64,000 nucleotides of DNA from Chloroflexota bacterium (lineage in GTDB: Bacteria; Chloroflexota; UBA11872; VXNJ01): the NCBI GenBank assembly GCA_965261345.1, contig OZ253449.1, forward strand, positions 1,251,317 through 1,315,316, written 5' to 3'. Shown here one piece after another: positions 1 to 64,000 of this stretch (positions are counted from its first letter, which is position 1; each line of letters begins with the position of its first letter). The notes beneath the pieces were generated by a model. That model searched no databases, was not told the origin of the DNA, and saw only the letters and a list, made by a program, of their open reading frames with translations. The translations under genes were made by a program, and so were the position numbers.

Positions 1-9
1 ACCGGGGCG

Positions 10-1071
10 GTGGGCGGAAGGATGGTCAGCGAGGCGGTCGGAAGGCCGTTTGAGCTGCCGCACGAGGGCGCCTATGCTGAATCCTGCGCGGCGATCGGAA
101 TGATGATGTGGGCGCAGCGAATGCTGTGCGCCAGTGATGACGGGAAATTCGCCGACCAGCTGGAAACCTGCCTTTACAACGCCGTGCTCGCCGGAGTCGA
201 GCGCTCCGGAGAGGCTTATTTCTACGATTGCCCGCAGGCGTGCCTGGAGGCTGAATCCAACCCGCCGTGGGCCGAACGACAGCATCTCGCCGGTCCCGGC
301 TACCGGCAGCGCGAGGGCTGGTTTTTTGACCGCGTGGCCTGTTGCCCGCCCAACCTGGCGCGGGTGCTAAGCCAGCTGCCGGGTTACCTGTACGGCCAGT
401 CCGACGGGCATCTGTGGATCCATCTGTACGCGCCCTCGCGAGTGGAGCTTGCCCTGCCATTTGGGCCATCGGCCGCCCTGCGGGTGCGAACCAACTATCC
501 CTATGGGGGACAGATCGCAATCACCGTGGAGCGGGCCGGCCCCGCGTTTGCCGGTCTGCGGCTCAGGATTCCGGCCTGGTCCCGGGGGGCGGTGCTTTCA
601 GTCAACGGCCAACCGGCGGCGACCGATATCGAATCGGGCTACGCCGTCTTGGCGGGCAATCTGGCCGCCGGTGACGAGATCATCCTGGAGCTGGCGATGC
701 CGGTCGAACTCGCCCGCGCCAGCACCCGTCTGGTTGAGACTCGAGGGCAGGCCGCAATCGTTAGGGGCCCGCTCGTCTATTGCCTGGAGGGCCGCGACAA
801 TCCGGAACATGACCTCAGGGATCTGGCGCTGGCCCCGCACGCGGACCAGCGGGCTCAGCTGCGGGACGGCCCGCTGGGATCGATCGGGATCACCCTGCCC
901 GGCATCGCCTACCAACCGGACCCGGCACTCTATCGCCGGGCGGACCCGGAGGGCCGATTGCCCTCTGGTCGCAACTGCCAGCTGCTGGCGGTTCCCTATG
1001 CGCTGTGGGGCAATCGCGGGCCCGGGCAAATGGCAGTCTGGTCGCCCCAGGCCCAGACCGACCGCGCGTAA
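10..1071 (+). CDS. C-terminal part of a glycoside hydrolase family 127-like (DUF1680/beta-L-arabinofuranosidase family) protein; 5' end lies outside the window
   Basis: The ORF is open to the window edge with no start codon. The Cys-rich CCPPN motif and overall composition resemble the GH127/DUF1680 family, recognised from memory only. Confidence 0.5.
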   Translation: MGGRMVSEAVGRPFELPHEGAYAESCAAIGMMMWAQRMLCASDDGKFADQLETCLYNAVLAGVERSGEAYFYDCPQACLEAESNPPWAERQHLAGPGYRQREGWFFDRVACCPPNLARVLSQLPGYLYGQSDGHLWIHLYAPSRVELALPFGPSAALRVRTNYPYGGQIAITVERAGPAFAGLRLRIPAWSRGAVLSVNGQPAATDIESGYAVLAGNLAAGDEIILELAMPVELARASTRLVETRGQAAIVRGPLVYCLEGRDNPEHDLRDLALAPHADQRAQLRDGPLGSIGITLPGIAYQPDPALYRRADPEGRLPSGRNCQLLAVPYALWGNRGPGQMAVWSPQAQTDRA

Positions 1072-1130
1072 TGCGGCTCGCTTAGCGGAAACTGCAATCG
1101 CCACCGATACAAACCTTCATGTTTTAAGGA

Positions 1131-1709
1131 ATGACCATGCCAGTAACCGACGTCATCGCTAAGCGTCGCAGCGTCAATCGCCTCACCGACCAGGTCCCGA
1201 CCCGGGGCGCGATCGAAAAAATAATTGAGGCCGCACTCTGGGCGCCCAATCACCGTTTCACCCAGCCCTGGCGCTTCCAGATCATTGCCGGAGAAGACCG
1301 GCAGCGGTTCGGCCAGGCTCTGGCCCGGGCCCAGGCGCGACGCCGTCCGCCCGACGGGTCAGCCGCCGAAGCGGCGCTGCAGAAAACCGCCGGACTTTTC
1401 CTGCGCGCCCCGCTGGTTATCGCCGTCTCGGTGGCGCGCTCGCCCGACCCGGTCCAGGACCTGGAGGACTACGGGGCGACCTGTGCGGCCATCCAGAACC
1501 TGCTGCTGGCGGCCTGGGATATCGGGATTGTGTCCAAATGGCGCACCGGCGCCGCCGCCCAGGACCCGGCCGCCCGAAGGTACTTGGGCCTGGGGGCGCG
1601 TGACCGAATCGCCGGGTTCATATATCTGGGGTATCCGGGGCTCGGTCCGATCCCGCCGGGGCGCGACCGCGACCGCGCCCGGATCGAATGGCGATCGCTG
1701 GAGTCCTAG
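1131..1709 (+). CDS. nitroreductase family protein
   Basis: 192-aa ORF. The N-terminal KRRSVNRLTD...IEAALWAPNHRFTQPWRF region is typical of NAD(P)H nitroreductase-fold proteins. Confidence 0.7.
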   Translation: MTMPVTDVIAKRRSVNRLTDQVPTRGAIEKIIEAALWAPNHRFTQPWRFQIIAGEDRQRFGQALARAQARRRPPDGSAAEAALQKTAGLFLRAPLVIAVSVARSPDPVQDLEDYGATCAAIQNLLLAAWDIGIVSKWRTGAAAQDPAARRYLGLGARDRIAGFIYLGYPGLGPIPPGRDRDRARIEWRSLES

Positions 1710-1734
1710 CCGCGAGTCCGCCTCCTACCAATTG

Positions 1735-1768
1735 AAAAAGGGAGCCTTCGAAAAGGCTCCCTTTTTTG
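1735..1768. terminator. bidirectional rho-independent terminator between the nitroreductase gene (+) and amt (-)
   Basis: The sequence aaaaaGGGAGCCTTcgaaaAGGCTCCCtttttt is a perfect 9-bp stem flanked by an A-run and a T-run, so it can terminate on both strands. Confidence 0.7.
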
Positions 1769-1839
1769 CGGATTGGCGGGGGTAGCGGTGGCTGCGCGGC
1801 CGTTTACCGGTTGGCGCAGCCACCGCAGGTCATAGTGAC

Positions 1840-3225
1840 CTAGAAGGCAATGGAACCAGACTCCCCGTAGCCGAACACGCCGTGCTCGTGGATGTCGAGA
1901 CCGTCGAGTTCTTCCACCGGCTCGGCACGCAGACCGATCGTGTGCTTGATTGCCAGGAACAGAATCGTGCAGGTTGCCCCGACCCAGACGACCGTGGCGG
2001 CCGATCCGAGCGCCTGAACGCCCAGCGCGCCAATGTCGCCGTTTATGAACAGCGAGCCCGCGGGACCGCCGAACTTGGGATCGGCAAAGAGCCCGACCGC
2101 CACGGTGCCCCAGATTCCGACCAGCCCGTGGACGGCGATCGCGCCGACTGGGTCGTCGACCCTGAGGACCTTGTCGATGAAGGTGACGCCGTAGACGACC
2201 AGTGCGCCGCCGACTAGACCGATGACCACCGCGGCCCAGGTGTCGACGAAACCGCAGGGAGCGGTTATCGCCACCAGGCCGGCAAGTGCGCCGTTACCGA
2301 TCATGCCCACGTCGGGCTTGCCGCTGACCAGCCAGGAAACGCCCATCGCGGCGATTGCTCCGGCGGCCGCGGCCAGGTTGGTGACCACGATCACACTGGC
2401 AAAGTCCTGTCCCACCGCCGAAAGGGTGGAACCGCCGTTGAAGCCGAACCAGCCGAACCAGAGGATGATCACACCGGCGATCGCCAGCGGAATCGAGTGG
2501 CCAGGAATCACGTGCGAGGTGCCGTCATCGGAGTACTTGCCAATGCGCGGTCCCAGAATGGCGGCGCCGACCAGGGCGGCCACGCCGCCGGTGGTGTGAA
2601 CCACCGAAGAACCGGCAAAGTCGTAGAAGCCGAGCTCGGCCAGCCAGCCGCCGCCCCAGACCCAGTGACCGACCACCGGGTAGATGAACCCGGTCAGGAC
2701 GACCGCGTAGACCAGATAGGCGCGGAAGTGAGTGCGTTCGGCCATCGCTCCGGAGACGATGGTGGCGGCGGTTGCGGCAAAGACCACCTGGAAGAACCAG
2801 TCGGTCGAGAACTGCGCGTCGCCTACATCGATTAGGAAAGCCGAGGTGCCGATTATTCCACCGGCGCTCTCACCGTACATGAAAGCCCAGCCGACCGCCC
2901 AGTAGGAGATCAGGCCGACCGACATGTTCATCAGGTTCTTAGCGCAGATGTTGGCGGCGTTCTTGGTGCGCGTAAATCCGGTCTCAACCAGGGTGAATCC
3001 GGCGTGCATGAAAAACACTAGAGCCCCGGCGACCACGATCCAGAGCTGGTCGACGGTGGCGGTTATCGCCACGATGTCGCCAGCCTCATCGGCCATGACC
3101 AGCGAGGGCAGCACCAGTGCGGCCAGAATCGCTCCGGCCAGCACAAACAGGTACCGGACCGAGAACAGGTAGCTGACCGGCGGGCGCAGGGCGACCGCCC
3201 GGGCAGTGGAAACCATAGTGCTCAT
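1840..3225 (-). CDS. amt: ammonium transporter (Amt family)
   Basis: 461-aa polytopic membrane protein with Amt-type sequence throughout. It lies immediately downstream of, and overlaps, a PII gene. Confidence 0.9.
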   Translation of the reverse strand: MSTMVSTARAVALRPPVSYLFSVRYLFVLAGAILAALVLPSLVMADEAGDIVAITATVDQLWIVVAGALVFFMHAGFTLVETGFTRTKNAANICAKNLMNMSVGLISYWAVGWAFMYGESAGGIIGTSAFLIDVGDAQFSTDWFFQVVFAATAATIVSGAMAERTHFRAYLVYAVVLTGFIYPVVGHWVWGGGWLAELGFYDFAGSSVVHTTGGVAALVGAAILGPRIGKYSDDGTSHVIPGHSIPLAIAGVIILWFGWFGFNGGSTLSAVGQDFASVIVVTNLAAAAGAIAAMGVSWLVSGKPDVGMIGNGALAGLVAITAPCGFVDTWAAVVIGLVGGALVVYGVTFIDKVLRVDDPVGAIAVHGLVGIWGTVAVGLFADPKFGGPAGSLFINGDIGALGVQALGSAATVVWVGATCTILFLAIKHTIGLRAEPVEELDGLDIHEHGVFGYGESGSIAF

Positions 3226-3560
3226 ATTGCGTCCCGCCCGCGCTGCTGGGTTCGGATCCGAACCACGTCCTCGATCGGCAGGACAAAAATCTTGCCGTCG
3301 CCGACCTCGCCGGTGTAGGCGTGCTCGCAGATCAGCGCTATCAGCTGGTCTACGTTTTCGTCGCCTAGGACGATTTCGAGCTTGATCTTGGGCCGGAAGA
3401 TGATGGACGCCCGTACCCCGCGGTAGGTTTCGGTGTAACCGCGCTGGGAACCGGCGCCGCGGACTTCGCTTACGCTCAGGCCGTGGAATCCGGCCTTGTC
3501 GAGCGCGTCACGAAGCGGCTCAAGCACCTCGTGGCGAATTACGGCCTCTACTTTTTTCAT
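3222..3560 (-). CDS. glnK: nitrogen regulatory protein P-II (GlnK/GlnB)
   Basis: 112-aa ORF with the canonical PII sequence MKKVEAVIR...GAGSQRGYTETYRG and T-loop region. It is co-oriented with amt and overlaps it by 4 nt. Confidence 0.9.
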   Translation of the reverse strand: MKKVEAVIRHEVLEPLRDALDKAGFHGLSVSEVRGAGSQRGYTETYRGVRASIIFRPKIKLEIVLGDENVDQLIALICEHAYTGEVGDGKIFVLPIEDVVRIRTQQRGRDAI

Positions 3561-4041
3561 GTGTCTCCTCTCAAAGGTGACGTGTTACAAAGGTCCCCGC
3601 GCGCAGCTTGGCAATGGCGGTCGGGGGAGAGATTCCGGCCGACCGGATACAGCTAATCTGCGGTTGCGATTGGGGCGTAGAGCAGTAAAATCCCTCTCGC
3701 TCTGATCGCGGGATTGGCGGCACTGACTTGGCCTTTGGACCGTTACCGACGGTCCTTCCCCGGAAAACCGGGCCCGGGTCGTCTTGACCCTATCTACACC
3801 TACGCAATGTGCAGGCGGCGGCGATTCCAGATCATTGAAGGATTGGACACGCGACGGCATCGTCGGTCCGCGCCCGGTCGCCACCGAGGTTTTGGATGAC
3901 CAAATGTTAACAACATTGGGCTGTGTTCGGGGCGGCGGTCCGCTATTCCCGGCGGCGGCCGCTTTGTGGCCGAAAATCTAGGACCGCCTACGTTTTTGTA
4001 AAAAAACCAAATCCATACCAAAAAGCCATTGAACTACCGCC

Positions 4042-4395
4042 ATGCACTGCCCTGACTGCGACCACGAGAACACCAGCGGCGCCTGGCTTTGCATCAACTG
4101 CGGAGCCAAGCTGCCGCGCGAAGGCGCGACCGAACAGGAACAGGACGCCGGCGAAGAGGGCCAGCCCGACGAGCCGAGCCGCTTTGAGCCGGCAATATCT
4201 GAGAATCTGCGTCGCCTGCGCGAACGGGCACAGCGCCCGGCGCGGTCCGGTTCCGGGCCGTCACAAAGGCGATCGGGGCAGATGAAGATGCCGGAGGTCT
4301 CGTCCGGGACGGTGCTGGGATTCCCGCTTTCCTTCTGGCTGGTTGCCATTTTCATATTCGTGGTGACCGCGATGGTGCTCTCCAACCTCAACTAG
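4042..4395 (+). CDS. small zinc-ribbon protein with a C-terminal transmembrane helix (hypothetical)
   Basis: The N-terminus HCPDCDHEN...CINCGAKL forms two CxxC pairs. The C-terminal hydrophobic stretch LGFPLSFWLVAIFIFVVTAMVL looks like a membrane anchor. The gene sits between glnK-amt and glnA. Confidence 0.4.
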   Translation: MHCPDCDHENTSGAWLCINCGAKLPREGATEQEQDAGEEGQPDEPSRFEPAISENLRRLRERAQRPARSGSGPSQRRSGQMKMPEVSSGTVLGFPLSFWLVAIFIFVVTAMVLSNLN

Positions 4396-4580
4396 CGGTT
4401 GCTTGGCGGCCGGCCGGCGTTGGCCGTTCTTGCATAATTTGGCGGCAATTTGTAAAAATTGGTAACCTGAGCGCTAAAGTGTTGCCCGGCCTCGCTGCTA
4501 CCGAGCCGCTCGACAACGACTGTCGCGAGACTTGAACGTTCTAACTGACCCTGGTTGTTTAGAAGAAAGATAGTCATTCC

Positions 4581-6011
4581 ATGAGCGACCGTTCCGAGCA
4601 AATCCAAAAGGTAATGCGGATGGCCCGCGACGCGGACTGCCAGTTCGTGGATTTGCGATTTACCGACCTGCCCGGGACCTGGCAGCACTTCTCGATCCCG
4701 ATCGCATATCTGGATGAGGACCTTTTCGTAAATGGATCGGGATTCGACGGCTCCAGCATCCGTGGATTCCAGGCAATCAATGAATCCGACATGCTGGTTA
4801 TCCCCGACCCTTCGACCGCGTTCGTGGACCCGATCCTGGCCGCCCCGACCCTTGTGATGGTCTGTGACATCGAGGACCCGCTTACCCGTCAGCGCTACTC
4901 GCGCGATCCCCGCAACATCGCCAACAAGGCCGTCGCCCACTTGGCTTCAACCGGGATTGCCGATTCCAGCTTCTGGGGGCCGGAAGCTGAATTCTTCATC
5001 TTTGACCACGTCAGTTACGACGAATCGGCCAACGGAAGCTTCTTTACGATCGACTCCGACGAGGGTATCTGGAATGCTGGCCGCCCGGAGACCAACCTGG
5101 GCCATCGCCCCCGCCACAAAGAGGGCTATTTCCCGACCCCGCCGGCGGACTCGCAGCAGGACATCCGCTCGGAGATGGTCTCGGCGATGATCGAAATCGG
5201 AATCGATGTGGAGCTTCATCACCACGAGGTGGCAACCGCCGGCCAGGCCGAGATTGACCTGCGCTACGCTCCGTTGGTGGAGCAGGCCGACAAGTTGATG
5301 GCCTACAAGTACATCGTCAAAAACATTGCCAAGATCAACGGCCACACCGCCACGTTCATGCCTAAACCGGTGCTCGGCGACAACGGTTCGGGTATGCACT
5401 GCCACCAGAGCCTGTGGAAGGATGGCGAGCCGCTCTTCTACGGCGGGGAGGGCAACTACGGGTTGCTCTCGGAGACCGCCCGCTGGTATGTCGGTGGCCT
5501 GCTCAAGCACGCCGACTCGCTGCTGGCGTTCTGCGCCCCGACCACCAATTCCTACAAGCGGCTGGTGCCCGGCTTCGAGGCCCCGGTAAACCTGGTCTAC
5601 TCCCAGCGCAACCGCTCGGCCTGCGTACGCATTCCGACCTACTCGCCCGCACCGGCGGCCCGGCGAATCGAGTTCCGCTCGCCTGATCCAACCGCCAACC
5701 CGTACCTGGCCTTTTCGGCGATGCTGATGGCCGGGCTTGACGGAATCGTCAACCAGATAGAGCCGCCCGACCCGGTCGACGAGGACATCTACGAGCTTCC
5801 GGCCGAACGCCTGGCCGCGATCGCCTCGGTGCCGGGATCGCTCGAGGAGGCCCTAAACGCCCTGGAAGCCGATCATGAATATCTGTTCGCCGGCGACGTG
5901 TTCACCCCGGACGTGATCGCGACCTGGCTCGAGTACAAACGCGACGGTGAGGTCAGTGAGCAGCGCCTGCGACCGACCCCGTGGGAGTTCTTCAAGTACT
6001 ACGACGCCTAG
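4581..6011 (+). CDS. glnA: glutamine synthetase, type I
   Basis: 476-aa ORF with GS-I hallmarks, including the ATP-binding KPVLGDNGSGMHCHQSLW region and the adenylylation-site loop. Confidence 0.95.
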   Translation: MSDRSEQIQKVMRMARDADCQFVDLRFTDLPGTWQHFSIPIAYLDEDLFVNGSGFDGSSIRGFQAINESDMLVIPDPSTAFVDPILAAPTLVMVCDIEDPLTRQRYSRDPRNIANKAVAHLASTGIADSSFWGPEAEFFIFDHVSYDESANGSFFTIDSDEGIWNAGRPETNLGHRPRHKEGYFPTPPADSQQDIRSEMVSAMIEIGIDVELHHHEVATAGQAEIDLRYAPLVEQADKLMAYKYIVKNIAKINGHTATFMPKPVLGDNGSGMHCHQSLWKDGEPLFYGGEGNYGLLSETARWYVGGLLKHADSLLAFCAPTTNSYKRLVPGFEAPVNLVYSQRNRSACVRIPTYSPAPAARRIEFRSPDPTANPYLAFSAMLMAGLDGIVNQIEPPDPVDEDIYELPAERLAAIASVPGSLEEALNALEADHEYLFAGDVFTPDVIATWLEYKRDGEVSEQRLRPTPWEFFKYYDA

Positions 6012-6061
6012 GCGGTAGCCGCGCTAAATCGGTGGCCGACCGGCCGCCGACCAGGTGATTT

Positions 6062-6093
6062 AAGGCCCTCGGATCCTTAGATCCGAGGGCCTT
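6062..6093 (+). terminator. strong stem-loop downstream of glnA (putative terminator; weak U tract)
   Basis: AAGGCCCTCGGATCcttaGATCCGAGGGCCTT forms a 14-bp perfect stem. The T tract after it is poor, so intrinsic termination is uncertain. Confidence 0.4.
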
Positions 6094-6148
6094 AGCCCTC
6101 GCAACTAGCCGGGAAGCGATCGGTACGTAGCCGATCCGGGTTTATTTG

Positions 6149-6172
6149 AAAAAACGCGCCGCCGGATCGGCG
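6149..6172 (-). terminator. rho-independent terminator for the minus-strand enolase-superfamily gene
   Basis: On the minus strand the hairpin CGCCGATCCGGCGGCG is followed by TTTTTT. It lies about 100 nt downstream of the stop at 6279. Confidence 0.5.
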
Positions 6173-6278
6173 TTCGGGCGATGTGGTGTCGGCCCACCAA
6201 CACTTCGGCGGTCGGGGCATTGCACCGCAGCGCGGCGATGCCCGGGGCCCGGATCCACTGGCATAGACAGAGAAATCG

Positions 6279-7457
6279 TCAGGCCAGTTTGACGTGGCCG
6301 GTTCGGTGGGCGTTTATCCACTCCCAGTCAATTTCCACCCCAATTCCCGGCCCTTCCGGAGCAAAGACATTGCCCTGGCTGTCGATGCTGTCTAGGTCGT
6401 CGCTGTAATCGACATATATGGGGTGCAGCGGAGCCAATGGTCGCGCCACCTTTGGATGCACCAACCCGAGCTCGTAGTAGTTGGTGTTGCGGATCGAAGA
6501 CATCAGGTGCCGGTGCACCGGCCCCGGGGAATGAATCTCCACGTCGATGCCGAATCCCTCGGCGGCGTGGGCGATCTTCATCACGCCGGTGACCCCGCCG
6601 TCCTGGTAGGCGCCCGCCCGCATGTAGTCGGTCGCCTCGGCGAGCAGGAAATTCACGTGCTGTTCTAGCAGTCGGATGTGCTCGGTCTGCAGAATCGGGG
6701 TGCGGAGCATCTCGCGCAGCTTGCGATGCGCGTAGGTGGAGACGCCGCCATCCCGGTAGGGGTCCTCAATCCAGAAGAAGTTCGCCTCATCGCAGGCCCT
6801 CCCGACCGCCAGCGCCTGGGCGAAATTCTCGAGCTCGCAGGCCGGATCGAGCATCAGCGCCATGTTCTCGCCCACCGCTGCGCGCATGCCAAGCACGTTG
6901 TCGATCTCGCGCTGGATGTTCTGTCCCGCCAGGCCCCAGCCGTGGATCTTGAAGGCGGTATAACCCATGTCGCGGCACCGCACTGCAAATTCGGCGAACT
7001 GCTCCGGGGTGGTGAGCCCGCCGTTCTCATCACCGTGCAGGGTTGATGCGTAGGCGGGCAGCGGGCGCCGGGTCCCGCCGAGGAGGCGGTACAACGGTTC
7101 GCCGTACAGCTTGCCGGCGATGTCCCAGAGGCAGATGTCGATGACGCCGACACCGGTCATATCAAATTGCCGGAGGGCGCGCTTGCAGTCGTTGTAGATC
7201 TTCTCCCGCCCGGTGGCGTCCTTACCGATGAGGTACCCGGCGCAAATTGCCACCTGGGCCTGGGTCGGCCCCATAAAGACGGGGAACTCGCCGGTGATGC
7301 CGGCATCGGTGTGGATCTGGAGGATGGCTCCGGATTGCTTGAGCGTGCCGCCCGGTTCGTAGACGATGTTGAAGGTGTTGTAGTCCTTGCCGAGGTCGTT
7401 GTTGGTGAACTCATAGCTTGTGAGCTCAACCCCGGTAATGACTGGAACGCTGTTCAT
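6279..7457 (-). CDS. enolase-superfamily protein (mandelate racemase/muconate lactonizing enzyme-like, probable sugar-acid dehydratase), tandem copy 1
   Basis: The DICLWDIAGKLYGEPLYRLLGG motif and overall MR/MLE-like sequence support the call. The start was moved to the internal Met (MNSVPVITGV...) by alignment with the downstream paralog. Confidence 0.7.
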   Translation of the reverse strand: MNSVPVITGVELTSYEFTNNDLGKDYNTFNIVYEPGGTLKQSGAILQIHTDAGITGEFPVFMGPTQAQVAICAGYLIGKDATGREKIYNDCKRALRQFDMTGVGVIDICLWDIAGKLYGEPLYRLLGGTRRPLPAYASTLHGDENGGLTTPEQFAEFAVRCRDMGYTAFKIHGWGLAGQNIQREIDNVLGMRAAVGENMALMLDPACELENFAQALAVGRACDEANFFWIEDPYRDGGVSTYAHRKLREMLRTPILQTEHIRLLEQHVNFLLAEATDYMRAGAYQDGGVTGVMKIAHAAEGFGIDVEIHSPGPVHRHLMSSIRNTNYYELGLVHPKVARPLAPLHPIYVDYSDDLDSIDSQGNVFAPEGPGIGVEIDWEWINAHRTGHVKLA

Positions 7458-7696
7458 GGCCTGGTCCTGGTGGCTGATTAGGTGGTTTATGGTACGGCAG
7501 GGTTGGTGGCCCATCGGGCGATGGCGCCGGGGCGCAGCGGCCTATTTGAGGCGTGATCGAATTGGGCTGACCCAATATCGCCGACCTTACCCGGGGCGCG
7601 CCGGCGCCAGCCGATAATTCCGGCGCCGACTTGACCCTTCAGGTGATCCTGCGGGCGATGTCAACGGGCCCGCCGACGGCGTTTGGGCCAATGCCC

Positions 7697-8872
7697 TCAG
7701 GCCAATTTGACGTGGCCGGTGCGGTGGGCGTTTAGCCATTCCCAGTCGAGCGGCACCCCGATACCTGGACCCTCCGGGGCAAAGACGTTGCCGGCGTTGT
7801 CGATGGCGTCCAGATCGTCGCTGTAATCGCCGCAATACGGGTGCTGCGGGACCGACGATTCCGAGTATGGGTGTACCAGGCCAAGCTCATAGAAATTGGT
7901 GTTGCGAATCGAGGACATCAGGTGTCGGTGCACCGGTCCCGGGGCGTGAATCTCCACATCGATGCCGAAACCCTCGGCGGCGTGGGCGATCTTCATCACG
8001 CCGGTGACCCCGCCGTCCTGGTAGGCGCCCGCCCGCAGGTAATCGGTCCCCTTAGCGAGCAGGAAATTCACATGCTGTTCCAGCATACGGATGTGTTCGG
8101 TTTGCAGGAGCGGGGTCTGGATCATCGCACGCAGCTTGCGATGCGCGTAGGTGGAGACTCCGCCGTCGCGGAACGGATCTTCGTACCAGAAGAAGTTCGC
8201 CTCATCGCAGGCCCTCCCGACCGCCAACGCCTGGGCGAAATTCTCGAGCTCGCAGGCCGGGTCGAGCATCAGCGCCATCTTCTCGCCCACCGCCGCGCGC
8301 ACGCCAAGCACGTTGTCGATCTCGCGCCGGATGTTTTGTCCCGCCAGGCCCCAGCCGTGGATCTTGAATCCGGGGTACCCCATGTCGCGGCACCGTACCG
8401 CAAAGTCTGCAAACTGCTGCGGGTCGCCCAGCCCGCCGTTCTCATCCCCGTGCAGGGTAGAGGCGTAGGCGGGCAGCGGGCGCCGGGTCCCGCCGAGGAG
8501 GCGGTACAACGGCTCGCCGTAGAGCTTGCCGGCGATGTCCCAGAGGCAGATGTCGATTGCGCTAAGCCCGGTCATATCGAATTGCCGGAGGGCGCGCTTG
8601 CAGTCGTTGTAGATCTTCTCCCGCCCGGTGGCGTTCTTGCCGATGAGGTACCCGGCGCAAATTGCCACCTGGGCCTGGGTCGGACCCGCCGGGACCGGAA
8701 ACTCCCCGGTTATGCCGGCATCGGTGTGGATCTGGAGGATGGCCCCGGATTGCTTGAGCTTGCCGCCCGGTTCGTAGACCAAGTTGAAGGTGTTGTAGTC
8801 GGTGCCAAGATCGTTCGAGGCAAATTCATAGCTTGTGAGCTCAACCCCGGAAATGACTGGGACGCTGTCCAT
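7697..8872 (-). CDS. enolase-superfamily protein (MR/MLE-like), tandem copy 2
   Basis: 391-aa protein roughly 85% identical to copy 1, including long stretches of near-identical DNA. Confidence 0.7.
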   Translation of the reverse strand: MDSVPVISGVELTSYEFASNDLGTDYNTFNLVYEPGGKLKQSGAILQIHTDAGITGEFPVPAGPTQAQVAICAGYLIGKNATGREKIYNDCKRALRQFDMTGLSAIDICLWDIAGKLYGEPLYRLLGGTRRPLPAYASTLHGDENGGLGDPQQFADFAVRCRDMGYPGFKIHGWGLAGQNIRREIDNVLGVRAAVGEKMALMLDPACELENFAQALAVGRACDEANFFWYEDPFRDGGVSTYAHRKLRAMIQTPLLQTEHIRMLEQHVNFLLAKGTDYLRAGAYQDGGVTGVMKIAHAAEGFGIDVEIHAPGPVHRHLMSSIRNTNFYELGLVHPYSESSVPQHPYCGDYSDDLDAIDNAGNVFAPEGPGIGVPLDWEWLNAHRTGHVKLA

Positions 8873-9286
8873 GGCCTGGTCCTTTTAAAGAACAGTGCGC
8901 GGCCTTGGCCGGTCTGCCGTAAAGATTGATTGGGCCGCCCGGACGCGAACCGCCGTAAGCACGCTTTCGCTCCCGGGGCCGTCCTAGAGCTTTCCAATTC
9001 CGCCCATTGTCCCCTGCCCGGGATTGGTTGCCCGCCGGCTAGGCCCGGCGCGACCCGGCCGGAGTTTTGACCAAATGCCGGTTTGAGCCAGGACCGGCCA
9101 GCGGTACCGCTTAAGCGATCAATTTGGCCGCCCGCCCGCGGTCAATTTATGGCTGAACTGGTTGTCTGAGTGGGATGGGTGTGGGCCGGGCGCGGGCGGC
9201 CCGTTTTCTCGTGTGGGCTACGCCGGCCCCGGCGGCGGCCTCAACCTTCTCAGTCGAAATTGCCGATCGGGGATTCGGCGCGGCGG

Positions 9287-12200
9287 TCAGGCGCCTGGCG
9301 CCCGGGCCAGGCTGACCTGGAATGTTTGCCCTGAAATTTCCAACGGCTGGCTCAATTCAGGATTCCTTAACCGGATCGGGTGGAGCGAGATCGCCAGGAC
9401 CTCGCTGGCAATTTCGGTGCCGTGTTCGGCCAGCAGCCGGTCGGCCTCCGGACCGGTCAGTGAGACCTCGATCCGGTCGGAGATTTCGTATCCGGCGCTG
9501 CGCCGCATTCCCTGGATCGCGTGAACGATCTCGCGCGAGAGGCCCTCGCGCCGCAGTTTGGCGTCAATCGCGGTGGTTAGGCCAACCGCAATTCCATCGC
9601 CGACCGCCACCGCCAGGCCCTCGATTCCCGAATAGCGGATTGCCAGGTCGTCGGCTAAGAGTATTTCCAAGCGACCGGCCAGCTCAATGGGGATTTCCTC
9701 GCCGGCATCGGCCTGGGCGGCAACCCGGGCCGGATCAAGCTCGGCGATCGCCGCCGCCGCCGCCCCGATGGACCGCCCGAAACGCGGTCCCAGCGAGCGG
9801 AAATTGGGTTTGATCTCAAACGAGAGCAGGCGCGAGGAGGAATCGGATACGCGCAGCGCCTTTACGTTCACCTCCGAGCAGATCAGATCACGGTGGCGGT
9901 CGATCGCCCGGCGGGCATTGCGGTCGGCGGTGCCGACCACGAGCTCGGCCAGCGGCTGGCGGGTTTTGAGGTTGGCCTGCGATCGGGCCGCCCGCCCCAA
10001 CGAGATCACCGTCCGCAGCACCGCGAACTCGGCTTCCAATCCAGCGTCGATCCGTTCGGGCCGGGGCTGGACAAATGGGCAGAGGAAGACGCTTGCCGGG
10101 GCGCCAGGGACGTGCGCCTCCAGGTTCTGGTAGAGCTCCTCGGCCAGGTGCGGGGCCAGCGGAGCCATCAACCGGACGATCCCGGTCAACACCTCGTAGA
10201 GCGTCGCGTAGGCCGCCGCCTTATCCTCGTCGGCCTGCGACCTCCAGTAGCGGCGTCGACAGAGTCGCACGTACCAGTTGGAAAGGTCGTCCCAGAAACG
10301 CTCCAACTGCCCGACTAAGGGATATACCCAGTAGTTCTCATAGGACGTCTGGGCGCTGGCGACAAGGGAGTTGAAACGCGAAATAATCCAGCGGTCAAGC
10401 ACCGGGCGGGAGCCCAGCGGCGGGGCCGCCGTCAACGGGTCGAACTGGTCGAGTTCGGCGTAGGTGAGGAAGAACGCGTACACGTTCCAAAGGGTTAGGA
10501 ACCGGCGCACCACCGCGCGCGCGGGCTGGTAACCGAAACGCACATTGGCGTTGGGGTTGGTGCCAACGTACATCCAGCGCATTACGTCGGCGCCCATCTT
10601 GGCGACCGCCTCGTCAAAGTCGATCGAATTTCCAAACGAGCGGTGCATCGCCTGGCCGTTCTGGTCCATTACCTTTTCGTAGACAAAGCAGGTCCGATAG
10701 GGCGCCCGGTCGGCGATCGCCACGCTCATAAAGAGCATCGAATAGAACCAGAGCCGGATCTGTTCACGCATCTCGGTAATAAAGTCGGCCGGGAACCACT
10801 GGTTCCAGGGCGAATCGGGGTCGGCCTGGTCGCCGCCGAGGTAATTTAGGGTCGAAAACGGCACGATTCCGGCGTCCAGCCAGCAGTCGCCGACCTCCTT
10901 TACGCGCTCGAGCTGGGCCCCGCAAACGCAGGCAATCCGGATCTCGTCGATCCAGGGTCGGTGCAGCTCTGGAAGGGAGTCGACCGCGGCCGGGTCGATC
11001 GCCCGCGCGCGCAGCTCGGCCAGTGAGCCGATGACCGTGAGCTCGCCGCAGTCGGGGCATTCATAGAACGGCAGCGGCAGGCCCCAGTAGCGCTTGCGCG
11101 AGATGGCCCAGTCGCCCATGTTCTCCAGCCAGTCGACCATCCGGGCCCCGGCACTGGCGGGCACCCAGTTGACGGTACGGGCGGCGGCGATCATCCGCGG
11201 GCGGATCTGCTCGCACGCGATGAACCACTCGTCGACCAGATTGAAGACGATCTCCTCTTTGCAGCGCCAGCAGACCGGGTAGCGATGGGTGTGGTCGCCA
11301 GCGACCAGGAGCAGGCCTTTGGCCTTTAGGCGATCCACAATGTAGGCGGTCGAATCGGCTACCCGGCGGCCGGCCAGTTCGCCGTAATCCTCCCGGTAGG
11401 CGCCTTCGCCATCAATGATTGAGAGCGCCGGCAGGCCCTCGCGCTGACCCAGCTCGAAGTCTTCGGCCCCCGATCCCGGGGCGATGTGGACGATCCCGGT
11501 GCCCTCGTCGCCGACGACTTCTTCCCAGGCCACGATCCGGCGCGGGACATCGCGCTGCGGGTCGAGCTCGTCCCAGGGGCCCTGATAGGTCAGGCCAAGC
11601 AGCTCTCGGCCGGGGAACTCCCGTTCGATTCGGGCCCCAGGCCCCAGGACCCGGTCTACGGCGGCGCGGGCCAACACATAGCGTTTCCCGTCCAGGCTGG
11701 CGCTAACGTATGCCAGGTCGGGGGCCACCGCGCAGGCGACGTTGCCAGCCAGGGTCCACGGGGTGGTGGTCCACACCAGCAGATGCTCACCCTCACGTTG
11801 CCGGATCGGCAAGGCCAGAGTGACGGCGGTGTGGGTGAGTACCTGATAGGTGTCGGTGCCGAGCAGTTCGTGCTGCGAAAGCGAGGTCCCGCAGCGGGTG
11901 CACCAGGGCATGACGCGATTGCCGCGGCGCAGCCAGCCGTTCTCGCTGCAGACCTTGAGGAAATGCCAGATGTGCTCGATGTTGGAATCGGAGTGGGTGT
12001 AGTAGGAATCGTCCCAGTCCATCCACATCCCCAGGCGCCGGGACTGGCCGGAAATCCGCTCGCCAAAGCGTTCCACCCGCGCCGCGCAGGCCCGCGCGAA
12101 GCGGTCCAGGCCGTAGGCTTCGATCTCGCGCTTGGAATTGAGCCCAAGCTCGCGCTCGACCTCGACCTCAACCCACAGCCCCTGGCAGTCAAACCCGTTC

Positions 12201-12454
12201 TGGTAGCGCTGGTGGAACCCGCCCATGGCCTTGTAGCGGGTGTAGATGTCCTTGTAGGTTCTGCCCCAGGCGTGGTGGACCCCCATCGGATTGTTGGCAG
12301 TTATCGGCCCGTCGATGAAGGAATGACGGGGCCCGTTGCGGTTCTGCTCGCGCAGCTTGGCAAAGACCTGGTTGTCTTCCCAGAAATCCTGGGCTGCGGC
12401 CTCGATCGCAGGCAGGTCGGGGACCTGCGGGGGGCGGCTAAAGTGGGTTGCCAT
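9287..12454 (-). CDS. ileS: isoleucine--tRNA ligase (type 2, eukaryote/actinobacterial-like)
   Basis: 1055-aa ORF with a class I aaRS core and a CP1 editing domain. The N-terminus ...NNPMGVHHAWGRTYKD matches the HIGH-region context of IleRS, and a KMSKS-like region is present. Confidence 0.95.
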   Translation of the reverse strand: MATHFSRPPQVPDLPAIEAAAQDFWEDNQVFAKLREQNRNGPRHSFIDGPITANNPMGVHHAWGRTYKDIYTRYKAMGGFHQRYQNGFDCQGLWVEVEVERELGLNSKREIEAYGLDRFARACAARVERFGERISGQSRRLGMWMDWDDSYYTHSDSNIEHIWHFLKVCSENGWLRRGNRVMPWCTRCGTSLSQHELLGTDTYQVLTHTAVTLALPIRQREGEHLLVWTTTPWTLAGNVACAVAPDLAYVSASLDGKRYVLARAAVDRVLGPGARIEREFPGRELLGLTYQGPWDELDPQRDVPRRIVAWEEVVGDEGTGIVHIAPGSGAEDFELGQREGLPALSIIDGEGAYREDYGELAGRRVADSTAYIVDRLKAKGLLLVAGDHTHRYPVCWRCKEEIVFNLVDEWFIACEQIRPRMIAAARTVNWVPASAGARMVDWLENMGDWAISRKRYWGLPLPFYECPDCGELTVIGSLAELRARAIDPAAVDSLPELHRPWIDEIRIACVCGAQLERVKEVGDCWLDAGIVPFSTLNYLGGDQADPDSPWNQWFPADFITEMREQIRLWFYSMLFMSVAIADRAPYRTCFVYEKVMDQNGQAMHRSFGNSIDFDEAVAKMGADVMRWMYVGTNPNANVRFGYQPARAVVRRFLTLWNVYAFFLTYAELDQFDPLTAAPPLGSRPVLDRWIISRFNSLVASAQTSYENYWVYPLVGQLERFWDDLSNWYVRLCRRRYWRSQADEDKAAAYATLYEVLTGIVRLMAPLAPHLAEELYQNLEAHVPGAPASVFLCPFVQPRPERIDAGLEAEFAVLRTVISLGRAARSQANLKTRQPLAELVVGTADRNARRAIDRHRDLICSEVNVKALRVSDSSSRLLSFEIKPNFRSLGPRFGRSIGAAAAAIAELDPARVAAQADAGEEIPIELAGRLEILLADDLAIRYSGIEGLAVAVGDGIAVGLTTAIDAKLRREGLSREIVHAIQGMRRSAGYEISDRIEVSLTGPEADRLLAEHGTEIASEVLAISLHPIRLRNPELSQPLEISGQTFQVSLARAPGA

Positions 12455-13176
12455 CAGTTCGCCAGCGCGATCTCGACCCGGCGGTTGACTCGGCCCTTGT
12501 TCGACCCGCCAATGACCCGGATGGCCCCGACCTGGTCGGTTGCCTTGACATGGGTTCCGCCATCGGCCTGCAGGTCAATACCGACAATTTCAACGATCCG
12601 CACCTGGGTGATCGATTCGGGAAGGCGGTTAACCTGCGAGCGGATAAGGTCCGGGATTGCGAAGGCCTCGGCCCGCGGCAGCTGGTAGGCCTTAACCGGG
12701 GCGGCGGTCGCCAGCAGAGCGTTGCTGCGCGATTCCAGCTCGTTGAGGATGTCGCCGATCCGAACCCCCTCCAGGGCAAAGTCCATCCGCGCCTTGGACC
12801 CGTCGTCGGCGATGTTGGCGCCGGTTACCAGGGCCCCGAATCCGGAGAAAACGACCTGCGAGAGAACGTGTAGGGCGGTGTGCAAGCGCATCAATTTAAA
12901 CCGCCGCGGCCAGTCGATCCGGCCGTGCACCGGGGTGCCGACGGCTGGCGGATCGCCCTCGATCGGGTGGGCGATGTCCCCGCCGCGGCGGGCCGCCACC
13001 GCCACCGCATGGGTGTGGCCGGAGATTTCAAGCTGCCCGCTGTCGCCCGGTTGGCCGCCGCCGCGCGGGTAGAACGCACTCTCACTGAGAAAAAGGTCGC
13101 CACCGTCGACGGCGGTGACGGTCGCGGCGAATTCTTTTCGATACGCGTCTAGATAGTAGAGCGGTTTGGCGGGCAT
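12454..13176 (-). CDS. AlaX-type alanyl-tRNA trans-editing domain protein
   Basis: The HTALHVL (HxxxH) zinc motif and the second-additional-domain sequence identify it. The start is set at the internal Met MPAKPLYY. The stop overlaps the ileS start by 1 nt. Confidence 0.65.
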   Translation of the reverse strand: MPAKPLYYLDAYRKEFAATVTAVDGGDLFLSESAFYPRGGGQPGDSGQLEISGHTHAVAVAARRGGDIAHPIEGDPPAVGTPVHGRIDWPRRFKLMRLHTALHVLSQVVFSGFGALVTGANIADDGSKARMDFALEGVRIGDILNELESRSNALLATAAPVKAYQLPRAEAFAIPDLIRSQVNRLPESITQVRIVEIVGIDLQADGGTHVKATDQVGAIRVIGGSNKGRVNRRVEIALAN

Positions 13177-13269
13177 GGATCGTAAGGATACGAAGGGATT
13201 GGGGACGGCGGGGTAAGGCCGGCGCCGGCCAAGCAATTGGCCGCCAAAAAGTCTATGGCCTGGGAGGCC

Positions 13270-13833
13270 TTAGGCAGCCAGAACCAGGTATGTCTCCAGC
13301 ACCCAGCCGCCGCCCGGCTCATCGAGCTCCCGCCACGTTCCGTCGCCGTCGAGATGCAGCTGTCCGGAAAGGCGCACGATTTGCCGGTCGGGCAGGACCT
13401 GCAGGATCTCTCCGGCGTAGGAGGGCAGCGATCTGACGTTTAAGCCGATCGTGGCGTTAACCGCGGCGTGGCCGGCCGGAATCTGGGTCGGATCCACGGG
13501 CTCGGCCGTAGGCTGTGGCGCTGCGGTTGCGGTCGCGGTTGGGACAACGGTCGCGGTCGGGGTGGCGATTTGGGTCGGGATAGCCGTCGGGGTCGCTGTA
13601 GCCACCAGGGTCGGTACCGGGGCCGCCGCCGCGGTTGGCTGGGCCGGCCTGGCTGGGACCTGCTCGATCGCCCCGGGCGCGGCGGCTTGGTCGGGCGCAC
13701 GCCCAAACAGGGTAAATATTAGTAACAGGCCGAAAAGGCCGGTTAGGGCAAACCCCAGAGGCTGGAGGACGTCGCGACGGCGCCGCGCGCGACGGTTGGC
13801 CGGCGGAAGCGAGCGGTCCGGTTGTGCGAGCAC
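13270..13833 (-). CDS. membrane-anchored protein with a Pro/Thr/Ala-rich linker and a C-terminal bacterial SH3-like domain
   Basis: N-terminal basic region plus a TM helix. The low-complexity linker is TATPTAIPTQIATPTATVVP. The C-terminal GLNVRSLPSYAGEILQVL...GGWVLETYL segment resembles SH3b. Confidence 0.45.
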   Translation of the reverse strand: MLAQPDRSLPPANRRARRRRDVLQPLGFALTGLFGLLLIFTLFGRAPDQAAAPGAIEQVPARPAQPTAAAAPVPTLVATATPTAIPTQIATPTATVVPTATATAAPQPTAEPVDPTQIPAGHAAVNATIGLNVRSLPSYAGEILQVLPDRQIVRLSGQLHLDGDGTWRELDEPGGGWVLETYLVLAA

Positions 13834-13858
13834 CGCGACACCCCCGAGGGCTTGCTAA

Positions 13859-14713
13859 CTAGCGCGATCGCGGGCCGCGGCGGCGCGACTCGGCCCGGCG
13901 CCGCGACCTGGCCGGGCGGCTGCGGCGCGGCCGGCCGGCCGATCGGGTCGAAGTCTCCGGTTCGTCCGTATAGAACTGGGCCGGTTGGTCGTCGATCGGA
14001 GCGGGTTCGCCGCCGCTGAGAAATTCGGGCAGGCCGGCGTCAGGATTGGCCGGCTTTTGCGGAACCGCGCCCTCCACGTACATCTCGTGTTCGTAGCGCA
14101 GGCAGCAGAGCAGGCGCCCACACACCCCGGAGATCTTGGCCGGATTGAGCGGGAGATTCTGGTTCTTGGCCATCCGAACCGAAACCCGGCCCGGTTCGAC
14201 CAGCCAGGATGAGCAGCACAGGCTCAAACCGCAGCGGCCCAGCCCGTCGACCAATGCCGCTCGCTCGCGCGAACCGACCTGGCGCAGTTCGATCCGGGCA
14301 TGGAAGACCCCGGCCAATTCGCCGGCGAGGTCGGAAAAGTCGACCTGGCCGCTGGCGGCGATATTAAAGGTCAGAGTCGCCCCATCAAAGCTCCAATTGG
14401 CCTTGATCGGTTTGATCGGCAATCCGCGTTCGCCGATGAGTTGCTTGAAGCGGGCCATCGCCTCGGTGGCCCGTACTGACTGCTCCTCGAATTTGATCCG
14501 GTCCTGCTCGCTGGCGTGTCGGATGACCTTGCGCAGCGGCGCGCGCAGCTCGGTGTCGTCGACCTCGGTCGGGGCCAGGATCACCCGTGCCAGCTCGGTG
14601 CGCGAGCCGGCCTCAACCAGGACCAGGTCCTCGACCTGGAAGGGGACCGAGTCGGGGTCGTAGTAGAAGAGGCGGCCGGCGCGCCGAAAACGTACGCCGA
14701 TAACAGTTGGCAT
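13859..14713 (-). CDS. PSP1 C-terminal domain protein (RicT/YaaT-like)
   Basis: The conserved ...GVCGRLLCCLRYE... motif supports the call. It sits immediately downstream of holB, as in the Firmicutes/Actinobacteria holB-yaaT arrangement. Confidence 0.75.
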   Translation of the reverse strand: MPTVIGVRFRRAGRLFYYDPDSVPFQVEDLVLVEAGSRTELARVILAPTEVDDTELRAPLRKVIRHASEQDRIKFEEQSVRATEAMARFKQLIGERGLPIKPIKANWSFDGATLTFNIAASGQVDFSDLAGELAGVFHARIELRQVGSRERAALVDGLGRCGLSLCCSSWLVEPGRVSVRMAKNQNLPLNPAKISGVCGRLLCCLRYEHEMYVEGAVPQKPANPDAGLPEFLSGGEPAPIDDQPAQFYTDEPETSTRSAGRPRRSRPARSRRRAESRRRGPRSR

Positions 14714-14892
14714 GGCAGCCGCGGTTGCGCTTTGCTTGGGTGGGAATTTATCAGATGGCTTGGCCCTGCCGGGACCGGGCCACCGGACACCGGTCGACCG
14801 CCCGACAGCAGGGTCGAGTAAAACGAGTCTATTTCGTCAGCTGACCAACGCAATGCCGACCCCCACGGGGGGGCTGGCGCCGGCACCTTGAC

Positions 14893-15870
14893 CTAGGTGG
14901 CCTGCAGGCGACCGATGTTTAGGAAAACGTCCTCGATTGCCGGTCGCAGCATCGCGTTCCCGCGCAGGCGCCGCAGACCCTCACGCAGCAGGGCCGCGTC
15001 GTTTGCCCAGGCAATCAGGCTGGCGGTCTCACCGCTGCGCCGGGCGGCCAGTGCCAACTCCAGCCACTCCAGCGACTCGATCGCCGCCGATCGCCGTTCG
15101 GCAGCGCTCCGCCCGTCGGTGGCCACGGTGGCGGCGACTTCCATCCTCCGGGCATCGTCGTTGCCGGCTTCGAGGGCCGAGAGCATCAGCTTGGCGCGGC
15201 GGTCAAAGCGTTGCAATAGCCGTCGGTCGGACGCCATCGCCAGTGCCCAGCCGGGCCGTCCGAAGGCATGCGCGAGGGCGGTTTCGAGGTCCTCTCCGTC
15301 AACCCCGGTGCGGCTTCTAACCAGCTCGCCCAGCAGTTTGTCGGGCAGGGCGTAGAGCCGCAGTCGCGAACAGCGGGAGGCCACCGTCGGCAGCAGCGAA
15401 CTCACGTCCGGGGCCGCCAGCATGATGAGGGTGTGGCCCGGCGGCTGCTCGAGCGTTTTGAGCAGCGCGTTGGCCGCGCTTTCGGAAAAAAGGTGGGCGT
15501 TGGGAAAGATGGCGATCTTGAACCGGCCGCCGACCGAGGTGAGCGCCACTCGGTTCTCGAATTCGCGGATCTGGTCGATCTGGACCCGGCCGTGACCCTC
15601 CGCAACATCAACGGTCCGGACATCGAAATCGGCCCCCTTGGCGATCCGCTGACAGCTGGGGCAGGCCCGGCAGGGACCCCGACCATCGGCGTCGGGGCAG
15701 TTTAGGTAGGCGGCCAACCCGCACATCAGGGTGGTCTTGCCCGAATGGGGTGGGCCGGTAAACAACAGCGCGTGCGGGAGGCGGCCGCTTGAGAGCATCA
15801 CCTCGATTAAGCGGACCGCGGCGGTCTGGCCGACCACCCCGAGATCTAGCGCCATGGTGTGGGTGGCCAC
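14893..15870 (-). CDS. holB: DNA polymerase III subunit delta'
   Basis: The Walker A motif LLFTGPPHSGKTT, a zinc-binding CxxC cluster and the SRC motif (VASRCSRL) identify it. Confidence 0.85.
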   Translation of the reverse strand: MATHTMALDLGVVGQTAAVRLIEVMLSSGRLPHALLFTGPPHSGKTTLMCGLAAYLNCPDADGRGPCRACPSCQRIAKGADFDVRTVDVAEGHGRVQIDQIREFENRVALTSVGGRFKIAIFPNAHLFSESAANALLKTLEQPPGHTLIMLAAPDVSSLLPTVASRCSRLRLYALPDKLLGELVRSRTGVDGEDLETALAHAFGRPGWALAMASDRRLLQRFDRRAKLMLSALEAGNDDARRMEVAATVATDGRSAAERRSAAIESLEWLELALAARRSGETASLIAWANDAALLREGLRRLRGNAMLRPAIEDVFLNIGRLQAT

Positions 15871-15965
15871 TCGGACCGGGCCGGGAACTGATCAATCCCG
15901 GTTGGCGTCGACGCGGTTGCCCCGACTGCCCCGGTTAGACGATGGTGGCAGGCCCGCAAACGGAG

Positions 15966-16586
15966 TTAACCGGCCTCGACCGCGGCGCCGGCATAGGCGT
16001 CTATGAATTCGCCTAAGATTTCCCCGTCAACCTGGTTTAAGGCCAGCAGGGTGCCGTATGCGCTAACCGAAATGTGCGATCCGCTGGCAGCCCGGTAGGG
16101 CGCCAGGATCACTGGGCGATCGGGGAACAAATCGACGACCTCGGCAAGTTCGTCAACCATCCCGGCGCAGAGGCCGGCCGCCGGTGGACAGCTGTAACCG
16201 ATGACCACGTAGCCTTCGGCCAGGGCTGCCACCTGATCGAGGTTGCTGATCTCGCGGTCGTAGATTCCCGGCTCCGGGGCGGTCGCCGAACGCGCCCCCG
16301 AGGTGGGTGGGATCGTCAGGTAGGGATCATGCATCACGTCGGGCCCCACCACTACCGTCGGGGCGACGTCGACGCTGTTGCCGGGTGGGCCCTCGAGTAA
16401 TCCGTTTATGGCCATAAATTCAAATGGCAGCAGGACCACCATCAGCACCATCAGGATGACGAAGCGCTTCTGTCGAAAGGGGTTAAAACCCGCCCGCGGC
16501 GGCGGAGCGGCGCTGGCCGGAGCGCCCGCTGGCTCTACCGGCAGGCGAGATTGAGTTTTTCCGCGGCGGCGGCGGCGGGTGGCCAT
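15966..16586 (-). CDS. hypothetical membrane-anchored protein (possibly DUF3105-like)
   Basis: The start was trimmed to the internal ATG (MATRRRRRGK...). The protein has a basic N-terminus, one TM helix and a conserved-looking C-terminal domain with a CPPAAGLC motif. The family name is recalled from memory and not verified. Confidence 0.35.
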   Translation of the reverse strand: MATRRRRRGKTQSRLPVEPAGAPASAAPPPRAGFNPFRQKRFVILMVLMVVLLPFEFMAINGLLEGPPGNSVDVAPTVVVGPDVMHDPYLTIPPTSGARSATAPEPGIYDREISNLDQVAALAEGYVVIGYSCPPAAGLCAGMVDELAEVVDLFPDRPVILAPYRAASGSHISVSAYGTLLALNQVDGEILGEFIDAYAGAAVEAG

Positions 16587-16804
16587 GGTGTCCTTACTAG
16601 GTCTTGGGCTATCTGCTTGCTTGCTGCAATTTTCTTTATCCGGGACCGGACCGGCGGGATCGGGGCGGTGTCCCGGCAACTTTCTATAATTGCCCGAAGT
16701 GGTCGGATGACCCGACCGCCCGCGCCTGAGACTATGGCGGGGTGAAAGCTTGACGGGCAGCGTCCGCGTTGACCCACAATCTATTTTGTTTTTGAGGTTC
16801 TGGT

Positions 16805-17071
16805 TTGCCGTATCTAGGCACCAAGCAGGAAGCCATCCAAACCCTGCAAAACCATGAGCTGGACACCGGATCAACCGAGGTTCAGATCGGCGTATTGACG
16901 ACGCGCATTGTGCACCTTACCGATCATCTTCGGACGCACAAGCACGACCATCACTCGCGTCGTGGTTTGCTCAAGCTGGTTGGCAAGCGCGGCTCGCTGC
17001 TCAGGTATCTGCGGACCAAGAATTCTCAGCGTTACACGGAGGTGATAAGAACTTTGGAATTGCGCGGCTAA
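16805..17071 (+). CDS. rpsO: 30S ribosomal protein S15
   Basis: 88-aa ORF with ...[41 protein letters not shown]... canonical for S15. It lies upstream of pnp as in most bacteria. Confidence 0.95.
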
Positions 17072-17424
17072 GGCCGCGTTGCAGGGCTGCGGTCTATCTA
17101 TTTGTATGGAACATGTAAGACCGCCGTACCCTGTCCCCCATTCGGCCCGGCCCGTCAATGTGCCTAAAAAAGGACACGACGGAATCCGGCCAACGCTTTT
17201 TCTTTAAAAAGCGGCAGAGGGTTGACCAGTTAAAAAATGTCAACCAATCCTTGGGCTTGGCCAGATAGTCATTCAATCGGAAAAGAAAGCAAACCGGCCA
17301 AAGCAGCCCGATTCGTGCTCTTCAAGGCAAAGAAAGCAACAAAAAAAGTTCTGCCCCCGAGCATCGACCGATTTCGGCCGCTTATTGAATTTTTTAAACT
17401 CCATTCATCTTTGAGAAGAGATCT
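17072..17424 (+). promoter_or_regulatory. AT-rich rpsO-pnp intergenic leader (probable pnp 5' UTR and autoregulatory processing region)
   Basis: 350-bp non-coding A/T-rich spacer between rpsO and pnp in an otherwise GC-rich genome. By analogy with known pnp leaders it is a candidate for RNase III/PNPase autoregulation. Confidence 0.35.
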
Positions 17425-20133
17425 TTGAACACCAATATTGGGTTGCCGCTGGGCGAAAACCAGCTGCAACTGGAAACCGGTGATTTGGCGCTGCAGGCTG
17501 ATGGCGCCATCCTGGTTTCGTACGGAGACGTACGCCTTCTTTGCACGGCTTGTATGAAAGACAGCCCGCGCGAAGGACTCGACTTTTTCCCGCTCACCTG
17601 CGACTTTGAGGAAAAATCCTATTCGGTCGGTCACATCCCGGGTTCGGTATTGCGCCGCGAGGGACGTCCTCCCGACAGCGCCACACTGACCGCGCGACTT
17701 ACCGACCGCCCGCTGCGCCCGCTTTTTCCCAAAGGCATGCGCAACGACGTCCAGGTTATTAGCACCCTGCTGGCCTCGGACAAGGACATCGAAGCCGACG
17801 TGCTCGGCATCGTCGGCTGCAGTGCCGCCCTGCATATCTCGCGGATCCCCTTCAACGGGCCGATCGGCGCAGTGCGGATCGGCATGGACGGCGATGATTT
17901 TGTGATCAACCCCACCCGTTCCTTCCTGGCCGCCAATCCGGCTCTGGACATGGTGGTGGCCTCCACCGCCAAGGGTGTGGTCATGATCGAAGCCGGCGCC
18001 TCGCAGATTTCTGAAGCGGTCGTCGAACAGGCGATTGAGTTCGGTCACGAGCAAAACCTGAAGCTAATCGAGCTGCAGGAAGAACTTCGCGATCGTTGCG
18101 GCGTGGAAAAATCCGAGCCGATCATCGTTGGCGTTTCCGACGACTTGATCGACGCGGTCGAGTCGCAGGTCGGTTCCGAACTGGCCGCGGCGGTCCAGAT
18201 CACCGAGGGGCCCGACCGCTCCGAGGCGATCGCGACGGCCATGGCCAATGCCCAGGCGGCGCAGGCCGATTCCGGGCACGAGGCCGGCGACGTCAAGCAG
18301 GCGTTTGACCAGGCGCTAAAGGCCGCCACCCGGGCGGCGATCCTGGACCAGCAGTTGCGTCCCGATGGACGTTCGCCCCAGCAGTTGCGCGAGCTTTCGG
18401 CCAAGGTCGGAATTCTCCCGCGCGTACACGGATCAGGGCTGTTCCAGCGCGGTATGACTCAGTGCCTAAATGTCGTCACGCTGGGTAATGCCCGCTCGGT
18501 GCAGCGCATCGGATTGGACAACCTCGACTGGGAGGAATCCAAGCGCTACATGCACCACTACTACATGCCTCCGTACGCCTCGGGCGAGGCCTACCCGCTG
18601 CGTGGGCAGCGGCGGCGCGAAATTGGGCACGGCATCCTGGCCGAACGCGCAATTGCGCCGGTGTTGCCGAGCGAAGCGGAATTTCCCTACGTGATCCGCA
18701 CCGTTTCCGAGATTCTCTCCTCCAACGGTTCGACCTCGATGGCTGCCACCAGCAGCTCTTCGCTGGCGCTGATGGACGCCGGGGTGCCGCTCAAGGCTCC
18801 GGTGACCGGAATCTCGATCGGGTTGATCTCGGATGGCGAAGGCCGCTATGAGATCCTCTCTGACATCCAAGGTGCCGAGGACCACTTTGGCGACATGGAC
18901 TTCAAGGTTGCTGGCTCCGCCAACGGGGTAACCGCAATCCAGCTGGACATCAAACTGGATCACATCCCGCTGTCGATCGTCGGACCGGTCCTCGAGCAGG
19001 CGCGCGAGTGTCGCCAGGAAATCCTGGCAGTAATGAACGAGGCGCTGTCGACGCCGCGTGGTGACGTTAACGCCTGGGCTCCCAAGATCGTCATCCACAA
19101 GATCGACCCGTCCAAGATCGGTGAGGTCATCGGGCCCGGTGGCAAGGTGATTCGCAAGCTTGAAGAACTGACCGGGGCCTCAATCGACATCGCCGAGGAC
19201 GGCACCCTGACGGTGGCCGCGCCGCAGAAGGAGAAGGCCGCCCAGACGGTGGCCATGATCCGCGACATCATCGGCGACATCGAGATCGGCCGGACCGTGA
19301 AGGGCTCAGTCGAGCGCATCCTGCCGTTTGGTGCTTTCATTGAATTTGCGCCTGGCAAGCAGGGCATGATCCATGTTTCCGAGCTGGCCGACTACCGGGT
19401 CGAACAGGTCGAGGACGAGGTTTCAGTGGGCGATATCGTCGAGGCCAAGGTAATCGAGGTCGATGACCTTGGTCGCATTAACCTCTCGCGCCGCGCGGTA
19501 ATCCAGGGCGATGCCTACGAGGGTTACAAGCCGCGCCGCTCCGGCGGCGGACGACGTGATCGTGAAGGCGGCGACCGTGGTGGATTCCGCGGTGGCGGAC
19601 GACGCGATCGTGAAGGCGGCGACCGTGGTGGATTCCGCGGTGGCGGCGACCGTGGTGGATTCCGCGGTGGCGGCGACCGTGGTGGATTCCGCGGTGGCGG
19701 ACGACGCGACCGTGATGGCGACAGTGGTGGATTCCGCGGTGGCGGACGACGCGACCGTGATGGCGACAGTGGTGGATTCCGCGGTGGCGGACGACGCGAC
19801 CGTGATGGCGACAGTGGTGGATTCCGCGGTGGCGGACGACGCGACCGTGATGGCGACAGCGGCGGCGACCGTGGTGGATTCCGCGGTGGCGGACGACGCG
19901 ACCGTGATGGCGACAGTGGCGGCGACCGTGGTGGATTCCGTGGTGGCGGCGACCGTGGTGGATTCCGCGGTGGCGGACGACGCGACCGTGATGGCGACAG
20001 TGGTGGATTCCGCGGTGGCGGACGACGCGACCGTGATGGCGGCGACCGTGGCAAGGATCGCAATGATCACTCCGGATCGCCCGAGCGCAAGCCTGATCGC
20101 GACCGGCAGCCCGACTGGGAGTTTATGGATTGA
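17425..20133 (+). CDS. pnp: polyribonucleotide nucleotidyltransferase (PNPase) with a long C-terminal RGG/FRGG-repeat tail
   Basis: TTG start. Two RNase PH domains, KH and S1 domains are recognisable (...FGAFIEFAPGKQGMIHVSEL...). An additional ~190 aa of GGFRGGGRRDRDGDSGG-type repeats precedes the stop. The stop overlaps the dapB TTG start. Confidence 0.95.
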   Translation: MNTNIGLPLGENQLQLETGDLALQADGAILVSYGDVRLLCTACMKDSPREGLDFFPLTCDFEEKSYSVGHIPGSVLRREGRPPDSATLTARLTDRPLRPLFPKGMRNDVQVISTLLASDKDIEADVLGIVGCSAALHISRIPFNGPIGAVRIGMDGDDFVINPTRSFLAANPALDMVVASTAKGVVMIEAGASQISEAVVEQAIEFGHEQNLKLIELQEELRDRCGVEKSEPIIVGVSDDLIDAVESQVGSELAAAVQITEGPDRSEAIATAMANAQAAQADSGHEAGDVKQAFDQALKAATRAAILDQQLRPDGRSPQQLRELSAKVGILPRVHGSGLFQRGMTQCLNVVTLGNARSVQRIGLDNLDWEESKRYMHHYYMPPYASGEAYPLRGQRRREIGHGILAERAIAPVLPSEAEFPYVIRTVSEILSSNGSTSMAATSSSSLALMDAGVPLKAPVTGISIGLISDGEGRYEILSDIQGAEDHFGDMDFKVAGSANGVTAIQLDIKLDHIPLSIVGPVLEQARECRQEILAVMNEALSTPRGDVNAWAPKIVIHKIDPSKIGEVIGPGGKVIRKLEELTGASIDIAEDGTLTVAAPQKEKAAQTVAMIRDIIGDIEIGRTVKGSVERILPFGAFIEFAPGKQGMIHVSELADYRVEQVEDEVSVGDIVEAKVIEVDDLGRINLSRRAVIQGDAYEGYKPRRSGGGRRDREGGDRGGFRGGGRRDREGGDRGGFRGGGDRGGFRGGGDRGGFRGGGRRDRDGDSGGFRGGGRRDRDGDSGGFRGGGRRDRDGDSGGFRGGGRRDRDGDSGGDRGGFRGGGRRDRDGDSGGDRGGFRGGGDRGGFRGGGRRDRDGDSGGFRGGGRRDRDGGDRGKDRNDHSGSPERKPDRDRQPDWEFMD
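19545..20060 (+). repeat. in-frame tandem DNA repeats (30-51 bp units) encoding the PNPase Arg/Gly-rich tail
   Basis: The units ggcggacgacgcgaccgtgatggcgacagtggtggattccgcggt and ggcggcgaccgtggtggattccgcggt are repeated about 12 times with small variations. Confidence 0.9.
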
Positions 20134-20909
20134 TCAAAGTTGCGGTATCCGGGGCCGCCGGGCGCATGGGCCAGCAAGTGGCCGCAGCGACTCTGGAAGC
20201 TCCAGATACCGCACTGGTCGGTCTCTATGACTTGGCTCCGATCCCGGCCCAACTGGCGCCAGGGATCGGGGCCCCGGCGCGCGGCTCCGACCTTGACGGG
20301 GTTTTAAAAAACTCCGGAGCACAGGTGTTGGTGGACTTTACCAACGCCGCCGCCGGATCAGATCACCTGCACCGGGCAATTGAACTGGGGGTCAGTCCGG
20401 TGGTGGGCACTACCGGGTTCGACCCAGAAACCATCGACCGGTTGGCCAACGCGGCCGACCAGACCGGAATCGGGGCCTTTCTGGCTCCGAACTTCGCCCT
20501 CGGGGCAGTCCTGCAAATGCAGATGTGCGAATTGGCGGCGCGCCATTTCAACACCGTCGAAATCATCGAACTCCATCACGATCAAAAGATCGACGCCCCT
20601 TCAGGGACCGCAATGGCCACGGCGGCCAAGATAGCTGCAGCGGCCGGTGGAGCCCGCGATGTTAGGACGGAAAAATTTGCCCTGGAAGGTGCCCGCGGCG
20701 GCAATTTCGAGGGCGTGAAGGTGCACTCGGTGCGCCTGCCCGGACTGGTCGCCCACCAGGAAGTTATCTTCGGCGGGCTGGGGCAGACCCTTACCCTGCG
20801 TCACGATTCAATCAGTCGTGAATCGTTCATGCCCGGCGTACTGTTGGCGGTCCGGCGGGTCAGAGGGCTTTCTGGCCTGGTTGTGGGGCTGGAGCACCTG
20901 CTTAACTAG
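20130..20909 (+). CDS. dapB: 4-hydroxy-tetrahydrodipicolinate reductase
   Basis: 259-aa ORF. The N-terminal MIKVAVSGAAGRMG Rossmann motif and the HHDQKIDAPSGTA region identify it. Confidence 0.9.
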   Translation: MIKVAVSGAAGRMGQQVAAATLEAPDTALVGLYDLAPIPAQLAPGIGAPARGSDLDGVLKNSGAQVLVDFTNAAAGSDHLHRAIELGVSPVVGTTGFDPETIDRLANAADQTGIGAFLAPNFALGAVLQMQMCELAARHFNTVEIIELHHDQKIDAPSGTAMATAAKIAAAAGGARDVRTEKFALEGARGGNFEGVKVHSVRLPGLVAHQEVIFGGLGQTLTLRHDSISRESFMPGVLLAVRRVRGLSGLVVGLEHLLN

Positions 20910-21023
20910 CGGGCGCTTAAATGTTTTTCAACCACTGGTCTTACGTGCTATTGTTTGTCGGCGATCCGCGCCGTGGAGCGACGGAATTGCAGAACTCCAA
21001 TCCATAGGTAGAAGTACAAGGCG

Positions 21024-22094
21024 ATGCAGCCAATTTCGGTAGCCGTGGTCGGGGCCACCGGCGCTGTCGGAACGGAACTGCTCTCCATCCTGGCCCAGCG
21101 CCAGTTCCCGATCGGCGAACTTTCGCTGCTGGCCAGCCCGCGCTCGGCCGGCAAGCAGATTGATTTTGCCGGGCGCCCGCTGACCGTGCGGCCGCTGACT
21201 GACGATTCATTCGCGGGAATCGATTTAGTCTTTTCGGCCGCCGGATCCTCAGTCGCGCGGCAATTTGCACCGCATGCGGTCGCCGCCGGCGCCACCGTGA
21301 TCGACAAGAGTTCGGCCTGGCGCTACGAGGACGATATTCCGCTGGTGGTCCCGGAGGTAAACGGTGACGACCTGGCTTCCCACCCAGGAATCATCGCCTG
21401 TCCCAACTGTTCGACGATCCAGATGGTGGTGGCGCTGGCCCCGATCGATCGGATTTTTCCGATTGAGCGGGTGGTGGTATCAACCTACCAATCGGTAACC
21501 GGGGCGGGCGCGGCCGCGGCCGACGAGCTGTCGCGGCAGGTCCGCTCGATCGCCGCTGGGCAGTTGCCCGAAACGCGAATTCTGCCGGCGCAGATCGCCC
21601 TCAACGTGATCCCCGAAGTCGAGACCTTCCGCGCCCAGGACGGCTACACCGGCGAGGAGTGGAAGATGGCCGCCGAAACCCGCAAGATCATGAACCGCAG
21701 CGACCTTCGGATCTCGGCCACCTGCGTCCGGGTCGGGGTCGAGCGGGCCCATTCGGAGTCGGTCAACGTGGAATTTGAGGGGCCGATCGACGTCGACGAA
21801 ATCCGCGAGCTGTTGGCCAACTCGGCCGGCATTCAAGTGGTCGATGCCCCGCTGGGCGACCAGCCGCGCTATCCCACCGCGCTCGATGCGGCCGGCAATG
21901 ACTGGGTTTGGGTCGGGCGCATCCGCCGCGACGTCTCGATCGAACACGGGATCTGCCTCTGGGTGGTATCTGACAACCTGCGCAAAGGGGCGGCCACCAA
22001 CTCGGTGCAGATCGCCGAACTGCTGCTGGAGCGCGGCTGGCTCAAGGGACGGGCTGCAGCCCGTCCCGGGATCTTGAACTTAGAATCGGCCTAA
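21024..22094 (+). CDS. asd: aspartate-semialdehyde dehydrogenase
   Basis: The N-terminal VAVVGATGAVG motif and the active-site Cys region IIACPNCSTI identify it. Confidence 0.9.
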   Translation: MQPISVAVVGATGAVGTELLSILAQRQFPIGELSLLASPRSAGKQIDFAGRPLTVRPLTDDSFAGIDLVFSAAGSSVARQFAPHAVAAGATVIDKSSAWRYEDDIPLVVPEVNGDDLASHPGIIACPNCSTIQMVVALAPIDRIFPIERVVVSTYQSVTGAGAAAADELSRQVRSIAAGQLPETRILPAQIALNVIPEVETFRAQDGYTGEEWKMAAETRKIMNRSDLRISATCVRVGVERAHSESVNVEFEGPIDVDEIRELLANSAGIQVVDAPLGDQPRYPTALDAAGNDWVWVGRIRRDVSIEHGICLWVVSDNLRKGAATNSVQIAELLLERGWLKGRAAARPGILNLESA

Positions 22095-22110
22095 AAATCG
22101 ACGATTTACG

Positions 22111-23046
22111 TTGGGTCTGGGGGAGTTGGAAGTGAAGTTGGAATTCGGGCGCCTGATTACTGCCATGATTACGCCGTTTGATGATTCGGGGCGAGTCGAC
22201 ATCGATACTTTCGCGGCGCTGGCCGACGGTTTGATCGAGGCCGGGAACGACGCCCTGCTGGTCACCGGCACCACCGGTGAATCGCCGGTGCTTACCGAGG
22301 CCGAGCGGGCCGATCTCTACCGCGAGGCGGTCGGAGCGGCCAAGGGCCGGGCCAAGGTGATTGCCGGAACCGGCGGTTACAACACTCAAGAGAGCATCGC
22401 GCTGTCGCAGATGGCGGCCGAATGCGGCGTGGACGGGCTGCTGCAGGTTGCCCCCTACTACAACAAGCCGCCGCAGGAAGGCCTCTACCAGCACTTTCGG
22501 GCAATCGCCGGGTGCACACCCCTGCCCAACATGATCTACAACGTGCCCTCGCGCACCGTGACCAACATCTCCCCCACCACGGTCGCGCGCTGTTCGCGGA
22601 TCGAGAACATCTTTTCGGTCAAGGAAGCCAGCGGCGACCTGGACCAGATCTCTGAGATAATCCGCACCGCCGAGCCCGGATTCCTTGTCTATTCGGGCAA
22701 CGACGGAGATACCCTGCCGATGATGGCGCTCGGCGCGGTCGGGGTGGTCTCGGTTGCCTCGCACCTGGTATCCGGGCAGATAAAGGCGATGATGGAAGCG
22801 GTGGTGGCCGGCGACCTGCCCGCGGCCGCGGCCCTGCACCTGGAGATGCTGCCGCTCGTTCGGGCGCTCTTCCCTCCCGGCTGGAGCAGTCCGATCGCGC
22901 TAAAATCGGCGCTCAATTCGGTCGGCTTCGGGGTTGGCGTCCCGCGCCTGCCGCTGGTCGAGCACGATGTCTCCCTGGCCGCCGAGCTGGCCTTAACCAC
23001 CCGCAGCCAGCGACTGGACCAGTACCTGTTCGCACGGGTCGGCTGA
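22111..23046 (+). CDS. dapA: 4-hydroxy-tetrahydrodipicolinate synthase
   Basis: The DapA/NAL-family motifs ...TPFDDSGRVD...LLVTGTTGES... identify it. The start is TTG at 22111 or GTG at 22132. Confidence 0.9.
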   Translation: MGLGELEVKLEFGRLITAMITPFDDSGRVDIDTFAALADGLIEAGNDALLVTGTTGESPVLTEAERADLYREAVGAAKGRAKVIAGTGGYNTQESIALSQMAAECGVDGLLQVAPYYNKPPQEGLYQHFRAIAGCTPLPNMIYNVPSRTVTNISPTTVARCSRIENIFSVKEASGDLDQISEIIRTAEPGFLVYSGNDGDTLPMMALGAVGVVSVASHLVSGQIKAMMEAVVAGDLPAAAALHLEMLPLVRALFPPGWSSPIALKSALNSVGFGVGVPRLPLVEHDVSLAAELALTTRSQRLDQYLFARVG

Positions 23047-23047
23047 T

Positions 23048-23680
23048 CTGCCGGGACCCGAAGTCGGCCGGTCGATTGATGAGCTCGCCGACGCAATAAG
23101 GGCCTGCACCGATTGCGGCCTCTGCGCCGGTCGCCGGCAGGCGGTGCCGGGCGAGGGCAATCCAGATGCGCAGATCATGTTCATCGGCGAAGGCCCGGGG
23201 GCCCGCGAGGACGAGTCGGGTCGACCATTCGTCGGACCGTCCGGCCGGTTTCTGGGTGAGATGCTCACCAGCATCGGGCTTGACCGCTCTGACGTATTTA
23301 TCACCAACGTGGTCAAGTGCCGCCCGCCGGGCAACCGCGATCCGCTGCCGGAGGAAATTAGCGCCTGCTCGCACTGGCTCAAGGAGCAGATTAAGGTCAT
23401 CGCCCCAAAGGTTGTAATCTTGCTGGGCCGGCATGCCTTGCAACGTTTTTTGCCCGGGCGACGGATTTCTGCCGAACACGGCAGCATCCACCCATTCGGA
23501 TCGATCAGCGCGATGCCGATGTATCACCCGGCGGCGGCCTTGCACAACCCGCGGTTGCGCCAGGACTGCCTTGCCGATTTTCAGAGGTTGGCCAGTTTTC
23601 TGGCCGCGCCGCCGCCCGCCCCGACACCAGGCCCAGTCGAGCCTGACCCCAGCCCGCCCGTACAGAGATCGCTTTTCTAA
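23048..23680 (+). CDS. uracil-DNA glycosylase, family 4 (Fe-S type)
   Basis: The GEGPG(A)RED and VVKCRPPGNRDP motifs identify it. The reading frame continues upstream of the track's start codon through LADAIRACTDCGLCAGRRQAVPGEG, the family-4 Cys motif, so the true start is a non-ATG codon near 23048 and is uncertain. Confidence 0.8.
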   Translation: MPGPEVGRSIDELADAIRACTDCGLCAGRRQAVPGEGNPDAQIMFIGEGPGAREDESGRPFVGPSGRFLGEMLTSIGLDRSDVFITNVVKCRPPGNRDPLPEEISACSHWLKEQIKVIAPKVVILLGRHALQRFLPGRRISAEHGSIHPFGSISAMPMYHPAAALHNPRLRQDCLADFQRLASFLAAPPPAPTPGPVEPDPSPPVQRSLF

Positions 23681-23765
23681 AACACCGCGAGCTAAAGCGG
23701 CCGCCGCCCCGACTCGGCAGCCGACCCAACCCACTTTTGATTCATCTAGTTACAAGGTCTGTAAT

Positions 23766-25433
23766 TTGAAATCCAATCCGAAATCACTCCGCGCCACTTT
23801 TCTAGGGGGCCTGGGCGATGTCGGTCGCAACTGTCTGCTGCTCGAATGCGGCAACGACGCCATCCTGGTCGATTGCGGCGTACTATTTCCCGATGATCGG
23901 GTCAGCGGGGTCGATGTCATCCTGCCCGACTTTTCGCTGCTGGAGCCATACGCTGATAAGCTGCGCGGGGTCATCTTCACCCACGGCCACGAGGACCACA
24001 TCGGGGCCGCCCCGTACCTGTTGGCTAAATACGACCTGCCGCTTTATGGCTCGCCGTTGACGCTCTCCTTCCTGCGCGAGCGACTCGAGCAGAAAGGCCT
24101 GGCAAGCAAGGCCGACCTGCGGCGGCTGCGCGAGCGCCGGACCACCCAGCTGGGCTGCTTTGACATCACCCCGTTCCATGTCTGCCATTCAATTCCCGAC
24201 GCGATGGGTTTTGCGATCGGCACCCCGGTCGGCACCCTTATCCACACCGGCGATTACATGATCGACAACCAGCCGATCGACGGCCAACCGACCGACCTGC
24301 AGATGCTCGGGGCGCTGGGGGCAGAGGGCGTGCTGGCCCTGTTTGCCGATTCAACCAACGCCGACACGCCGGGGCACACTCCCTCGCAGCAGACGGTATA
24401 CGACGGTCTCGCCCAAGTGTTTGCGCAGGCCGACTATGGGCGGGTCATCGTGGCCAGCTTTTCCTCGAACCTGACCCGGGTCCAGCAGATCGCTGACCTG
24501 GCCGGGAACCACGGGCGCCGGGTCTGCGTGCTGGGACGATCGTTGGAGCGCAATCTGCCACTGGCCTCGGAGCTGGCCCTGCTCGACATCGAGCCGGGCG
24601 ACCTGATCCCGACAAAGCTGATCGACCAGATCCCGCACGAAGAGCTGGCGATCGTTTGCACCGGCAGCCAGGGGGAGCCCGGTTCGGCGCTCTCGCGCCT
24701 GGCCGATGGTCGCCACCCGCTGTTGGAAATAGATGAGGGCGACACGGTGGTGATTTCGGCCTCGGCAATCCCCGGCAACGAGCGTACGGTGCAGCGGATG
24801 ATCGGGAAGCTCTTCCGCCGCGGCGCCAACGTGGTATTTGGAAAACTCGGTCACGTGCACGTGAGCGGACACCCGGCCCGTGAGGACACCCGCGCCCTGC
24901 TGTCGGTTGTGCGCCCGCAATTTTTCGTGCCGGTCCATGGCAGTCACCACCATCTGGCCTTGCAGGCCCAGGTGGCGATTGAATCGGGAATGTCGCGGGA
25001 GGCGGTGCTGGTCGCCGCCGATGGCGATGTGGTCGATATCTCAGCTGATTCGATCGAATTGGTAGAGCATCGATCCTGCCCCCACATCTATGTGAATCGT
25101 GGCGCCGCTCCGGGCGTGGAGCTAAGCGAACCCTGCCTGCGGCAGCGGCAGCAGCTGGCCAACGCCGGGGTCGTGGCGGTACACGCCCAGATCGACCTGA
25201 GCTGCGGCCAGCTGGTCGGTCGCCCGCAGCTGGTCTCGCACGGGCTAATGGGCGGGGCCGAGCGGAAGATGTCCAAGCTTGCCGGCCGGCTCGGCCAGCT
25301 GCTGTCGGGCGATCGCCGGGAATTGCCCAACCTTGATGCGGCGAATGCAAAAGTTAAGATGGTTGTAGGGAGGCAAATAAAAGCCGAAACAGGCTTGCGG
25401 CCAACGATCCTGGCGATCGTTACCGCGGCTTGA
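23766..25433 (+). CDS. rnj: ribonuclease J (metallo-beta-lactamase / beta-CASP)
   Basis: The HGHEDHIG motif, the beta-CASP region and the C-terminal domain identify it. The start is set at TTG 23766 (LKSNPKSLRATFLGG...), giving 555 aa. The longer track ORF overlaps the UDG gene out of frame. Confidence 0.9.
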   Translation: MKSNPKSLRATFLGGLGDVGRNCLLLECGNDAILVDCGVLFPDDRVSGVDVILPDFSLLEPYADKLRGVIFTHGHEDHIGAAPYLLAKYDLPLYGSPLTLSFLRERLEQKGLASKADLRRLRERRTTQLGCFDITPFHVCHSIPDAMGFAIGTPVGTLIHTGDYMIDNQPIDGQPTDLQMLGALGAEGVLALFADSTNADTPGHTPSQQTVYDGLAQVFAQADYGRVIVASFSSNLTRVQQIADLAGNHGRRVCVLGRSLERNLPLASELALLDIEPGDLIPTKLIDQIPHEELAIVCTGSQGEPGSALSRLADGRHPLLEIDEGDTVVISASAIPGNERTVQRMIGKLFRRGANVVFGKLGHVHVSGHPAREDTRALLSVVRPQFFVPVHGSHHHLALQAQVAIESGMSREAVLVAADGDVVDISADSIELVEHRSCPHIYVNRGAAPGVELSEPCLRQRQQLANAGVVAVHAQIDLSCGQLVGRPQLVSHGLMGGAERKMSKLAGRLGQLLSGDRRELPNLDAANAKVKMVVGRQIKAETGLRPTILAIVTAA

Positions 25434-25469
25434 TGCGGCCCACCGGAACGCGTTAACCGGAGCTTTCCC

Positions 25470-27713
25470 TTGCCCACCGCCAAATCGACGGCCCGCACTT
25501 CCAAGCGGGCCCCCCAGGCCGATCCGCAAACCCCGGCCGGGGCTTGGTTCCTGCTGGCGGCCCTGTCGTCGGCCCTTCTGGCCGGCGCCGGCGTGATCGT
25601 GCCGCTGCTGCCCGATCATCCGCTGGCCCAATTCCCGGCCCAGATCTTCTATCTGGCGCTGGGCCGGGCCGGGCTCCCGGCGATGCTTATCCTGCTGGTG
25701 CTTAGCCTGGTGGCGGCGTTTGCGCTGGCCCTGCAACGCCCGATTGTCAGCCCGCTGCAGACGTCGCTGGCGCTGGCCCTGATCGTGACCCTGGCGGCAT
25801 TTGAATCGCTGCTCTCGCTGGCCGGCGGCGGCGATTTGCAGGCCGGCGGGCTGGTTGGATCGATGCTGGGTTCGGCCTTGGCGGCGGTTTTCCCGGCTGG
25901 CCTCGGAGTGGCCCTCTGCGCCCTGGCGGCGATCGGACTGGCGACCTGGGCGCTTGTTGCCTCGGATTGGGCGCAAAGCCACCTGGGTTGGGTCGGCGCC
26001 AAGGGGATTGCCGGCGGTCGAGCCACCGGCCGCCGGATTGATGCGATGGCCACCTGGCTCAACCAGCGGTTCGATCCCGACGCCGAGGACGCGGCGGCCG
26101 CGCAGCCGGAGGCGGCGAGCGCGGTTGTCGACCCAGCGGCCGATGCGGACCCGGAGCCGCCGGCGATGGCTGGGGAATTGCCCGGGCCGGGCCTGGTGAT
26201 CAAACAACCGGCGCTTGCGCAGGGTTCGGCGATGGCATCGCGTGGCATCCCGATTCCGTTGACCGGTCAATCCGGATGGGTTCTGCCGCCGCCCGACATT
26301 TTCGAAGTACCTGGCCGGCGCGAGAGGGTATCGCACTCTGAGATCACTGAGAACGCGACGATCATCGAGGAGACCCTGGCGAACTTCAAAGTCGACGTCC
26401 GGGTAGTCGAGGCGATCCCCGGACCGGTGGTGACCCAGTATTGCATCGCCCCGGCGGCCGGGGTGCGCGTGACTCACATCACCCGCCATTCCGACGATCT
26501 GGCGCTGGCCCTTGCGGCCCGCAGCATAAGAATTGAATCGCCAATTCCGGGCCGCCCGTTCGTTGGACTGGAGATCCCCAACCGCGATCCGTCGGTGGTA
26601 ACGATCCGCGAGCTGCTTGAATCGCGCGAATTCGTCGAGGACCGCACCGCGCTCAAGATCGCGCTCGGAAAAGACGTGGCCGATCACTCCCAGGTCCGCT
26701 CGCTGGCCCGGATGCCGCACCTGTTAATTGCCGGATCGACCGGATCGGGCAAGTCGGTATTCCTCAACACCGTCTTGATTTCGCTGCTCTGCCAGTACAC
26801 CCCGGATGAGCTGAAGTTGGTGCTGATCGACCCCAAGATGGTTGAATTGGTCCCCTACAATGCCGTGCCGCACCTGCTCATGCCGGTAGTTTCGACGCCG
26901 GCCGATGCGGTCCCGGTGCTGTCCTGGGTACAGCAGGAGATGTCGCGTCGCTATCGCGTGCTGCGCGATTCGGGCCGTCGCAACGTGGCCTCCTACAACG
27001 CCGATCCCAATCTCGGGCAGGATTCGAAACTGCCCTACCTGGTGGTGGTGGTTGACGAGATGGCCGACCTGATGATGACCGCGCCGGCCGAGATCGAGCT
27101 GTCGATCTGCCGCCTGGCCCAGATGGCCCGGGCGGTCGGAATCCACTTGGTAATCGCCACCCAGCGTCCCTCGGTCGACGTGATCACCGGCCTGATTAAG
27201 GCCAACTTCCCCTCGCGCGTGGCCTTCTCGGTCTCCTCGCAGGTCGACTCGCGCACCATCCTCGACCACGCCGGGGCCGAAAAACTGATGGGCCGCGGTG
27301 ACATGCTCTTCAATTCCGCCGAACACGGCAGGAGCGTGCGGGTGCAGGGTGCGTTCGCATCCGACGATGACATCACCGAACTGGTGACCTTTTGGGTAAA
27401 GCAGGGCGAGGGCGAATATGTAAGTGCCGACGAGATCGCCAGCGCCATACCCTCGTCCAGCCCGATTGATGATTCTGAGCTGTACCAGGAGGCCGTCAGC
27501 GTGGTGATGCAGTTCAATTACGCGTCGCCGGCGCTGCTGCAGCGCGAATTGAAACTGGGCGCCGGCAAGGCGACCGACTTGATCGGAAAGCTGGAAGCTG
27601 CCGGTATAGTGGGGCCACAGGAGGGTGAAAGCTCCTCGCGGGCGGTAATTGCCAAATCCAATCCGGCCGACCCGGTTGTCGTCGGATCCTCAGAGGTAGC
27701 CCCTGATGCTTGA
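25470..27713 (+). CDS. ftsK: DNA translocase FtsK
   Basis: N-terminal TM helices, a Pro/Ala-rich linker, the motor domain with Walker A GSTGSGKS, and the C-terminal gamma winged-helix domain are all present. Confidence 0.9.
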   Translation: MPTAKSTARTSKRAPQADPQTPAGAWFLLAALSSALLAGAGVIVPLLPDHPLAQFPAQIFYLALGRAGLPAMLILLVLSLVAAFALALQRPIVSPLQTSLALALIVTLAAFESLLSLAGGGDLQAGGLVGSMLGSALAAVFPAGLGVALCALAAIGLATWALVASDWAQSHLGWVGAKGIAGGRATGRRIDAMATWLNQRFDPDAEDAAAAQPEAASAVVDPAADADPEPPAMAGELPGPGLVIKQPALAQGSAMASRGIPIPLTGQSGWVLPPPDIFEVPGRRERVSHSEITENATIIEETLANFKVDVRVVEAIPGPVVTQYCIAPAAGVRVTHITRHSDDLALALAARSIRIESPIPGRPFVGLEIPNRDPSVVTIRELLESREFVEDRTALKIALGKDVADHSQVRSLARMPHLLIAGSTGSGKSVFLNTVLISLLCQYTPDELKLVLIDPKMVELVPYNAVPHLLMPVVSTPADAVPVLSWVQQEMSRRYRVLRDSGRRNVASYNADPNLGQDSKLPYLVVVVDEMADLMMTAPAEIELSICRLAQMARAVGIHLVIATQRPSVDVITGLIKANFPSRVAFSVSSQVDSRTILDHAGAEKLMGRGDMLFNSAEHGRSVRVQGAFASDDDITELVTFWVKQGEGEYVSADEIASAIPSSSPIDDSELYQEAVSVVMQFNYASPALLQRELKLGAGKATDLIGKLEAAGIVGPQEGESSSRAVIAKSNPADPVVVGSSEVAPDA

Positions 27714-28845
27714 TGTGCAAGCCCTGCGCGAGGATTTCCCCGCGCTCTCGTCAATGACCTTCCTAAACAACGGGGCGGTGGGGATCACCCCGGCCCCGGC
27801 GGTCGATGCGATGTGCCAGGCGTTGCGGTTCTCAGAGGAAGCCGGGCAGCACGCCTACTCGCATTTTGCCGAGGAGCGCGCCTCCGCACGGGCGGCGATG
27901 GCCAAATTCGTCGGCGCCGATCCGGACGAGATCGCCTTTGCCACCAATGCCACCGAGGCGGTCAACTGGATCGTGGCCGCGTTGGCCTTCCGTCCGGGCG
28001 AGGAGGTCTTAATCTCCGACTACGAGCACCCGGCGCTGGTGTATCCAGTCAGCTGGCAGCGCGATTTGGGGCGGATCCGAGCCACCTACTTTGAGGTCTC
28101 GACCGATTCCGATCAGACCCTGGCGGCGGTGGAGGCGGCGATCACCCCGCTGACCCGGATGATTGCGGTCTCGCATGTGGAGCGTCACAACGGGGTGCGT
28201 TTGCCGGTCGAGGCGATCTGCCGGTTGGCCGCCGAACGCGGGATCCTCACCCTTATAGACGGAGCCCAGACGCTGGGGATGATCCCGGTGGACGTGCGCG
28301 CCGTCGGAGCTGATTTCTACATCGGCAACCTGCACAAGTGGTTGTGTGGTCCCAACGGAACCGGGCTGTTCTACGGTCGCGCCGATCGTCTGCGCTTGCT
28401 CACCCAGGCCCATGTCGGGCCGACCCCGGGCAGCGACTGGGATCTGGTTGGCGGCCTCAACCTGCCGCTTACCGCCTCGCGCTTTGAATACGGCACTGCG
28501 ACCGCCGCCCGCTACACCGGGGCGCTGGCCTCGCTTTCCTACCTGGGCGAGATCGGGTTCGACCGGATCGAACGGCAGCTGATTTGGCTCAAGACCCAAA
28601 CCGAGAGCCTGATCGGCGACCATGGCTGGGAGGTCGTTTCGCCAACGCAATGGGAGCGCTCGTCGGCCTTGGTGGCGTTTGCCGTTCCCGGCGGCAATGG
28701 CGGGCAAATCTGCAAAGAATTGGCCGAGCAAAAGATCTATCTCTCGGGCACCCAGGATGGCGGTATCAGGATCTCGCCGCACATTTACAACACCGAAGAC
28801 GAAATCGCGCGATCGCTCGACGCCGTCGCGGTGGCGCTGGGCTAA
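27706..28845 (+). CDS. aminotransferase class V-fold PLP-dependent enzyme (cysteine desulfurase/isopenicillin-N epimerase-like)
   Basis: The ...DFYIGNLHKWLCGPNGTGLFY... region matches the class-V PLP-lysine region. The start overlaps the ftsK stop. Confidence 0.7.
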   Translation: MLDVQALREDFPALSSMTFLNNGAVGITPAPAVDAMCQALRFSEEAGQHAYSHFAEERASARAAMAKFVGADPDEIAFATNATEAVNWIVAALAFRPGEEVLISDYEHPALVYPVSWQRDLGRIRATYFEVSTDSDQTLAAVEAAITPLTRMIAVSHVERHNGVRLPVEAICRLAAERGILTLIDGAQTLGMIPVDVRAVGADFYIGNLHKWLCGPNGTGLFYGRADRLRLLTQAHVGPTPGSDWDLVGGLNLPLTASRFEYGTATAARYTGALASLSYLGEIGFDRIERQLIWLKTQTESLIGDHGWEVVSPTQWERSSALVAFAVPGGNGGQICKELAEQKIYLSGTQDGGIRISPHIYNTEDEIARSLDAVAVALG

Positions 28846-28858
28846 CCGCACCGGACCC

Positions 28859-29275
28859 GTGCAACCGGGCAAATCGGCATCGGCCACGATCACCGAACTG
28901 GCGCTTGCCCTAATCGTCATCACGGTGCTGCTGCTGGCGCTCTGGTATCTGCTGCTCCGAGACCGCGCGTCCGAGCTACCCAACCAGACACTCCAGGACA
29001 GCGTCGGGATGGTCAATGCCGAACAGGATACAGCCCAAAACGCGCTGCGCCAGCTGAACCTCACCGGCACCCCCACCGCGGTGCCCACGCCCAGCCCGCT
29101 GCCAACGGTCGAGCCAACCGCCACGCTCCCGCGCTTCCATTCGGTGATCGCCGGGGAGACCTTAAGCGCGATCGCTGACCTCTATGGTGTGCCGTGGGAG
29201 GAACTGGCCGCATTCAACGGGATCACCGACCCGCGCTCGCTCCAAATCGGCCAAGAGCTCAAGATTCCCAGCTAG
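28859..29275 (+). CDS. LysM domain-containing membrane-anchored protein
   Basis: GTG start just after the aminotransferase stop. It has an N-terminal TM helix and a C-terminal LysM domain (HSVIAGETLSAIADLYGVPWEELAAFNGI...LKIP). Confidence 0.6.
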   Translation: MQPGKSASATITELALALIVITVLLLALWYLLLRDRASELPNQTLQDSVGMVNAEQDTAQNALRQLNLTGTPTAVPTPSPLPTVEPTATLPRFHSVIAGETLSAIADLYGVPWEELAAFNGITDPRSLQIGQELKIPS

Positions 29276-29375
29276 GCCGGGCTCCATTCGCTTGACCGCC
29301 AGGTCCTAGGGGTCTAGGATCCACGCCCGCCCGCCGCCGCTTCGCTACGGCGCGTTCCTGGTTTCGGTCGTTGCG

Positions 29376-30485
29376 ATGTGGGCCAGCCTCTATCTGTATG
29401 TGCCGGCTTTTGCAGTGTTTGCCGAACAGCAGGGCGCCTCGCTGGCGATGGTCGGGGTGATCTGGTCGTCCTACGGCGTCGTGCAGGGGATCCTGCGGAT
29501 CCCCACCGGCTATTTCTCCGACCGGTTGGGGCGCCGCCTGCCGTTTATCGTCATCGGGGTCGGGGTCACCGCGCTCGGTTCGCTGCTCATGGCCCTGTTT
29601 CCGAACCCGCTGGTGCTGACCATCGGCCGGGGCCTGCACGGCTTCGGGGCGACCGCCTTTGTTGTGCAGGCGGTCTACTTTGCCAGCTTCTTCCCGCCCG
29701 AACGGGTCACCGGGGCGCTGTTGAAGATGAACGCAATGACCGCGCTAACCCAGCTTTCGGTCTCACTGATCGGTGGGCAGATGGCGATGCACTTCGGCCA
29801 ACTGTCCACGTTCTGGGGGTCGGCAGTGCTGGGGGCGATCTCGGTTGCCGCGATGTTCGTTGCCGGCGAACAGCACATCGCCCGGCGCGCCAATTTCGAC
29901 TTTTCAAGCTTCAAATCGATTTTTGCCAACCGCACCCTGCTGCTGGCCTCTGGCACCGCGGCGCTGCTGGTCTTTGGCGAATTCGGCATCACCCAGACTT
30001 ACATGTTGCTGCTGGCCGACCGCCTGGGGGCCGATTCAGGGTTCCTGGGGCTGCTCACGGCGCTCAATTACCTCGCAGTCGGCGTGGTGGCGCTGGTTTT
30101 GGCCCAATTTGCAAATTATTCGGAACGAACGGTGGTCATATATGGCCTCATCGTCTCGGGCATCGCGCTGACATTGATGCCGTTGGTGGGTGGACTGGTC
30201 GGGCTGACCGTGCTTGCACTGATTAAGGGCACGGCCCGCGGGGCGATGATGCCGTCGCTGATGGGGCTCTCGCTCAAGTCGGTCGAGCCGGACTCTCGGG
30301 CATCGGCGATGGGCATCTTCCAAGCAACCTACGCGATCGGGATGTTCGGCGGTCCGCTGACCACTGGAATAATCGGCCAGATCGCCGGATTGACGGCTCC
30401 TTTCTATGTTGTGGGGATCGCGACAGGGCTCTCGACGATTGCAGCGGTCGTGCTTTTTCCGCGCCCAAAAACCCGCATGATTTGA
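29376..30485 (+). CDS. MFS transporter
   Basis: 369-aa polytopic protein with 12 predicted TM segments and the MFS loop motif ...GYFSDRLGRR... Confidence 0.7.
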   Translation: MWASLYLYVPAFAVFAEQQGASLAMVGVIWSSYGVVQGILRIPTGYFSDRLGRRLPFIVIGVGVTALGSLLMALFPNPLVLTIGRGLHGFGATAFVVQAVYFASFFPPERVTGALLKMNAMTALTQLSVSLIGGQMAMHFGQLSTFWGSAVLGAISVAAMFVAGEQHIARRANFDFSSFKSIFANRTLLLASGTAALLVFGEFGITQTYMLLLADRLGADSGFLGLLTALNYLAVGVVALVLAQFANYSERTVVIYGLIVSGIALTLMPLVGGLVGLTVLALIKGTARGAMMPSLMGLSLKSVEPDSRASAMGIFQATYAIGMFGGPLTTGIIGQIAGLTAPFYVVGIATGLSTIAAVVLFPRPKTRMI

Positions 30486-30528
30486 GCTGGCGACCGGCCG
30501 GCAAATTAGACTGGTCTTCGCTTTTCAG

Positions 30529-31038
30529 ATGGTCGCCCCAGCGGCCGATTCATGTTGTCCGGAACTGAGATTGGTGCGTCGCAAGCAAAAAAAACGAGGC
30601 TACTCCGAGATCGATCGCGGCCCTTTGGGGGCAGCGATTTTTCAGACCCGCAAACAGCGCCGGCTGACACAGATGGAGCTGGCCAACCGCCTGGGCCGCA
30701 ATCGGCCCTGGGTCTCCAACGTGGAAACCGGCAAGGTCAAGATCCTCAACGAAGAGGATCTGGTCGGCCTATCGGCGGTCTTGAGAATTAGCATCTCATC
30801 GCTGCGGGCCGCCCACGATTTGACCGCCGCCACCCAGGTTGTGAGCGCCCCGGGCTATACGATCCTGCAATCGAACCGAAATTGCACGAACTGTCACCAC
30901 GTGGTGGAACCGGATGCAGGCTTTTGCACTCATTGCGGTTCCGGCCAGCCGATGCAGATCAACTGCCCAGCCTGCGCCAGGCCGAACAACCCGGGCGCCC
31001 GTTTCTGCGCGCGCTGCGGGTCGCAGCTACAGGGCTAA
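30529..31038 (+). CDS. XRE-family helix-turn-helix transcriptional regulator with a C-terminal double zinc-ribbon
   Basis: HTH_3-like RRLTQMELANRLGRNRPWVSNVETG region. The C-terminal CTNCHH...CTHCG...CPACA...CARCG segment gives four CxxC pairs. The true start is possibly internal. Confidence 0.5.
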   Translation: MVAPAADSCCPELRLVRRKQKKRGYSEIDRGPLGAAIFQTRKQRRLTQMELANRLGRNRPWVSNVETGKVKILNEEDLVGLSAVLRISISSLRAAHDLTAATQVVSAPGYTILQSNRNCTNCHHVVEPDAGFCTHCGSGQPMQINCPACARPNNPGARFCARCGSQLQG

Positions 31039-31272
31039 CCACCGGGTCCCAACCCGGGCAGCCGGCGGTCGCGCGACCGGTCCGAACTTTAAGGCTCAAT
31101 GCCGCCGTAGCGGGGTGATTTTGGCGGAACGCGAAGCCGGCCGTCTTTCGGCCCGATCTATCCGATCGCCAATCCGGTTTCGGCCTGGTGGTCAAGACCG
31201 GGGCCGGCCAGCGCGTAACTGGATCGGCCGCCGATCCAATCTAGAGGGGCGTTGGCTCCAGATTCTTAAGGG

Positions 31273-31596
31273 TTAGGCGACCCGGTCCAGGCTGGATTTG
31301 ATCTTGGCTTCGGGCACGTAGCCGACGATTCGGTCGACCTCGACACCACCCTTGATAAACAACAGAGTCGGTATCCCGCGCACGCCGAAGTGGGTTGCGT
31401 ATTGAGTGTTTTGGTCGGTATCGACCTTGACGAACTTGACCCGATCGGAGTACTCGCCGGCCAGCTTTTCAAAGACTGGCGCCATCATCTTGCAGGGCCC
31501 ACACCACTCGGCCCAAAAATCGATGATCACCGGGTTTTCCGATTCGATCACTTGGGATTGAAATTCTGCGTCGGCGACGTGGAAATAAGCAGCCAT
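31273..31596 (-). CDS. trxA: thioredoxin
   Basis: 107-aa ORF with the WCGPC active site. Confidence 0.9.
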   Translation of the reverse strand: MAAYFHVADAEFQSQVIESENPVIIDFWAEWCGPCKMMAPVFEKLAGEYSDRVKFVKVDTDQNTQYATHFGVRGIPTLLFIKGGVEVDRIVGYVPEAKIKSSLDRVA

Positions 31597-31646
31597 CGGC
31601 CTATCGTCCTTTGGGTTTTGGGTTGGCTCAGATTACCTGCGCGATG

Positions 31647-34319
31647 TTAGCCGACGACGATATTGAGCAAGCGTCCGGGAACATGGATCACCTTGCGCAC
31701 GGTTTTGGCATCGATGTGGGCTTGCACATTGGGCAGCGCCAGGGCGGCCTCCAGGACGTCCGCCTCCTCCAAGTCGACCGCAACTTGCAGGCGCTCTCGG
31801 ACCCGGCCATTGACCTGAACCGCCACGGTGATTGATTCCCGAACGAGCAGCTTGGGATCGGCCTGCGGCCACTCGACCCGGACGATGCTGTCGCAGTTGC
31901 CCAACCGGTGCCAGAGCTCCTCGGCCAGGTGCGGCGCCACCGGCGCGATCAGGCGCACCAGGATGTCCTTGATCTCCGCCCCAACCGCCGATTGGTCCAG
32001 CTCGGTAGACCAGATCTGGGTCAGCTCGTTTACCGGCTCCATCAGCCCGTTGGCCAGCATGGTGTTAAAGCGCAGCCGCTCGATATCGTCCGAACACTTG
32101 GCAATCGCCCGGTGGGCGATCTGCCTGGCCTTTTCCTGCGCCTGCGCCAACGGCAATCGAGGGGTCTTGGGCGTCTCCAGAGTATTGGTGACCAATCGCC
32201 AGAACCGGCGATAGAAGCGGGTTATGCCGTTGAGCCCGCTCTCACTCCAGGGCAGTGTGCCTTCCAGCGGAGCCATAAATAGCTCATAGCCGCGCAGCGC
32301 GTCGGCGCCGTAGCGTTCCACCACGCTATCGGGCGATACCACGTTGCCCATCGACTTGGACATCTTGCCCGATCGAATCGGCGCCCAGTCATCGACCGGG
32401 TCGCCGAGCAGCTCGAACTCGGCCTTGCTGGGGGCGTGGTAGAGAAAGTCGCGCGAATCGCCAGACGGGCTCGAGTACACATCGAATCCGTCGGGGTTGC
32501 GGGCCGAAACCCGCCCACCGGCCAATCGCGCCTGTTCCAGATTGACCCAACCGTCCTCGGCCAACATCATTCCCTGGTGGCGCAGCGCCTTGAACGGCTC
32601 CGAGCTCGGAACATATCCGGCATCGTAGAGGACCTTGTTCCAAAAGCGGGCGTAGAGCAGGTGCATCACCGAGTGCTCGGCCCCACCGACATATAGATCG
32701 ACCGGCATCCAGCGCTTGCCGGCTTCGGCCTCGACCGGCCCGCCGTCGTAGTCGGGGGTGATAAATCGCAGGAAGTACCAGGAGGAACAGGCAAATCCAC
32801 CCAGCGTGTCGGTCTCGCGGCGCGCCGGACCCGAGCATTGCGGACACTCCGTCTCCACCCAGTCGCGGGCTCGCTCCAGCGGTGACCCCAACTCCGGATC
32901 GGGCTTAAAGTCGGCCAGTGGCGGCAGGGTGACCGGGAGCTCGCCCTCGGGTATTGGAACCTGGCCGCAATCCCGGCAGTGGACGATCGGGATCGGGCAG
33001 CCCCAGTACCGCTGCCTGGAAATGAGCCAGTCGCGCAGGCGGTAATTTACCTCGGCCTGGCCGCGCCCCTGTTCGGATAGGAAATTGGTAACGATCGCGA
33101 TCGCCTCAAGCGAATCCAATCCGTTATGGATCCCCGAATTGATCAGCCGGCCCTCGCCGATGTAGGCCTCATCCAGCGGTTCCCCGTCCCAGTCGGGCGG
33201 CTCGATGACCACCACGATCTGCAGGCCGAATTTCGTGGCGAAGTCAAAATCCCGCTGATCGTGGGCCGGCACCGCCATGATCGCTCCCGATCCATAACCG
33301 GCCAAAACGTAGTCGGCCACCCAGATCGGGATGCGCTGTTGGTTGACCGGATTGATCGCGTAGCTGCCGGTAAAGACGCCGGTCTTTTCGCGATCGGTGG
33401 CTGAGCGTTCGATCTCCGAACTTCGCAGCGCCTGATCCACATAGGCTGCGACCTCGGCTTGCTGAGCAGGCGTTGTCAACGTTGCAAGTTCTGGGTGTTC
33501 GGGTGCCAGGACCATGAAGGTGGCCCCGTAAAGCGTGTCCGGCCGCGTCGTGTAGACGCTAAGTTCCGGCCCTGATTCGGTTCGAAAATCCACGTTGGCG
33601 CCGGTCGAGCGGCCGATCCAGTTGACCTGCATCCGCTTGGTTGATTCGGGCCAGTCGACCTGGTCCAGGTCGGAAAGTAAGCGATCGGCATAGGCGCGTA
33701 TCCGGAAGAACCACTGCCGCAGCGGTTTGCGGTAGACGTTGGAGTGTCCGCGCCAGTCGCGCCCGTCGGCCAGAACTTCCTCGTCGGCTAGGGCTCCACA
33801 GGTGTCACACCACCATTGCCGCTTTTCGGCTCGGTACGCTAGGCCGCGCTCAAACAGTTTTAGGAAGATCCACTGGGTCCAGCGATAGTAGTCAGGATGC
33901 GATGAATTGATCTCCCGGTCCCAGTCGTAGCCGCACCCCACCAATTTGAGTTGCCGCTTGTAATTTGCGGCGTACTCGACTATCGATTCAGCCGGATGGC
34001 GACCCTTGTCGATCGCGTCCTGTTCAGCCGGCAGCCCGAACGCGTCCCAGCCCATCGGGTGGAGGACCTCAAACCCGCGCATCCGTTTGTAGCGCGCGAA
34101 CGCGTCAACTGGAATGTAGTTGCGAAAGTGCCCGACCGAGAGGCCATCACCTGATGGGTATGGAAAAAATTCAAGCGCGTAATACGGCGGTTTGTCCGAA
34201 TAGGTGTCGGTACGGTAAACGCCGCCGGCTTCCCAGTCGCGTTGCCACTTCGACTCGATCTTGGCAAATTGATATTCGTCGAAATCGGATTGGCCGGAGG
34301 CCTGGATTTGAGTGGGCAT
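31647..34319 (-). CDS. leuS: leucine--tRNA ligase
   Basis: The start was trimmed to the internal ATG (MPTQIQ...) at 34319. The HIGH-type region PYPSGDGLSVGH, the CP1 editing domain and a KMSKS motif (GKMSKSMGN) are present. Confidence 0.95.
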   Translation of the reverse strand: MPTQIQASGQSDFDEYQFAKIESKWQRDWEAGGVYRTDTYSDKPPYYALEFFPYPSGDGLSVGHFRNYIPVDAFARYKRMRGFEVLHPMGWDAFGLPAEQDAIDKGRHPAESIVEYAANYKRQLKLVGCGYDWDREINSSHPDYYRWTQWIFLKLFERGLAYRAEKRQWWCDTCGALADEEVLADGRDWRGHSNVYRKPLRQWFFRIRAYADRLLSDLDQVDWPESTKRMQVNWIGRSTGANVDFRTESGPELSVYTTRPDTLYGATFMVLAPEHPELATLTTPAQQAEVAAYVDQALRSSEIERSATDREKTGVFTGSYAINPVNQQRIPIWVADYVLAGYGSGAIMAVPAHDQRDFDFATKFGLQIVVVIEPPDWDGEPLDEAYIGEGRLINSGIHNGLDSLEAIAIVTNFLSEQGRGQAEVNYRLRDWLISRQRYWGCPIPIVHCRDCGQVPIPEGELPVTLPPLADFKPDPELGSPLERARDWVETECPQCSGPARRETDTLGGFACSSWYFLRFITPDYDGGPVEAEAGKRWMPVDLYVGGAEHSVMHLLYARFWNKVLYDAGYVPSSEPFKALRHQGMMLAEDGWVNLEQARLAGGRVSARNPDGFDVYSSPSGDSRDFLYHAPSKAEFELLGDPVDDWAPIRSGKMSKSMGNVVSPDSVVERYGADALRGYELFMAPLEGTLPWSESGLNGITRFYRRFWRLVTNTLETPKTPRLPLAQAQEKARQIAHRAIAKCSDDIERLRFNTMLANGLMEPVNELTQIWSTELDQSAVGAEIKDILVRLIAPVAPHLAEELWHRLGNCDSIVRVEWPQADPKLLVRESITVAVQVNGRVRERLQVAVDLEEADVLEAALALPNVQAHIDAKTVRKVIHVPGRLLNIVVG

Positions 34320-35074
34320 TAAGGAAATACGGTAGATATCTAGTGGCGGCGACGCTTCGGCCGGGCGCTTGCAAATATCAACGATGATTTTTCGATGAAA
34401 TCGGCAATTTGCGTTGATATTGGGGATTTCGATTCGGCACTGCAATTGTCCAATCTCCGCCGACGCGCTCGAACAAGGCCAGTAACGCCCACCCCGGCGC
34501 CGGCGGGGCCATCGGGCTCGGACGGCCGGTGGCGCAATCTCGCCGCGGTCGGTGGGTCTGCCGGGCGGGCAGCCGGGTATCCGGTTCGCAGCAGAAGACC
34601 GCCAACCGCGATCCCGGCCCCGCAACAATGTCGAATTTGGTCGCGAGACGGGTTTCGTCGCCGACCACGACCAGCCTGTGCAACCGAGGGTTCATCTCCC
34701 GCAATCTGTCCCTTGCGCCCTCGGGTCAACGGTTGGGCGCCGATGTTCGTCCTGCTGGCGACCAACTCGGTGCCCGCTGGTCGAGCAGCCAAACCTGCAG
34801 CGAATGTGAAACTTGATACCGTTTGGCACCGCCGGTGATCGAGATCAGATGCGACCAATTGTTGAGGCGATGAGTGTGGGTGGGATTAGCCGCTTGCCCG
34901 GGTTGTACCAAACACATCCATCAATTCGGAGTCAACCGGGACGACGTAGGCCCGCAATTTCCCTTTCACCCTGGCAATTTGTGACTTTGAGCACTCCCCC
35001 GTGTCGTGATAACCGGGTAGAAACTCATTGTTTGCGTGGTCCAATACTGCAGATTTGTGCCGAGGAGGACAGCG

Positions 35075-35539
35075 ATGGCAAAGACCGTATATCTCGCAAA
35101 CCCGTACGGATTTTCAGCCCAGCAGAAGAGGGCGCTGCTTCCGCCGATAGTTTCGGCGCTGGAGGAGCTGGGACTGGAGGTATGGGAGCCATTCGCTCGA
35201 AATAACCAGGGAGATTTCCTCGAGAGCGGATGGGCACACCAAGTCGGGCAGCGAGATTTTGAGGACGTGAAGAATTCGGACGCCATCTTTGCCGTGGTCA
35301 ACGGCGTTCCTCCCGACGAGGGCGTAATGGTGGAGCTGGGCATGGCAATTGCATCGGGTAAGCCGACGTTCCTGTTCCGGGACGATATCCGCCGTGTTGC
35401 CGACAGCGACTCGTACCCGCTAAACCTCATGCTGTTCACCGGCTTGCCGCTCGAAGGTTGGGAGGAGTACTACTACACCTCAATAGAGGAAATCTCCTCG
35501 CCCGAAAAAGCGCTGGCTCGCTGGGCCACCCAACCGTAA
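35075..35539 (+). CDS. nucleoside 2-deoxyribosyltransferase-like protein
   Basis: ATG at 35075 with a GAGGAGGA RBS. MAKTVYLANPYGF...AVVNGVPPDEGVMVELGMAIASGKPTFLFRDD matches the NDT/RCL family fold. Confidence 0.6.
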   Translation: MAKTVYLANPYGFSAQQKRALLPPIVSALEELGLEVWEPFARNNQGDFLESGWAHQVGQRDFEDVKNSDAIFAVVNGVPPDEGVMVELGMAIASGKPTFLFRDDIRRVADSDSYPLNLMLFTGLPLEGWEEYYYTSIEEISSPEKALARWATQP

Positions 35540-35952
35540 CCGCTCCTGGTTGGGGCCGAATCGGGAGCGACCTCCGTATTTAGCAGTTAAGGGATGGCGC
35601 TGTCGGTCACGCCCTTCTGCCTTCCTTGCGGTGCGACTCAACAAGCCCTCTCGGGCCAGGATCTTGAATTTTTCCGGCCGAGTTGCAGCGCGAAATCCTG
35701 GTGCTGTGAGGTCAATCCCCACTTAGACGGTCAATATCCAGCCCGGTCGGTCGTACTCACCTTCAGCGGCCTGAATTCGGGCCGGTCCGGTCTGACAGAA
35801 TTTTCAAAGTTGCTGGGCAGCGGCAATTGCTCCGCGTCGGTCGCAATAAGCCTCAGCAATTCGACTAACCACCCCATCTCGGTCGACATCGCCGGCGCGA
35901 CCGCCAGCCACGGGAGCAAGGCGCAATCGCAACCCAACGGGGTTCGGGCCGT

Positions 35953-37119
35953 TTGCGCGACCGCCCATTCGTCACCTTCAACGCCTGCCTCATGCTCTCA
36001 ATGGGCGGGTGGATACCAGTATTGACGCTGCTGGCGATATACATGCGCGAGCATCTGGGCGCCAGCGTGATCGCGGCGATGACCACCATATTGATAATCC
36101 AGGTTATTTCCACCGGGATGAGCCTGTTTGCCGGTTCATTCGCGGACCGCTGGGGCGGACGCCGGACCTACCTGGTTGGCGTCGCCGGGATGACGCTCTT
36201 TGCGGGGTTGTTGGGCGCAGTCAAGGAGAGCTGGCAGGTTATCGCACTGGCGCCGCTGGCGGGTCTGGTCGTTCCGTTCTACTGGACCGGAGTTAGCACC
36301 TATCTGTTGCAGGCGGTCTCCCCCGGGCGACGCGGCGCCGGGGCGGGCACCCTTGCCTTCATCACGTTCCTGGCGCCGGGCATTACCGGTCCCATCTTGA
36401 CCTTCTTTGGCCAGTCCATCGGGATATGGTTTACGGTGCTGGGCGGGGCCTTTTTGCTGGCTCTGGCCGGGCTGACGGCGGCGCGACTCTTGCCAGATCT
36501 AACCAAAGCCAACGCACGCCCGACGGGCGGGACCCAATTTGCATATTCCGACTATCCACGTTTTCTAACCGACCGCCACAACCTGGTAGCGGCCCTGGCC
36601 CGTTTGATGTCGGGGGCATCCTTTGGGCTGTTCCAACTGCTCTCGGCCCTGGTGCTGTTGGACCTGACCGGAGAGCTCTCGTCGGTGGGCCTGTTTCTGA
36701 CCGCCGGCGCTCTCGGCGGCGGCGCCTCGCAGATCCTCATCGGCGCGCTGTCGGATCGGATCGGGCGCCGCAACCTGTTAATTGCCACCAAATTGGTCGG
36801 GGCTACAGCGGCCTTGCTCTTCTGGCGCGGAGATGTCCTGCCGGCGCTGCTGCTCGGGTCGGCGATGCAGTTTTTCGCGCAAGCCGCTTTCCAGACGCTG
36901 ATTACGGCTGTCGCTGGCGATTTGGTCAAACCCCGCGACATCCCTGCCATATCAGGGTTGCATACAAGCATGTTTGCGTTCGGCATGGTCATCGGGGCCC
37001 TGACCGGAGGACTGGTCTGGCAGGTGGACGGGCGGCTCCCGTTTCTATTTATCGGCCTGGGTTTTCTACCTGTGGCGGCCAGCCTTTTCGTGCTACCGCG
37101 CAAGACTCTAAACGTTTAA
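35953..37119 (+). CDS. MFS transporter (paralog A)
   Basis: 388-aa polytopic protein about 65% identical to the next ORF. Confidence 0.7.
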   Translation: MRDRPFVTFNACLMLSMGGWIPVLTLLAIYMREHLGASVIAAMTTILIIQVISTGMSLFAGSFADRWGGRRTYLVGVAGMTLFAGLLGAVKESWQVIALAPLAGLVVPFYWTGVSTYLLQAVSPGRRGAGAGTLAFITFLAPGITGPILTFFGQSIGIWFTVLGGAFLLALAGLTAARLLPDLTKANARPTGGTQFAYSDYPRFLTDRHNLVAALARLMSGASFGLFQLLSALVLLDLTGELSSVGLFLTAGALGGGASQILIGALSDRIGRRNLLIATKLVGATAALLFWRGDVLPALLLGSAMQFFAQAAFQTLITAVAGDLVKPRDIPAISGLHTSMFAFGMVIGALTGGLVWQVDGRLPFLFIGLGFLPVAASLFVLPRKTLNV

Positions 37120-37303
37120 TGCCGGTAGCTAACTGCTTCATTCGGCGCGAAAGACTTCCTTACCGCGACTGACCGCCCGGACGGATGTTGACGATCATGG
37201 CGGTCGCCAAACCAGGCCCGGTAGGGCCGGATGGGGATGACACTTTGGAACTGGGGGCTGGAGTCCAGGCGGTTGGATTCCTCCAACTCAAGGATTACAG
37301 CAG

Positions 37304-38548
37304 GTGACCGAACCCCGCGACCCCTCGCCCGCAACGGAGTCGACTCCAATTCCGCCGCGGGTATCGGATCTGGCAAGCGGACTGCGTGGCCGCCCGTTCA
37401 TCGTTCTAAATCTTTGCTTTTCGCTCTCGGTTGGCGGCTGGACGCCGATGTATGCCCTGCTGGCGATCATCATGCGCGATCATCTGGGCGCCGGGGTCTT
37501 GGCGGCCATGACCGCATTCGTGGTCAGCCACACCATTGCGACTGGTGTGAGCCTGTATGCCGGCTCCTTTGCCTCCACTTGGGGTAGCCGCCGCGCTTAT
37601 CTGGTGGGGGTTGGCGGCTTGGTACTGTTTGCCGCTCTCCTGAGCGTGGCAAACGAGGGCTGGCAGGTAATCGCGCTGGCGCCCTTGATCGGATTGATGA
37701 TGCCGTTCCACTGGACCGGCGTCAACACCTACCTTTTGCAGGCAGTAAATGCCCGACGGCGTGGCACTGCGACCGGTATTTCGGCTTTTGTGATGGTGCT
37801 CGCCCCTGGCGTGTTTGGCCCGATACTGACGAACCTGGGCGAAGCGGTTGGAATCTGGGCGACGATATTGGCCGCGGCCGCGATAATGGCCCTGGCTGGC
37901 CTGGGCGCGTGGCGCTTCCTGCCCGATCTGGGTCCGGCCGAACCGATCTCGGGGAAGGCACTGCGTCCGTCGTTCGCGGCCTATCCGCGCCTCCTGGCCG
38001 GGTATGCGAATCGAATCATCGCCGGCGCGCGCTTGGTCGCCGGGATTTCGTTTGGTCTCTTCCAGTTGCTGTCGGCATTGGTGCTATTGGACTTAACCGG
38101 CGAGCTATCGTCGGTCGGCTTCTACCTGGCCGCCGGCGCAATCGGAGGCGGAGCGTCACAGGTGATCATCGGAGCTGCCTCGGACCGCTTCGGGCGTCGC
38201 AACCTGTTGGTACTTGCAATGTTGGTCGGCGCCGGCGCGGCGTTCCTCTTCTGGGGTGGCGGCACCCTTGGCTTGCTGCTGGTCGCCGCCACCATGCAAT
38301 GGTTTGCCCAGAGCGCATTCCAGACCCTGATAACGGCAATCAACGGTGATCTGGTTGCCGCTCGCGACGTGCCCGCGGTCTCCGGCTTGCACGTGGGCAT
38401 TTTTTCGTTCGGATTGATGCTTGGCTCGCTGCTCGGCGGGACGCTTTGGCAATTTGGATCGGGACTGCCGTTCATGATCGCCGGGTTGTGTTTCATTCCC
38501 GTGATCGTCAGCCTATTTTTCCTGCCGCAGCGAACCCTGGCTCGTTAG
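37304..38548 (+). CDS. MFS transporter (paralog B)
   Basis: 414-aa tandem paralog of 35953..37119. Confidence 0.7.
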   Translation: MTEPRDPSPATESTPIPPRVSDLASGLRGRPFIVLNLCFSLSVGGWTPMYALLAIIMRDHLGAGVLAAMTAFVVSHTIATGVSLYAGSFASTWGSRRAYLVGVGGLVLFAALLSVANEGWQVIALAPLIGLMMPFHWTGVNTYLLQAVNARRRGTATGISAFVMVLAPGVFGPILTNLGEAVGIWATILAAAAIMALAGLGAWRFLPDLGPAEPISGKALRPSFAAYPRLLAGYANRIIAGARLVAGISFGLFQLLSALVLLDLTGELSSVGFYLAAGAIGGGASQVIIGAASDRFGRRNLLVLAMLVGAGAAFLFWGGGTLGLLLVAATMQWFAQSAFQTLITAINGDLVAARDVPAVSGLHVGIFSFGLMLGSLLGGTLWQFGSGLPFMIAGLCFIPVIVSLFFLPQRTLAR

Positions 38549-39180
38549 CTCCGGACCGCGGCTGGAGATCGCCGGCGAATTTTGTGGGGAACGCCGAGCA
38601 GGCCACCGACTCAATCTGACGACCGTGATTGAATCTTGGCAGCGGATGGCGCCAAACGCTGACTTGGCTCCGCATCAGATGCTCCTCGGTCGAATTGAGA
38701 AGCATCAGGGGTTACAGGTTTCGGCAAGGGTCCGGCGGGCAACGCAGTTGCCCGCCGGGAAAACCTCGAGCTACTTCGCGTTTACCGTGATCCGAACTCG
38801 CGCGAAGATCAGGTCGTCCACGTGAACCACCCCTCTAGCCAGTGGCGGCCCACCACAACTCGAATATGCTTGTCCTCAAGGAGCAACCCAGTGGACTGGA
38901 GCCGGTGGTTACGGTCGAAATCAGCGAAGAAGACCGAATTGTTTTGTTCTGGCCACGCGGAATGTTTTACCCGACCTTGCTCCAATCAACCCGCCGGGTG
39001 GTTCGCATCAGCATGCTTTAGCACCATCTGGATCGACGCCAATCAATAACATGAACGCCGAGCGCAGCGGCGTTTGCGCTGCCCGATTTCCATCCGCGCG
39101 ACGCGGCGATTTCCAGGGGTTGGAAAAAGATCCAAGTTGGCGCTGTCGCCCGGTGCAGATTCGCTCTCAGGAGGGCAGCG

Positions 39181-39663
39181 GTGGCAAAAACCGTCTATCT
39201 TGCAAACCCATACGGCATGTCCGCCCAGCAAAAGTAATTACTCTTGCGGCCGATCGTTGCGCAATTGGAGGCGCTCGGATTGGGGGTGTAGGAGCCGTTT
39301 AAACGAAACAATCAATTTGAATTCATTGATTTCCATGACGAGGGATGGGCGTACCAGGTTGGCCAGCGTGACTTTGCGGACGTGCAAAACGCGAACGCAA
39401 CGTTCGCTGTGGTGAACGGGTGCCCGCCTGCCGAAGGCGTCATGATCGAGGTGGGGATGGCGATCGCGCTAAGGAAGCCGATATTCCTATTTCGGGATGA
39501 TATTCGGCGTGTTTCCGACACCGCCAAGTACCCGATCAACCTCATGATTTTCATCGGGTTGCCCGAGCACGGTTGCGAGGAACATTACTACACTGCAGTC
39601 GAAGAAATTTCCTCACCGCATAAAACGTTGGCTCTCTGGGCCGCTGATATGTCGTCGGATTGA
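39181..39663 (+). pseudogene. degraded second copy of the nucleoside 2-deoxyribosyltransferase-like gene
   Basis: Starts with GTG (VAKTVYLANPYGMSAQQK) and is then interrupted by in-frame stops and a frameshift. The C-terminal two-thirds (...AVVNGCPPAEGVMIEVGMAIALRKPIFLFRDD...) remains readable as ORF 39382..39663. The upstream 60 bp are also paralogous to the region upstream of 35075. Confidence 0.55.
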
Positions 39664-40012
39664 CTGCAGATTTAGTCGCTCGAATCCGGTTTACCTAGCT
39701 TTAATAGCAAAAGCAATTCCCCGGCCGAACCCGATGTGAGATGATTCACGTGCGCCTGCGACAACCAGGCGATGGTATTGGGCTATTTTTTCGAATTGGC
39801 CCTTATTCGATTGGGCGCCAATGCCCGAACGGTGCATGCCCGCAGTTCAAAATTGGGCCTGAGCCCACGGTGGCGCATACGAACGGTTGAGAATAAACAT
39901 CGACGACATGCGGCCTCACCGCGTTGGCCAAGAACCCAGGCTGCTGTGGTGGGCAAATGCCTAAGTTGAGTTCCACCCAGCCCTGCCAACGCATCCGACA
40001 GGGATCGATCTC

Positions 40013-41113
40013 GTGAAAATCACAAATGTCAAGGTCGAAATGTTCACTTGGCGATCGGAACCGTGGAAAACCGGCGTCGGAACGAACTTTGGGAATGCGC
40101 GGCAACTCGGGGTCGTGTGCATTGAAACCGACGCAGGAATCACCGGCAATTCATTTCTAGGCTCCTCGAACGTGGGTGCTGACCACTACGTCCCCGGACT
40201 GATCAGTTACCTCAAACCGCTCCTGATTGGCCGTAATCCACAGGACATTGGGGCCATCTGGTGGGACATGTGGAAGCAGGTTCGCTCGGTGTCCAGCCAC
40301 GCGATCGGCGCCATCGACATCTGTTTGTGGGACATCAACGGCAAGATTGCCGGCCTGCCGATCCATCGGCTGCTCGGCACCTGCAAGGATTCCGTGCCTG
40401 TGTACTCCTCGACCGCCTACTGGGAGGCCATTCCGGAATACGTTGAGGAAGCGCTACGTTTCAAGGCGATGGGCTGGACTGCCCACAAGATCCACCCTCA
40501 TGGAAACGCCAAGGCCGACATCGCGATTTGTCGGGCGGTCCGCGCTGCGGTCGGTAGCGAGATGAAGCTGATGCTCGACTCGATGTGGGCGTACCAGTAT
40601 GAGGACGCCTTGCGCGTTGGCCGAGTTCTTGAGGAACTCGACTTTTACTGGTACGAGGATCCCCTAGTTGAAGAGGACGTTTACAACTACGTCAAACTGC
40701 ACCAGAAGTTAGACATTCCGATCATGTCAACCGAATTTGCGCCCGGAAAGTTTTACGGGATGGCCAACTGGATTACCCAGTACGCGACCGATTTCTTGCG
40801 CGGCGATGTCGCAGTCATTGGCGGGATAACGCCGATGGTTCGGCTTTGCCATCTGGCCGAGGGTTTCAACATGAAGTGCGAAATACATCACGGTGGCAAC
40901 TCCCTCAACAATGTCGCAAACCTACACATTACGATGGCCGTGCCCAACTGCGAGTTCTTCGAATTCTTTCCCTGCAGCGGCGCGAATATGTACGGATTAG
41001 TCGAAGACATCGACATGGCCGGTGGGAGGGTTTCCGCTCCAACTGAACCCGGTCTCGGCTACCAGATCGATTGGGATTTTGTCCAACGGGAGTACATCGC
41101 AACCATCGAGTGA
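40013..41113 (+). CDS. enolase-superfamily protein (MR/MLE-like), third divergent member
   Basis: The AIDICLWDINGKIAGLPIHRLLG motif identifies it. Its GC content is lower than that of the tandem pair at 6.3-8.9 kb. Confidence 0.7.
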   Translation: MKITNVKVEMFTWRSEPWKTGVGTNFGNARQLGVVCIETDAGITGNSFLGSSNVGADHYVPGLISYLKPLLIGRNPQDIGAIWWDMWKQVRSVSSHAIGAIDICLWDINGKIAGLPIHRLLGTCKDSVPVYSSTAYWEAIPEYVEEALRFKAMGWTAHKIHPHGNAKADIAICRAVRAAVGSEMKLMLDSMWAYQYEDALRVGRVLEELDFYWYEDPLVEEDVYNYVKLHQKLDIPIMSTEFAPGKFYGMANWITQYATDFLRGDVAVIGGITPMVRLCHLAEGFNMKCEIHHGGNSLNNVANLHITMAVPNCEFFEFFPCSGANMYGLVEDIDMAGGRVSAPTEPGLGYQIDWDFVQREYIATIE

Positions 41114-41534
41114 ATTCGTAGATTGATGCGGTCGGGTCGGCGCCCTCGTGAGAGCATGGGGAATTCGCGACCGGAAAAAGATTGCGTATTCTGTGGTTTC
41201 AACAGCCTGGACAGACAGGTCTGCGGTCGGCTCAAGGCGATGTCGAAAAGGCGAGCCAACCAACGTCCAAAACACTGGCGTTTATATACGTAACTAGACC
41301 TACGCCGACTGCATCTCAAAATGCCCGGCGGATCTCATACACATGATTTTCGGCGCCGAGTCGCAGCCGATCGGCCAGACTCGCTCCCAGCGGAAATTGA
41401 CGCCGAGATCGTAACGGGTCCTCCATATAAGGAAGGGGGCTGCCGATTTCTGTTCAATCGCGCAGCCGACAGCGTTGCTGTGCGCACGTATCGCCTGGCG
41501 ACAACTGCTCTCCTAAAAGTAGTCTGAAAGGCGG

Positions 41535-43445
41535 TTGTCCGGCGGAGTCAAGTCAAGCAGTGCGAACCGAGAAGGAAGGAAGGCCATTGTGAGTGTGGTG
41601 ACAGCAGTGGCGGCCCTTGCCGCCATCAGCTTGCTTTTCGCGATGGACCCAGGCGGGGCAATCGCCGAAAGCGGCTTTCCCGACTTCCGGGAGATGGACT
41701 GGAAGCAGCTGGCGGTCTGGGGCTTCCGCACGATAGGCGTAGTCGTAGCGCAGCTGCTCTTCATCGTGCTGTGGTTGTGGCCCAAGTTCCGGCCCCCGCA
41801 GGCGTCCGAGGAGCATCGACGCCCGTGGGACTCGGGGCCCCCACAGCCCGGTTCAATGCCCGCGGCGGCGGTATCTGCGCTGGAAGGCCACATGATATGG
41901 AGTCCGACGCTGCTGGCCTCCATCATCGAGATGTGCCAGCGCGGCACGCTGCGAATCGAAGCCGTCGGAACAAGGGTCGGCTTCCTGTACCGGCTGTCTA
42001 GGCAGGCTCCCGTACAGCATGACTGGGAGCGGACGATATGCGAAAGCATGCCGTCGCGCGCCACAACTGTTGATGCGCTCCATGAAGCGGTAAAGAAGCG
42101 CGAGGATGCCATCGGCGACCAGATAGGGGACTACCTGCAGCATCGCGGCCTTTTCCATGACAATCCGTTGCGAGTCAGGAGGGAAAACGACGACGATGCA
42201 ATCGGATGGGGGATGCTGGCCGGCGCCTTGATGGGCGTTGGCAGCGGGCTTTGGGCGGCTCTGTGGCTGGACCAGTGGTGGGCGAACGCCCTGATCGGCG
42301 CGTTCACAGGTTTCGCATATTTGATGATGGCGCCGTCGATACGAACCGGCATGGTGCCGACAACGCAGAGGGGAGCGCATGAGATAAGTCAGTGGCTGGG
42401 CTGGAAAAAGACTCTGGCCGGATCTGCCCCGCCCTATGCCCAGCACCAAGCTGCTTCCATGTTGCCCTATGCCGTGGCGCTGAATGTGGCCCAGCCATGG
42501 CTTGACGTGGCAGGCTCGGCTCCGCCGTGGTTCGGATCAGGCAGCGCATCCTCCCTGCAGGGCGCCGACCTGGACGCGGCCTATCACGGTTTCATGCACG
42601 CGCCGGAGTGGTACCTGAGCGGAAGGTCGGGCGATGCGGCGAAAGCGGCCGCCGGGATTGGTCATGAGCTCGAGCTACTCGAATTGGAGTCGCCGGATAC
42701 CGGGAAGACCGTGCACAGGGAGACCGCCGACGAAATCCAGGACATAGCCCGTGATCCGGATTCACAGCACAGTTCTTGGGAAGGTGCGCGACCGCCACCA
42801 TCGGGCGGGTTTCAACAGTACAAGGGAGAAAGACTGATTGAGGAACCGAAGAGCGGCGGGGGCCTGCGCGGGTGCTTCATATGGGTGGTAAGCCTGGTAG
42901 GCGTAGGGGTGGTGGTCTTGGTCGTCCTGTTCAGCCTCGATGTGGTCTCGCCTCGCGACAAACCGTGTCCCTTGGACTCTCCCGCGATCCCGACGCCCGT
43001 GCAGATTGCGGTGGTCGGCGACCTGTTCCGCGATAAGTGCGTGAGGGTCGGTGGCACGGTCGTGTTCCAGGACACCTACGAGCTGGTGGTGGAGATGAAT
43101 CGGGGCGAGTACGTGCAGCGGGTGAACGTACGCGACCCGTCGCAGGTTCTCGAAGCGATCCCTTTTGGCCGCGTGGTGACTCTGGCTGGGCGGCTCATGG
43201 TGGAGGAGGACGGAGCATACGCAGTCCACTTCGTACCGGACCATAGATCGGACCGGGAGTGGTGGCGGAACCTCCGGGACAACCTTGAAGAGTTGTTCCA
43301 GGTTGCTGTGGGTGCGACAGGCTTTGGTGATGCAACGGGCCCGGCAAAACTGGGTGTCGCTGTTCAACCGGTCAATTCACGCACCACCCGCGCGGTTCTG
43401 ATTGGATATAACGACGACCGGCAAATTCTCGTCGGGCGACGCTAG
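41535..43445 (+). CDS. large predicted membrane protein, DUF2207 (YciQ)-like with an extra C-terminal domain
   Basis: It has N-terminal TM segments, a central region, and a TM cluster with ...MLPYAVALNVAQPW... resembling the DUF2207 signature, recalled from memory. A further TM helix and a ~190-aa C-terminal domain follow. Confidence 0.4.
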   Translation: MSGGVKSSSANREGRKAIVSVVTAVAALAAISLLFAMDPGGAIAESGFPDFREMDWKQLAVWGFRTIGVVVAQLLFIVLWLWPKFRPPQASEEHRRPWDSGPPQPGSMPAAAVSALEGHMIWSPTLLASIIEMCQRGTLRIEAVGTRVGFLYRLSRQAPVQHDWERTICESMPSRATTVDALHEAVKKREDAIGDQIGDYLQHRGLFHDNPLRVRRENDDDAIGWGMLAGALMGVGSGLWAALWLDQWWANALIGAFTGFAYLMMAPSIRTGMVPTTQRGAHEISQWLGWKKTLAGSAPPYAQHQAASMLPYAVALNVAQPWLDVAGSAPPWFGSGSASSLQGADLDAAYHGFMHAPEWYLSGRSGDAAKAAAGIGHELELLELESPDTGKTVHRETADEIQDIARDPDSQHSSWEGARPPPSGGFQQYKGERLIEEPKSGGGLRGCFIWVVSLVGVGVVVLVVLFSLDVVSPRDKPCPLDSPAIPTPVQIAVVGDLFRDKCVRVGGTVVFQDTYELVVEMNRGEYVQRVNVRDPSQVLEAIPFGRVVTLAGRLMVEEDGAYAVHFVPDHRSDREWWRNLRDNLEELFQVAVGATGFGDATGPAKLGVAVQPVNSRTTRAVLIGYNDDRQILVGRR

Positions 43446-43468
43446 CGGAAAAGGGGCCCGCCAAGTTG

Positions 43469-43687
43469 CTAACTGTCTGAGCTGCGTTTCGGCTTCCTTC
43501 GCCGCTTCCGGTCCGCATCGCGAAAGATCGCCCGCGCCAATTCCTTGGCGCTGCTAAGAAACTTAGCCGAAGGTTTGCCGCTGCTGCGTGCGCGGCGCGA
43601 CTGCTTCTTGGCGTCGCCTGACGAATCCTGCATTTGCCCGCCCCCTGTATACCACATATGGTAAAGGGGGTTAAGCCCTAGTAACAA
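43469..43687 (-). CDS. small highly basic hypothetical protein
   Basis: 72-aa ORF rich in K/R/S (...AKKQSRRARSSGKP...RKRRRKPKRSS) with no recognisable domain. It may not be a real gene. Confidence 0.2.
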   Translation of the reverse strand: MLLGLNPLYHMWYTGGGQMQDSSGDAKKQSRRARSSGKPSAKFLSSAKELARAIFRDADRKRRRKPKRSSDS

Positions 43688-43919
43688 CTATCGCAGGGCC
43701 GAGCAAAGTGTCTAGGAAAGTAGATAATCCCCAAAACACTGGACATAATGCAGTTTATGTCTTGTCGGACGCCAATTCATTGCTTCGCCCAATCAGTTTT
43801 TTCGAATTCCCGCGTCAGCTACCTGCATCTGCTAGCCTGCATCTGCTAAAACTCCACTTCGCCGGGTCAGCATCAAAATGGCCATTGTTGTGGCGTTTTA
43901 ACGTCCCGTAGCAGACTAG

Positions 43920-44702
43920 CTACGAAGGGTTGACCACCGAGGTAATCTCATCAGCGATTTCTTCAATCGTGTGCGTTGCGGTGCTCCGAGCCAGTTTGGC
44001 GGCGAGCGATGGACTGCGTTTGAGTAATTCTGCTTTGGTTAGGTTGTGCCAAATGGGCAGCAAAGCTTGGTCATCGTCTGAACTCAAGTCTCGGGAAACC
44101 AGCCCATCCAATTCGTACTGCGGCCACTCTTTATCGAAGAATTCCGGCGAAAGGACAACTACGCCGAAACGACTATTGGCCAATCCCGCGTCAATCTTCC
44201 TTCGGAGGTTTCCGCCAATTCGCAATTCGAATTCGTCGAACCAAACTCGCAAGTCTCGATCCTCGAGAGCCTGTGCCAGTGGCCGCACAATATCGTCCTT
44301 GTTTTCGCTGGCGTAAGAAATGAATACATCGAAAACTTGACTGGGTCCACCATTTTTTCCATTTGACTGGATTGACTGGTCGCGGACCAAAGAAGGGACT
44401 GATGAAAGCGGGCGCTCTCGAATTTCGGGTAGCGGACGAGGCAATATCCGAATGGAAGCGTTTGTACGCCCTTTTAGGCCCTGCATATCGACCGCCACAT
44501 GCCAATTCCCAGAGTGCGGTATTGCCAGGTGCACGGGTGATCGCCTAGCCATCCCACCTACATATTGGTGCTTGCGCCCGCTTTTGTATGCAGTGAAATT
44601 CGAGCTGTCCAATAGTTGGACGTTTGCCGCGTTCCCAGTGAGGGTGACTTCGACGACTTCGCCGCGTTCGCGGTATCCAATGTTGCTGTGAATGAAATTC
44701 AA
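43920..44702 (-). CDS. TIR-domain protein with an N-terminal DUF1883-like domain
   Basis: The C-terminal half reads FDVFISYASENKDDIV...VWFDEFELRIGG...FGVVVLSPEFFDKEWPQYELDGL, a bacterial TIR with a putative catalytic Glu in WPQYEL. The N-terminal ~100 aa (MNFIHSN...SNFTAYKSGRKHQYVGG...IPHSGNWHVAVD) resemble DUF1883. GC content is lower than the surrounding genome. Confidence 0.8.
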   Translation of the reverse strand: MNFIHSNIGYRERGEVVEVTLTGNAANVQLLDSSNFTAYKSGRKHQYVGGMARRSPVHLAIPHSGNWHVAVDMQGLKGRTNASIRILPRPLPEIRERPLSSVPSLVRDQSIQSNGKNGGPSQVFDVFISYASENKDDIVRPLAQALEDRDLRVWFDEFELRIGGNLRRKIDAGLANSRFGVVVLSPEFFDKEWPQYELDGLVSRDLSSDDDQALLPIWHNLTKAELLKRSPSLAAKLARSTATHTIEEIADEITSVVNPS

Positions 44703-45382
44703 TTCGCCGGTGCCCCGCGATACAAATGTGGGAACAAACTTAGCAATTGGACTTTGTGATTCGCCTGTCTTCCGGAGCCTTTGCGAACCGCCGAATTAAT
44801 CACTGCGCTCGCGGCACTGCACAGTCGTTCGGCTTGATTGGCGTTGCCTGTTTCGCTCGAGCGGTCGAGGCCTTGAATCGGGATTGTTCAAGAGAAAGTC
44901 AATCGTCATTCGGCATTAATCACGTTATGGCTAATCTGGTTTTTCTGGCAGCAGAGGTCGATGATAGGTAATTCTCCATTGAGTTCAAGCTTAGTCGGGG
45001 TGGAGACCATCCCGGACCCGAGCAAATCTGCCGATTTGAATAATACCGGCCTCAATGAACTGCCGGCCACGCTTGTGTGCGAATTGCACGCGGAGCGATT
45101 TGAGCAAATGTGACTGATCGCACCGAATTGAAATTTCTATAGCGAATATATATCCGTGCGGTAATTGATCGTCTGCGCGGCAATTGGCGCTCGGGCGATC
45201 AGGAGTCTGCGAGAAAGCCTCACACGTTGGATTTCTGGTCCAAAATTGATCCCGAATTGACGGGGTTTCGACCAAGAGTTTGACCCTTTGTTGCCAATGA
45301 TGGATCCACTCTGGCAATCCAGCGTCTTGACACCCATTAATCGAAACTCACCCAGGATTAGGTTCGGATTATTTGAGGCCCT

Positions 45383-46888
45383 ATGAGCAAACTTGATGGC
45401 CCTTGCGATCTATTGGAACTTTCGGCCAATTCGGCTCGCGAGGAATTGTTGCGATCGGAAAACTATTGCACTTTTGATTTGCCCGATTACTTCACGTTTT
45501 CCGCATTGATTGCAGACGCACACTCTGCTGTGACTGGAAAGACTCGACGGGAGGTAGGCAGCAGCAAAGCGCGTGATTATGAAGACGTCAATTTTTTGGT
45601 CGCACACAACAAAGATGGGCGACTGGCGTGGCGCCCTTGGGCACTCGTCCATCCAGTCCTGTACGCGGCCTTGGTGGACGTGATAACCATAGATGCGAAT
45701 TGGGAGTTGATTCAACGGCGATTTTTCAAATTGAATTGCGAGCCCGATATTCGATGCTCCAGTCGTCCAGTTGTCGGAATGACTTCCAAAATGCGGAAGG
45801 ATTTGGAAATCCACCGGTGGTGGGAGGGGGCAGAGCAGGCTTCAATCGAATTGGCGCTGCAATATTCTTACGTCGTGCATACCGACGTCACCAACTGTTA
45901 TCAATCTATTTACACGCATTCGATCGCCTGGGCAATTCACACAAAGGAAGTTGCTAGAGCGAATAAAGACGATCAACAATTGATTGGAAATGTCATTGAC
46001 AAATATTTGCAGGACATGTCCCTTGGGCAAACGAATGGAATTTGCCAAGGCTCGATATTGATGGATTTGATTGCCGAATGCGTTCTGGCTTACGCGGACG
46101 AGCAATTGGCATCGAATCTAAAGGGTAGCTACGATGGGAAATACAAGATCTTGCGACACCGCGATGATTACAGGATTTTTGTCAATGATCCTAAATTGGG
46201 CGAAGAGATATTGAAAGCGCTTTCCGATGTGTTGAGAGCATTGGGAATGTCCCTAAACTCCGGCAAGACGGAAACCAGTGACGACGTGATCGGGGCAGCG
46301 ATTAAGCGTGACAAACTTGCGTGGCTTTGGCGCAATAAACCAGAGGGCGATCTGCAGAAAAAACTGTTGGCGTTACGGGCGCATGGACTCGAGTATCCAA
46401 ATGGCGGATCCGTAGAGACCGGGCTGCATGAATGCTACGAGAATTTCAATGGCGGGGTAATGGAGGGGGCAATTCTCCCGACGATTGCCATCGTGGCGGA
46501 TATCGCGGTTAGGAATCCGCGCGCCTATCCGATTGCGGCATCGCTAATCAGCTTGTTGATTGGGCAATTGGAGGAAGGGAGTGCTAAACAGGACGCAATG
46601 AGAGCCGTTGAGGATCGTTTTCGTCGCGTTCCGAAAGCGGAATTGATGCACGTTTGGGTAAATAGGGTCGGAATAAAGCTTGGATATGACGCGTTCGCCG
46701 AATCTTCATTGTGCAAATCTGTCAGCAATGGGTCGGCGGAGATTTGGGCACACGATTGGATTTGCGATGCCCAACTGAAATCAAAAATGTTGAGTGGAAC
46801 CATCGTTGACAAAATGCGGATTGCCGAGTTGCCAGAGATGGTGTCAAAAGAAGAGGTAGAGGAACTCACCTTTGTTTATGACGGATAA
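45383..46888 (+). CDS. stand-alone reverse transcriptase of the Abi/defence-associated (UG/DRT-like) type
   Basis: Motif A is YVVHTDVTNCYQSIYTHSI, motif B is GICQGSILMDLIAE, motif C is the non-canonical YKILRHRDDYRIFV, and motif D/E is LRALGMSLNSGKTE. A ~180-aa alpha-helical C-terminal extension follows. There is no integrase, maturase or retron VTG signature. The gene is divergent from the TIR gene across a 680-bp spacer. Confidence 0.8.
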   Translation: MSKLDGPCDLLELSANSAREELLRSENYCTFDLPDYFTFSALIADAHSAVTGKTRREVGSSKARDYEDVNFLVAHNKDGRLAWRPWALVHPVLYAALVDVITIDANWELIQRRFFKLNCEPDIRCSSRPVVGMTSKMRKDLEIHRWWEGAEQASIELALQYSYVVHTDVTNCYQSIYTHSIAWAIHTKEVARANKDDQQLIGNVIDKYLQDMSLGQTNGICQGSILMDLIAECVLAYADEQLASNLKGSYDGKYKILRHRDDYRIFVNDPKLGEEILKALSDVLRALGMSLNSGKTETSDDVIGAAIKRDKLAWLWRNKPEGDLQKKLLALRAHGLEYPNGGSVETGLHECYENFNGGVMEGAILPTIAIVADIAVRNPRAYPIAASLISLLIGQLEEGSAKQDAMRAVEDRFRRVPKAELMHVWVNRVGIKLGYDAFAESSLCKSVSNGSAEIWAHDWICDAQLKSKMLSGTIVDKMRIAELPEMVSKEEVEELTFVYDG

Positions 46889-47074
46889 ATTATTCGAAAA
46901 ATCCGGGTTGTGACGTTTAAGTGATTGTCAGATGCAGATAGCGGTAGTGAATGCAACGAACCGTCGATTGGAAGTAAACATAATCACGTTTATCTCTAAT
47001 GCCTATCGACTCCGAATGAAGGACTGTCGATAGAGGGCCAGGCGGCCTTGCCGCTAAACGTTTAAGCCGTTACT

Positions 47075-47225
47075 GATCACGTCCCCTGGAGTGGTGTAAG
47101 AGCACCAGCTTGATCAACTAAGCCAACGCGATGACAAAGGGCCATCGTGTAAACCTCTACGGAGTCACTTCACTTACTTCGTCGAGGAACCATCGATGGC
47201 CCAACTTGATTATCAGACTTTGCTT
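47075..47225 (+). mobile_element. 150-bp terminal fragment of an IS256-like element (left end, inverted relative to the full copy at 48.3-50.0 kb)
   Basis: Near-identical to the reverse complement of 49865..50010, including the transposase start MAQLDYQTLL. It is truncated at 47225 by a solo IS3 terminal repeat. Confidence 0.7.
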
Positions 47226-47252
47226 GCCATTATTGGCCGGCTCCCCCTCATT
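47226..47252 (+). repeat. solo IS3-family terminal inverted repeat
   Basis: TGGCCGGCTCCCCCTCATTGGTACCAGAGGGA is identical to the left end of the IS3 copy at 57412..57443. It has no adjoining IS3 body. Confidence 0.6.
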
Positions 47253-47780
47253 GGTACCAGAGGGAAGGGAAGAGAGCGCCGGTATGGCTGGGGTGCGCGG
47301 GGCGACCAGATCAGCAACGTCCTGACAATCAAAGCGCTTCCCCTGGTCTAAGAGATTGGACAGGGCCTCATCGACATCGGCCTCCATGGTAGTGGCCGCC
47401 AATTGCAGGATGCGCAGGTAATTGACGTCGGCGCTGTGCTGACCGCGCCACTGGCAAAGCGCATCGTAGGCGCGGCGGAAGGTAAGGGTGGGGAAGAGCT
47501 GCTCGCGCCAGCGGTAGCGGGCAAAGGCGCCGGGCTCCAAGCACCAGCGATCCGATCACGTGGCGGTAATTGACGCGGGCCCGCAATGCTCCCGTGGCGC
47601 GCTCTAGGCGCTCGACCAATCGGCCCTTGTAGTACACGTCCAGGTGATCGGCATAGAGACGGACTTCCACCTTCTGTCCGATCAGGCGTGGTGGTACCGT
47701 GTAGGTGCGGCCCGAGATTTGGATGGTGCTCCATTTGCGCACCACCGCGCATTGACTCACTGTTTTTGTAACCCAAACAG
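47253..47780 (-). pseudogene. IS21-family istA transposase fragment (C-terminal half, frameshifted, 5'-truncated)
   Basis: Two minus-strand ORFs in different frames carry IstA signatures: ...YTVPPRLIGQKVEVRLYADHLDVYYKGRLV... and ...FRRAYDALCQ...NYLRILQLAATTMEADVDEAL... Confidence 0.55.
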
Positions 47781-48269
47781 GGCCGTTGCCTCACTAGCAA
47801 CCGTGTCAAAAGTCAAACCCGCCGGGGTGGGATCAGAGAGGGTCCGGGAGATAAGGGAGGAGTGAAATCAGCTCCCTTTGTCAGGCGCATACCCTGCAAA
47901 GACCCATGCGCTGGGTACGGCTTCGCCAGGGACCTTGCCGGGCGCCTTGCCCGGCGTTGACAAAAAGCAGATTGGCTTCAGACCACCGGGTGCTCCCCGC
48001 GCCGGGGTCGCTCCGGATATCGCGGCCGGCTACGCGGGCGCCTGCTCCCGCCAGGGCTCACCGCGGCCGGCCACCGAGTTAAGGGCGATCAACAGCTTGC
48101 GCATGCAGGCGGTCAACGCCACCTTTTTTGGCTTACGAACGGCCAGTCTAACTGGCATTGGACAGCGGGTGAAAGTCCCGCATGCTGAAAGGAAAGGAGC
48201 CAATCCGCAGCACTCCGCGAGTCATGCGTGACCGGTCGCGAGGCCGGGCATGAAGCGTGGACGTGTCCC

Positions 48270-50010
48270 ACGGTGTGGTGTAACTAAGCCGTCCTCTACG
48301 TTTAGGGGTTCGGCAGCTGCAACTCTACAGAGTTGCAGCTGCCGGCAGGGCCGGCAGATGGTTGCTGGGGCTTGCTGGGGGAGTTTCGAGTCCTTGGCTG
48401 TGACGGCGACTGCCGGTAAGGCGTCCATCATTTTGCCAGTTGCGACCATGGCGCGGTCGTGGTCATATGGGCTTCCATGGGTCCGAAGGCCGGCCCCGGC
48501 CCGTAACGGCTCGCATTCGGGCTCACCGGGCCGGGTTTGTTGGGAAAGTCGGCCCAATTCGACGCTAGTGATCCTTATTTAGGCCCAGCTAGCGCCAAGC
48601 CGGGCGCACGACCTTCCATTTCCCTGGAGGGCGCTACGGCCCCCGGCGGCGGTTGCTACCCCGCCGGCAATGCCAGCGGGGACTGCCTCTCTCCCGGAGA
48701 TGGGGGTTGGCCGATTAAGGCCATCGAGTGCCTGGACATATAGCGGCGCTCGGATGCGAGCCATTCGTCGTTCTGCTCAATTAGGACCGCTCCGATAAGG
48801 CGCAGGACCGAGTCATCGTCGGGGAAGAGCTGTACTACCCGGGTGCGGCGCTTTAGCTCGCCCATAACGCGCTCTAGGGGATTGGTGGACCAGATCTTGC
48901 GCCAGTGCGAAGGCGGGAAGGCGGTGTAGGCAGTCAGGGCGATCTCGGAGTCCTCGAGGATCGTGGACAGTTCCGGATACTTGCGCTCTAAGCGATCGGC
49001 GAAATCTCCGAAGGCGTCCATGGCGCTCTGCTTGTCAGCCTGCCCAAACAGCGACGCCAGTCCGGCTGCCACCAGCCCGCGGTCGCCGCTTCTGACCCTT
49101 GGTAGAAGATTGCGCCCAAAGTGTGTCCTGCACGTCTGCCAGGCGGCCTCGGGAATAAGCTTTGTCACCGCGTTGCCGATGGCTTGGTTCCCATCGGAGA
49201 TCACCAGCCGCACGCCGGATAGACCGCGCGTTACCAGGGAGGCGAGCAAGTCCTCCCCGAAGCCCTGCGCTTCGCTGTGGCCGATTGCAAGCCCCAGCAG
49301 CTCGCGATGGCCGTTCTCGTTTACGGCCATTGCTATGCCCACCGCCCGCGACCTTACCGCATGCGCGTTTCGGGCTTTTACGTAGGTGGCGTCGAGATAG
49401 AGGTACGGGAAGGTCGTATGCGAGAGATCGCGTTCGCGGAAGGCATTGACCAGCTCGTCGATGCCTTTGCAGATCCTTGACACCTCGGACCTGGAGATCC
49501 CGGCGTTTACTCCCATCGCCTCCACCAGCTTGTCGACCTTGCGGGTGGAGACGCCCTTGCTGTAGGCGGTCATGATGACGCCGTAGAGGGCCTGGTCGAT
49601 GCGGCGCCGCCGCTCCAAGAACTCGGGGTAGTAGCTGCCTTGGCGCAGCTTGGGCAGGGCAATCTCGATGTCGCCCGCCCGGGTGGAGAGGGTGCGCTTG
49701 CGCGAGCCGCCAAAGCCGATTGCGACGCTCGCCGTTGCGCTCGTGCGGTTGGGCGCCGATGTTTTCGGCCAGGCCGGCGTCAATAAGTTCCTGGTAGGCG
49801 TGCCGTACGGCGCTGCGGACGAATTCGCTGCTGTCAAACCCTTGCTTGGCGATAAGGGCAAGCAAGGTCTGATAATCAAGTTGGGCCATCGATGGTTCCT
49901 CGACGAAGTAAGTGAAGTGACTCCGTAGAGGTTTACACGATGGCCCTTTGTCATCGCGTTGGCTTAGTTGATCAAGCTGGTGCTCTTACACCACTCTAGG
50001 GGACGTGATC
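48270..50010 (-). mobile_element. IS256-family insertion sequence (approximately 1.74 kb) with imperfect terminal inverted repeats
   Basis: The left end GATCACGTCCCCTAGAGTGGTGTAAGAGCACC (reverse complement at 50010) and the IRR-like GACGTGTCCCACGGTGTGGTGTAACTAAGCC at 48270 support the call. The element contains a mutator-type transposase. The IRR assignment is tentative. Confidence 0.55.
48656..49889 (-). pseudogene. IS256-family (mutator-type) transposase with an apparent frameshift
   Basis: The N-terminus MAQLDYQTLLALIAKQG...ELIDAGLAENIGAQPHER is in one frame. The rest (...GSRKRTLSTRAGDIEIALPKLRQGSYYPEFLERRRRIDQALYGVIMTAYSKGVSTRKVDKLVEA...DDE core) is in another frame. The shift falls near the conserved RNG-RKR region. 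Confidence 0.65.
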
Positions 50011-50066
50011 CCGCCGCACCCAGCGCTACGTCCCAAAACCCGATCCGAAAGAGGACAACCTCGTAG

Positions 50067-51254
<1,188 letters not shown>

Positions 51255-51459
51255 ACGCCTTGTAGGTCCCGACCGCTCTGCGAGCAAGGTCCCGGGCGAA
51301 GCCCTTGTCCGGGATCGGGCTCTCGCGGCGATTCCGCATCCGGTTACCGCTTCTCGATCGAGCCCGATCGGGGCTGCGTTCGCTATGAACCGCGGTCGGG
51401 GCGCTGGATATCTCCTCCCCTATCTCCCCCGGACCCCTCTCATCCCACCTCTACGCATT

Positions 51460-52238
51460 TGACATTCAAGACGATTGCTATGGCTACAAGCGCATCACCG
51501 CCCTGCTTAAACGCTCGGGCTGGAAACTGAACCGCAAGCGGGTCCTGCGCATCTGGCGCCGGGAGGGACTATAAAGTCCCGATCCGGAGCGCCAAGCAGT
51601 CGCGCCGCTGGCTCGAGGGCGGGAGATCAACCCGCCTTATCTCCGAGCGTCCCAACCACGTCTGGGCCTACGACTTCGCCTACGCGCGCACCGAGGACGG
51701 CCGGCCCCTGCGGATCCTGACCGTAGTCGACGAGTTCACCCGCCAATCCTTAGCGGTAAGGGTCGAGCATACGTTCCCTGCCCGCGGCGTGATCGAGACA
51801 ATCGCCGACCTCATGCTCGCCCACGGGGTCCCCGGGCACATCCGCTCTGGCAACGGTCCCGAATTTACTGCCCACAGCGATACGGAAATGTCTATCGGCA
51901 AATCAGGTCAAGACCGTCTACATCAAGCCCGGCGCCCCCTGGGAGAACGCCTATGCGGAATCGTTCATCTCCAGGCTCCGGGACGAGCTCCCGACCGCGA
52001 GATCTTCTACACGCTCGTAGAAGCCAGGGTGATGCTGGAACGCTTCCGGATCGACTACAGCACCGTGCGTCCACACTCAGCGCTCGGTTACCTATCGCCC
52101 CTGGAAGCCATCGAGGCGGCGGCGTGAGGGATCAACTGCCGGTCGCAATCCGGCTGCTGCTGGCCGGCCCAAAAATCAGCCTCGCCGCCAACAAGACAAT
52201 GTCTCAAACCAACTGGTACCAAAACCGGGGACCTGCCA
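51460..52238 (+). mobile_element. 5'-truncated, degraded partial copy (copy B) of the IS3-family element, OrfB region plus right end
   Basis: The DNA is ~85-90% identical to the orfB and right end of the IS3 copy at 56079..57443. It reads ...YGYKRITALLKRSGWKLNRKRVLRIWR...HVWAYDFAYARTEDGRPLRILTVVDEFTR..., interrupted by stops and frameshifts. It ends with the IS3 right terminus ...ACCTGCCA at 52238. Confidence 0.6.
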
Positions 52239-52248
52239 ATCGACGAAT

Positions 52249-52536
52249 TTGGCATGTGGAATTACGACCGCGATGCCCTTCTTCTCGCTGATCTCAGAAC
52301 GTTACCTAAGGAGCGGCACCATCCTTACATCCAACAAAGGCATCGCCGATTGGGGTGATGTCCTGGGAGATCACGCCGTAGCCTCCGCGATCGTCGATCG
52401 CATGCTCCACCACTGCCATACCATCACCATAAAGGGAAGCAGCTACCGACTAAAAGAAAAGCGCCGGGCCGGTTTGATTGCACCGGTTTCTGCTCCAGTC
52501 GTGGACAAAGACCAGATCCTGGCCGACGATTCCTAA
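52249..52536 (+). pseudogene. IS21-family istB (helper ATPase) C-terminal fragment
   Basis: ...PFFSLISERYLRSGTILTSNKGIADWGDVLGDHAVASAIVDRMLHHCHTITIKGSSYRLKE matches the IstB C-terminus. It lies directly after the IS3 copy B end and is in the opposite orientation to the istA fragment at 47.3-47.8 kb. Confidence 0.6.
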
Positions 52537-52944
52537 CTCAAACCAAAACTAGACTGGCGAAAGCGAGGTGACAACTACAAGTGAGACCGCGTGGGTCAAG
52601 TTGAAACAGCCCCTGACAATTTTGCCGAGTCCAATGGCGACAACAGAGGCATTTGTGAGTAGATCCGCAGCTTCACCCAAGGGCAAACTGAGGGCTAAAA
52701 ACGCCTAACAATTCCACTCGAAAGTTCCGGAATTTCCACAGCTATGCGGGTGCAATTTCGATCGCCTTCAATTGTTTTGCGGCCAGTTGCCGACGTGGAT
52801 GGAAGTCCGCATTCCAGTTAAGCCAAATGTCGATTGTGGATAAGGCGGTCATGGACCGACTCCAATCGGCCTTAATGGTTCAATGACCGGCATTGCAATT
52901 GGAACGTGGGTGCGAACTGACAATTCGGTAACTACAATATCGTA

Positions 52945-53253
52945 ATGGCTTTTTGTGATCTATTGCGGTGGGAATGGGACCTTGCAAAAGAACAGGTCAA
53001 CATTCGCAGACATGGAATCGGGTTCGGGACCGCAATCAAAGTCTTTCAAGACCCCTTAGCTGCAACTCGCTCGGATCCGCATAAAGAGGAACGGCGATTG
53101 CGAACAATTGGGGTCATTGGGAATGTGACCGTCTTAGTCGTCCACACAGTTCCCGAATACGACGAAATCACTGCAACAGCGGTGGGTTGGATCATCAGTG
53201 CCAGGAAAGCAACAGCCGGAGAGAGGAATGCATGTGAAACAGAAGCGAACTAA
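52945..53253 (+). CDS. brnT: BrnT-family (DUF497, RelE-like) toxin
   Basis: ...FEWDLAKEQVNIRRHGIGFGTAIKVFQDPLA...VVHT...IISARKAT matches the BrnT consensus. Confidence 0.65.
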   Translation: MAFCDLLRWEWDLAKEQVNIRRHGIGFGTAIKVFQDPLAATRSDPHKEERRLRTIGVIGNVTVLVVHTVPEYDEITATAVGWIISARKATAGERNACETEAN

Positions 53254-53512
53254 GCCCGTGGAGCAATGCGAAAGCGAAATTGCGCGATTGGCGAACTTGC
53301 CGGACGACCAGATCGATACGACGGATATTCCAGAAATACTCGATTGGTCGGACGCTCGTAGAGGCGTGTTTTATCGGCCTTTAAAGCAACAGATAACACT
53401 GCGATTGGATGCGGACGTCATCGCGTGGTTCAAAGCGCATGCGCCGAACGGCCGCGGATATCAAACGCACATTAATCGCGCGTTACGAGAGCATGTTATG
53501 CGATCGCGCTAG
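53228..53512 (+). CDS. brnA: BrnA-family antitoxin (DUF4415-like)
   Basis: ...DDQIDTTDIPEILDWSDARRGVFYRPLKQQITLRLDADVIAWFKA...GYQTHINRALREHV supports the call. It overlaps the brnT 3' end, and the start is set at the internal ATG. Confidence 0.6.
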   Translation: MHVKQKRTKPVEQCESEIARLANLPDDQIDTTDIPEILDWSDARRGVFYRPLKQQITLRLDADVIAWFKAHAPNGRGYQTHINRALREHVMRSR

Positions 53513-53715
53513 CTTAATGTCCAAGCCGCGATCGTGAAACCAAAACAATCGTTTCAATTTATCGATTTGTCCGGCACCACGATCACGATAGTTCAGCCAT
53601 TGAATTCGCGGAAGGGAAGACCGTCACCGATCCCTCCGCACAGATCCGGAAGTGCCCGTTAGCGAATCCGAACTTACCTAATGTGGTTGACGGCAAAGCG
53701 CGCGGCGCGCCATGT

Positions 53716-53904
53716 GTGGAAGATGGGGGATTGGGGCAAGAACTGATCAAACGGCGCTTGGAACGGGACGGGTGGTACTTGGATCGTCACGGGTCAAATC
53801 ACGACATATATTGCCATCCAACGATTGCGGGGATCATCACTTTGCCTCGCCACCAGGCCTTGTCAATTGGTTTCGCCGGGACAATCGCGTCTAAAGCACG
53901 TTAG
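53716..53904 (+). CDS. hicA: HicA-family mRNA interferase toxin
   Basis: The ~62-aa ...ELIKRRLERDGWYLDRHGSNHDIYCHPTIAGIITLPRH... matches the HicA/YcfA signature. A GTG start is assumed. Confidence 0.55.
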   Translation: MEDGGLGQELIKRRLERDGWYLDRHGSNHDIYCHPTIAGIITLPRHQALSIGFAGTIASKAR

Positions 53905-53922
53905 GAGAACTAGGCTGCAAAC

Positions 53923-54330
53923 ATGAATCGGTATCCTGCCCTAATTGATGGCAGTGCTGGAGCTTACGGAGTCGTATTCCCCGACGTACCGGGCAATTGC
54001 GCCATGGGAAACACGATTGACGAAGCGCTATTGGATGGCGAAGACGCGCTTCACGATTACGCAGTTGAAACCAGGCGCGACGGTGTTTCGCTTACTGAAC
54101 CGACTCCATTGGAATCAATTGAAACTTCAACGGGTACCAAATTGGTGTCCATTCCTCCAATTGAGCCTTCCGCGAAGAGTGTTCGGGCCAGCCTAACGTT
54201 AGACGCAAGCGTAGCTGAATTCATCGACAACGAAGCTCGGCGCCGAGGGATGACTAGGAAGTCGTACATAACCTGGATGGCCCGGCGTTTCGCAGCAAAA
54301 AAGGGGGATGAATTATTGGGTCAGTCTTGA
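53923..54330 (+). CDS. hicB: HicB-family antitoxin
   Basis: The N-terminal YPALIDGSAGAYGVVFPDVPGNCAMGNTIDEALLDGEDAL matches the HicB/UPF0150 fold. A C-terminal RHH-like DNA-binding tail follows, and the gene is immediately downstream of hicA. Confidence 0.7.
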   Translation: MNRYPALIDGSAGAYGVVFPDVPGNCAMGNTIDEALLDGEDALHDYAVETRRDGVSLTEPTPLESIETSTGTKLVSIPPIEPSAKSVRASLTLDASVAEFIDNEARRRGMTRKSYITWMARRFAAKKGDELLGQS

Positions 54331-54539
54331 TCCCAAAAGTGCCCAATTTCGACTGAGACTCTGAACCCGTCGATCAGTTAGACAAAGATCTCCCGGATGT
54401 GGCGCTGATAGAAGATTTACCAGCGCAGGCTAATCGTTATGCAGTTTGTCTCTCGTAGATCGGCCGGCGCGTTGCTTCCGTAACCCTGCTGAGAGGGCCC
54501 GGTCGTTTGCCAGGTTTGCCGCAAAGGCTATCCTGACCC

Positions 54540-55865
54540 ATGGCCCGAACGCGACCTCTCTCCGATTTCGGCATGCGTGGCATGTTTGACGACGCATCCG
54601 ATGTGGACCGCACCGCGCCGTTGGCCGCACGGATGCGGCCTCGCACCCTGGACGAGATCGTCGGGCAGGTCCATCTGGTCGGACCGGACGCCCCGCTCCG
54701 ACGGGCGATTGAGGCCGATTCGCTCCCCTCTTGCATCCTCTGGGGACCGCCGGGCAGCGGGAAGACCTCAATGGCCCAGGTCATTGCCCGCCTCACCGAA
54801 GCCCGATTCGCAACCGTTTCAGCCGTATCCAGCGGCGTTGCCCAATTGCGCAAGGTCATCGCCGCCGCCGAGATCCACCGCCGCGATCGGCGCGTCCCTA
54901 CAACCCTCTTTATAGACGAGATACATCGTTTCAATAAGGCCCAGCAGGACGCCGTTCTGCCCGCCGTCGAGGACGGCACTATCACCCTGATTGGCGCGAC
55001 CACCGAAAACCCGTCCTTTGAAGTTGTGGCTCCGCTGCTCAGCCGGGCGCGCGTTTTCAAACTCGAACTGCTCGAGCGTGACGACATCAAAGTTCTGCTG
55101 CGCCGCGCCATCGTGGATGACCAGCGTGGACTGGGCGCGGACAGGCCGCAGATCGAAGACGATGCAATCGATGCTCTGGCGACGCTCGGCGCCGGCGACG
55201 CGCGGGTCGCGCTTAACACGCTTGAGGCTGCAGCCCGCGATGCCGCGGCCCAGGGACAAGCGGTCACTGTCGAGACCATCATCGCGGTTGCCCAGAGAGC
55301 CCTGCCCTACGACAAGGGCGGGGATGCCCACTTCGACACCATCTCCGCCTTCATCAAGTCAGTTCGCGGCTCTGATCCGCACGCCGCGGTCTACTGGCTC
55401 GCGAGGATGCTTGAGGCGGGCGAGGACCCCATGTTCGTTGCTCGACGCATCGTCATCCTCGCTTCCGAGGACGTCGGTCTTGCCGATCCCCGGGCACTAT
55501 CCGTGGCCGTCGCCGCGCAACAAGCTACGCATTTGATCGGCATGCCTGAGTGTTCGCTTGTCCTCTCCGAAGCCGCCATTTACCTGGCCCGCGCGCCCAA
55601 GAGCAACTCTGCGACGAAGGCCTACGCCGCCGCCGCCGCCGCGGTTCGTGAGCTTGGTGCATTGCCGGTCCCGCTCCACCTGCGCAACGCTGCCACCAGC
55701 CTAATGGCCAACCATGGTTATGGCCGCGGTTACCAGTACGCACATGACTACGAGGGCGCGGTTGCCCCCAACCAGCAGCATTTGCCGGACGCTCTGCGCG
55801 ACTCAAAGTTTTACGAGCCAACTGAACGCGACACGAGTTCCGGCACCCGGGATTTAGACCGCTAA
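54540..55865 (+). CDS. rarA: replication-associated recombination protein A (AAA+ ATPase)
   Basis: Walker A LWGPPGSGKTS, a sensor region and the C-terminal MgsA/RarA domain are recognisable throughout. Confidence 0.9.
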   Translation: MARTRPLSDFGMRGMFDDASDVDRTAPLAARMRPRTLDEIVGQVHLVGPDAPLRRAIEADSLPSCILWGPPGSGKTSMAQVIARLTEARFATVSAVSSGVAQLRKVIAAAEIHRRDRRVPTTLFIDEIHRFNKAQQDAVLPAVEDGTITLIGATTENPSFEVVAPLLSRARVFKLELLERDDIKVLLRRAIVDDQRGLGADRPQIEDDAIDALATLGAGDARVALNTLEAAARDAAAQGQAVTVETIIAVAQRALPYDKGGDAHFDTISAFIKSVRGSDPHAAVYWLARMLEAGEDPMFVARRIVILASEDVGLADPRALSVAVAAQQATHLIGMPECSLVLSEAAIYLARAPKSNSATKAYAAAAAAVRELGALPVPLHLRNAATSLMANHGYGRGYQYAHDYEGAVAPNQQHLPDALRDSKFYEPTERDTSSGTRDLDR

Positions 55866-56267
55866 GGCACGGGCGATCCTTCGGGGGCCACTCCGCCGAT
55901 GTCACCCACGCGATTGCGGTAACGCTTCAATGATTGGCACCGGTGCCACGGGTTCAGGTGCCTGCTGGCGCACGCGACCGGTCTACTTGGCCGAAGAATT
56001 CGGTGAGATAGGCGTACGCTTGGCCACTGCCATTGCCCACCGGTCATACGGTCGGCAATCCCCCCGCCCCGCAGCTTGTGGCAGGTCCCCGGTTTTGGTA
56101 CCAGGTGGTTTGAGACATTGTCTTGTGGGAGGGTGCCGCCAGCTCTCCTGCAGGAGAGCTGGCGGCGAAGCTGATATTGCGGCCGCCCGTAGCACCCACG
56201 AAGACGGACGCCAGGCCGTCGATGAGGCCGGCCAGCAGCAGCCGGATTGCAACCGGAAGTTGATCCA

Positions 56268-57045
56268 TCACGCCGCCGCCTCGATCGCTTCCAGGGGCGC
56301 CAGGTAGCCGAGCGCCGAGTGCGGGCGCACGGTGTTGTAGTCGATCCGGAAGCGCTCCAGCATCACCCTGGCTTCTTCGAGGGTGAAGAATATCTCGCGG
56401 TCCAGGAGCTCGTCGCGGAGCTTGGATATGAACGATTCCGCATAGGCGTTCTCCCAGGGCGCTCCGGGCTTTATGTAGACGGTCTTGACGCTGTTGCCAG
56501 ATAGCCATTGCCTTATCGCTTTGGCGGTAAATTCGGGGCCGTTGTCAGAGCGGATGTGCTCGGGGACCCCGTGGATGAGCATGAGGTCGGCGATTGTCTC
56601 GATCACGTCCCGGGCAGGGAAGGATCGGGCCGCCCGGGCCGCTAAGGCCACGCGGGTGAACTCATCGACCACGGTAAGGATCCGCAGTGGTCTGCCGTCC
56701 TCGGTGCGCTGGTTAAGCAAAGTCGTAGGCCCAGACGTGATTCGGGCGCTCGGCCATAAGCCGCGTAGAGCGTCCGTTCTCCAGCCAGAGGCGCGACTTC
56801 TTGACCTTTCGGATCGGGACCTTAAGGCCCTGCGCGCGCCAGATGCGCAATACCCGTTTGCGGTTCAGTTTCCAGCCCGAGTGTTTAAGCAGGGCGGTGA
56901 TGCGCTTGTAGCCATAGCGGGGGTGCTTGAGGGAAAGCATCCTGATCTCGGCTACGAGGTTGTCCTGCTCCGGATCGGGTTTTGGGATGTAGCGCTGGGT
57001 GCGGCGCGATTGGCCCAGCACCCGGCAGGCTCTTCGTTCAGACAC
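56268..57045 (-). pseudogene. IS3-family transposase OrfB (integrase/DDE core), disrupted
   Basis: It is split into two frames at about 56715. That point is a 1-nt insertion, plus a TAA, relative to copy B. It lies in the same frame as orfA but is separated from it by an in-frame stop. The DDE core ...HIRSDNGPEFTAKA...YIKPGAPWENAYAESF... is still readable. Confidence 0.65.
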
Positions 57046-57117
57046 CGGGAACTTGGCCCGGACGTGGTCGACGCACTTGCGCCGCCGCTCCGGGCTTAGA
57101 AGTTTCCTTAAGGCCTC

Positions 57118-57375
57118 TCATTGAAGGATCTGGTTGTCGAGCGTTAGATCGGCCACCGCGTGTTTTAAGCGCTTGTTCTCCTCGCGCAGGCGCTTGTTCT
57201 CCTTGGCCTCGGCGAGCGTCATCCCGCCGTAGCGGGAGCGCCAGCGGTAATAGGTCTGGACGTTGATCGCCGCCTTGCGGCAGCTCTGCTCGACGGTGTC
57301 GCCCTGGGCGACACCAAGCTCTATGGCCCGGAGCTTGTTGATGATCTGTTCGGGCGAGTACTTTCGCTTCGCCAT
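57118..57375 (-). CDS. IS3-family transposase OrfA (HTH)
   Basis: MAKRKYSPEQIINKLRAIELG...YYRWRSRYGGM, a leucine-zipper-like tail and an 85-aa length support the call. Confidence 0.8.
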   Translation of the reverse strand: MAKRKYSPEQIINKLRAIELGVAQGDTVEQSCRKAAINVQTYYRWRSRYGGMTLAEAKENKRLREENKRLKHAVADLTLDNQILQ

Positions 57376-57697
57376 TGCAGTCCCCTTTCGTTGGAACCAG
57401 ATTATTCACATTCCCTCTGGTACCAATGAGGGGGAGCCGGCCACTTGGACGCGGCAATATTGATTGGTCCGCAATGTATTCAACCAGGGCTTGGCCACTA
57501 CACAAAGGCTGGCTTCCGGGCGCGCTGGAGTGTGCGACCGCCCCTCCTGATGCCGCGGCCGGGACGCTGGTAACATAGGCGCGCGCTCTTCAATAATGTA
57601 TTTCGGTTAAGAAAAGCGATGTGTCAGGCCGAAGCATCCAGATCGGCCGATCTGGGATTGTGTCGTCAACAAGCCTGCCAAGCAAGGAATCTGAACT

Positions 57698-58645
57698 ATG
57701 GGAATCGACCCGGCGTTGTTTCGTCCCGAGGCGATCAGTGCGGAAATGCGGGCCTTTAATGCCCGCCTGGGGGAATTGATGGCCCAGGACCCGGGTGAGG
57801 AAATCACACCCGAGTACATGCGGCGGCGGCGGCGCGAGGGCAGCCCCTAGCAGATACCACAGCGCAGGCTCGATGTTGGAATCGATGACAGTTGCCCCGG
57901 ACCCGACGGGCCGGTTCCGCTGCGAATTTTTGTGCCCGAGCGCTGCGAGGGCGTTTACCTTCACATCCACGGTGGAGGATGGGTGTTCGGTGGCGCCGAT
58001 CTTGAGGACGAAAGTCACTGGCGTAGGGCCCAGGAGTGCAACGTAGCGGTGGTAAGCGTGGAGTACCGACTTGCGCCCGAGCACCCGTACCCGGCCGCAC
58101 CTGACGACTGCGAGGCGGCCGCGATCTGGCTGGTCGAAAACGCGTCCAAACGTTTTGGGTCAGATCGGCTTCTCATCGGGGGTGAATCAGCTGGAGGGAA
58201 TCTTTCGGCGGTCACCCTGCTGCGGATGCGCGATAAGCACGGGTTCACCGGCTGGTCGGGCGCCGACCTGATGTACGGCGCCTACGAATTCGCCGGCGGC
58301 ACTCCGGCGCGAGAGATAGTCGGACGCAACAGCCTGGTGCTGCGAGCAGAAACGATGGAACGCACGTTGCGGAGCTACTTTGGTTCCGTCGATCTCACTG
58401 ATCCGGACGTTTCGCCGCTACGGGCCTGCCTGCACGACATGCCGCCGGCGCTGTTTAGCTGCGGTACCGCCGATCCGCTAATCGACGACACCCTTTTCAT
58501 GCACGCGCGCTGGATCGCAGCGGGCATCCGGGCCAAGATCGCGATCTACGCGGGGGCCACCCACGCCTTCGATGATTTCAAGGCACCGCCGACGGAGTCG
58601 TCCCACCAGCGTCGATTCGAGTTCATCCGCAGCGTCCTGGCGTGA
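57698..58645 (+). pseudogene. alpha/beta-hydrolase (HSL-family esterase/lipase) interrupted by a single in-frame TAG
   Basis: The 316-codon frame reads continuously: MGIDPALFRPEAI...EYMRRRRREGSP, then TAG at 57848, then QIPQRR...VYLHIHGGGWVFGG...GESAGGNLS. This is an HGGG oxyanion hole with a GxSxG motif. The track ORF 57932..58645 is the 3' part. Confidence 0.6.
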
Positions 58646-58846
58646 TCTGACGGGAACTGATCCGAACCCTTTAAGAGACCCCATCCTCGTGGCGGTTGCA
58701 AAATCAGCCGCCCAGATGCGCGAGTTCCGCCGGGACCTGATCGTGCCGCGGCATCGGCGCAAACGCTGGACAATTGCCCCGACCGAGGGCGGATGCAGCC
58801 CGGTGCCGCGCTTGAATCTGCAGGCGTTACTAGTGTCGACGGCGTC

Positions 58847-59254
58847 CTAGGCCAGATTCACCTGCCAGCTCACTCCGAAACGGTCGTTGATCCAACCAAA
58901 TTTTCGGCTGAATCCGTAGGTATCAGCCGGCATTAGCAGCTTGCCCGCTTCCGCCAACCCGCCAAAGATGCGTTCGAATTCGGGCTCGCTTTCAACCTCA
59001 ATAAATAGCGAAAGCGACGGCGTAAACGAGAACTGGTGCGCGACGGCGCTGTCGATTGCCATTACTTCGAGCCCGTCAATTGAGAACCGAACCAGCCGAA
59101 CCGTCCCCGCATCGCCATTTTCATCTCCGGGGCCGTAACGGTCGATTTCAATCACGCGCGAACGCGGAATAAGCTCCACGTAAAAATTGATCGCTTCTTC
59201 GGCTCGACTGTGCTGTTCACCAGCAAACATTAGGAATGGCGCAATTTTTTGCAT
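58847..59254 (-). CDS. VOC-superfamily protein (PhnB-like)
   Basis: MQKIAPFLMFAGEQHSRAEEAINFYVELIP... is the typical PhnB/3-demethylubiquinone-9 methyltransferase-like VOC fold N-terminus. Confidence 0.55.
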   Translation of the reverse strand: MQKIAPFLMFAGEQHSRAEEAINFYVELIPRSRVIEIDRYGPGDENGDAGTVRLVRFSIDGLEVMAIDSAVAHQFSFTPSLSLFIEVESEPEFERIFGGLAEAGKLLMPADTYGFSRKFGWINDRFGVSWQVNLA

Positions 59255-59836
59255 TGTTCCTGCAGCTTCATTTGCCCGCGGGGTCCGGCGGGATTATTGC
59301 TGGCCGGACGGGTCGATCGGGATCCGAGCCAGAAAACGCCCAATTCTTGAATTGTTCCCGAGGACAGCAGATCCGATACCGTGTGGATGCGGGAGCGGCC
59401 TTCGATACCGAAATCAGGCCTGGTTGCCGCGGCAGGACTTGCCCGCTGTCGCCCGGCTCGGTGCTTGGGGCGGTCTGATCCGGAGTTAGCTCGATCGCCT
59501 TTTTTTGATAGATCTGGATCCTGAACGCGCCAAGGTCGGCGACGAACAGTCTTATCTGCTCGTCCACCAATACCGAATCGGACCCGCATCGCGGCCGGTC
59601 CATGCTATTCGGGCGCGGTCCGGCCAGGTTTGGACCCGCGCACTCAAGACGCTGTACCCGGGTCTGTCCCGCCCGTTTGTCTTTCGATCGCGCAACACCT
59701 CGAAGGTTTTCCACCAACGCTTGCCGCGAAACCAAAGTTACCTACTTGCAAACCGGCGCAAAACGGGAATTGGCCAAATCGATATTGCCTACCATCGATT
59801 CGGGAATATCTTCATTTGACTTGAGAACTGGACTGT

Positions 59837-60220
59837 TTGCCGATGCGGATGCAACTTGGCGCTTTTTCGATCAGCCTCGCGGTTGCCGACATCGATGCTT
59901 CCTGCGCCTTCTACCAAAGATTCGGGTTCGAAGTCGTTGGCGGAGATCGCGAGCAGAACTGGTTCATCCTGCGCAACGGCGATCACACCATCGGTCTTTT
60001 TCAGGGAATGTTTGAGAAGAACATCCTCACGTTCAATCCGGGTTGGGATAAATTCGCAAACCCGCTCGATTCGTTCACCGAAGTGCGGGACCTGCAGCGA
60101 CGGCTCAAATCCGAGGGCCTAACACTTGCGAGTGAAGCCGACGAGAACGGTTCTGGCCCGGCCAGTTTTGTGGCCGTAGACCCCGACGGCAATCCAATCC
60201 TGGTCGATCAGCATGTATAG
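59837..60220 (+). CDS. VOC-superfamily (glyoxalase/bleomycin-resistance-like) protein
   Basis: ...[31 protein letters not shown]...[33 protein letters not shown] has a paired beta-alpha-beta-beta-beta signature. Confidence 0.5.
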
Positions 60221-60395
60221 GGAATCGCGGTCTGCATAGATTGAGTAACCGCCTCAATCGCTATCGGTATTGACCAATTGCGGCTACCAAGGCGGGAACA
60301 ATGGGATTTCCTTGTGTGGTAATCTGGCCGCCGTCGAAGGCGATTAATCCTGCCTCCGGCCGCAGTCATTCCATGCTGAACCACCGAGGCAGGCT

Positions 60396-61520
60396 TTAGC
60401 GCCGGTCTTGCGCCTCCACCCAAGCGGTTACCCGCTCGTTGGCGGCTTTGATCAGGGGGACGTTGTCGGGATCCTCGCGTTCCATCTCGTCGAGGAGTCC
60501 GCGCCTGCGGGCCTTGTTGCGCTGGTAGGCCCCGCAAAGGTGGAAGCCCACGCAACCAGGGTTCTGCTGCAGCTCGCCCAAAACCGAGGCATACCAAGCG
60601 CCGTCGTTGGGCACGAATCCATCGGGGCCGACACTCCCTACGCGGGCGGCATCTGCCAGCAGAACTGGTTTGGCGGTGTTGCGGTGCCAATGGTCCAGGT
60701 GGGCGCCCGGTTGGAAAAAGTCCTGGAATGAGAGCACGTCCACGTACGGCATCGCCACTGTAACTATTTCATTAGCGAGCGGCGCATTGGCCTCATAGCG
60801 GTCGCCGAGGATGAGGTGATGCGGATCGTAGCGCCGGATGGCATCGTGCGTGGTCTTGTAATAGCGTCGCGCCAATTCGGCCAGTTCGCGGCGGCCGCTC
60901 TCACTGCCAAGAAGTTCTGGGTCAAAGATCGGTCCGCGCCACTTGTTTGGTTCTTGAACGTGCGTCCACGTTGGGCAGTCGCTGTAGAAGTAGCCAATCA
61001 GGTTGCTGTCTTCGCGCAATTCGGCGCAATGCGACCTGGCAACGTAGTCGGCCCATTCGCCCCACTGCGAGCTGCGGAAGTCAAAGTGGCGCGTGTGCTG
61101 TTCCCACTGGTGGGATTCGCTAAAAGGAAGCAGATGGCAGTACGGCATCGCCAGGGCGCGGTACTCGTCATTGGTAAATGGCCGCGAGTGCTGCCAATGC
61201 CGCACCGTCACTTCCTGCACCCATCCCACCGTATTGAAACCCCAACGGGTGAGGTTGGGAACCACCGATTCGCGGATCCAACGGGTGGTGCTGCCCCCGT
61301 AGCGGGTCTGCCAGATATGGACGTTTTCCGGATAGCGAAGACTGGCCGGATCAATGTGGTTGAGACCGAGCGAAAAGAATGGCTCGCCGTCGGGGGCAAT
61401 GAACCACCAGCGGCCGTGCCGGCGGCCGAGGCTGAAGTATCCGGTGGGATCGGTCTGCGTGGTTCCAGCTGCGTGCTCGCCGACTGGATCGGGTGCCGCA
61501 AGGTTTCGGAATGAAGTCAT
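60396..61520 (-). CDS. hypothetical protein, possibly a TIM-barrel glycoside-hydrolase-like enzyme
   Basis: 374-aa ORF with strong coding character. The RWGFNTVGW and FHLCGAYQRN stretches are reminiscent of GH-like TIM barrels, but I cannot assign a family. Confidence 0.3.
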   Translation of the reverse strand: MTSFRNLAAPDPVGEHAAGTTQTDPTGYFSLGRRHGRWWFIAPDGEPFFSLGLNHIDPASLRYPENVHIWQTRYGGSTTRWIRESVVPNLTRWGFNTVGWVQEVTVRHWQHSRPFTNDEYRALAMPYCHLLPFSESHQWEQHTRHFDFRSSQWGEWADYVARSHCAELREDSNLIGYFYSDCPTWTHVQEPNKWRGPIFDPELLGSESGRRELAELARRYYKTTHDAIRRYDPHHLILGDRYEANAPLANEIVTVAMPYVDVLSFQDFFQPGAHLDHWHRNTAKPVLLADAARVGSVGPDGFVPNDGAWYASVLGELQQNPGCVGFHLCGAYQRNKARRRGLLDEMEREDPDNVPLIKAANERVTAWVEAQDRR

Positions 61521-61864
61521 CGCCCTCGCTCAGTGTGCGAAAAAGCCAAAGTGGCGGCGCGCTCCAGTGCCACCTGCGCGATCGGCGGGCATGGGGCGGA
61601 GCGTTCCGTTGCCGCACTAGCCAGCGTAAACCGCTCGCACGATGATTTGGGCGCAGCGATTCGACTCAGCGTAAATGGTATACGTAGATCAGGGCGGCGG
61701 CGCCAAGGCCTTGGCGCCGGGCAATCCGGGCGCGCTCCTGCGCCACTCCGGGAATGCTCAGTCGCAGGCGTCGATCCAGCGGGTGGGCGGTGAGACCGTG
61801 GGCCTTCGACGATTGGGGCTCGACGAACGATTCGGCGGACCAGGCTGCCCGAAGAAAGCCAAAT

Positions 61865-62557
61865 TTACGAAGCTATTCGTCCGATTTCGGGCCACCCGCG
61901 CCATGTTCCCTCGAACCCTGCCACGCGATAGTCGGCGTCGGCATACCAAAGCTCGCCCGCGCGAATGGAGAGGCCGTGCGGAAACGGGTCGTCGGGACCG
62001 AAGGTGATGCGGTCGATTTCCCGCCCGGATTCGGCGTCGTACTTCACTACCAATTTCTCGCCGGTATGCGCGCACCAGAGGCCGTCGCCTACGCGGGCCA
62101 GCCCATGCAATCGTGGCAGTTCGATCGGAAAACTCGCCAGCACGGCGTAACTGTCCCCGTCCACCAGGGTGATTGCTTGGGGATTAAACGCCGTCAACCA
62201 GATATTCCCGTCATCCCATTCGAGGCCGTGGACGCCGCCGCCGTCAGGGGTCCTGAATCGGTCTACCATTTCGCCGGTCTGGGGGTCGAGCTTGAGCACC
62301 CAACCCAGCCCGGTGTCGGTGGGACGCGGGTCCCGCACCGCAGTCTTGCCGTTAGACGCCGTCCAGATAGAACCGCCGCCCGCGGTGATTCCGGAGCCGT
62401 TCTCAGTGGGCGATCCGATGGTGCGAACGGTTTCCCCGCGCTCGTTCAATACAAAGATGTCATCGGATTTCTGGTCCAACACGTACAGTTCGTCACCCGC
62501 CCACTGCAGTCCGTTTGGGTGCACACAAGGCGAGTCGAATTTCTTGACCGGTTTCAT
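61865..62557 (-). CDS. beta-propeller repeat protein (glutaminyl-cyclase / Vgb-lyase-like fold), hypothetical
   Basis: Repeated ...G..W.....G.I..ID..TG.V... units are typical of 5-6 bladed propellers. Confidence 0.35.
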   Translation of the reverse strand: MKPVKKFDSPCVHPNGLQWAGDELYVLDQKSDDIFVLNERGETVRTIGSPTENGSGITAGGGSIWTASNGKTAVRDPRPTDTGLGWVLKLDPQTGEMVDRFRTPDGGGVHGLEWDDGNIWLTAFNPQAITLVDGDSYAVLASFPIELPRLHGLARVGDGLWCAHTGEKLVVKYDAESGREIDRITFGPDDPFPHGLSIRAGELWYADADYRVAGFEGTWRGWPEIGRIAS

Positions 62558-63136
62558 GGTCGGCAGCTCGCTTTTCTGCGGTGGTGGCTATGGTCGCCGG
62601 GCGATCGCGGCAATTGGATTGCGGGGGTGTTTGACTGCCCCGGTTCGGCCAATTCTTGCCTACTCGCGATACGGCGCTGCTATTGCCGGGCGTGGCCGTG
62701 AGTTTCCCTCACCGGCGCACCGTGGCGAAATCTTTGGGCACGATTCGGTCTCCATACTTAGTTGGAACCCGGTCACGCCCGGGAATGGGCGAATTCCGGA
62801 TTGCGCCTCCGCTGTAATGCGATCCTCCGCCCAATTTCTCCAAAGGTTGCAACGCTGAGGTAAAGGTCGGAGGTCCGCTGTGAAGCAACCGAAAAAATTT
62901 AGGCACGGTTTATACCCAGCCGGCACAGCCTCGAAAGCACATCGGAGTCAAACAAGAACGCGTAGACGCCAGGAGGCCTAGGCGACCATTGGAGGCGATC
63001 AAATCCCCGATCATCCCGCGGGTTCTGAATTGACAGTTCATCCAAAGTTGGGGGAGTCAGCTTTCTTAAGACTTCGCAGTTCGATCGTTGTCGCACATGA
63101 TTGAAGGTGGCCCGAAAAATTCGGTGAAGAGGCTTT

Positions 63137-63160
63137 GTGCCCGCAAAATTGCGGGTTTTC
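63137..63160 (+). terminator. orphan rho-independent terminator-like hairpin
   Basis: GTGCCCGCAaaatTGCGGGTTTTCC is a 6-7 bp GC stem plus a T4 tract on the plus strand, with no annotated plus-strand gene just upstream. Confidence 0.35.
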
Positions 63161-63238
63161 CATCGGTCCGCATGGGGCGGTCCTTACGCTGGGCGCGTCA
63201 ATATCCAGTGATCCAAAAATCGTTCGAAAGTCGCATCC

Positions 63239-64000
63239 ATGCCGGACAGATCCATTTCAAGCCTTGAAACCGTAGATCTGCGGACCGTCTGGGCGGACGA
63301 ATCCCAGCATTTCACTCCTTGGCTGGCGAAACCCGAGAACCTGGCGCGCTTAGGGGAGGCTCTGGGGCTCACGCTTGAACCGCACCGCACCGAGCAGCAG
63401 GTCGGTAGCTTTAGCGCGGACATTTTGTGCCGGCGGCCCTCCGGTGGCGACGACGACGAGTCGTGGGTCGTGATCGAGAACCAGTACGGTCGAACGAATC
63501 ATGATCATCTGGGAAAGCTGCTTACCTATACGGCTGGATTAGATGCACGGACCGTGGTTTGGGTCGCTGAGAAATTCCGCGACGAGCATAGAGCTGCTCT
63601 AGACCTTCTAAACGACAGCACCACGCAGGACTACGCGTACTTTGGCATTGAAATTGAGTTGTTAAAGATTGACAACTCGCGGCCGGCGCCTCGGTTCAAC
63701 GTTGTCGTCCAGCCGAACGACTGGGCGCAAACGGTCAAGCGCACTGGCTTCGACAGTGAGCTTAGCGAGACCAAGCGCCATCAACTCGATTTTTGGACGG
63801 GGTTCCAAGGGGTTCTCGAAACGGAAGGAGGTATTCCCGCCACACGACCAACGCCAACTGCGTACATGACGCACCAAGTTCCAGTAGCAGGAGTCAGGGT
63901 CGTTTCGTTCTTTACGGCGTGGAACTCCGCCAGGGAAACCTTCTCGATCGGCGAACTGCGGGTGGCGCTAGAGTTCTATGGCTCGGATCGTAAGACGAAC
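63239..64000 (+). CDS. DUF4268-like / PD-(D/E)xK-nuclease-like hypothetical protein; 3' end outside window
   Basis: ATG at 63239, open to the window edge. The ...SADILCRR...ESWVVIENQYGRTNHDHLGKLLTYTAGLDA... motif (D...E-x-Q, then DHDHLGxLLTY) matches what I recall of the DUF4268 family. The family assignment is unverified. Confidence 0.4.
   Translation, partial: MPDRSISSLETVDLRTVWADESQHFTPWLAKPENLARLGEALGLTLEPHRTEQQVGSFSADILCRRPSGGDDDESWVVIENQYGRTNHDHLGKLLTYTAGLDARTVVWVAEKFRDEHRAALDLLNDSTTQDYAYFGIEIELLKIDNSRPAPRFNVVVQPNDWAQTVKRTGFDSELSETKRHQLDFWTGFQGVLETEGGIPATRPTPTAYMTHQVPVAGVRVVSFFTAWNSARETFSIGELRVALEFYGSDRKTN

Follow-up and report, generated by a model that had tools for sequence, protein, structure and literature searches.

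A predicted disordered RGG-repeat tail on polynucleotide phosphorylase of a Chloroflexota clade, with rapid turnover of near-perfect coding repeats ahead of a conserved terminal motif

The 64,000-nucleotide stretch of Chloroflexota DNA analysed here (the window; contig OZ253449.1, positions 1,251,317 to 1,315,316 of the forward strand) encodes a polynucleotide phosphorylase (PNPase) in which the catalytic core is followed by 199 further residues that include a near-perfect tandem array of RGG-type units. The tail is genuine. It is probably translated and disordered and acts as an RGG/GAR-like arm for capturing RNA, kept by selection on a catalytically intact core and tipped with a conserved docking motif. 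PNPase is among the most conserved RNA-decay enzymes, and its solved structures and family models all end at the S1 domain. The analysis shows an R/G-rich disordered tail that runs through the phylum and has been stretched in one clade to ~200 residues of near-perfect repeats, and an array that is reshuffled between near-identical strains with its net charge and terminal motif kept. No description of an RGG tail on PNPase was found in the literature searched, in which subscription journals were thinly covered. The locus provides a clean case of concerted evolution of coding repeats in a housekeeping gene, and its variants would form a natural allelic series for the effects of RGG tails on RNA capture, structured GC-rich RNA, condensates and partner docking. 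It would also extend the current view, which assigns intrinsically disordered regions (IDRs) to RNase E, Rho and DEAD-box helicases and the part of a mere client to PNPase; alone, the finding reveals no new kind of system.

The pnp gene occupies positions 17425–20133 of the forward strand, including the TGA stop at 20131–20133, and was assigned with Pfam and NCBIfam to a PNPase of 902 amino acids, tail included. The canonical core covers aa 1–690 (17425–19494, forward strand) and contains two RNase PH domains, the helical PNPase domain, a KH domain (aa 559–613) and an S1 domain (aa 619–690; nt 19279–19494), in the order RNase PH, helical, RNase PH, KH and S1, with Pfam matches to RNase_PH (twice), RNase_PH_C, PNPase, KH_1 and S1 that all exceed the gathering thresholds. 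The NCBIfam PNPase equivalogs TIGR03591 and NF008805 scored 855.3 bits (cut-off 471) and 849.6 bits (cut-off 525), respectively, and the match spans aa 9–691, corresponding to model positions 6–682 of 683. The catalytic motif E485-D486-H-F-G-D490-M-D492-F-K494 is present, and E485, D486, G489, D490, M491, D492, F493 and K494 are unvarying across an alignment of 55 sequences; D486, D492 and K494 of the Escherichia coli enzyme are the metal-binding catalytic residues of the second PH domain. Judged from these features, the enzyme is full-length with an intact active site, and its homology suggests a homotrimer that works as a phosphorolytic 3'-5' exoribonuclease. The core is confidently folded in the AF2 model (pLDDT mostly 80–98), and solved structures in the PDB cover query aa 4–702 (1e-192). 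The domain order, the D486/D492/K494 motif and the rpsO-pnp pair are shared with canonical PNPases (E. coli Pnp, Streptomyces/Mycobacterium GpsI; PDB 3cdi, 1e3h, 7ld5, 8zaw), whereas the solved or modelled enzymes stop ~0–30 residues past S1 and the window protein adds its 199 disordered repeat residues and a terminal motif.

The tail begins at R704 (nt 19534) and finishes, at D902 (nt 20130), with QPDWEFMD. On the forward strand, a linker with a degenerate first half-unit (aa 691–718, 19495–19578; RAVIQGDAYEGYKPRRSGGGRRDREGGDR), in which GD.Y.GY[KR]PRRSGGG is kept across the clade, is followed by the tandem array (aa 719–875, 19579–20049) of 11 units, each opening with GGFRGGG, in the order E (48 nt), B (27 nt), B (27 nt), A (45 nt), A, A, D (57 nt), D, B, A and a terminal 48-nt unit. 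The array gives way to a non-repeat end segment (aa 876–902, 20050–20130; GKDRNDHSGSPERKPDRDRQPDWEFMD) containing the terminal motif QPDWEFMD (aa 895–902, 20107–20130). The 20-mer GGTGGATTCCGCGGTGGCGG occurs in 10 exact copies and one copy with a single mismatch, all inside 19579–20021, against an expected count of 0 (100 shuffles), and TRF detected periods of 45, 84 and 102 (scores 281–499). The first-pass annotation had described a tail of ~190 aa after S1 with about twelve GGFRGGG copies and near-identical repeats of 30–51 bp; the existence of the tail, its repeated units and their near-identity hold, the units have been homogenised recently, and the figures become 199 aa from R704 (188 aa from the first GGDRGGF), 11 copies, and unit lengths of 27, 45, 48 and 57 nt, each divisible by 3.

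Glycine (38%), arginine (26%), aspartate (18%) and phenylalanine (6%) dominate the tail, proline accounts for 1.5% and alanine is absent. The charged residues comprise 52 Arg, 36 Asp and 4 Glu, with an FCR of 0.47, an NCPR of +0.07 and a kappa of 0.085, and the aromatic residues are spaced 9–19 residues apart; the tail is a well-mixed polyampholyte rather than a purely basic RGG box. With 36 Asp set against 52 Arg, the near-neutral mixed charge should weaken non-specific RNA binding relative to such a box. Pattern counts gave 18 RGG, 7 Di-RGG and 3 Tri-RGG (Di and Tri non-overlapping), with the Tri-RGG matches, defined as RGG(X0-4)RGG(X0-4)RGG, at aa 734–745, 747–758 and 835–846; the RGG/RG motif classes were reportedly defined by Thandapani et al. 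in 2013. [quoted passage not shown] Repeated RGG with Phe, disorder and Tri-RGG are likewise found in the eukaryotic RGG/GAR domains (fibrillarin, nucleolin, GAR1, FUS family), which bind RNA and promote condensates, whereas the window tail is bacterial, fused to an exoribonuclease, 18% Asp and a near-neutral polyampholyte. Arginine methylation is not expected in bacteria. The two kinds of tail are convergent and share no descent.

The usual pnp partner rpsO, for ribosomal protein S15, lies 5' of pnp (16805–17071, forward strand), and dapB (20130–20909, forward strand) begins with a TTG and shares 4 nt (TTGA) with the end of pnp, so that translation passes through the tail straight into the next gene. 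The same 4-nt overlap was observed in the relatives L081, L083, L086, L087, L088 and L089, and the order rpsO-pnp-dapB-asd-dapA is common to L081–L089. The rpsO-pnp intergenic region is alignable among the closest relatives only, and Rfam at gathering thresholds gave zero matches in the window and so detected no known pnp leader. Three alternative-frame ORFs cross the tail, one of 215 aa on the reverse strand (19423–20070), one of 179 aa on the reverse strand (19524–20063) and one of 239 aa in another frame of the forward strand (19511–20230). These are artefacts, as had been proposed for the antisense ones: the ORFs exist, none matched an NCBIfam family, and between-genome substitutions sit at the third positions of PNPase codons.

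That the tail is itself an assembly artefact, whether by collapse or expansion of the repeat or by a wrong join of reading frames, is extremely improbable. An array of ~470 nt of near-identical units does exceed short-read length, and the relative L085 has a frameshift inside its tail, but the same architecture recurs in L086, which comes from another sample on a 773-kb contig and differs by 17 nt over the whole gene. Equivalent tails lie on contigs of 1.3–2.4 Mb (those of relatives on 1.3–2.3 Mb), one of them seemingly circular to judge by its name, at 34x coverage, and also on a contig of 9 kb whose 1.5x coverage brings it near to a single long read; the tail frame, moreover, leads into the conserved terminal motif and the dapB overlap. 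A protein with 100% identity to the window PNPase (P0001) is encoded on a 2.39-Mb contig. The misassembly that the first-pass annotation had left room for can be set aside on the strength of L086 and of five related lineages, whose long tails all close with PDWEF[MV]D.

Differential turnover of the array was observed among close relatives. The window codes GGTGGATTCCGC in 10/11 units, GGCGGTTTCCGC is found in 10–11 of the 11 units of L081, L087 and L088, and GGTGGCTTCCGT in 6/8 units of L082, with 90% third-position identity between the cores of the window and L081. By this codon pattern the array is under concerted evolution, synonymous codons having been fixed genome by genome across units. 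The cores of P0002 and P0124 are 100% identical, so that 5/5 of the nucleotide differences between the two fall in the tail; the window and L086 differ at 8 of 2100 nt in the core and at 9 of 609 nt in the tail. Unit order differs among strains with 98.7–100% identical cores, different architectures were seen at 98.7–99.1% core identity, and the predicted variation in repeat number was borne out by PNPase lengths of 900, 902, 908 and an effective 889 aa among strains at 96–100% core identity. Such rapid turnover in the number and type of units indicates that exact tail length is not tightly constrained. Across genomes, the units measure 27, 33, 39, 45, 48, 51, 57 or 69 nt, and because every length is a multiple of 3, a repeat change alters only the length and composition of the tail. 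A phase-variable (contingency) locus was considered and is ruled out, all units being multiples of 3 nt and the strain variants being in frame.

Other properties of the tail are retained through this turnover. On the basis of ~5 independent lineages, net tail charge stays between +13 and +17 across tails of 135–220 aa, and all clade members, the frameshifted L085 included, terminate in [QE]PDWEF[MV]D, which is unchanged down to 82% core identity despite a fully restructured array. The frameshift that cuts off the tail of L085 is most simply a homopolymer sequencing error, the alternative being a tolerated loss. These observations bear on the somewhat unlikely reading of a tolerated junk expansion, under which a short basic tail would suffice and the long array, arising neutrally through slippage in a GC-rich repeat, would sit where additional disordered residues are harmless. 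It would agree with the differences in unit number, order and type between strains with 98.7–100% identical cores, with tail lengths of ~20 to 220 aa over the phylum, 40–90 aa being enough for most Chloroflexota, and with a truncation in L085 should that frameshift be real; yet 5/5 clade lineages, reaching down to 82% core identity, have kept the long tail, its frame is intact in every case, and the motif 3' of the variable array is invariant at a net charge held to +13 to +17. GC pressure alone, moreover, would not give a composition without Ala and with 1.5% Pro, 18% Asp and 6% Phe, and such tails are missing from most high-GC PNPases of other phyla.

The wider distribution was assessed in Chloroflexota and in other high-GC bacteria. 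The nearest labelled homologues bear Chloroflexota names. Of the 120 best homologues, 113 had their tails measured, and 113/113 were R/G-rich (~20–220 aa, median 87 aa, R+G 0.55), as were those of 12/12 Chloroflexota-labelled genome loci from a contig scan whose best match has 54–55% identity and which does not include the close relatives. Among high-GC PNPase loci outside Chloroflexota, 9/11 have at most 18 non-RG residues after S1, and Chloroflexota loci of 53–55% GC are still tailed; on these two counts, an origin of the tail in GC-driven amino-acid bias is rejected. The earlier suggestion that the tail is specific to this lineage fails in its strict form because all close relatives are tailed and every Chloroflexota PNPase examined carries a shorter R/G-rich version. 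Tails under Herpetosiphonaceae, Ktedonobacterales and Dehalococcoidia labels (P0105, P0107, P0061–P0099) are R/G-rich, disordered and placed directly after S1, and often carry DRGG[FY] units, whereas they are usually 40–150 aa long, richer in Gly, poorer in Asp and less regular than the window tail, and end in FRREPGSPPPPPPPAPM[KR]RW, PGPIKS or RYRD where the window clade ends in PDWEF[MV]D; the near-perfect DNA repeats belong to the window clade, whose tails are also the longest (214–220 aa after S1). On sequence comparison, then, what sets the clade apart is how extremely long its tails are, how regular their FRGG/RRDRDGDS units are and that they close with PDWEF[MV]D, and an R/G-rich tail looks ancestral to Chloroflexota PNPases, with the window clade as the most expanded version seen. 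Searches with the tail only were unproductive: phmmer against 1.84 billion representatives, in which the HMMER composition correction makes such queries uninformative, returned two chance low-complexity matches (eukaryotic Bud13 and a GPCR), and a word-indexed search returned 10 weak matches to MarR-like Coriobacteriia proteins with DRGG[FY]RGGN tails and missed the query's own protein.

For the RNA-capture arm that we favour, the following mechanism is proposed. The array would grow, shrink and homogenise by replication slippage, or by unequal recombination with gene conversion among near-identical units, and selection would keep the units in frame, the net charge near +15 and the [QE]PDWEF[MV]D tip intact. 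Since PNPase is a homotrimer, three flexible tails of ~200 aa (33 FRGG units in all) would extend from the S1/KH crown of each enzyme and may act as low-specificity, multivalent arms that capture and tether RNA, concentrating it locally at the channel entrance and improving the grip on structured transcripts of a ~63% GC genome. Arg/Phe stickers are regularly spaced among Gly/Asp/Ser spacers, which makes RNA-dependent self-association plausible. The acidic-aromatic tip would most likely serve as a short linear motif for docking, with either a partner protein or the OB-fold/KH surface of the same enzyme as its target.

Two further readings were considered. It is quite unlikely that the tail is autoregulatory, with Asp-rich segments and the acidic-aromatic tip folding onto the basic RNA-binding faces of S1 (an OB fold) and KH and gating substrate. 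Bacterial SSB, with a disordered linker and an acidic tip, serves as the model for it; the 36 Asp and 4 Glu and the DWEFMD end would suit such a role, as would an aromatic among the last five residues in 50/113 Chloroflexota tails (17.8 would be expected on the basis of the tail body; the sequences are phylogenetically non-independent), whereas the tail carries a net positive charge and the AF2 monomer shows no docking of the tip, which has pLDDT 25–31.

The other reading makes PNPase a degradosome or condensate scaffold, whose tail would replace the disordered C-terminal half of RNase E, phase-separate with RNA, and recruit RNase J or a helicase through its tip. The window PNPase lacks an RNase E/G domain (Pfam, NCBIfam), so the pnp product is not a member of the RNase E-type scaffolds and at most works like one; among scaffold features it does present the 199-aa tail with 26% Arg and predicted disorder, and its conserved [QE]PDWEF[MV]D end is a candidate motif for recruiting partners. 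We regard this reading as unlikely: kappa of 0.085 and near-neutral charge are unfavourable to strong homotypic coacervation, and Chloroflexota with tails of 40–50 aa would require another solution, even if a long sticker-spacer IDR on a trimeric enzyme would give multivalency and a conserved motif after a variable IDR resembles the SLiMs of RNase E. Also in its favour, an RNase J gene (23433–25433), the only further RNase seen within the 64-kb window, lies four genes 3' of pnp, the rpsO-to-dapA stretch of the gene string is kept in relatives, and RNA-decay condensates of bacteria, which stimulate PNPase, are established (PMC10412687). Its evolutionary form, that the clade's PNPase turned from degradosome client to organiser, with tails driving RNA-dependent condensation without an RNase E scaffold, a tip recruiting RNase J or a helicase, and repeat turnover tuning the condensates, is held with similarly low confidence.

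Among known bacterial systems, the RNA-capture arm finds its likeness in other RNA enzymes with lineage-specific disordered regions. Atypical Rho (Micrococcus, Mycobacterium, Bacteroides; PMC11347177, PMC13650167) similarly carries a compositionally biased IDR on an OB-fold RNA enzyme, and these IDRs are tied to high-GC structured RNA, higher RNA affinity and phase separation (PMC11347177, PMC13650167), with arginine-rich disordered insertions increasing RNA affinity in Rho of high-GC bacteria (PMC11347177); the Rho IDR, however, is internal or N-terminal and lacks near-perfect tandem DNA repeats, whereas that of the window PNPase is C-terminal. Basic disordered C-terminal extensions on RNA-decay enzymes, as in the window, also occur in RhlE1/RhlE2, Type II RhlB (PMC11260450, PMC13462270) and the RNase E scaffold. 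The C-terminal IDRs of RhlE helicases set RNA binding and phase separation (PMC11260450), and those of the helicases and RNase E tune RNA binding, partner choice and condensation. In RNase E systems, the SLiMs lie inside the RNase E IDR and PNPase is a client recruited by one of them, whereas in the window PNPase itself bears both the IDR and a candidate SLiM.

The pnp ORF, called at positions 17425–20133 of the forward strand, encodes 902 amino acids, and the Pfam domains of its product include two RNase_PH stretches, RNase_PH_C, the PNPase helical domain, KH (aa 559–613) and S1 (aa 619–690). The NCBIfam PNPase equivalogs scored 855 and 850 bits (cut-offs of 471 and 525, respectively), with the model exhausted by aa 691, and the alignment to 27 solved PNPase sequences spans query residues 4–702 and none beyond. 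Across an alignment of 55 sequences, the catalytic block E485-D486-H-F-G-D490-M-D492-F-K494 does not vary. Given a 55-sequence alignment, AlphaFold2 folded the core confidently, and residues 700–902, including the terminal motif, showed pLDDT values of 25–41 and no secondary structure.

The region after S1 comprises a tail of 199 aa (R704–D902; nt 19534–20130, forward strand) ending in ...RQPDWEFMD, and the RGG-repeat tail described in the first-pass annotation was confirmed with minor numerical corrections. The tail harbors 11 GGFRGGG-initiated units of 27, 45, 48 or 57 nt; of the earlier estimate of about twelve near-identical repeats of 30–51 bp, the near-identity stands and the count and lengths do not. 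The 20-mer GGTGGATTCCGCGGTGGCGG is present in 10 exact copies and in one copy with a single synonymous C>T, with 0 matches in 100 shuffles, and TRF reported periods of 45, 84 and 102 in the tail DNA, with a top score of 499. Glycine, arginine, aspartate and phenylalanine make up 88% of the tail, which lacks alanine and contains 1.5% proline, so that GC pressure does not simply account for it. There are 18 RGG in the tail and three matches to the Tri-RGG pattern, as reportedly defined by Thandapani et al. in 2013, with one aromatic residue per 9–19 residues.

Several observations demonstrate that the tail is no artefact and that the true reading frame is that of PNPase. A protein identical to that of the window (P0001) is encoded on a contig of 2.39 Mb; the contigs of relatives measure 1.34, 2.10 and 2.32 Mb; and a 9-kb contig has 1.5x coverage by its name and is thus close to one long read, the use of long reads being inferred from the contig names. 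An assembly artefact is left with almost negligible probability, as an assembly made from a different sample (L086, contig of 773 kb) reproduces the same unit architecture with 17 nt differences across the whole gene. Each unit length is divisible by three, the between-genome differences in the unit core (GGT GGA TTC CGC, GGC GGT TTC CGC, GGT GGC TTC CGT) fall on third codon positions of the PNPase frame, and this frame runs to a motif conserved throughout the clade and to a stop codon that overlaps the start of dapB. Three long alternative-frame ORFs were found and have no family match; the first-pass annotation had noted long artefactual antisense ORFs generated by the repeats. In a related locus (L085, 5100–5510), one extra G in a G-run within the tail splits pnp into ORFs of 724 and 111 aa, the latter carrying the tail onward in frame as far as ...EPDWEFMD. 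A sequencing error in the homopolymer is the simplest and probable reading, though the tail could also be naturally truncated there.

The first-pass annotation treated the tail as potentially lineage-specific; R/G-rich tails were observed on all Chloroflexota PNPases examined, and the tail is therefore a feature of the phylum and not of the strain. Among the 120 best homologues, 113 tails were measured and all 113 are R/G-rich, ranging from 42 to 220 aa (median 87 aa, 42 exceeding 100 aa) with a median R+G fraction of 0.55; the named homologues are labelled Chloroflexota, Dehalococcoidia, Ktedonobacterales or Herpetosiphonaceae. In a scan of species-representative genomes, whose recovered loci do not include the source lineage itself, R/G-rich tails of 21–111 aa were present at 12 of 12 loci labelled Chloroflexota, Dehalococcoidia or Anaerolineae, and the PNPases of Omnitrophota, Planctomycetota, Verrucomicrobiota, Bacillota and Acidobacteriota mostly end 0–20 non-RG residues past S1. 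GC content was considered as the cause of the tail and rejected: 9 of the 11 non-Chloroflexota loci with a GC of at least 0.58 have tails of at most 18 aa, and Chloroflexota loci at 0.53–0.55 GC carry RG tails. The PNPase of one scanned locus, L002 (PBDG01000074.1, labelled 'Rhodospirillaceae bacterium SP354'), shares 54% identity with the query and has a Chloroflexota-type RG tail nearly identical to that of the P0037–P0047 group, and its contig is probably mis-binned or mislabelled. The five lineages nearest the window (P0001–P0006 and cluster members; core identity 82–100%) are all long-tailed, with 135–220 aa after the S1 'LS' motif and the end [QE]PDWEF[MV]D; this clade adds extreme length, very regular FRGG/RRDRDGDS units and a terminal motif of its own. 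Searches with the tail only were uninformative owing to composition correction. MarR-like winged-helix proteins of ~270–330 aa (P0160–P0169, one from Parolsenella massiliensis, Coriobacteriia) bear C-terminal DRGG[FY]RGGN tandem repeats much like the PNPase units, a case of convergence in which a DNA/RNA-binding fold has acquired this type of repeat.

Rapid turnover was observed for the repeat array. The first four unit codons are GGTGGATTCCGC in 10/11 units of the window and in 8/11 and 10/10 units of its two closest strains; GGCGGTTTCCGC in 10–11 of 11 units of L081, L087 and L088; and GGTGGCTTCCGT in 6/8 units of L082, with the cores of the window and L081 differing at 4.9% of nucleotides (10% at third positions). 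Since these synonymous variants are fixed across the units of a genome and differ between genomes, the units undergo concerted evolution, which might proceed by slippage, unequal recombination or gene conversion. Closely related strains differ in unit order (letters denoting unit types), such as P0001 and P0123 (core 98.7%; EBBAAADDBA vs BARAARAAAA); P0121 and P0002 (core 99.1%; BAAAAAAAAA vs CCCaAAaaaaR); and P0002 and P0124 (core 100%), where the 5 nt that differ are all in the tail and Gly/Pro variants are swapped at two units. Between the window and L086 there are 8 differences in 2100 nt of core and 9 in 609 nt of tail. The homogenised units and these strain comparisons bear out the earlier proposal that the array expanded recently and is polymorphic in copy number or architecture.

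Such turnover fits a neutral, tolerated expansion; this reading, considered rather unlikely, is at odds with the kept long tail, tip, charge and frame. The reading frame is retained despite the turnover, the tip [QE]PDWEF[MV]D is kept at 82% core identity with the array between wholly rebuilt, and tails that vary between 135 and 220 aa in length all have a net charge of +13 to +17, in roughly five independent lineages. Other clades have conserved tail ends of their own, FRREPGSPPPPPPPAPM[KR]RW and PGPIKS among them, and a variable R/G array followed by a conserved tip particular to the clade seems to be a common pattern. Of the 113 Chloroflexota tails, 50 have an aromatic among their final five residues, where the composition of the tail bodies predicts 17.8; as the sequences are phylogenetically non-independent, this excess is no more than a lead. 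A large Chloroflexota/Dehalococcoidia group (P0061–P0106) has the strongly conserved end ...GFRREPGSPPPPPPPAPM[KR]RW, and further groups end in ...PGPIKS, ...RPQDRRGW or ...R[YF]RD. The tails of the 82%-identity branch (P0003–P0006; L082–L085) possess a second conserved element, R(P)QRRR[NS][WF][SD]DD, ~30–40 residues ahead of the PDWEF tip, which is absent from the window and L081.

PNPase is a trimer whose S1 and KH domains crown the RNA entry channel. The most likely function of the tail, by analogy, would be RNA capture and tethering, in which three ~200-residue tails from S1 would form a multivalent, low-specificity corona. Eukaryotic RGG/GAR boxes are analogous, as are the disordered arginine-rich regions through which Rho of high-GC bacteria gains affinity for RNA (PMC11347177) and the C-terminal IDRs by which RhlE helicases set their phase behaviour and their binding to RNA (PMC11260450). 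Arg/Phe stickers with Gly/Asp/Ser spacers make RNA-dependent self-association plausible, and PNPase is stimulated by condensates (PMC10412687). Strong homotypic coacervation is disfavoured because the tail charge is near-neutral and well mixed (FCR 0.47, NCPR +0.07, kappa 0.085). The acidic-aromatic tip looks like a candidate short linear docking motif, which might dock on another protein or on the enzyme's own OB-fold/KH surface; the latter could be an SSB-like arrangement. Autoinhibition by fold-back of the tail is given little probability. The suggestion in the first-pass annotation that PNPase could organise condensates or provide a scaffold independently of RNase E is compatible with the present data and is judged improbable. 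In one phylum PNPase, ordinarily a client, bears an IDR itself. A full-text literature search, of incomplete coverage and so no proof of absence, found no paper on an RGG or disordered tail of PNPase. Each component is of a known kind, namely the enzyme PNPase, an IDR resembling RGG/GAR boxes, and tandem repeats in coding sequence that evolve in concert; the main value lies in the naturally occurring series of alleles, in which the role of an IDR on a ribonuclease of bacteria can be studied.

The genes are ordered rpsO-pnp-dapB-asd-dapA-rnj-ftsK, with the rpsO–dapA part kept in relatives. A 4-nt overlap, TTGA at 20130–20133, joins the stop of pnp (TGA) to the start of dapB (TTG); it is shared by six related loci and absent from L082 and L084, and it suggests that dapB, which serves lysine biosynthesis, is translationally coupled to pnp. 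Alignment of the pnp leader succeeds among close relatives only, and no Rfam match was found in the window. RNase J (rnj, 23433–25433, same strand as pnp) is the fourth gene downstream of pnp and has no RG-rich tail; its listed ORF begins ~110 codons early, with Lactamase_B from aa 128 and a non-coding-like stretch ahead. A low-GC (0.50–0.54) island of four genes (43920–51254) encodes a TIR-domain protein (43920–44702, reverse strand; PADLOC PDC-S66 1e-62, ThsB-like 3e-35); an AbiP2-type defence reverse transcriptase (45383–46888, forward; PADLOC AbiP2 4.8e-165, full length); an IS256/Mutator-family transposase (48656–49954, reverse); and an IS110 transposase (50109–51254, forward), and looks like a mobile anti-phage defence island.
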